Source of the DNA: Gemmatimonadota bacterium
GTDB taxonomy: Bacteria; Gemmatimonadota; Gemmatimonadetes; Gemmatimonadales; GWC2-71-9
Direction: 5' to 3'
DNA: 20,949 bases
Assembly: GCA_039588295.1 (NCBI GenBank)
Contig: JBDHAB010000159.1
Location: 1-20,949 of the forward strand
In this document: positions 1-20,949 of the stretch, piece after piece
Position numbering within the stretch: position 1 is the first letter of the stretch
Layout: each line of letters opens with the position of its first letter
Translations under genes and position numbers: made by a program
The notes under the pieces: generated by a model
What the model saw: the letters and a program-made list of their open reading frames with translations, nothing else
What the model was told of the DNA's origin: nothing
Databases searched by the model: none

Positions 1-1
1 G

Positions 2-772
2 CTCGAGTTCGCGGAGCGGCACGGCATCGACGTCACGGCGACGAAGGAAAAACCCTTCAGCGAGGACGACAATCTGCTGCACCTCTCGCACGAGGCCGGT
101 ATTCTCGAGGATCCGCTGTACGAGGCTGGGGAGGAGGTGTACTCGAGAACGAATGCGCCGGAGCACGCTCCAAATATGCCGGCACGAATCGCGATCACGT
201 TCGCGGATGGCATTCCGGTCATGGTGAAGAACCTGGACGACGGGGTCACCAAGTCTCAACCGCTCGAGTTGTTCGAGTACTTGAACGAGCTTGGGAAACT
301 CCATGGGATCGGTCGTATGGATATGGTCGAGAACCGGTTTGTCGGGATCAAGTCACGTGGGATCTACGAGACGCCCGGCGGGACCATCCTGCATGTCGCG
401 CACATGGACATCGAGGGGATCGCGATGGACCGCGAGGTGATGCGGCTGCGGAACATGCTGACCGCCAAGCTTTCGGAACTGATCTACTACGGCTTCTGGT
501 TCAGTCCGGAGATGGATTTCCTGATGGCCGCCATCGACAAGAGCCAGGAGGTCATCGACGGAACCGTGCGTCTCAAGTTGTTCAAAGGCAACGTGATGGC
601 GGTTGGCCGCGAATGTTCGTCGTCCCTGTACGATCAGGAGCTCTCCAGCATGCACCTCGAAGGCGGCTACAAGCAGCAGGACGCCGAGGGGTTCATCAAG
701 ATCAACGCCATCCGGCTGATGGCGCACAGCGCCATCATGCATAAGAAACACAAGCACTGGGGGATCGAATGA
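2..772 (+). CDS. argG: Argininosuccinate synthase (5'-truncated by window edge)
   Basis: Frame is open from base 2 (LEFAERHGIDVTATKEKPFSEDDNLLHLSHEAGILEDP...). Contains the ArgG signature GRMDMVENRFVGIKSRGIYETPGGTIL. Its stop overlaps the argH start (ATGA). Confidence 0.97.
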   Translation, partial: LEFAERHGIDVTATKEKPFSEDDNLLHLSHEAGILEDPLYEAGEEVYSRTNAPEHAPNMPARIAITFADGIPVMVKNLDDGVTKSQPLELFEYLNELGKLHGIGRMDMVENRFVGIKSRGIYETPGGTILHVAHMDIEGIAMDREVMRLRNMLTAKLSELIYYGFWFSPEMDFLMAAIDKSQEVIDGTVRLKLFKGNVMAVGRECSSSLYDQELSSMHLEGGYKQQDAEGFIKINAIRLMAHSAIMHKKHKHWGIE

Positions 773-1959
773 TGACCCTCTGGGACAAAGGCGACCGCGT
801 GGACGAAGCCGTCCTGGCGTTCTCGGCGGGGAACGAATACATGCTCGACCAGCGGCTCGTGCCGTACGATTGCAGTGCGTCAATTGCGCATGTGACCATG
901 CTGGAGCAGATCGGCGCGCTGGACCCTGCCGAACGGGAGCAGCTCGTGGCGGGGCTCGAGCAGATCCGGCAAATGCATGGCGAGGGCGGATTCACGATCC
1001 AGCGGGAACAGGAAGACTGCCATACCGCGATCGAAGAATGGCTCACGGATCGCGTGGGCGAGGCGGGAAAGAAGATCCATCTCGGACGGTCACGCAACGA
1101 TCAAGTCCTCACAGCCCTGCGCCTGTACGAAAAGGAGGCCCTGGGACGTGTTCGCGAACTCCTCGGCCACTTCGAGCACACCGTGACCGCCCAGTCGGAG
1201 ACCCACGGTTCGGTGCCGATGCCGGGCTACACTCACATGCGCCGAGCGATGCCGACCACGGTGGGGACCTGGCTTGCCGCGTTCGCCGCGGCGGCGAGGG
1301 ACGACCGGCTCCTCCTCGACTCCATCCTGACACTGATCGATCAGTCGCCACTCGGAACCGGCGCCGGATACGGAGTCCCCGTCTTCGAACTCGACCGCAC
1401 GACGACCGCGGAAGCCATGGGATTCGCCAGCGTGCAGGAAAACCCGATCCATGCCCACATGAGCAGGGGGAAGTACGAGGGGATCATCCTCTCGGTCCTG
1501 ACCGAGATCATGTTCGACCTCAACCGTTTGGCGACCGATCTCCTGCTGTTCTCGATGACCGAGTTCGGATTCCTTCGGCTCCCGACACACCTGTGCACCG
1601 GCTCGTCGATCATGCCGCAGAAGAAGAACGCCGACGTCCTCGAGCTGGTGCGGGGTCAGTATCACGTCGTAGCAGCCGAGGAGTTCAAGGTGAAGAACCT
1701 CATCGGCAACTTGATGACCGGGTATCAGCGCGACCTCGGCCTCACCAAGGAACCCCTCTTCAGGGGGTTCGATACGACGCTGGCGTGCCTTCAGATCATG
1801 ACTCGCGCCGTCGGCGAGGTGGAGGTCGACGCCGAAGCCTGCAGGGCAGCGATGAGCGAGGATCTGTATGCAACCGAGGAAGCCTACAGACTGGTGAAGG
1901 ACGGCATGCCGTTTCGGGAGGCCTACCGACGGATCGGAAAGCAATACCGCGATTTGTAG
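769..1959 (+). CDS. argH: Argininosuccinate lyase
   Basis: Fumarase/ASL superfamily motifs HLGRSRNDQV, MPGYTHMRRAMP and TGSSIMPQKKNADVLEL; translationally coupled to argG. Confidence 0.96.
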   Translation: MMTLWDKGDRVDEAVLAFSAGNEYMLDQRLVPYDCSASIAHVTMLEQIGALDPAEREQLVAGLEQIRQMHGEGGFTIQREQEDCHTAIEEWLTDRVGEAGKKIHLGRSRNDQVLTALRLYEKEALGRVRELLGHFEHTVTAQSETHGSVPMPGYTHMRRAMPTTVGTWLAAFAAAARDDRLLLDSILTLIDQSPLGTGAGYGVPVFELDRTTTAEAMGFASVQENPIHAHMSRGKYEGIILSVLTEIMFDLNRLATDLLLFSMTEFGFLRLPTHLCTGSSIMPQKKNADVLELVRGQYHVVAAEEFKVKNLIGNLMTGYQRDLGLTKEPLFRGFDTTLACLQIMTRAVGEVEVDAEACRAAMSEDLYATEEAYRLVKDGMPFREAYRRIGKQYRDL

Positions 1960-1961
1960 GG

Positions 1962-3134
1962 TCAGTCCCGCGCTTCCGCCGCCATGCTTGCGAGCGCCAG
2001 TAGGATTCTCCCCGGACTCAACCGGATGCCGCGGAAATCGCTCGTGTTGACCTGCACGGCAACGGCGACATCGTGGTCGGGGAAATAGGCCATCTCGGTC
2101 AGGTAGCCCGGAAAGAACCCGCTGTGCCCCTGGCTCGCGCCAAGGGGAGTGGCACGCAGGATCACGCCGAGCCCGTACCGCGTGTTCGGGCCGAGCCGCG
2201 CGGGCACGCCGTCGAGCATCACGGGCAGCATCGATGCGTCGAACGCAACACCCTCGTACAACAGCTTTCCCCAGCGGGCCAGGTCCACGGCGGTCGAGGC
2301 GATGCCACCTCCAGTCCATTCGAACTGCGGGTTGATCACGAACTCGCCATCCACCAGCACGGCGTCAGGAATCCCGAACGGGTTCTCCGCGCCCGCATAG
2401 CCCTGCACCAGACCGGGAATCCTCCTGGAGTTGGACGGTACGGTATTGGCCAAGCCGAGCGGCTCGAGGAGGCGTCGGCGTAGCTCGTCGTAGTAGGCGG
2501 TTCCAGTGAGCCGCTCGAGTACCATGCCAAGGATGATGTAGTTCGTGTCCGAGTACTCCCAGCCATCCCCCGCGGCGAACGGCGCCTCGGAATCGAACAG
2601 ATACGCCACCTGCTCGGTGGGCTGCCACACCCTGCCGGGATCGGCGAGGAGGTCGGCGATGAACCGGTCGTCGAACTCGTAGCGGATGATCCCGCTCGTG
2701 TGGTTCATGAGTTGTCGGACGGTGACGTCCCGATGGTTCGGAAGGCGCGCGAACCACGGCTCGCCTCCGAGATAGGTGGAAACCTCGGCATCGAGGTCGA
2801 GCACTCCGGCATGGATGAGCTGCATCGCGATCGCCGCGACGTACGTCTTACCTACGCTCCCCTGAAGCATGCGGCTCGACGGGGTCATGGGAATGCCCCG
2901 TACCGTGTCGGCCATTCCCGCAGCCAATCCGAACGACGTTCCGTCCGCGAGCACGATGCCGGCCGTGACCCCGGGCGCCCCACTCTCAGCATGCAGTCGT
3001 TCGAGTTCCGCCTGCAGCGCGCCGCGAAGCGGCAGCGATCGCCGCGCCGGCTCCTGCGCGGAGATCCCGGTCGTCACCGCCACCGCGACGGCGACAAACG
3101 GTAGAGCCGACCGCCTCACACTTGCACCCATCAT
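1962..3134 (-). CDS. Secreted serine hydrolase, beta-lactamase/D-Ala-D-Ala carboxypeptidase (S12) family
   Basis: SxxK (GSVGKT), LMNHTSGI, YSDTNY and GHSG motifs. Start moved from 3383 to the ATG at 3134/3131, which precedes a signal-peptide-like stretch (RRSALPFVAVAVAVTTGISA). Confidence 0.9.
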   Translation of the reverse strand: MMGASVRRSALPFVAVAVAVTTGISAQEPARRSLPLRGALQAELERLHAESGAPGVTAGIVLADGTSFGLAAGMADTVRGIPMTPSSRMLQGSVGKTYVAAIAMQLIHAGVLDLDAEVSTYLGGEPWFARLPNHRDVTVRQLMNHTSGIIRYEFDDRFIADLLADPGRVWQPTEQVAYLFDSEAPFAAGDGWEYSDTNYIILGMVLERLTGTAYYDELRRRLLEPLGLANTVPSNSRRIPGLVQGYAGAENPFGIPDAVLVDGEFVINPQFEWTGGGIASTAVDLARWGKLLYEGVAFDASMLPVMLDGVPARLGPNTRYGLGVILRATPLGASQGHSGFFPGYLTEMAYFPDHDVAVAVQVNTSDFRGIRLSPGRILLALASMAAEARD

Positions 3135-3312
3135 CCTATGCGCCCCAGGTTCACAGACCCCTACGTGGGACGAGCGGGCCAGCTGCGCGACCCTGTTGCG
3201 GACTATGCCGACTGGCATAACGTGCTCCTCCCGACCCGGTTGCGACGCCCGGCGTTCGCGCGCTACGATCCTGGTACGCTTCGCCAACCTCTCCGGACCC
3301 GCTGGAGGAAAG

Positions 3313-4857
3313 ATGCACGTTCCGGCACGCTGGCTCAAAGCAACACTTGTCGGGCTCGGCACGGCGCTCGCTTCCCCGTGCACTGCGTTCGCACAGGAAG
3401 ACGGGCTGGCCGTGGCCCGCGCCCATCGGGAGCGCTACGGCGCGGAGATCATCGGGGACTTTGCGGCCTTGCTTGCCCTGCCAAACGTGGCGTCGGACAC
3501 CGCAGGGATCGTTCGCAACGCGGCGTACCTGCACGACGCGCTGCGTGAGCTAGGCGTACGAGCAGAGCTTCTCACCGTGCCCGGCGCGTCGCCCATCGTC
3601 TATGGAGAGCTGACGGTACCGGGGGCCACGAGGACGCTCGCGCTCTACGCACATTACGATGGCCAACCGGCCGACCCGAGCCGCTGGACCCACGGGCCAT
3701 GGAACCCCGTCCTGTACACCCGAGCCATGGATGCCGGCGGTGTCGAGCGGGCGTTTCCGGTCACCGGCGAGGTGATCCATCCGGAGTGGCGTATCTACGC
3801 CCGCTCCGCCGGTGACGACAAGGTTCCGATCGGCGCACTGCTTGCGGTGTTGCGGGCGTTTCGGGACGCGGGCATCCACCCCACATCCAACTTCGTGTTG
3901 TTCTTCGAAGGGGAGGAAGAGGCCGGCTCCACCCATCTCCGTGCCTACCTCGAGGCCAATCGCGACCGGCTGGCCGGCATCGACGCTTGGCTATTCCTGG
4001 ACGGTCCCGTGCATCAGAGCGGCCGGCCCCTGCTGGCGTTCGGCGTCCGCGGTGTCACCGGCATCGAAGTGACGGTCTACGGGCCCGTTCGTTCGCTGCA
4101 CTCCGGTCACTATGGGAACTGGGCACCCGTGCCCGGGCAGATGCTGGCCGGTCTCCTGGCGAGCATGAAGGACGACGATGGCCGCGTGCTGGTGGACGGA
4201 TTCTACGACACCGTCGAGCCACTAGGCGACGCCGAGCGAGATGCGCTCGCCCGACTTCCGGCCTACGACGCGGAACTCAAGCGCGAGCTGGGTCTGGCCA
4301 GGACCGAGGGCGATCCGGCCACCTTGGCGGAGCGGTTGCTGCTGCCCGCACTCACCGTGCGCGGGCTCGCGAGTGGCAACGTAGGTGCGCTCGCACGGAA
4401 CGTCATTCCCTCGACCGCGACCGCTACGCTGGGCATCCGGCTGGTCAAGGGCAACGATCCGGATCACATGAAGGACCTGGTGGAGGCACACATCCGCCGG
4501 CAAGGCTACCACATCGTGCGCGAGGACCCCGATCTCGAAATGCGGCTTCGGCACGCGCGCATCGCGAAGGTAGTACGCAGAGGCGGGTACCCGGCAGCGC
4601 GCACGTCGATGGGTCTGCCGATCGTCCGGCAACTGGTGGAAGCCGCCCGACGAGCGACCGATCGCGAACTCGTCCTGCTGCCGGGAATGGGTGGATCGCT
4701 GCCGCTCTATCTCTTCACCGATCTTCTCGGCAAGCCTGCGGTGATCGTACCGGTGGCAAACCACGATGACAACCAGCACGCGCCCGATGAGAACCTCCGC
4801 ATCGGGAATCTGTGGTACGCGATCGATCTGTTCGGAGCGGTGCTGACGATGCCGTAA
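3313..4857 (+). CDS. M20/M25/M40 family metallopeptidase, secreted
   Basis: HYDGQP, ARSAGDDK, EGEEEAGS, HSGHYGN and HAPDEN motifs. GGAGG RBS at 3304-3308 before ATG 3313; signal peptide ending AFA-Q. Confidence 0.92.
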   Translation: MHVPARWLKATLVGLGTALASPCTAFAQEDGLAVARAHRERYGAEIIGDFAALLALPNVASDTAGIVRNAAYLHDALRELGVRAELLTVPGASPIVYGELTVPGATRTLALYAHYDGQPADPSRWTHGPWNPVLYTRAMDAGGVERAFPVTGEVIHPEWRIYARSAGDDKVPIGALLAVLRAFRDAGIHPTSNFVLFFEGEEEAGSTHLRAYLEANRDRLAGIDAWLFLDGPVHQSGRPLLAFGVRGVTGIEVTVYGPVRSLHSGHYGNWAPVPGQMLAGLLASMKDDDGRVLVDGFYDTVEPLGDAERDALARLPAYDAELKRELGLARTEGDPATLAERLLLPALTVRGLASGNVGALARNVIPSTATATLGIRLVKGNDPDHMKDLVEAHIRRQGYHIVREDPDLEMRLRHARIAKVVRRGGYPAARTSMGLPIVRQLVEAARRATDRELVLLPGMGGSLPLYLFTDLLGKPAVIVPVANHDDNQHAPDENLRIGNLWYAIDLFGAVLTMP

Positions 4858-4872
4858 CGGCTGTTCGGCGCG

Positions 4873-5268
4873 TCAGTTGAGCACTCCGGCCAGAATGTCC
4901 ACGACGAGGCCGCTGGCTTCGAGCAGCACGACGCGATCACCGACTATTGAGATCTCGAGACCCGGTCGGCGTGGGAGGCGGGTTGCCAGCGCTGCGGGCA
5001 GCTGTCGCTTTGCGATACCCGGCGGAAGTGGCTTGCCGCGAGCAAGGTTCTTCGCGATCCCGGGCGGCAACGCCCTCGCGTCGTACGCGTGCGCGGTGAA
5101 ATACTCGGTGACGATGCGCCGTTCCGTCACCGAGAAGCCCACCGACACGGACACATCGGCGTGCACGGTTCGTTCTTTCCCTTTGCCACGTTCCTGCGCG
5201 ACGGCTCGCGGTGCGAAGGCGAGCACCATGCAGCAGGCAGCGAGTGTGGCGGCGGCAGCACGGGTCAT
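4873..5268 (-). CDS. Small exported protein, CigR/RcnB-like
   Basis: Tandem LPPGIAKNLARGKPLPPGIAKR motif typical of CigR-family proteins; signal peptide MTRAAAATLAACCMVLAFAPRAVA; GGAGAGG upstream of ATG 5268. Confidence 0.75.
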   Translation of the reverse strand: MTRAAAATLAACCMVLAFAPRAVAQERGKGKERTVHADVSVSVGFSVTERRIVTEYFTAHAYDARALPPGIAKNLARGKPLPPGIAKRQLPAALATRLPRRPGLEISIVGDRVVLLEASGLVVDILAGVLN

Positions 5269-5416
5269 TGTCGACCTCTCCAGAGTCTGAGGCGGAGTTC
5301 CGGTGTTCAGCCCGCAAGGAGCCAGAGGCCAACCTAAGTGATCTCGCCGTCCTCCTGCGTGATCGTCGTCACCGTTCTCCTTCCCACCCGCCGTGCGGCG
5401 CTGGCGGGCGATCCCG

Positions 5417-6295
5417 CTAGTGGCAGAGCGACCCACCCATGTCCCCAACTTGGCCGTCGTCGGTGACAAACTCCCACTCGTACGCGGTCGCTCGCAAGGT
5501 CAGCTTGAGCACGCCGAACGCGCGGCTGATTCGGACTTCGCTATGAGAGGCAATCGCGTCGAAGTCTCGCAAGCTCGCGCCGCCGGTGCCGACGACGAAT
5601 TGCCGAATGCCGCGACTGCGATCGAGATCGCCCGCAGGAGTCTGCGGAGCAAAACGCTCGTAGTCGTGATCGTGACCATTGATGATGACGTCGACCCCTG
5701 CAGCGTACAACACCTCCCACAGATCTGCGACGGAGGGGTCGTTCCCATGGGTCCCCGAGCTAAAGCGGGGATGGTGCCAATAGGCGACGGTACACAGCAT
5801 ACTGCTTGCCGAGAGGTCCGCCGTCAGCCACTCCAGCTGTGGCGAGTGCGGTGACATGTCGATGTTGCTGTTGAGAGCCAAGACGTGCCACACACCCAGC
5901 TCATAGGAGTAGTAGCCCCGATTCGGGTCACCCGCGTTCGCGCCGAAATAGGCGAAATAGCCAGCCGCTCCCGGTGTACGGTAGTCATGATTTCCCGGTG
6001 ACGGTCGCGTGCGTGACTTGTGTCGGCCCCACGAGGGATCGTAACAGTCTGCGAACTCTCCCGCACTGCCGTTGGAATACGCATTGTCACCCGCCGTAAA
6101 CACGGTGCCCGAGATGCTATCGAGGAGTCTTGCCGTGGCCTCATCGCCGTCGTCACCGCACTTTGCGATGTCTCCGGCGCCGACCAGGGTCTCGAGGATC
6201 CCCGGGGCGGGTGCCTCGGCTGGTCCCGTCTCGCAAGCCGACACACACAACGCCAGACCCACAACGACGCCGACACAGGTGACACCAACTCGCAC
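5417..6295 (-). CDS. Calcineurin-like metallophosphoesterase (probable lipoprotein phosphatase)
   Basis: GAGDI, AGDNAY, PGNHDY, HHP and GHDHDYER motifs; hydrophobic N-terminus with possible lipobox VSAC. Confidence 0.9.
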   Translation of the reverse strand: MRVGVTCVGVVVGLALCVSACETGPAEAPAPGILETLVGAGDIAKCGDDGDEATARLLDSISGTVFTAGDNAYSNGSAGEFADCYDPSWGRHKSRTRPSPGNHDYRTPGAAGYFAYFGANAGDPNRGYYSYELGVWHVLALNSNIDMSPHSPQLEWLTADLSASSMLCTVAYWHHPRFSSGTHGNDPSVADLWEVLYAAGVDVIINGHDHDYERFAPQTPAGDLDRSRGIRQFVVGTGGASLRDFDAIASHSEVRISRAFGVLKLTLRATAYEWEFVTDDGQVGDMGGSLCH

Positions 6296-6402
6296 GCTGC
6301 GCTCCCAGTGGTTTCCTAGGGATACCCTAGACGGTAGCGCTTCGCTCGCGTCCGGCCGTAACGGGGATCACAACGGTCCTGACGGCCGCAGCACGCAGCG
6401 AC

Positions 6403-7293
6403 CTAGTGGTGCTCGCGCTGGAGGCTCTGGTACACGAACTCCACGAACCGCTCGGGGTTGATGAACGCTTGCCCCCAGGCCTCGTCATGATCGGCCATGA
6501 GATTCGCGGCCTTGATCTCGTCGAGTGTCGACCCGTCGGCGATGGCGGCCGCCACCCTGGTGCGCGCCAGGGCCAGCACGGCCCGGAAACGCTCGAGGTT
6601 GCCTCGCGTCGCGAGCGCCCCGTGACCCGGGATGATCTTGGTCTCGTCGTCGGCGATCGCCAACACCTGATCCGCGGCAGCGATCATTCCGTTCACGTCC
6701 CCACCGCTCCCGATATCGATGAACGGGTAGGTGCCATTGAAGAAGGTATCGCCCATGTGTATCACGTTCGCCCCGCGAAAGTGAATGATCGCGTCACCAT
6801 CGGTGTGCGCATGCGGCACATGGAACACGTGGAGCTCATCCCCGTTCAGATGAAAGGTGACGGTCTCGTTGAACGTGACGACGGGAAGTGCCTCCTCCGG
6901 CGACGGCGGCACCGTGCGCCCCAGCGCTTCCATGACCTGCTCGACGCTCATGCGCTGCCGCACGTTGTCGTGCGCGACGATGAGAGCGCCCATCTTCCCC
7001 ATGTTCTCGTTTCCGCCAACGTGGTCCCCGTGCCAGTGGGTGTTGACCACGAATCGAATGGGCTCATCGCTGAACCCGCGAATGGCCGCCACGATCTTCT
7101 CGGTGAGCGGTGCGTATTGGTCGTCGATTACGAACACACCGTCGGTCCCGGAGGAAACGCCGATATTCCCGCCCTGGCCGATAAGCATGTGCACACCGGG
7201 CCCGACCGCCACGGTCTGGATCTGAACGTCTTGCTGGGCGACGAGGGTGGATGCAGTGATAACGAAGGCCGAAAGAGCAACGCCGAACCGCAT
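6403..7293 (-). CDS. MBL-fold metallo-hydrolase (cyclase/glyoxalase II-like), secreted
   Basis: THWHGDH (HxHxDH), HTDGD, HMGD and PGHG motifs. Real start is likely ATG 7293 (MRFGVALSAF, GAGGAG upstream), not 8154. Confidence 0.9.
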   Translation of the reverse strand: MRFGVALSAFVITASTLVAQQDVQIQTVAVGPGVHMLIGQGGNIGVSSGTDGVFVIDDQYAPLTEKIVAAIRGFSDEPIRFVVNTHWHGDHVGGNENMGKMGALIVAHDNVRQRMSVEQVMEALGRTVPPSPEEALPVVTFNETVTFHLNGDELHVFHVPHAHTDGDAIIHFRGANVIHMGDTFFNGTYPFIDIGSGGDVNGMIAAADQVLAIADDETKIIPGHGALATRGNLERFRAVLALARTRVAAAIADGSTLDEIKAANLMADHDEAWGQAFINPERFVEFVYQSLQREHH

Positions 7294-7566
7294 AGAGGAC
7301 TCCTCAAAGCTGGGGGAAGCCGAAGGGGCGCAAGCTACCGAGCAGTGCGGGTCTTGCCAACCCCGACAGCTTTCGTCGGACAGGCGGATTTGGGTGCATC
7401 GGCTCGGTGCGCCGGCGGAACTCGCGAATAAGCAGCTATGCTTACGTGTAGCGGTGAGTGGAGTCGGCGGTGCGAGGAAGGTGGACAATGGCGGCCGACT
7501 GTCGTTGCATCCATGGTCACGCGTCGCCACATACAAACGCAGACAGGACACAACGGGAGGCACCAG

Positions 7567-8358
7567 ATGAGTCATCGACACAGGCGGGTGACGGGCGGAG
7601 TCGCGCTGGCGGCTGTCGTGAGTCTGTTGGGGTGCGCCAGCAGCGGCACCACGCGAAGCATGGAACCGGCCGTCGCGCCGTCGCTTGCCGCGCACGGCGT
7701 GTACGCGCGCTACATCGAGGCCATGGGCGGGCGGGCTGCGCTCGAACAGTACACGTCGACACACGTGGTCGGTCAGTTCCTCATGCCGTCCCAGGGCATC
7801 GACGGAGACCTGGAGGTGTTCGCGGCGGCGCCAAACCGGATTGCGATTCGCGTCGACATCCCCGGCTTTGGCACGGTGAACAATGGCTTCAACGGTGAGG
7901 TGGGTTGGACCATCAACCCGGCGGTGGGATCGTCGGTCCTCGAGGGAAGGGCGCTCAACCAGATGCGCCAGGAGGCGGACTTCCTCGGTCCACTCAACGT
8001 CGAGGCGTACGTCGACACCGCGGAGGTCGTCGAGGACACGGAGTTCGAGGGAAAGATGTGCCACAAGGTCCGCGTGGTGACGCGGTGGGGTGAAGAATAC
8101 GTCGAGTTCTATGACGTCGCGAGCGGCCTTCTGATGGGGGGAATCCGCGCGCAAGAGTCGCCGATGGGCCCGATGGAGACCACCACCGTGCTGTCCGACT
8201 ATCAGGAATTCGGCGGGATCATGATTCCGACGCGTATGGTGCAGCGGACGGCGGGGGTGGAACAGGTCATTACCGTCAGCGCCGTCGACTATGATACCGT
8301 CGATCCCGCCGTGTTCGCCGTGCCTGAGGAAATTGAGAGGCTGCTGAAGAAGCAGTAA
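7567..8358 (+). CDS. Putative lipoprotein, beta-rich (LolA-like/lipoprotein-sorting type, function unknown)
   Basis: GGGAGG RBS before ATG 7567; lipobox LLGC; RYIEAMGGRAALE N-terminal motif and SDYQEFGGIMIP...FAVP C-terminal motif, which I associate with this group of exported proteins. Confidence 0.7.
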   Translation: MSHRHRRVTGGVALAAVVSLLGCASSGTTRSMEPAVAPSLAAHGVYARYIEAMGGRAALEQYTSTHVVGQFLMPSQGIDGDLEVFAAAPNRIAIRVDIPGFGTVNNGFNGEVGWTINPAVGSSVLEGRALNQMRQEADFLGPLNVEAYVDTAEVVEDTEFEGKMCHKVRVVTRWGEEYVEFYDVASGLLMGGIRAQESPMGPMETTTVLSDYQEFGGIMIPTRMVQRTAGVEQVITVSAVDYDTVDPAVFAVPEEIERLLKKQ

Positions 8359-8382
8359 GCAGCACGGGAGCCTCGATCGGAC

Positions 8383-9600
8383 TTACCCGGTCCGGTCGAG
8401 GCGCCCCTCGGCTTGTCGAGCGAACCGTCTCCAGGCGCGTCCGATCCAGAGGGCCAAGGGCCAGGCAATGAGACACAGGATCGCCCGATGCATGAGGCGC
8501 ACGGCGCGCCGCCATAGCATGCCGATCGGGGGACTCAGGCGCTCCACCGACCCGACGATACGGTAGGCAGACGGCCCGGTCGACGGTACCAGCAGTCGGG
8601 CCCACAGCGAGCGGCGCTCCTCGCGACCGGCCTGGATGGCGAACACCCACTGCACCAATTGGTGAACCTCGAGGAAGACGCGGCGTCGACCTGCCCGCCG
8701 CATGATCTCGTACATGGCGTACCGCGAGAATGCGACCGACTGGAAGGCATCCACCACCGGTGCTTCATTGGCAACGGCCTCGGCCATGTCGAAGTACAGG
8801 CCAAGCGGTTTGGCGAAGCGATCGGCGCGCGTGCGCCGGCGGATTTCGGCTCGCTCATCCAGCGAGCACGCTCCCAGCCCATCCGACAGCAGTACGACAT
8901 CACGCAGCCGGCCGCGTCGATTGAAGTGAGCCGCAGTGGCGTGGTAGCACAGGTACCAGGCATGTTCCACCGGTTCGAGTCCAAGCAGGCCAGGTGCCAC
9001 CGCAACAGCACGCTTCCACACATGGTCGGGGGTGGGAGTCCCATCCGCTTCAGTGGTGTGATGCACTTCGACAGGCATGGCGCCGTCAATGTACTGGGCG
9101 GCGGCGTGCCTGGTGGATGCGTACCGCCCCTCGCCTGCTGAGCGCGTACGGAGCCAGGCGATCACTGCCGGCATATCGCCTGCGGGCACGAGCATGTCGA
9201 GGTCGGCAAGACCCAGTACGAGGCTCGACCCGCGTGCCAGGGGCACGCCACCCTTCAACACGAGGACCCGCCACCCCCGTTCCGTTGCCGCCGTTCCAAT
9301 CTCGTCCAGCTGCGCACGAGCACGGAGCGCCCGCAGCGACTCGACGCGCCGGTGCTTAGCCAGCGGCTGTCGCACCTCCTCCGGCAGGTCTCGCAGGCGG
9401 TCGACCCGCTCCAGCCTCGCCGCCACAAGAGCGGCACAGCGCTCGGTGCGGAGGAACACGTCCCACGCCACCGGTGACGCCTCCACCGCCCTGGCCCACC
9501 GGGCTGCGTCGATTTCCTCCTGAGGCCCGAGGATGTCGATGGCGAGGGCGCGGACTGCCATCGCCTCGGCGGCCACTCGGATCGCTGTCAGCTCACCCAT
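8383..9600 (-). CDS. Nucleotidyltransferase family protein (NTP_transf_5-like)
   Basis: VLVLKGG...LADLDMLV (LKG plus DxD), VEVHH and RLRDVVLL motifs. Start placed at ATG 9600 (MGELTA), overlapping the upstream gene by 13 nt. Confidence 0.85.
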   Translation of the reverse strand: MGELTAIRVAAEAMAVRALAIDILGPQEEIDAARWARAVEASPVAWDVFLRTERCAALVAARLERVDRLRDLPEEVRQPLAKHRRVESLRALRARAQLDEIGTAATERGWRVLVLKGGVPLARGSSLVLGLADLDMLVPAGDMPAVIAWLRTRSAGEGRYASTRHAAAQYIDGAMPVEVHHTTEADGTPTPDHVWKRAVAVAPGLLGLEPVEHAWYLCYHATAAHFNRRGRLRDVVLLSDGLGACSLDERAEIRRRTRADRFAKPLGLYFDMAEAVANEAPVVDAFQSVAFSRYAMYEIMRRAGRRRVFLEVHQLVQWVFAIQAGREERRSLWARLLVPSTGPSAYRIVGSVERLSPPIGMLWRRAVRLMHRAILCLIAWPLALWIGRAWRRFARQAEGRLDRTG

Positions 9601-10109
9601 CGAACCGGACTCACTCGGCCGCGCAGCGAGATCCGCACCAGCGCAGCAGCAAGGCGGGGATGCAGTGCGAGCGCCAGACGCACGACCGTCCGCCAGAGGG
9701 AACTTCGCCAGGTCACCGCCCGAGCCAACGGCGAACGAGGCGGTACCGCGCGCCACTCCTCGTCCTGGTGCCGCGCCGTCACCGGCCCGAGTATCAGTTC
9801 GATGGGGACCGGCGGATCACAGAGCACCAGGCCGTCTCCCTGGGTCAGAACGAAGCGACGGTTCCAGGGCATGGAACCGCGCGCCGCGAGGCGGTGTGCG
9901 ACGAGGCCTCCCGGCGTTACGATCGCGACCGTGGTCCCGACTGACGGCAGAGCCGTCCGTGGCTCGATCCGAATTCGCGCGCCGCTGAGGATCGCAGGCT
10001 CCATGCTCGCCCCATCAATGACCGACTCGATCTCGCGACCGCTGCGGCGCAACAGGTCGATCCGGGCGCGGAGCTGTTGAGGCGGGACGTAGATGTCGTC
10101 GGTGGACAT
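9588..10109 (-). CDS. S24/S26 family peptidase
   Basis: GASMEP (catalytic Ser box), VAHRL (His general base) and TQGD, as in Ser/His-type signal peptidases; no N-terminal membrane anchor. Alternative GTG start at 10112. Confidence 0.82.
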   Translation of the reverse strand: MSTDDIYVPPQQLRARIDLLRRSGREIESVIDGASMEPAILSGARIRIEPRTALPSVGTTVAIVTPGGLVAHRLAARGSMPWNRRFVLTQGDGLVLCDPPVPIELILGPVTARHQDEEWRAVPPRSPLARAVTWRSSLWRTVVRLALALHPRLAAALVRISLRGRVSPVRWVS

Positions 10110-10122
10110 CACATCCCGAGCG

Positions 10123-11193
10123 TCACGCCGCGCGGATGTGCGACGCAGGCATCAGGTACGGGCCGACGGTCTGGCGCACATGGGGATTACGGAACGCCCA
10201 TACGAGGCCGTCGATGTAGAAGTGAATGAGCGCGAGCGAATTCCACGCGATGATGTAGGCCATCGGAGCCCCCAGCAGGGCTGTCGTTCGCTCACCGAGG
10301 AAGATCAGCAGTCCGACCCCAATGACCGTGGCTACAACGGTTCGCGGGTTGGCGCTCATGCGCGCGAGCAGGCGCTGAGGAGCGGAGCCGGCGGCGGACA
10401 CGTACTTCCGGTGGTTGAGCAGCCACACGATTGCCAGGTACTGGATGAAGTGCCCGATCAACATGCCGAGCGTGGCGAGCCCCGCATCCTCGACCCAGAG
10501 GTAGGGATGGAACAGGAGCAGACTGGTTGCCAAGAACGCGCCTTCGGGTACGCTGAGCGCGTGCGACCGCCGGAGCAAGCGATATGCTAGCAGCCCGACT
10601 GAGGCGACGGCGATGGGCAACGTGATGGCCGGCAGTACCCACGGTAGGACTGGGTGCACCGAGCTGAGCACGCCATACAATGGCGCAAATCGATCTGCGT
10701 GCCAGAAGGCCATCGTCGCGTTAACCGACAGGATGGCCACACGCGCCACCGATCGCTCGGCAGGTGGCCCGTTGTTCAGACGTCGGTAGATCGAGAGGAT
10801 ACCATGACTCTGTTGGCTGACGTGAAAGATGTTCCACACGAACATCGTCACCATGACGGGAGTGTGCGCTCCAGAACCCCGTAGCAGAAGCACCGACGTC
10901 GCGATCACGACCGGTCCGCCGTAGAAGAGCGCGAGGTGCCGCCGGTAGTACTGTCGGTTGTCGTCACCGAAGAAGAAGCTGAACGACGACATGTAATGGG
11001 GAATGGCGAGCAGAAAGGTGACGGCCGCCACCATCACCGTTCCTCCGGGCAACGTCAGCGCCCAGAGGACGGCAAGCGTCCCGATCAGCGGCGACAGAAT
11101 GAACAACCCCAGATCGAACGGGGGAGACTGAATCCAGCCGCGCGCCGCCGTCACACCCACTGCTGGCCCATGGGACGCCGCGACTGTCGTCAT
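10123..11193 (-). CDS. Multi-pass membrane protein with four His motifs, putative membrane metallo-oxidase
   Basis: Roughly 9-10 hydrophobic segments; IPHYMSSF, WNIFHVSQQSHG, GHFIQYL and IHFYIDGLVW motifs; CAGGA RBS. The CDS is clear but the function is inferred. Confidence 0.7.
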   Translation of the reverse strand: MTTVAASHGPAVGVTAARGWIQSPPFDLGLFILSPLIGTLAVLWALTLPGGTVMVAAVTFLLAIPHYMSSFSFFFGDDNRQYYRRHLALFYGGPVVIATSVLLLRGSGAHTPVMVTMFVWNIFHVSQQSHGILSIYRRLNNGPPAERSVARVAILSVNATMAFWHADRFAPLYGVLSSVHPVLPWVLPAITLPIAVASVGLLAYRLLRRSHALSVPEGAFLATSLLLFHPYLWVEDAGLATLGMLIGHFIQYLAIVWLLNHRKYVSAAGSAPQRLLARMSANPRTVVATVIGVGLLIFLGERTTALLGAPMAYIIAWNSLALIHFYIDGLVWAFRNPHVRQTVGPYLMPASHIRAA

Positions 11194-11221
11194 CGTCCTG
11201 CCGAGAGTCCGCCTGCGAACC

Positions 11222-11989
11222 TCAGGATGCGGCCTGCCGCTGGAGAATAGCCCGCCGCCGCTCCTCGTTCTTTTCGTGTGTGCGCTCGGCCGCGGTTTGC
11301 GGGAAGCCCGCCTCGATCCGTTCCTCGACCGCCATCGGGTACTTCGTCACCTCACCGCCGCCGCGCGCCGTCACCCATGCCAACCCCTTGAGCGCGTTTG
11401 ACACCGCCCGAATAACCTGCATCACCACACCGGGGTCCAGGGCCACCTGCTTGTGGATCCATTGGTTGGCGTATTTGACGTGCAGTACTTCGTCCGCCTG
11501 CTGGATCTCGTACATGGCGACCACCTCATCGTCGCCCGCCGCCTTCGCGTCCCGAATCGCCTGCGTGACCGCATCCAGGCCGTCCGCTTCGAACGTCCGG
11601 TTCTCCACCGCAAACCGACCCGGCAGGTTGTCGATGCGCCCGAGGATCTTGTACTGGAAGTTCATGATCGGATAGCGACCGATCTTCCCACCGCGCCTCT
11701 CATACAGGCGCTTGTACGCGGCGGTGTGGCGGGCCTCGTCCGCCGCTTGCCGCGCAATGCCCTTGCGAATCCCCCACTCCACGTCGGGAAACTCAACCAG
11801 GTTGCGGGCACAGTTCTCGAGGACATTCAGCTCCTCGTTCATCTGCCGATGATAGAACTCGATCTCATGCTCGGGATCGTCCTCCGGCAGGTTGACGCAG
11901 TCCGCCCACTGGTCGACGACCGTGAAGCGGTCGTCGCGGGCCGGGCCGTCGCCGAACAAGGCGGGGTCGGGTACGCTAGCGCTCGCCAT
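11222..11989 (-). CDS. DUF455-like ferritin-like diiron protein (paralogue B)
   Basis: Full diiron ligand pattern NEE..., DEARH, FEA, DEVLH and C-terminal ERIEAGF motif. Alternative GTG start at 11992. Confidence 0.85.
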   Translation of the reverse strand: MASASVPDPALFGDGPARDDRFTVVDQWADCVNLPEDDPEHEIEFYHRQMNEELNVLENCARNLVEFPDVEWGIRKGIARQAADEARHTAAYKRLYERRGGKIGRYPIMNFQYKILGRIDNLPGRFAVENRTFEADGLDAVTQAIRDAKAAGDDEVVAMYEIQQADEVLHVKYANQWIHKQVALDPGVVMQVIRAVSNALKGLAWVTARGGGEVTKYPMAVEERIEAGFPQTAAERTHEKNEERRRAILQRQAAS

Positions 11990-12782
11990 CACGCTTCCCC
12001 CGGCCCGGCAAGATCGACTGAAATCCGGCCTTCTTCAGCACCTCCATGACCTCTTCCTCGGTGAAGTCGGCCTCGAGCCGACCCTCGACGTTGATCTCGA
12101 CCTGAAGTTTGTGCTCCTGTACCTTGGTTCCCGCAGCGTCGACCGCATCTTCGTCCACCTGCATGGCCCCGTTGGCCTCGGCGAGGAACCGGACGGCCTT
12201 CGCCACTTGCAGGAGAACCATCGGGTTCTCTTCAGTCATACGGCGAATCCACTGATTCGCGAACCGGACGTGTGTGATTTCGTCGGCGAGAATGCCGTCG
12301 AGCACATCGGCCGTCGTGTTATCCCCGACCTTGCGCCACACCTTGCGCAACGTGCCCAAGATGTCGATCAAGCCCGCTTCGAACGTCCGGTTCTGAATGG
12401 CGAGGCGTCCGGGCAGATTGTCGATCATCAGGGTCACACCCCACTCGAAGTTGGCAACGGGAAACTCACCCTTGTCACCCCCCATCTGCCGGAGCCGCCG
12501 CAAGAGCACCTCGGAGTGCCTGGATTCGTCGGCGCACTGTCGAGCGAGACGCATCCGCAAGTCCCACGGCGCGTCGGGGTAGTCCGCCAAACACTGGGCC
12601 GCAATCTCGACGGCACCCGTCTCGTTGTTCATGTGCCGATGGAGTTTTTCGCGTCCCGCCTCCCCCTCCACCCCCGGCCAGTTCTTCATATCGATGTCGT
12701 GATGGACGACATCGAAACACGCTTCCCGGGCCGGGTCCTTTCGGAGCGTTACGCCGCGGGCGACTTTCGTTTCCTGGGACAT
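11976..12782 (-). CDS. DUF455-like ferritin-like diiron protein (paralogue A)
   Basis: NNE..., DESRH, FEA, DEITH and INVEGRLEADF; shares IDNLPGRxAxxNRTFEA and ANQWI with paralogue B. Confidence 0.85.
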   Translation of the reverse strand: MSQETKVARGVTLRKDPAREACFDVVHHDIDMKNWPGVEGEAGREKLHRHMNNETGAVEIAAQCLADYPDAPWDLRMRLARQCADESRHSEVLLRRLRQMGGDKGEFPVANFEWGVTLMIDNLPGRLAIQNRTFEAGLIDILGTLRKVWRKVGDNTTADVLDGILADEITHVRFANQWIRRMTEENPMVLLQVAKAVRFLAEANGAMQVDEDAVDAAGTKVQEHKLQVEINVEGRLEADFTEEEVMEVLKKAGFQSILPGRGKRDGER

Positions 12783-12791
12783 GGCGTTCCC

Positions 12792-13331
12792 CTATCGCTC
12801 GCGATAGTCGACGAAGTCCGACACCCCGGTCATTGCCGCACGCAGAGCATCGAGCCAGTCGGCCCGACCAGCGGGCAGCTCGGGCCGCTCACGCCGCATG
12901 GCATCCCGTTCACTCTGCATGCGATCGATGTCGGTCAGCACCCGCTCGAGAATGCGCACCGACGGCTCATCGACCATCGTGTCCGTCTGGTCGAGGTAGC
13001 TTCGGTAGCGGGACACCAGGTCGGGCAACGCGACGTCATAAAAGCCGTCGATGCGGTCACCGGTCTCGCTCGTCGAGGCAAGCGTCCGCAGGGCCTGAAG
13101 GTAGGGCACGACCGGCTCCCGCGTGAAGTGCATCGCGGCGCGCAACTCGTGCGTGCGCCGACCAAACTGATCGGCGTGCTGGGCGAACTCCCAAATGTGC
13201 CGCCCCATGAGAATCTTGACTTCCAGTTCCGGGGTGGTCGGGACCCACCGTGCCAACGTCTCCATCAGGAAGACCGACATGTGTCGGAATGTCGCGACCC
13301 AATCCGCCCGTTCCTTAACCAGCGTAATCAT
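12792..13331 (-). CDS. Short ferritin-like four-helix protein with degenerate metal ligands
   Basis: PELEVKILMGRHIWEFAQHADQFGRRTHEL aligns by eye with PWDLRMRLARQCADESRHSEVLLRRLRQM of paralogue A; second ExxH is absent; ATGA overlap with the kinase stop. Confidence 0.65.
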   Translation of the reverse strand: MITLVKERADWVATFRHMSVFLMETLARWVPTTPELEVKILMGRHIWEFAQHADQFGRRTHELRAAMHFTREPVVPYLQALRTLASTSETGDRIDGFYDVALPDLVSRYRSYLDQTDTMVDEPSVRILERVLTDIDRMQSERDAMRRERPELPAGRADWLDALRAAMTGVSDFVDYRER

Positions 13332-14386
13332 GTTCCCCCAAAGCTACGTTCGATGAGTGTAATGGTCTCCTGCGGGGTACCCGCGGTCAACCGGTGCCAC
13401 TGAACGGCGGACGCGAGCTTGAAGAGGCGCAGCATCTTGAGTCCCGACGCCGCTGAAACGGGCGTTGATTTCACTGGTGCCACGTACCGCACGTTCGTCG
13501 AGTCGGCCGCGAGGGCCGTCAGGCTCGGTTCGTCAGCCAGTCCATCGAGAATCACAATGTGCTCCAGCGGCACCGGCTCGCCGAGCGGAGCAGTATTGAG
13601 AGCGTCGGCGGCGACCAGCGTCTTTGTACTCCCATCGGCGAAGCGCTCGACCGGAAGGCCGGGAGCCTCGAGCAGCGGTTCCGCCGCGCTGTCGAGCGGG
13701 CCCGGCCGGACGCCTGCGGCTCTCGGAAAGGGCAGGAGCGACGGGCCGTCGAGTCGGATGGCCCCCACCTCGTCACTCAGGAACCCGTGACCTCGGGCCG
13801 CGAGCCCAACCGACAGGGTGGTCTTGCCCGCTTCTCGAGCGCCGACGAGGAGGACACCAGTTCCCCCGAGCTCGACGGCCGCTGCATGCACGAACAGCAC
13901 ATCGGGCTGGACGCACATGGCACGATGGACCAGAACGGCACCCGCGACATAGGGCCACGGGGCGTCGGGCGCGACGACAAGGTCTGAGCCCCGCACCGCC
14001 ATCTGCCACCGGGGATCGGCCGTGGACGCCAATCCGACCCAGTCGCCCTCGCCCCCCACGCGGCGAACTCCGTCATCGGCAAAGATCGCCTCGGTGAACC
14101 CTGCGGGGTCGGACAGCGGCTCCCCGTCGGCGGAGAGCAACACGCCGGTTCTCCCCGGATCGACCGTTACCGTTGCCTCGACTGTTGGCAGACCCGCTTG
14201 CGGTGCCTCCACGGTGCACCCACCGAATAGCACAGCGAAGCGGTCCAAAAACGAGCCGTCACCGGTCCGTATTGACACAAACGCGTCGCCGAATCGATAC
14301 CAGCATCTGTCTCGAGGAACCGGCATAACAGCAAGGCGGGCGGCCAGCGAATCCGCTGCCGCCCACCATGCAACATCGCCACCCAC
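13328..14386 (-). CDS. HprK-related Ser/Thr kinase (RiPP-associated)
   Basis: HAAAV, Walker A GAREAGKTT, LSDEV and LLPFPR motifs. GTG start at 14386 is uncertain. Confidence 0.85.
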   Translation of the reverse strand: MGGDVAWWAAADSLAARLAVMPVPRDRCWYRFGDAFVSIRTGDGSFLDRFAVLFGGCTVEAPQAGLPTVEATVTVDPGRTGVLLSADGEPLSDPAGFTEAIFADDGVRRVGGEGDWVGLASTADPRWQMAVRGSDLVVAPDAPWPYVAGAVLVHRAMCVQPDVLFVHAAAVELGGTGVLLVGAREAGKTTLSVGLAARGHGFLSDEVGAIRLDGPSLLPFPRAAGVRPGPLDSAAEPLLEAPGLPVERFADGSTKTLVAADALNTAPLGEPVPLEHIVILDGLADEPSLTALAADSTNVRYVAPVKSTPVSAASGLKMLRLFKLASAVQWHRLTAGTPQETITLIERSFGGT

Positions 14387-14402
14387 GACGTGGGACGTCA
14401 GA

Positions 14403-14534
14403 TTACATCATCCACCAGCCGCTCATCCCCGCGGTGGTGATCTGGAAGACCTCGAGGACTTCCTCTTCGGTGAGCACCGTGACGGCCGGTGCAATGTACT
14501 GACCCCGCTTCTGCTGCTTGGAAGACTGTGCCAT
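14403..14534 (-). CDS. RiPP precursor peptide, 43 aa: MAQSSKQQKRGQYIAPAVTVLTEEEVLEVFQITTAGMSGWWMM
   Basis: AGGAG RBS at 14544-14540, 5 nt before ATG 14534; lies directly after the PqqD/RRE gene; basic N-terminus plus YxxPxV RRE-recognition motif. Confidence 0.85.
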   Translation of the reverse strand: MAQSSKQQKRGQYIAPAVTVLTEEEVLEVFQITTAGMSGWWMM

Positions 14535-14550
14535 CATCACTCCTGTCGCG

Positions 14551-14820
14551 TTAGGTCTTGTCGACAATCGAAAGCTGCACCAGCTCCTCCACCGCCGCCT
14601 GGACATCCGCCTGTGCCTGGTCGAATTCGACTCCATCGTACGCTTCGGAAATGTCCGTCGCGAGTTCGGCCACGGAGCGTGGCTGCTCGAGACGTTCCCA
14701 CATGAACGCCGCCGTCCCGTCCAGGCGGCAGAACTTCTTCGTATCCTTATGGTAGAGCAGCGTTTCGCCCTCCATTGGCGCCTGTTCGATGCCCTGGGCT
14801 CGCTGATAGACCGCGCTCAT
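14551..14820 (-). CDS. PqqD-family stand-alone RiPP recognition element (RRE)
   Basis: About 89 aa; ETLLYH...FCRLDGTAAFMWERLEQPRSVAELATDISEAYDGVEFDQAQADV...EELVQLSIV matches the three-strand/three-helix PqqD pattern; AAGGA 9 nt before ATG 14820 (alternative start 14829). Confidence 0.93.
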   Translation of the reverse strand: MSAVYQRAQGIEQAPMEGETLLYHKDTKKFCRLDGTAAFMWERLEQPRSVAELATDISEAYDGVEFDQAQADVQAAVEELVQLSIVDKT

Positions 14821-14829
14821 CGCATTCAT

Positions 14830-14919
14830 TCCTTAACGGTGGATTGCATAATCTCTATAGATTTAGTCGATTTTTCAAGGTGAGCCGACCCACATTCAAT
14901 TGTCCGGGAGCGGGCTGAC
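14830..14919. promoter_or_regulatory. AT-rich divergent promoter region between the RRE operon and the Asn-synthetase-like gene
   Basis: Markedly AT-rich tract (14843-14878) between divergent starts; TTGAAA on the minus strand (14878-14873); inverted repeat AATCT-CTAT-AGATT at 14850-14863. Confidence 0.55.
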
Positions 14920-16809
14920 ATGGCAGGTCTGGCCCTCGCCGTCGGCGTCGATGACGCGAATGTCGCTGGGCTGCTCGCGCGCCTCGACCGCGCGCAGGCG
15001 CACCGGGGACCCAGTGGGCACTGGCTCCTCTCGTCTGGTGCGACTGCGAACCCCTTGACCGGGCCGCTTACCGTCCAGCCGCATTCCACCGAATGGGCCC
15101 CGACCGTCGGCGCTGCCTTCCGCGGTCCGGGCGCCGACCGACGGGACCCACCCAGTCGGATCTGGGCAGCGGTCGATGGGTTCCTCACGAACCGCGCCGC
15201 CCTCGCCGACCAGCTCGATGTGCCGCCCGACGCCGAGACTTCGGCTGTCGTCGCGCGAGCGTACGAGCGCTGGGGACCGGCGTGCGTCGAGCGGCTCGAG
15301 GGCCAGTGGGCCCTGATCGTGTGCGACCTCGAGCAGGACCGGTCCTTCGCAGCCCGGGACCACCTCGGCATCGGACAGCTGTATTACTCTGCTGACGGGA
15401 ATCACGTTCTGGTGGCGTCCGAGCCGAAAGCCGTCGCGCGCGCCCAACCCGCGGGACCGGAGATCGAGCCGGTCCGGTTCGGGGAGTTCCTGAACGGCTT
15501 CCCTCCCACCACACCGGAGTTGTCGTTCTTCCGCGGCGTGCAGTCGATTGCCGCGGGGGCGATGCTGCGCATCGAGCGCGCCACGGAAGGCGCCCCGCGC
15601 GTCCAGATCGACCGGTATTGGGACCCTCGGGCACTGCGGGGGTGGACCATGTCCCCACCGCCGTTCACCGACGCGGCGCGGCGATTCGAGACGCTGCTGG
15701 TCACCGCCGTGAGGCGTCGGGGGACGCCGGGCGAGACGGGCGCCCTGCTCTCGGGAGGACTCGACTCCTCCGTGCTCGCGGTAATCGCCGCTGAGTTCGC
15801 AGGCACTCGACCGCTGCCGAGCTTCTCGATCTTGCACGCGGATCCCGACCTCACGGAGGAGCGTCATGTGAATGCGGTGGTGGCACACGCAGGTCTCAAG
15901 AGTCACACGGCGACGATCCGACCCGCGGACGCGTGGCAGGCTGTCGACGCGGTCGTGACGGTCCAGGGGGAACCGTTACTCGGTCAGGACCTCATCGGTC
16001 AGTGGCACGCCTACCGACTCGCGGCAGAGCACGGGACGCGTTCGGTGTTCGACGGTATCGGCGCAGATGAACTGCTGGCCGGCGTGGGCACAGAGAGCCG
16101 CTACTTTCGCGACCTCCTGTTGGACGGAGAGTGGCAGGAGTTCGCGCGCGAGGTGCGGGCGTTCGGAACGCGACATGAGGTATCCCCAGTGCGCACGCTC
16201 CGCCGGTATGTAGCGGGCCCCCTCAAGCGCGAGCTGTCATGGGCGCTCCGCCCACGGCGATACCGATGGCTCTCCCGCGATCTGCCACCCGATCCATACC
16301 GCGATCGTCTCCGCACGGACGTGGCCCCAGACCATTCTCTGCTGAACGGATATCTCTACCGGCATGTCCGGCACCAGAATGCGCCGACCGTCTTGGGTCG
16401 CCTCGACCGGTGCGCGGCCGCGCACGGGCTACGGTCGCTCGTCCCGTATCTCGATCGCAGCGTGGTGGAGTGGTGTCTACCGCTCCCAGGACGCTACAAG
16501 GTGTTCCGCGGACAACCGAAGCGTTTGCTCCATTCCGTCGCTCGCCGTCACCTGCCGGCCGAGGTTGCCGACCGGAGGGACAAGCAGGGCATCGTGCCAA
16601 CGAAACCCTGGATGGCAGTCCGCACCGAGTTCGCCGAGGCGTTTCGCGCGGTGCCGCACGAGCGTCGGGTGCGCGAGTCCGGTTGGATCGACCCACGAGC
16701 GGCGGAGCGCTTCATCGAGGGCTACCTCGCGGAGCGCCACACCGACCACCTCGGCGTGTGGCGGCTGTTCACGGCCTGGCGGTGGCTCGAGCTGTTTCGA
16801 CTGTCGTAA
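14920..16809 (+). CDS. Asparagine synthetase-like protein with inactive-looking glutaminase domain (lasso cyclase-like/ATP-dependent amide ligase)
   Basis: PP-loop LLSGGLDSS, DGIGADELLAG, VPYLD and RRDKQG are intact. N-terminus is MAGLAL (no Cys1) and VDGFLTN replaces xNGEIYN. Confidence 0.88.
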   Translation: MAGLALAVGVDDANVAGLLARLDRAQAHRGPSGHWLLSSGATANPLTGPLTVQPHSTEWAPTVGAAFRGPGADRRDPPSRIWAAVDGFLTNRAALADQLDVPPDAETSAVVARAYERWGPACVERLEGQWALIVCDLEQDRSFAARDHLGIGQLYYSADGNHVLVASEPKAVARAQPAGPEIEPVRFGEFLNGFPPTTPELSFFRGVQSIAAGAMLRIERATEGAPRVQIDRYWDPRALRGWTMSPPPFTDAARRFETLLVTAVRRRGTPGETGALLSGGLDSSVLAVIAAEFAGTRPLPSFSILHADPDLTEERHVNAVVAHAGLKSHTATIRPADAWQAVDAVVTVQGEPLLGQDLIGQWHAYRLAAEHGTRSVFDGIGADELLAGVGTESRYFRDLLLDGEWQEFAREVRAFGTRHEVSPVRTLRRYVAGPLKRELSWALRPRRYRWLSRDLPPDPYRDRLRTDVAPDHSLLNGYLYRHVRHQNAPTVLGRLDRCAAAHGLRSLVPYLDRSVVEWCLPLPGRYKVFRGQPKRLLHSVARRHLPAEVADRRDKQGIVPTKPWMAVRTEFAEAFRAVPHERRVRESGWIDPRAAERFIEGYLAERHTDHLGVWRLFTAWRWLELFRLS

Positions 16810-16815
16810 GTGCCG

Positions 16816-18747
16816 TCAGAGAGCGACGGTTACTCCGAGCGCCTCCCGCCAGAGATCGAACCCCACCAGCCGCCACACGATGAACAGGTCACGCTGCGAA
16901 AGCGGCGCGCCGCTCCGTATCGCATCGAGCCGCTGACGCACCCACGCCGGCGAGATCCCGGGTATCGCCGCCACGCGCTCGAACCGCCGAGCCACATCCG
17001 ACACCGCGCAGGCCCAGGTATGGAGTGGGACGGACAGGCCGATCTTGGCGCGACGGTCAGAGACGGCAGCGGGAAGGAGATCGTGGACGGCGCGACGGAA
17101 CACGTACTTGCCCTCCCCATGCGGACCCACGAGGTGCTCCTCTGGGAGGGCCAGGCAGAACTCGACGAGCTCCGGCAGCAGGAACGGCAGCCGACCTTCG
17201 ATCGACGCAGCCATCGTGTTGCGATCCTCCCAGCGCAGGATGGCTGGCAGGCTGGCGGCGAGGTACCGGCGCACCAGCGCGCTGAGGCTCAGCGGCCGAT
17301 CCAGATCGGCGGCTGCATTGCGAACCATGTCGGACTCGACCGTCAGCCACGGCCAACGCCGCAGCGGTCGGCGTTGTCGCGCCAGCACCCGCGCCGTCTT
17401 GAACAATGTGCCCGCCGCCTGCCTGCCGCGGCGCTTGCTGCCACGCACCAGGGCCGCAACGAGTCGCCCGGCAGTGACGAAGTCTCCGCGACGCAGGAGG
17501 CCCGCAACCCGGAGTGGCACTGCCGCCGGATACCCGGCCAACAGTTCGTCAGCACCCTGTCCGTCGAGCAACACCTTCACGCCGGTGTCACGCGCGTGCT
17601 GGCAGAGCGCATGGTGCACCAGAATGGCGGGACTGCCCATTGGCTCGCCCTGTCGCTTCGCAGCGGCCACGGCCCCGGACCACAGGTCGGCATCCAGGCG
17701 CAGCTTGGACGTTCGACACCCGGCGGCGGCTGACACCAGATCGATCCACGGCTCTTCGCTCTTCGCCTCTCCCGTGCCGATGTAGCTGACGGCGCGCAGC
17801 TCGAGGTCGGCACCGCCGATTTGCCGTTGGGCGAGCACGAGTGCAGAGGAATCCAATCCACCCGAGAGGAGCGAGCCGATGGGCACGTCGCTCCGCAGGT
17901 GCCAGCTCACCGACCGATCGAAGAGGTGGCGCAGCCGGCTCGCCGCCTCGTCCGGCTCCGCTGTCGACTGGGGCCGCCGAACCGGCGGGACCGACCAGTA
18001 CCGTCTCACGTCCCACTCGAGCGACGTCGGGTCGTCGATCTCGATGACCGTTCCGGGGTCGAGCCGTCTCACCCCCTCGATCATCGTGTCCGCGCGATGA
18101 TCCGTTCGCCCGGTCGCCAGGTAGTCCACTGTTGGGTGTAAGGCAGCCCGCACGGCCGTGGGGTGGATTCGGAGAACTGCGGGGATTTCCGAGGCGAAGG
18201 CCAGGCCTCCCACTACGGGGCGCAAAAAAAGCGGTTTCTGCCCCAGGTGATCGCGCGCGAACACCACCGTCCGGCGTTCACGATCGACAATCACGAAGGC
18301 GAACATCCCGGCAAGTCGCTCGAGACACCCGAGACCCCAGCGCTCGTACGCGGCGAGCAGCACCTCGGTATCCGAGCGTCCGCGGAACCCGTATCCCTCG
18401 CGCTCCAGTTCCTGTCTCAGCTCGACGTGATTGTAGATCTCCCCGTTGTAGGCGAGCCAGATCCGCTGGTCGGCAGACGGCATCGGCTGGGCGCCGGCTG
18501 GACCGAGGTCGAGGATGGCGAGCCGCCGGTGCGCGATGACGACCGAGAATTCGAGATCGTCGTCCGCGGCTGGGACGTCGGTGCGCTGTGACGCGGTCTC
18601 GAGATAGCCTAGCCCATCATTGGCGGCCAGGACGAGGAGTGCCTCGTCATCCGGACCACGATGGTGCAGCATGTGGCCGGCAGCACGTACTCCGTCGAGC
18701 ACGGCTTCGGGATGTCCGACGCCGATCCAGCCCGCAATGCCGCACAT
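16816..18747 (-). CDS. asnB: Asparagine synthase (glutamine-hydrolysing) family amidotransferase
   Basis: MCGIAG Ntn start at ATG 18747; HRGPD, HRRLAILDL, AQPM, YNGEIYNH, SDTEVLL, LSGGLDSS, DGQGADELLAGY and EDRNTMAASIEGRLPFL. Family is certain, substrate is not. Confidence 0.9.
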   Translation of the reverse strand: MCGIAGWIGVGHPEAVLDGVRAAGHMLHHRGPDDEALLVLAANDGLGYLETASQRTDVPAADDDLEFSVVIAHRRLAILDLGPAGAQPMPSADQRIWLAYNGEIYNHVELRQELEREGYGFRGRSDTEVLLAAYERWGLGCLERLAGMFAFVIVDRERRTVVFARDHLGQKPLFLRPVVGGLAFASEIPAVLRIHPTAVRAALHPTVDYLATGRTDHRADTMIEGVRRLDPGTVIEIDDPTSLEWDVRRYWSVPPVRRPQSTAEPDEAASRLRHLFDRSVSWHLRSDVPIGSLLSGGLDSSALVLAQRQIGGADLELRAVSYIGTGEAKSEEPWIDLVSAAAGCRTSKLRLDADLWSGAVAAAKRQGEPMGSPAILVHHALCQHARDTGVKVLLDGQGADELLAGYPAAVPLRVAGLLRRGDFVTAGRLVAALVRGSKRRGRQAAGTLFKTARVLARQRRPLRRWPWLTVESDMVRNAAADLDRPLSLSALVRRYLAASLPAILRWEDRNTMAASIEGRLPFLLPELVEFCLALPEEHLVGPHGEGKYVFRRAVHDLLPAAVSDRRAKIGLSVPLHTWACAVSDVARRFERVAAIPGISPAWVRQRLDAIRSGAPLSQRDLFIVWRLVGFDLWREALGVTVAL

Positions 18748-18833
18748 CAGCGGCCCCGAGACTCGGCACCGGCGATCGCAGCCGGTATATTGACAAGCAA
18801 CCGAACCGACCAGAGGGTCTGACGCATCCACTC

Positions 18834-19034
18834 ATGACTACCATCCATCCCGACCGTCCGCCAGCCGACTGGATCGACCAGATGAGCGACGAGCAGTGTA
18901 TGGAGATCTTCTGGCTCTACGTCGATCCGCCGGAGCCGTTTCTCGAAGGGCACCCTCCTGCGCTCCTCGGCCGGGCGATGCGATACGCCCTGCACCAGGT
19001 GGCGGACGAGACCGCGCGGCGCCAAGAGAAGTAA
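18834..19034 (+). CDS. Small hypothetical protein (66 aa)
   Basis: MTTIHPDRPPADWIDQMSDEQCMEIFWLYVDPPEPFLEGHPPALLGRAMRYALHQVADETARRQEK fills the gap between asnB and the ppk2 terminator; protein-like composition, weak RBS. Confidence 0.55.
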   Translation: MTTIHPDRPPADWIDQMSDEQCMEIFWLYVDPPEPFLEGHPPALLGRAMRYALHQVADETARRQEK

Positions 19035-19043
19035 CCTCAGCGC

Positions 19044-19068
19044 AAAACGCCCGGCACTGGGCCGGGCG
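19044..19068 (-). terminator. Probable intrinsic terminator downstream of ppk2
   Basis: Perfect 8-bp GC stem CGCCCGGC (19048-19055) / GCCGGGCG (19061-19068) with 5-nt loop, followed by TTTT on the minus strand. Confidence 0.7.
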
Positions 19069-19120
19069 CTGCGGCTACGTCCACGCTACGCCCTTACGCT
19101 ACGGCCACTGAAACTGCCGC

Positions 19121-20023
19121 TCACTCCTTCTCGAGCGTCTTCTTCAGCTTGGCCAGTTCCTTCCGCGCGGCCGCGTTCACCGTGGGGAACTTGAGGTCCA
19201 ACGATGTGAGCGCGTCGACGATCGCCGCTGCGACGACGACACGGGTAAACCACTTCTTGTCGGCCGGCACCACATACCACGGCGCTTGCTCGGTCGCCGT
19301 GTTCCGGATCATGTCTTCGTACGCCTCCATGTACTGATCCCAATGCTCGCGCTCGGCGACGTCTCCGGCGGAGAACTTCCAGTTCTTTTCCGATCGGTCG
19401 ATGCGGTCGAGGAAGCGTTCCTTCTGTTCGTTCTTTGACACGTGCAAAAAGAACTTGCGAATCGCCACCCCGTTGCGCGTGAGGTGACGCTCGAGGTTCC
19501 GGATATCCTCGAACCGCTCCGACCAGATCTCGTCGGTCACCAGCTCGGGTGGCAGTTTCTGGCCCGCGAGGATTCCGGGATGGACACGCACGACAAGCGT
19601 CTCTTCGTAGTAGGAGCGATTGAAGATCCCGATACGTCCGCGCTCCGGAAGGCGCTTGACACAGCGCCACAGATAGTCGTGGTCCAGCTCCTCTTTGCTC
19701 GGCGCCTTGAACGAGAACACCTGACAGCCCTGCGGGTTGACGCCGGACATGACGTGCTTGATCGCGCTGTCCTTACCGGCGGCGTCCATCGCCTGAAAGA
19801 CCAGCAGCACCGCCCACTTGTCCTGCGCGTAGAGCATCTCCTGCAGCTCCGCCATCGCCTTGACGCCTGCCTTCAGAGCCTTCTTGGCCTGTGGCTTGTC
19901 CTCGGATCCGAGGTCACCCGTGTCGCCGGGGTCAAAATCGGCGAGTCGGAACGCGTCACCGTCGGTGACGCGGTAGGGTTCGGAGAGACGCTGGGCCTTG
20001 CTGGCGAATTTCTCGGACCTCAT
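19121..20023 (-). CDS. ppk2: Polyphosphate kinase 2 family protein (single domain, class III-like)
   Basis: QAMDAAGKDS (Walker A), VNPQG, FKAPSKEELDHDYLWR, FNRSYYEE and APWYVVPADKKW; AGGAG RBS before ATG 20023. Confidence 0.95.
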   Translation of the reverse strand: MRSEKFASKAQRLSEPYRVTDGDAFRLADFDPGDTGDLGSEDKPQAKKALKAGVKAMAELQEMLYAQDKWAVLLVFQAMDAAGKDSAIKHVMSGVNPQGCQVFSFKAPSKEELDHDYLWRCVKRLPERGRIGIFNRSYYEETLVVRVHPGILAGQKLPPELVTDEIWSERFEDIRNLERHLTRNGVAIRKFFLHVSKNEQKERFLDRIDRSEKNWKFSAGDVAEREHWDQYMEAYEDMIRNTATEQAPWYVVPADKKWFTRVVVAAAIVDALTSLDLKFPTVNAAARKELAKLKKTLEKE

Positions 20024-20031
20024 GACCGCTC

Positions 20032-20949
20032 CTACGGCGTCCCGCGCCACGCCGAGTAGTCCACATCCAGCGGCGGCGGAGCGGCATTCCGTTGATCACC
20101 TGGTTGGAGATAGTGGTCAAACCAGCGGAGCGCCCGCAGCGCATAATCGTACCGATAGACGTTCGTCCGATTGCCGTGGCCCTCACCCGGATACCGGACG
20201 TACCGCACGGGTGTCTCCGTGCTGGTCTTGACCGCCCGATAGAGCATATGCGGTTGGCTCGGGTGGACGCGGGGATCGTTCGTCCCGCCCAGGACGAGAA
20301 GGGGGGTCCGGCACTGCGGTGCGTACGTCAACGGGCTGCGCTCGCTCAAGAAGTCCCACTGCTCGTGAGGCCACCGCTCCTCGTAGTGCACGTAGTAGTA
20401 CTCCCAGGGGATGTCGGTGGTGAGCCACTTCGTGGGCACGTGGGTAACCGGCACAAAACTCACGGATGCGGCAAAGTGCTCCGAGTGACGAGTGGCGGCC
20501 CACGCTGCGGTGTAGCCGCCATACGACCCGCCGCCGATCCCGACGCGAGCACGATCGACCCACCCACGCTCGACGAAGTGCGCGATGGCATCCAGATGGT
20601 CCTCGAACTCACGGCCCATCGGATCTCCATGGTCCGCCTTTGCGAATTCGACCCCGCGCCCCGTGCTCGACCGATAGTTGGGGAACCACACGAAGTAACC
20701 GCCGCGACTCAGGAGCTGACCCCAGCCGCTGTACGTGGTCACCCACTGGTTTCGGTAGTGGCTCTCGGGTCCCCCGTGCGCCACGATCACCAGCGGGTAG
20801 CGGCGGCCCTGCTCGAAGTCCAACGGAGCCAGCAGAATCCCCTCGATCTCCACACCATCGCCGGCTGGGAAGCGATAGACCTCCTGCCGACCCAGGGGAA
20901 TCTCGTCGAGCCATGGATTCGAATTCGTCCGACGAGTCCACGAGCCACC
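20032..20949 (-). CDS. S9 family (prolyl oligopeptidase/acylaminoacyl peptidase-like) serine peptidase, 5'-truncated
   Basis: HGGPES, PNYRSSTGRG, GGSYGG (nucleophile), DPRV and EGHG; the frame stays open to the window end (..TNSNPWLDEIPLGRQEVYRF..). Confidence 0.93.
   Translation of the reverse strand, partial: GGSWTRRTNSNPWLDEIPLGRQEVYRFPAGDGVEIEGILLAPLDFEQGRRYPLVIVAHGGPESHYRNQWVTTYSGWGQLLSRGGYFVWFPNYRSSTGRGVEFAKADHGDPMGREFEDHLDAIAHFVERGWVDRARVGIGGGSYGGYTAAWAATRHSEHFAASVSFVPVTHVPTKWLTTDIPWEYYYVHYEERWPHEQWDFLSERSPLTYAPQCRTPLLVLGGTNDPRVHPSQPHMLYRAVKTSTETPVRYVRYPGEGHGNRTNVYRYDYALRALRWFDHYLQPGDQRNAAPPPLDVDYSAWRGTP

Follow-up and report, generated by a model that had tools for sequence, protein, structure and literature searches.

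Organization of the locus

The cluster analysed here lies at 8383..18747 of contig JBDHAB010000159.1 (assembly GCA_039588295.1), within a window, meaning the whole stretch of DNA analysed, of 20,949 nt. An earlier reading of the letters alone, here called the sequence-only reading, had proposed a nine-gene minus-strand operon, and this was borne out: all nine genes are intact, with one terminal stop each, and are joined by junctions of +13, +16, -4, +9, -17, +28, +10 and -13 nt, every one below 30 nt. The identified features are the following.

14551..14829, minus strand: stand-alone RRE (PqqD family), 92 aa; PF05402
14403..14537, minus strand: precursor peptide, 43/44 aa; YxxPx[VIL] leader, F-Q, Trp-Trp
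13328..14386, minus strand: HprK-like kinase, 352 aa; PF07475
12792..13331, minus strand: ligand-poor ferritin-like subunit, "Fer3", 179 aa; profile against DUF455 fusions
11976..12782, minus strand: DUF455 di-iron protein a, 268 aa; PF04305
11222..11992, minus strand: DUF455 di-iron protein b, 256 aa; PF04305
10123..11193, minus strand: four-His membrane protein, 356 aa; no Pfam family
9588..10112, minus strand: SipW/SEC11-type Ser-His-Asp peptidase, 174 aa; profile against PDB
8383..9600, minus strand: NTP_transf_5 nucleotidyltransferase, 405 aa; PF14907
14920..16809, plus strand: Asn-synthetase homologue without N-terminal Cys; PF00733
16816..18747, minus strand: Asn-synthetase homologue with intact N-terminal Cys; TIGR01536
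18834..19034, plus strand: conserved 66-aa protein of no known family; accompanies the cluster

The peptide has the 43 residues originally reported when read from its second ATG, and 44 from the first (14537); for the nucleotidyltransferase the start is 9600 rather than 9756, which would give the longer ORF. The two Asn-synthetase homologues, described as adjoining the operon, are both present, but they are convergent, on opposite strands, and lie outside it. The 66-aa gene falls just beyond the range initially considered. A minus-strand ORF at 18750-19025 was rejected as a gene, being the shadow of this plus-strand one.

Conservation of the cluster

Twenty-nine related loci flanked on either side by 6 kb or more, here called long loci, were compared. 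RRE, precursor, kinase, Fer3, both DUF455 proteins and peptidase are found in 29/29, and the NTP transferase in 28. These loci are kin to one another, not independent, and all derive from MAGs or metagenomes; they come mostly from uncultured Gemmatimonadota and Acidobacteriota, bacteria about whose peptide products little is known.

Within the phylum of the window, 13 of 351 genomes contain a DUF455 protein above the cut-off, and the same 13 hold the precursor, on the same contig. In a second phylum sample of 301 genomes, where the precursor profile was run on six (the seed, G351, and five others over the cut-off), the precursor is present in 4/4 genomes with a DUF455 pair and absent from 2/2 with a single canonical DUF455 only. 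It is also present in 68 of the 69 loci with at least 1.7 kb upstream of Fer3, the sole miss being L048, a rearranged locus whose contig stops inside the kinase. L048, L076 and L084 were considered as precursor-less loci and rejected, being rearranged or cut by contig ends; in L047 just 79 nt lie upstream of Fer3. In other genomes, too, the DUF455 pair is accompanied by RRE and precursor, the opposite of the outcome named beforehand as fatal to the proposal. These data support the view that the operon is a real, conserved, RRE-dependent peptide-maturation cluster.

In keeping with the sequence-only reading of the window, the 29 long loci and their flanks yielded neither a radical SAM nor a B2 gene. 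The CxxxCxxC motif, searched in the long ORFs of the 29 loci, is matched only inside DUF455a itself; B2 (PF13471) is missing from the contig of the cluster and from the scanned genes around the long loci, the two matches in the genome lying on contigs C2 and C4. Genes without assignment inside the long loci or up to 1.2 kb from them amounted to 90 ORFs in 55 groups, 45 of which were scanned; no MsbA-like transporter was found among those scanned, nor in the window. No reductase, ferredoxin or conserved exporter was detected in or beside the long loci, a point which counts against the pathway preferred below.

Among the 29 long loci, a formyltransferase gene is found in 26, but is missing at the window locus, an HTTM gene in 19 and an FA_hydroxylase-family gene in 14. 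Several loci adjoin capsule or EPS genes; such neighbours leave a lipid or glycan product possible, and this also counts against the preferred pathway.

Processing genes and the closest known family

Linear polyphosphorylated peptides (LPPs), described in May 2026 (Nat Commun) from the lpp cluster of Paenibacillus alginolyticus, are produced by an RRE, a SipW-type leader peptidase, an HprK kinase and an NTP transferase (PMC13381572). Leader cleavage by LppS was shown to depend on the RRE and to occur after F-3 E-2 T-1; the leader consensus is YxxPxVLxHQxIxFET, with a Tyr-to-Phe distance of 13, Ser at core position +3 is phosphorylated, the tails are variable, and the role of the NTP transferase was not shown (PMC13381572).

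The RRE studied here belongs to the PqqD family (PF05402, E 3.8e-15), and the best PDB match of its family profile is 9x8z, the LPP RRE LppB (E 1.6e-7), with the lasso RREs in PDB behind it (3.3e-6 to 1.1e-4). The kinase matches Hpr_kinase_C (PF07475) at E 1.8e-5, below the cut-off, and the Walker A G-K is kept in 14/14 sequences. The SynChlorMet/HPr-rel-A models score under their thresholds: TIGR04248 22.5 versus 100, TIGR04352, searched with the kinase, 42.4 versus 200, and TIGR04353 23.8 versus 35 bits. The nucleotidyltransferase matches NTP_transf_5 (PF14907, E 2.6e-18).

The window peptidase matches S24-like proteins at E 0.057; in its family 13 of 21 members do so at E<=1, the best at 3.4e-6, and Ser, His and two Asp (S36, H73, D93, D99) are invariant in 21/21. 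The best PDB matches of the profile are SEC11A/C (E 8e-5), and the catalytic spacing, 37/26, compares with the 39/25 of LppS (S29-H68-D93). It is probably, judging from these sequence features, an RRE-dependent leader peptidase like LppS.

The cluster thus shares with LPPs a discrete RRE, a SipW-type Ser-His-Asp peptidase, an HprK-like kinase, an NTP transferase, a YxxPxV-type leader, a conserved Phe near the cut and a frequent proximity to capsule genes, with no need for a B2 or cyclase; the likeness to LppS and LppA is one of PDB profile match, motifs and spacings. The scaffold, initially described as lasso-like, hence matches the LPP family instead (PMC13381572), and the missing B2 has a precedent, because LPPs use a SipW-type leader peptidase. 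LPPs are the closest known family, but the cluster is not a member of it. The Tyr-to-Phe distance is 17 here and 13 in LPPs; HQ, a Ser at +3 and an MsbA-type exporter are lacking; the core is short and conserved, in contrast to the long, variable one of LPPs; the hosts are Gemmatimonadota and Acidobacteriota rather than Bacillota; and an invariant Trp-Trp and an invariant set of Fer3 and two DUF455 proteins are added. What is new relative to LPPs is this ferritin-like trio, composed of two DUF455 paralogues with full ligand sets and one ligand-poor subunit.

The six supplementary files of the LPP paper contain neither DUF455, PF04305 or Gemmatimon, nor six precursor motifs, and its main text makes no mention of ferritin (PMC13381572). 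The sequence-only reading knew of no characterised RiPP pathway with this composition. The processing genes match LPPs; for the oxidases, no DUF455-family or ferritin-like diiron RiPP was found in the literature searched, at abstract level and with most subscription journals outside its scope. The cluster extends the LPP chassis (RRE, SipW-type peptidase, kinase and NTP transferase) beyond Bacillota, suggests that other chemistry can be mounted on it, and provides another context in which to look for the role of the NTP transferase, which the LPP study could not show (PMC13381572).

The precursor peptide

Residues Y14, P17, F31, Q32, W41 and W42 are invariant in 28/28 aligned precursors, a low-complexity linker of small residues separating F-Q from Trp-Trp. 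The distance from Tyr to Phe is 17 in all of 62 distinct strings and 120 database matches, while that from Phe to Trp-Trp floats (9, 10 or 12). F-Q being fixed relative to YxxP, with Trp-Trp floating, fits F-Q as part of the recognition site and Trp-Trp as the reactive part. The precursor profile matches 460 clusters at E<=0.01. In 46 distinct peptides D, E, K, R, H and Y are absent after F-Q, and a Ser or Thr lies within two residues before Trp-Trp in 44.

Comparison of precursor DNA in 329 pairs revealed 1241, 634 and 2871 differences at codon positions 1, 2 and 3, with 2072 synonymous against 710 non-synonymous single changes: as substitutions fall mostly at third positions, the precursor is not a chance ORF.

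Assuming Phe at -3, residue +3 is Ala in 43, Val in 18 and Gly in one of 62 precursors, and the predicted core in the window is 11 aa long, with a mass of 1257.50 Da unmodified. Pro at +1 hinders signal peptidases; under the proposed cut site it occupies that position in 17/62 precursors, which counts against the preferred pathway.

The ferritin-like trio

Both DUF455 proteins exceed the gathering score of PF04305 (34.3), a with 91.9 bits (E 6.4e-26) and b with 74.7 bits (E 1.1e-20), and are 39% identical to each other. The ligands E54, E86/H89, E135 and E168/H171 are invariant in 65/65 sequences of DUF455a; the same set is found in 30/30 of DUF455b, but for E86, kept in 29. A four-helix bundle with two E...ExxH sets, the mark of ferritin-like di-iron oxygenases, is thus found in both, and not in Fer3. 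The model of DUF455a (pLDDT 85) has a ferritin-like fold, aligning with DPS-like proteins and aldehyde-deformylating oxygenase at Z 15-16; its best Foldseek match, at E 1.1e-3, falls short of the 0.001 threshold. None of the solved structures matched is a DUF455 protein, and the best sequence match is bacterioferritin (E 5e-4).

Fer3 has no Pfam match, and its PDB sequence search was empty; E24 is invariant, while the His positions vary. Its profile matches DUF455a only weakly when compared directly (probability 1.6, E 0.032). The link between the two is drawn from natural fusions: the Fer3 profile matches their N-terminal domain with an hhalign probability of 100, and 27 of 36 Fer3 relatives of at least 290 aa are fused to DUF455. 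These N-terminal domains in turn show weak matches to MiaE_2, Phenol_Hydrox, Ferritin and DUF892. Ligand-poor partners of the same fold are found elsewhere, as PaaC and the beta subunits of multicomponent monooxygenases, and Fer3 is probably, from its residues and fused relatives, a non-catalytic partner of the DUF455 enzymes.

The bundle and the E...ExxH...E...ExxH arrangement are shared with ferritin-like oxygenases (aldehyde-deformylating oxygenase, PaaAC, VlmB, toluene/phenol hydroxylases), but identities are 10-19%, no reductase is encoded in the cluster and the substrate here is apparently a peptide; many such oxygenases require a redox partner or effector (PMC13108848). Among RiPP enzymes, a parallel is offered by the MNIO (DUF692) family, multi-iron, O2-using enzymes working with a helper subunit (PMC12141560), one cluster of which carries an Asn-synthetase-like C-terminal tailoring enzyme (PMC13060819). 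MNIOs of the methanobactin, TglHI, ChrHI and nitrilobacillin pathways nevertheless belong to a different enzyme family, no conserved Cys/Asp target exists here, and none of the 14 window proteins scanned has a Pfam or NCBIfam match to DUF692.

The trio could also be a separate di-iron oxidase, co-selected with an LPP-like phosphopeptide system and acting on a lipid, sugar or other small molecule, the peptide being merely phosphorylated, cut and nucleotidylated, and the oxidised molecule perhaps later joining the peptide or the cell surface. We regard this as unlikely, if worth keeping in mind. Fer3-DUF455 fusions are widespread, the Fer3 profile matching 1029 representatives; the loci often also carry FA_hydroxylase, HTTM and formyltransferase genes, several loci border on capsule or EPS genes, and LPPs too occur in capsule loci, their end product being not known (PMC13381572). 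Arguing the other way, the kinase and peptidase genes enclose the trio within a tightly coupled operon, trio and precursor co-occur in both directions in the 13 genomes of 351, and an invariant Trp-Trp would have no explanation if Ser alone were modified, LPP tails being variable.

No fused relative was found in viral contigs, and plasmid searches yielded distant DUF455s only. For one fused relative, on plasmid NC_010420.1, the context was read: no annotated RRE or precursor lies nearby. Going by this lone context, which is in keeping with a separate oxidase, the Fer3-DUF455 module cannot at present be called peptide-specific, and this counts against the preferred pathway.

A proposed pathway

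Taken as a whole, the cluster probably combines an LPP-type processing chassis with a three-subunit ferritin-like oxidase acting on the Trp-Trp of the core. By homology to the experimentally characterized system, the RRE would first bind the YxxPx[VIL] leader. Fer3, DUF455a and DUF455b, as their gene context suggests, may then form one O2-activating di-iron enzyme, which would oxidise both Trp residues, with Fer3 as its non-catalytic partner; we infer, that is, that the di-iron enzymes modify the peptide. Within this reading, hydroxylation of the indoles, one paralogue per Trp, is our first guess, at slightly less than even chances, a Trp-Trp cross-link being a more doubtful one and ring cleavage or other reactions somewhat more doubtful still. 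The kinase, by homology, would phosphorylate the Ser/Thr just before Trp-Trp, or a newly made hydroxyl, and the SipW-type peptidase would cut behind F-Q-[VI], which places Phe at -3, the position it has in LPPs, and release a core of 9-12 residues. Lastly, the NTP transferase and strain-variable accessories might decorate the product, possibly by C-terminal amidation through the Cys-bearing Asn-synthetase homologue, by formylation wherever a formyltransferase is present, and by further oxidation through the membrane enzyme.

Alternatively, the peptide might be a scaffold, from which the Trp-Trp, once oxidised, is cut out to give a small molecule or redox cofactor, such as a quinone or cross-linked bis-indole. 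Excision from a peptide scaffold has precedents in the PQQ and pearlin pathways. The core has only two invariant residues, located 1-3 residues from the C-terminus in 60/62 precursors, and the low-complexity linker, the lack of an exporter and the many tailoring enzymes would all suit such a role. Only one peptidase is conserved, however, with its likely site about 6-9 residues upstream of Trp-Trp, and the 29 long loci with their surroundings revealed neither a conserved cofactor-using enzyme nor a second protease; excision appears improbable, a shade more so than a separate oxidase.

The cluster would, in our judgement with better than even prospects, define a new RiPP class, based on O2-dependent oxidation or cross-linking of an adjacent Trp-Trp, the work of a three-subunit ferritin-like (DUF455) di-iron enzyme. 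No reaction has been assigned to DUF455, a widespread family, which is accompanied here by an encoded 43-residue candidate substrate. If true, this reading gives DUF455 a function, and the ferritin-like oxygenase fold would enter RiPP chemistry for the first time, on the literature searched.

Accessory genes

The two Asn-synthetase homologues match Asn_synthase at about 1e-53 (plus-strand gene, PF00733, E 8e-54). Against the lasso cyclase models NF033535 and NF033561 the plus-strand protein scores 193 and the minus-strand one 212 bits (cut-off 525), and 59 and 73 bits (cut-off 300), respectively; the minus-strand protein exceeds the TIGR01536 cut-off (359 versus 267 bits) and is a candidate amidotransferase with an accessory role. 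Homologues of this kind are found in 21 of the 29 long loci, spread over several clades, and the two-gene layout recurs in L001, L002 and L038. On this distribution, they are variable accessories, not lasso cyclases.

A lasso or other macrolactam closed by such a homologue, with B2 acting in trans, is very improbable and largely refuted by sequence. Lasso cyclases lack Cys1, as does the plus-strand protein, the other members of whose clade retain it, and a B2-like gene does lie on another contig of the genome, where it adjoins a radical SAM gene. The location of YxxPx[VIL], -17 to -12 relative to the invariant Phe, equals the lasso spacing (PMC10368454), and phosphorylated lasso peptides (paeninodin, pseudomycoidin, Bsf) share an RRE, an HprK-type kinase, a nucleotidyltransferase, a nearby Asn-synthetase-fold gene and a YxxPxL-type leader (PMC8498205, PMC10368454). 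In contrast to these, no B2 accompanies the cluster, the cyclase scores fall short, the homologues are dispensable, being absent from eight of the 29 long loci, and an acidic ring-closing residue is missing: Asp or Glu follows F-Q in 0/80 locus precursors and in 1/120 database matches, as a C-terminal Glu.

Four His residues of the membrane protein (H66, H124, H248, H324) are invariant in 103/103 rows. No fold clearly matches its model (pLDDT 88; Foldseek best E 0.27, VIA-align best Z 7.8), and its ESM Atlas neighbours are without family. The gene is present in 17 of the 29 long loci; every long locus has either it or an FA_hydroxylase-family gene, and only two have both. The protein is probably an accessory membrane metalloenzyme, and could be a second new metalloenzyme, replacing the FA_hydroxylase-family enzyme. 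The accessory set is large for a core of 9-12 residues with few reactive groups, which counts against the preferred pathway.

The 66-aa protein has no Pfam match, gave 19 matches among the 126 loci searched (E<=6e-12) and, as mapped through the opposite-strand frame, is mostly encoded next to an Asn-synthetase gene.

Organization of the operon

The cluster is a real and conserved system. In the window, which takes up the whole of contig C159 of genome G000, it comprises the operon and, on the far side of two Asn-synthetase homologues, a further small gene:

14829 to 8383, minus strand: nine genes, encoding an RRE, a 43/44-aa peptide, an HprK-like kinase, Fer3 (a 179-aa helical, ligand-poor ferritin-like protein), DUF455a and DUF455b (two di-iron DUF455 paralogues, PF04305), a membrane protein, an S24/S26-like peptidase and an NTP_transf_5 protein
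18834-19034, plus strand: a conserved gene, divergent from that of the Cys-bearing Asn-synthetase homologue, whose 66-aa product has no known family; 19 matches in the 126 loci searched

All nine genes of the operon, as delineated in the sequence-only reading, are confirmed, with junctions ranging from -17 to +28 nt. The two Asn-synthetase homologues lie upstream and converge, with a 6-nt gap between them, the plus-strand one starting 90 nt from the RRE start; the 66-aa protein is possibly a partner of the candidate amidotransferase. A scan of the window for promoters and terminators gave a result not above chance. The flanks (1-1959, 7438-8358 and 19121-20949) look ordinary and contain an unannotated 306-aa ORF, a PPK2 and, as judged from sequence, apparent arginine-biosynthesis genes and a probable fragment of an S9-type peptidase.

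Spread and conservation of the cluster

GTDB genomes, searched with DUF455a, yielded 35 loci from 75 pattern matches (by title, 26 from Gemmatimonadota and 9 from Acidobacteriota), while metagenomes, searched with the Fer3 alignment, yielded 358 relatives among 544 matches, the best 80 of these 358 being used. Genes were counted by profiles in the combined set of 115 loci, many of which lie on short contigs: Fer3 was found in 114, DUF455a in 113, the kinase in 105, DUF455b in 91, the precursor in 76, the RRE in 70 and the peptidase in 69. Twenty-nine long loci reach 6 kb or more to each side of DUF455a. All of them have the RRE, precursor, kinase, Fer3, DUF455b and peptidase; 28 have the NTP transferase and 26 a formyltransferase, which the window lacks. 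Asn-synthetase homologues occur in 21 of them; the four-His membrane protein (17) and an FA_hydroxylase (14) together cover all 29, both being present in only 2.

Whole genomes give a consistent picture. Within the phylum, DUF455 scores above the cut-off in 13 of 351 genomes, and the same 13 carry the precursor on the same contig; all belong to one family, and are therefore not independent. In a second sample of 301 genomes, centred on an acidobacterial one, 6 have DUF455 above the cut-off (G503, a genome with a match below it, enters only the total): the precursor is present in all 4 genomes with a DUF455 pair, the seed included, and was not found in the other 2, which have one canonical DUF455 each. 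The association of DUF455 pairs with RRE and precursor, first noticed in the window, thus recurs elsewhere.

Unassigned ORFs in or beside the long loci (90 ORFs in 55 groups, 45 of which were scanned) included no radical SAM protein, B2 protease, ferredoxin-type partner or MsbA-type exporter, so that the lack of the first two, already remarked from the sequence, extends to these loci.

Several variants were observed. In 19 of the 29 long loci (e.g. L030:1911-3466), mostly beside the formyltransferase, a protein with an HTTM domain is paired with a small membrane protein, the two presumably resembling SdpAB; locus L144 has three of these HTTM pairs. Lineage-specific inserts encode an Asp/Asn beta-hydroxylase-like cupin (L146:5615-6343), PhyH, a methyltransferase and ABC-2 (L047:4401-7948), and a GDSL-like hydrolase (L144:5673-6776). 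Capsule or EPS genes border several loci. L025, L032, L073 and L111 have the precursor twice in near-identical form, ahead of the kinase and again next to an RRE that is displaced, and in L145:7656-11734 the order is shuffled to RRE-precursor-DUF455a-kinase-Fer3-DUF455b-peptidase, with a Cys ahead of the Trp-Trp pair. Relatives of the membrane protein (P0327) and precursor (P0452), with nearby locus tags, in a 'Candidatus Bathyarchaeia' MAG may reflect transfer or mis-binning.

The precursor peptide

The precursor is a translated, selected peptide, in which a leader precedes an aromatic core of two residues. Y14, P17, F31, Q32, W41 and W42 are invariant in the alignment; Tyr and Phe are exactly 17 residues apart in all 62 distinct strings, Trp-Trp begins 9, 10 or 12 residues past Phe, and 1-3 residues trail it in 60 of the 62. 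Tails are 8-9 residues longer in L041 and L082. Substitutions are mostly synonymous, a GGAG-type site precedes most copies, and no acidic residue follows Phe-Gln in any of 80 locus copies. Database relatives form 460 clusters at E<=0.01; the register and Trp-Trp are both kept in all 120 of the matches listed, the named ones being all "hypothetical", and none of the NCBIfam precursor models fits.

Fer3 and the DUF455 proteins

Both DUF455 proteins keep the ligand set E54, E86/H89, E135, E168/H171. The predicted DUF455a model (pLDDT 85) is a ferritin-like bundle, matching a DPS-like protein (Z 16.0, rmsd 2.0 over 141 residues) and an aldehyde-deformylating oxygenase (Z 15.8, rmsd 3.5 over 191 residues); the two matches are tied, and such a modelled fold by itself proves no function. 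Fer3 belongs to no family of its own, and its profile matches 1029 representatives. Among the matches listed of at least 290 aa, 27 out of 36 carry a separate DUF455 domain C-terminal to the Fer3 domain, a fusion supported by a Pfam check and by hhalign (probability 100); two such fusions are assigned by name to Bacteroidota and Chloroflexota. In the cassette, therefore, a wider two-domain enzyme is split in two, and its catalytic half is duplicated.

An acidic helix at the C-terminus of DUF455a (12030-12075, minus strand) bears a weak likeness to the leader's acidic part; tails of its relatives, scored against the precursor, gave E values of 0.003-9, and the resemblance could be due to chance or to leader mimicry.

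Comparison with known systems

The peptidase, closest to SEC11, keeps Ser, His and two Asp, and the kinase keeps its P-loop; Pro at +1 is known to hinder signal peptidases. Asn-synthetase homologues fall into several clades, some with Cys1 and some without; lasso cyclases are not known to carry it. Asn-synthetase-like C-terminal amidation and nitrile formation have a precedent in PMC13060819.

For linear polyphosphorylated peptides (LPP), PMC13381572 reports phosphorylation at core Ser3 and RRE-dependent cutting by a Ser-His-Asp peptidase after F-3 E-2 T-1. This precedent, together with the RRE profile, whose best match among solved structures is the LPP protein LppB, argues for a cluster which would work like LPP in binding and cutting, and probably also in phosphorylation. 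Four features, however, place it outside LPP: the exporter, the length of the leader, Ser+3 and how variable the tail is. LPP is nonetheless the closer known family. Three features separate the cluster from lasso peptides as described in passages of PMC8498205 and PMC10368454; the lasso-like scaffold initially proposed is not supported, and a lasso product is very improbable.

DUF455 is not mentioned in the available parts of PMC13381572, supplementary files included. Comparison was extended to the accessible text of PMC13108848, PMC12141560, PMC13642348 and PMC11002830; the word "ferritin" does not occur in that of the last two, nor in that of PMC7470986. The earlier statement that no characterised RiPP pathway of such a composition is known holds in part: the system is apparently undescribed, and the di-iron module and Trp-Trp core are new, but a chassis of this kind was described in 2026, and LPP is now a published precedent for the absence of B2 and for the set of kinase, NTP transferase and peptidase.

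A proposed pathway

In the best reading, which we favour with moderate confidence, the RRE would bring the peptide, the Fer3/DUF455a/DUF455b enzyme would oxidise Trp-Trp, the kinase would phosphorylate a neighbouring Ser/Thr, the peptidase would set free a 9-12-mer, and accessory enzymes would tailor it. For the window's precursor, the unmodified core would have a mass of 1257.50 Da if cut after F-Q-I, and of 1156.45 Da if cut one position further on. It is favoured by the two-way co-occurrence of DUF455 and precursor, by a leader register that is fixed while Trp-Trp floats, by the match of two catalytic paralogues to two Trp, and by a core without other reactive residues. PaaC provides an analogy for Fer3 as a ligand-poor partner of the same fold.

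Some observations weigh against it. One fused Fer3-DUF455 relative was seen without any peptide genes; that a lipid, glycan or small molecule is what the enzyme oxidises, as a separate activity travelling with an LPP-like peptide, is unlikely in view of the co-occurrence. Accessory enzymes are more numerous than the core seems to need; the peptide may be a scaffold giving rise to a small molecule or cofactor, in analogy to the PQQ and pearlin pathways, which we judge quite unlikely. Finally, no electron donor was found, a ferredoxin-type partner having been looked for in and beside the 29 long loci. If oxidation of Trp-Trp holds true, the cluster would represent a new RiPP class.

Other RiPP-like loci in the same genome

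A second set of RRE, HprK-like kinase and NTP transferase, without DUF455, lies on another contig of this genome (G000:C35:25378-28083), and a motif scan found no precursor beside it; the short contig C104 contains a weak peptidase match. At a separate RiPP-like locus (G000:C2:176740-182066), a B2-like gene (PF13471) comes after a radical SAM gene, and some 4 kb away lies a short ORF whose leader is of the WxxPxL type.

What the first reader, a model, noticed from the sequence alone, without database searches (positions are those of the whole stretch)
14920..16809. Glutaminase-dead Asn-synthetase homologue divergent from the RRE: candidate macrocyclase or amide ligase
Seen: MAGLAL replaces MCGIAG and VDGFLTN replaces YNGEIYN, while the adenylation motifs (SGGLDSS, GADELLAG) are intact; it shares the 90-100 nt intergenic region with the RRE operon. 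Established: Ntn glutaminases need Cys1 and the NG oxyanion motif; lasso cyclases and beta-lactam synthetases are AsnB homologues that lost them and use a substrate amine. Inference: it adenylates the peptide C-terminus and joins it to Gly1 or another amine.
Basis: partly seen in the sequence, partly recalled or inferred. Interest (0 to 1): 0.72.

Follow-up and report, generated by a model that had tools for sequence, protein, structure and literature searches.

The report
Glutaminase-less tailoring enzyme, Trp-Trp peptide cluster
This gene encodes an asparagine-synthetase relative that has lost its ammonia-making half but kept its ATP site, sits beside an intact twin in an uncharacterised Trp-Trp peptide gene cluster, and likely joins an acid group to an amine on the peptide product, an optional step in one lineage rather than the ring-closing step that defines the family.

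Summary
In detail: no Cys1, DG in place of NG, ATP motifs intact, 90 or 99 nt from the RRE gene. The gene belongs to a conserved operon: RRE, Trp-Trp precursor, kinase, three ferritin-like proteins and a signal-peptidase-like protease. It is not of lasso-cyclase descent (193 bits against a cut-off of 525). It nests inside a Cys1-intact amidotransferase clade whose members occupy the same position in related clusters.

The Cys-less orthologue was found in 4 of 26 cluster-bearing genomes examined, always beside an intact paralogue. A second, independent Cys-less copy in another genome also lies beside an intact one. The synthetase half is under purifying selection (dN/dS about 0.07-0.25) and shows lasso-cyclase-like substitutions. 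However, the catalytic Lys is Asn in 4 of 16 orthologues, and none of 23 precursor cores has Asp, Glu or Lys.

Best reading (0.40): an accessory ATP-dependent ligase that uses a substrate amine. Head-to-tail closure of GMSGWWMM is only one form of this (about 0.15-0.2). Rivals: non-catalytic partner of the intact twin (0.25), free-ammonia amidation (0.13), amide-to-nitrile step (0.12). No activity was tested.

The parts
14920..16809 (+). Cys-less AsnB homologue (the finding), 629 aa: degenerate Ntn domain plus intact ATP-pyrophosphatase synthetase domain
   Evidence: Pfam Asn_synthase 184 bits, GATase_7 64 bits; AF2 mean pLDDT 91.3; Foldseek top hits TsnB9, ASNS, beta-lactam synthetase; motifs
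16816..18747 (-). Cys1-intact AsnB-type amidotransferase, convergent with the finding
   Evidence: MCGIAG, NGEIYN; TIGR01536 359 bits, above cut-off 267; beside the Cys-less gene in 6 of 6 loci of that clade
14830..14919 (.). 90-nt divergent intergenic region
   Evidence: no sigma-70 consensus promoter found in 14700-15050; little sequence conservation among 5 loci
14551..14829 (-). PqqD-family RRE (stand-alone peptide chaperone)
   Evidence: PF05402 56 bits
14403..14537 (-). Precursor peptide: YxxP leader, conserved FQI-T-x-A, Trp-Trp core without Asp/Glu/Lys
   Evidence: 23 homologous precursors listed; alignment of 12 with invariant Y, P, F, Q, T, A, W, W
13328..14386 (-). HPr-kinase-like ATPase (start uncertain)
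   Evidence: PF07475 and TIGR04352 matches below their cut-offs; present in the cluster loci
12792..13331 (-). 179-aa ferritin-like helical protein with no ExxH motif, likely non-metal partner subunit
   Evidence: AF2 pLDDT 93.4; Foldseek best rows are ferritin-like monooxygenase subunits, none at E<=0.001; no ExxH
11976..12782 (-). DUF455 ferritin-like protein A
   Evidence: PF04305 92 bits; three ExxH; about 90% identical within the genus
11222..11992 (-). DUF455 ferritin-like protein B
   Evidence: PF04305 75 bits; ExxH motifs
10123..11193 (-). Hydrophobic, His-containing predicted membrane protein, no family match
   Evidence: no Pfam or NCBIfam hit; present in part of the related clusters
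9588..10112 (-). S26/SipW-like Ser-His peptidase, candidate leader peptidase
   Evidence: 13 of 15 aligned orthologues match TIGR02228 at E<=0.1, best 6.7e-10; the window's own copy does not; invariant GxSM, HR, GD
8383..9756 (-). NTP_transf_5 nucleotidyltransferase (start uncertain)
   Evidence: PF14907 66 bits
18834..19034 (+). 66-aa protein of no known family that travels with the cluster
   Evidence: found in 14 of 34 cluster loci and once in the genome; no Pfam hit

Best explanation
The protein is an asparagine-synthetase homologue that has lost its glutaminase and keeps an intact ATP site, and it likely acts as an accessory amide ligase that activates a carboxylate of the oxidised Trp-Trp peptide product as an acyl-AMP and would join it to an amine already on the substrate instead of to ammonia. 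Shown: loss of the glutaminase and domain-interface residues, retention of the ATP/PPi residues, descent from a Cys1-intact cluster enzyme, restriction to one lineage, and an intact paralogue next door. Inferred: the S26-like protease frees a new N-terminal amine (GMSGWWMM if it cuts after T-T-A). Most relatives carry a formyltransferase that could cap such an amine; this lineage has lost it and lengthened the core by one residue, which would leave the amine free for this enzyme. Not known: which carboxylate (C-terminus, or one made by the di-iron enzymes) and which amine. Head-to-tail closure of GMSGWWMM is one form of this reading, about 0.15-0.2 on its own.
For: S278, G279, G280, D282, D383, E384 and K534 are invariant in all 17 Cys-less sequences, including deeply diverged P0250 and P0260. 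dN/dS is 0.07-0.25 in the synthetase segments against 0.53-0.66 in aa 1-80; whole-gene values 0.20-0.28 match the intact paralogue's 0.20-0.23 (dS above 1, so rough). Two true lasso cyclases (over cut-off) show the same kinds of change: D for N, aliphatic I/L at position 380, DR-x-x-A for DR-x-x-M, no Glu at 505, no Tyr at 389. Position 380 aligns with human Glu-364, whose A and Q variants are inactive with ammonium (PMC6748925, passages). The cluster formyltransferase is in 17 of 22 other cluster genomes but in 0 of 4 with this gene. The 5 precursors from this lineage have 7 residues between FQI and WW; the 18 others have 6 (one evolutionary event, not five). Glutaminase-less AsnB relatives characterised so far use a substrate amine (recalled).
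Against: The Lys matching human Lys-466, described as essential in E. coli AS-B (PMC6748925, passage), is Asn in 4 of 16 orthologues, and that subclade is still conserved (dN/dS 0.10-0.12). The Tyr whose loss kills PesC (PMC13060819) is absent in 17 of 17. The cores have one carboxylate and an intact AsnB sits beside the gene in every case, so two enzymes would compete for it. The independent Cys-less copy in G343 sits in a cluster that keeps the formyltransferase, so the co-loss is not general. The shared changes with lasso cyclases may only reflect decay of an unused ammonia tunnel. No binding or activity data exist.
Confidence: 0.4

Rival explanations
1. Non-catalytic, or ATP-binding-only, partner: the Cys-less protein would bind the peptide or the intact AsnB and help the intact enzyme amidate the product.
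For: K555 is Asn in the G004/G005 subclade, whose synthetase half is still under purifying selection (dN/dS 0.10-0.12, against 0.94 for aa 1-80). P0260 also lacks D496-R497. Tyr389 is lost in 17 of 17. An intact AsnB lies beside it in 6 of 6 loci, and beside the independent G343 copy. The same operon already holds a degenerate ferritin-like partner.
Against: The PP loop, D383, E384 and K534 never vary in 17 Cys-less sequences. Position 555 is also not Lys in 18 of 178 NG-intact relatives (12 Arg; 6 other, some of them alignment slips), so it is not a strict requirement in this subfamily. Two-AsnB clusters predate the loss (G399, G585, G757 have both copies intact), so the pairing may simply be inherited.
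Confidence: 0.25
2. Ammonia-dependent amidotransferase: it would still make a primary amide like its ancestors, using free ammonia (possibly released by the neighbour's glutaminase).
For: Direct descent from Cys1-intact amidotransferases in the same gene position. AS-like enzymes, including PesC, accept ammonia in place of glutamine (PMC13060819). RiPP-associated AS-like enzymes TsrC and ScdTA amidate C-termini (same paper).
Against: It has lost Gln380 (Glu-364 equivalent, needed for ammonium-dependent activity in human ASNS; PMC6748925) and Tyr389 (needed in PesC), both kept in most NG-intact relatives (161 and 151 of 178). An intact amidotransferase next door would make the same job redundant.
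Confidence: 0.13
3. Second, nitrogen-free step of a split pathway: the intact AsnB would make a C-terminal amide, and this protein would adenylate the amide and eliminate AMP to give a nitrile (or a related cyclodehydration).
For: PesC performs amidation and then an ATP-dependent amide-to-nitrile step that needs no new nitrogen (PMC13060819). This would explain one carboxylate with two AsnBs, repeated loss of glutaminase in only one copy, and no Cys-less copy seen as the sole AsnB of a cluster.
Against: No similarity to PesC was tested (its sequence was not fetched). C-terminal tails vary widely across 23 precursors, whereas the pes precursors share a fixed C-terminal motif. The Glu-Tyr dyad is half lost. 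The pairing may be inherited.
Confidence: 0.12
4. Not a peptide-modifying enzyme at all: a neighbour acting on another substrate, such as a cell-surface polymer or small molecule.
For: It lies on the opposite strand from the operon. 6 of 26 cluster genomes show no AsnB in the stretches fetched (two stretches end at contig ends). AsnB homologues are common in polysaccharide loci, including C16 of this genome.
Against: Its subfamily sits at this operon in two phyla, co-transcribed with cluster tailoring genes (G399, G585, G757, L112). It scores 162 against a cut-off of 817 on the XrtA amidotransferase model and falls outside that clade.
Confidence: 0.07

Closest known systems
Lasso peptide cyclases (NF033535; e.g. 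McjC)
   Same: AsnB fold without Cys1; D in place of the oxyanion Asn; aliphatic residue at position 380; RRE, YxxP leader, HPr-like kinase and NTP_transf_5 nearby as in paeninodin/pseudomycoidin clusters (PMC8498205 passages).
   Different: 193 bits against a cut-off of 525, lower than its own intact neighbour (212); separate place in the tree; no Asp/Glu in any of 23 cores; S26-like rather than transglutaminase-like peptidase; present in only 4 of 26 clusters.
Beta-lactam synthetase / CarA
   Same: Same two-domain fold (Foldseek E 1e-23); glutaminase-less; ATP motifs kept.
   Different: 18-19% identity in the structural match; the beta-lactam synthetase locus fetched has Tyr at position 380 where this protein has Ile; no CEA-synthase context.
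RiPP-tailoring AS-like amidotransferases: PesC (nitrile), TsrC/ScdTA (C-terminal amide), FzmA (hydrazide), Amm20 (putative amide)
   Same: AS-like enzymes in peptide clusters that activate or are proposed to activate a carboxylate (PMC13060819, PMC13622209, PMC12715798).
   Different: PesC and FzmA take nitrogen from glutamine or a glutamyl donor; this protein lacks Cys1, NG and the Tyr of the Glu-Tyr dyad. Those sequences were not fetched or aligned.
TsnB9 hydroxyamidotransferase (PDB 7YLZ) and AsnB/ASNS
   Same: Best sequence and structure matches in the PDB.
   Different: About 20% identity; both keep an N-terminal Cys.

Membership tests
Lasso peptide cyclase | NF033535 score above curated cut-off (525) | tested here: not met
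   192.9 bits; orthologue P0005 182.7
Lasso peptide cyclase | Groups with lasso cyclases in a tree | tested here: not met
   Nested in a Cys1-intact clade, apart from L114/L115
Lasso peptide cyclase | Precursor core with Asp/Glu at position 7-9 | tested here: not met
   No Asp, Glu or Lys after the FQx motif in 23 of 23 precursors
Lasso peptide cyclase | Transglutaminase-like B/B2 leader peptidase in the cluster | tested here: not met
   The cluster peptidase is S24/S26-like; the genome's two PF13471 matches are on other contigs, the better one beside a radical-SAM-like gene
Lasso peptide cyclase | Glutaminase lost; RRE and YxxP leader present | tested here: met
Lasso peptide cyclase | ATP-dependent macrolactam formation | not testable with these tools
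   needs an assay
Glutamine-dependent AsnB amidotransferase (TIGR01536) | N-terminal Cys and NG oxyanion motif | tested here: not met
   Ala and DG; 215.8 bits against 267.1
Glutamine-dependent AsnB amidotransferase (TIGR01536) | SGGxDS PP loop, GxDE, two Lys of the synthetase site | tested here: met
   All present in the window's protein; the second Lys is missing in 4 of 16 orthologues
Beta-lactam synthetase / CarA | Tyr at the Glu348-equivalent position and CEA-pathway context | tested here: not met
   Ile here against Tyr in L118; different neighbourhood. That this Tyr is catalytic is recalled
PesC-type nitrile synthetase | Glu-Tyr dyad (DExxxxY) | tested here: not met
   Glu kept in 17 of 17, Tyr in 0 of 17; mapping inferred from the spacing given in PMC13060819
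PesC-type nitrile synthetase | Amide-to-nitrile conversion | not testable with these tools
   needs an assay
XrtA/PEP-CTERM polysaccharide amidotransferase (TIGR03108) | Model score above 816.9 and grouping with that clade | tested here: not met
   161.8 bits; separate from P0063 group

The most novel reading that the evidence does not exclude
A fresh origin of amine-ligating chemistry in the AsnB family, caught beside its still-intact ancestors: in one lineage the formyl cap was dropped and this enzyme closes an Asp/Glu-free Trp-Trp core head to tail. Alternatively, it and its intact twin split amide and nitrile formation between two enzymes. Either would be a new maturation step in an undescribed peptide class.
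Probability: 0.25. Interest if true: 0.8.

Novelty: new variant of a known kind. Interest (0 to 1): 0.5.

Why it matters
Lasso cyclases and beta-lactam synthetases lost their glutaminase long ago, so the transition cannot be watched. Here the Cys-less enzyme, its Cys1-intact orthologues in the same gene position, intermediate forms (P0250, P0260) and an independent loss are all available, with a genetically encoded short substrate. That makes the switch away from glutamine directly testable. A macrocyclase for Asp/Glu-free cores, or a stand-alone peptide nitrile-forming enzyme, would be a useful biocatalyst. If it is a pseudo-enzyme partner, the interest is modest. The larger prize is the host pathway (DUF455 trio plus Trp-Trp peptide). 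I found no paper on it in three searches, though earlier AI notes of this scan had already flagged it.

Tried and rejected
The metagenome scan also hit its limit and gave 4 loci. Counts are therefore lower bounds.
2. Complex prediction of this protein with the precursor was not available; nothing was folded, so binding is untested.
3. No RNA holder was listed; this is no evidence on expression.
4. My first view that the lasso Thr(-2) rule puts the core start at Ala, not Gly, was dropped: the peptidase is S26-like, and a cut after T-x-A gives Gly. The cut site remains unknown.
5. A missed upstream Cys start was rejected. A decaying pseudogene was rejected.
6. The plasmid search found nothing above 60% identity and served only to supply a beta-lactam synthetase outgroup.
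7. Paper searches with no hits. One search gave two unrelated papers. A lasso review cited in PMC13622209 was not held. Supplements of PMC13060819, which hold the active-site alignment, were not read and could correct my mapping of Tyr368 to position 389.
8. Word and place look-ups of earlier findings returned nothing.

Full report
OBSERVATION. The ORF at 14920-16809 (+) encodes 629 aa with Pfam Asn_synthase and weakened GATase domains. It begins MAGLAL, has VDGFLTN at aa 85, SGGLDSS at aa 278 and GADELLAG at aa 381, has no Cys before aa 122 or in the 12 open upstream codons, and lies 90 or 99 nt from the divergent RRE gene. An AlphaFold2 model (mean pLDDT 91.3) matches TsnB9, human ASNS, beta-lactam synthetase, AsnB and CarA.

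THE HOST CLUSTER. On the minus strand lie a PqqD-type RRE, a 44-aa precursor, an HPr-kinase-like protein, a 179-aa ferritin-like protein without ExxH, two DUF455 proteins with ExxH motifs, a membrane protein, an S26-like peptidase and an NTP_transf_5 protein. The DUF455 gene was found in 16 of 401 genomes of the window's phylum and 5 of 401 of a second phylum. Source labels on homologues name Gemmatimonadota, and two named loci are Acidobacteriota. With genomes reached, I examined 26 genomes holding the operon; G005 shows only RRE, precursor and kinase on a short contig. Twenty-three precursors share a YxxP leader, FQx-T-x-A and Trp-Trp. None has Asp, Glu or Lys after FQx, and their C-terminal tails vary (precursors of a few loci were not recovered by the pattern). 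Three earlier AI notes describe this same DUF455 trio; I reached it independently before reading them, and they are not support.

DISTRIBUTION. Twenty of the 26 genomes have at least one AsnB in the stretches fetched; G009, G103, G193, G408, G417 and G734 do not (G009 and G193 end at contig ends; for the five checked genome-wide the best matches lie on other contigs). The Cys-less orthologue occurs in 4 of 26 (G000, G004, G005, G008, one genus), and a search of 401 family genomes at E<=1e-130 added only two genomes, both with Cys1-intact copies. So it is an accessory, lineage-restricted gene. In all 6 loci of this clade (4 genomes plus L110, L111) an intact AsnB is adjacent. G399 and G585 show the likely ancestral layout: RRE, then divergently a fatty-acid-hydroxylase-family gene, a Cys1-intact orthologue, a formyltransferase, an unknown gene and an HTTM gene, then a convergent second intact AsnB (the G585 layout spans two contigs). 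In the window's genus those four genes are missing from the locus, and only weak (27-30%) formyltransferase matches exist elsewhere in its genomes. The formyltransferase is present in 17 of the 22 other genomes.

PHYLOGENY. In FastTree trees of 88 and 103 sequences the Cys-less clade (support 1.0) nests within a clade of Cys1-intact proteins (support 0.997-1.0), far from two lasso cyclases that pass the family cut-off and from a beta-lactam synthetase (its ORF carried a mis-called N-terminal extension and a long branch). Sequences under 560 aa were left out. Placement within the intact clade is weakly supported, and no formal clade test was run. P0250 and P0260 (MAGL starts, DG) join the Cys-less clade at 0.998, so the loss is older than the genus. 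P0272 falls elsewhere on a long branch and may be a separate loss. G343 carries an independent Cys-less copy that belongs to the clade of the window's intact AsnB and lies in tandem with an intact paralogue. On the lasso model the finding scores 193 against 525, below its intact neighbour's 212.

WHAT IS KEPT AND LOST. Among 196 aligned sequences (198 less 2 duplicates), 17 have D at position 86, 178 have N and 1 is unaligned. S278, G279, G280, D282, D383, E384 and K534 are invariant in both groups. Lost in the D group are M500 (0 of 17 against 178 of 178), E505 (0 against 178), R507 (3 against 178), Q380 (0 against 161) and Y389 (0 against 151). By the alignment, E505 and R507 match human Glu-414 and Arg-416 at the domain interface near the glutaminase site, and position 380 matches Glu-364, whose variants are inactive with ammonium (PMC6748925 and PMC11615228, passages read). 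Position 389 likely matches PesC Tyr368, whose mutation abolishes activity (PMC13060819, text parts 1-3 of 7 read; mapping inferred from spacing). The lasso cyclases show parallel changes. K555, matching Lys-466 described as essential in AS-B (PMC6748925), is present in the window's protein but is Asn in 4 of 16 close orthologues. It is also not Lys in 18 of 178 NG-intact relatives. Selection: whole-gene dN/dS 0.20-0.28 against 0.20-0.23 for the intact paralogue; aa 1-80 0.53-0.66; synthetase segments 0.07-0.25. Between the two Asn-bearing genomes, aa 1-80 give 0.94 and the synthetase segments 0.10-0.12. dS exceeds 1, so these are rough.

MECHANISM. Shown: glutaminase gone, ATP site kept, gene maintained by selection, tied to the cluster, paired with an intact twin. 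Inferred: it still adenylates a carboxylate. I favour attack by a substrate amine (0.40). The characterised glutaminase-less relatives work that way (recalled), the residues tied to ammonia-dependent amidation are gone, and the same lineage lost the formyltransferase and gained one core residue (7 residues between FQI and WW in 5 precursors, 6 in 18; one event). The peptidase resembles SipW-type signal peptidases (13 of 15 orthologues match TIGR02228 at E<=0.1), and the third residue after FQx is Ala in 21 of 23 precursors. Gly follows in 13 of 23 precursors, so it does not mark this clade. Against head-to-tail closure: the core's single carboxylate would be contested by the intact AsnB. In G649 a flavoprotein gene (PF02441) sits beside a Cys-ending precursor and an intact AsnB; if it decarboxylates the C-terminus (recalled for LanD-like enzymes), these AsnBs act on some other carboxylate. 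Rivals are a non-catalytic partner (0.25), free-ammonia amidation (0.13), a nitrogen-free amide-to-nitrile step as in the second half of the PesC reaction (0.12), and an unrelated substrate (0.07).

COMPARISON AND NOVELTY. It may work like a lasso cyclase or beta-lactam synthetase but belongs to neither family, and it fails the AsnB and XrtA models too. AS-like enzymes are established peptide-tailoring enzymes: PesC, TsrC, ScdTA (PMC13060819), FzmA (PMC13622209, passages) and Amm20 (PMC12715798, passage, putative). The PesC paper notes about 300 uncharacterised RiPP-associated members. Kinase plus nucleotidyltransferase tailoring is known from lasso clusters (PMC8498205, passages; PMC5067487, passages, for the lasso ring and McjC). 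I found no paper describing this cluster or a Cys-less/intact AsnB pair in searches, which cover only the open library. Verdict: real, maintained, a new variant of a known kind, mechanism open; interest 0.5.

Noticed in passing
window 18834-19034 (+): A 66-aa protein with no Pfam match occurs in 14 of 34 cluster loci (59-85% identity), often beside an AsnB gene, and once in this genome; likely an overlooked member of the pathway.
   Followed up: partly
L101:18051-19814 (G343): Independent Cys-less AsnB (DGEILN, GGGADE, no Tyr, no Glu505) in tandem with an intact paralogue, in a cluster with three AsnBs.
   Followed up: partly
L130:12906-14879 (G757) and P0265: AsnBs that keep Cys1 and NG but have Ser at the catalytic Lys position, the mirror-image defect; G757 has a second AsnB with the Lys intact.
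   Followed up: no
L015:5168-5758 (G649): Flavoprotein (PF02441) gene directly before the RRE, with a precursor ending in Cys; a LanD-like decarboxylation is possible (recalled).
   Followed up: partly
L095-L109, L127-L135: Variable tailoring set around the operon: formyltransferase, one or two fatty-acid-hydroxylase-family genes, HTTM protein with a 200-aa partner, Asp/Asn beta-hydroxylase, epimerase, GDSL-like protein.
   Followed up: partly
P0250 and P0134: The basal Cys-less AsnB and a 73%-identical DUF455 protein both have a longest contig of 10461 bases from the same source, a hint that P0250 also lies in such a cluster; not verified.
   Followed up: no
L132 (G734) and L109 (G408): DUF455 matches with an internal TGA stop; these clusters may be decaying or mis-assembled.
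   Followed up: no
G000 C2:176761-178208 and C35:26833-27879: An orphan lasso-B2-like gene beside a radical-SAM-like gene, and a second NTP_transf_5 homologue, elsewhere in the genome.
   Followed up: no
window 1-1959 and 19121-20050: Flanking genes read like argininosuccinate synthase and lyase and a polyphosphate-kinase-2-type protein (recalled from motifs, not searched); they appear unrelated to the cluster.
   Followed up: no
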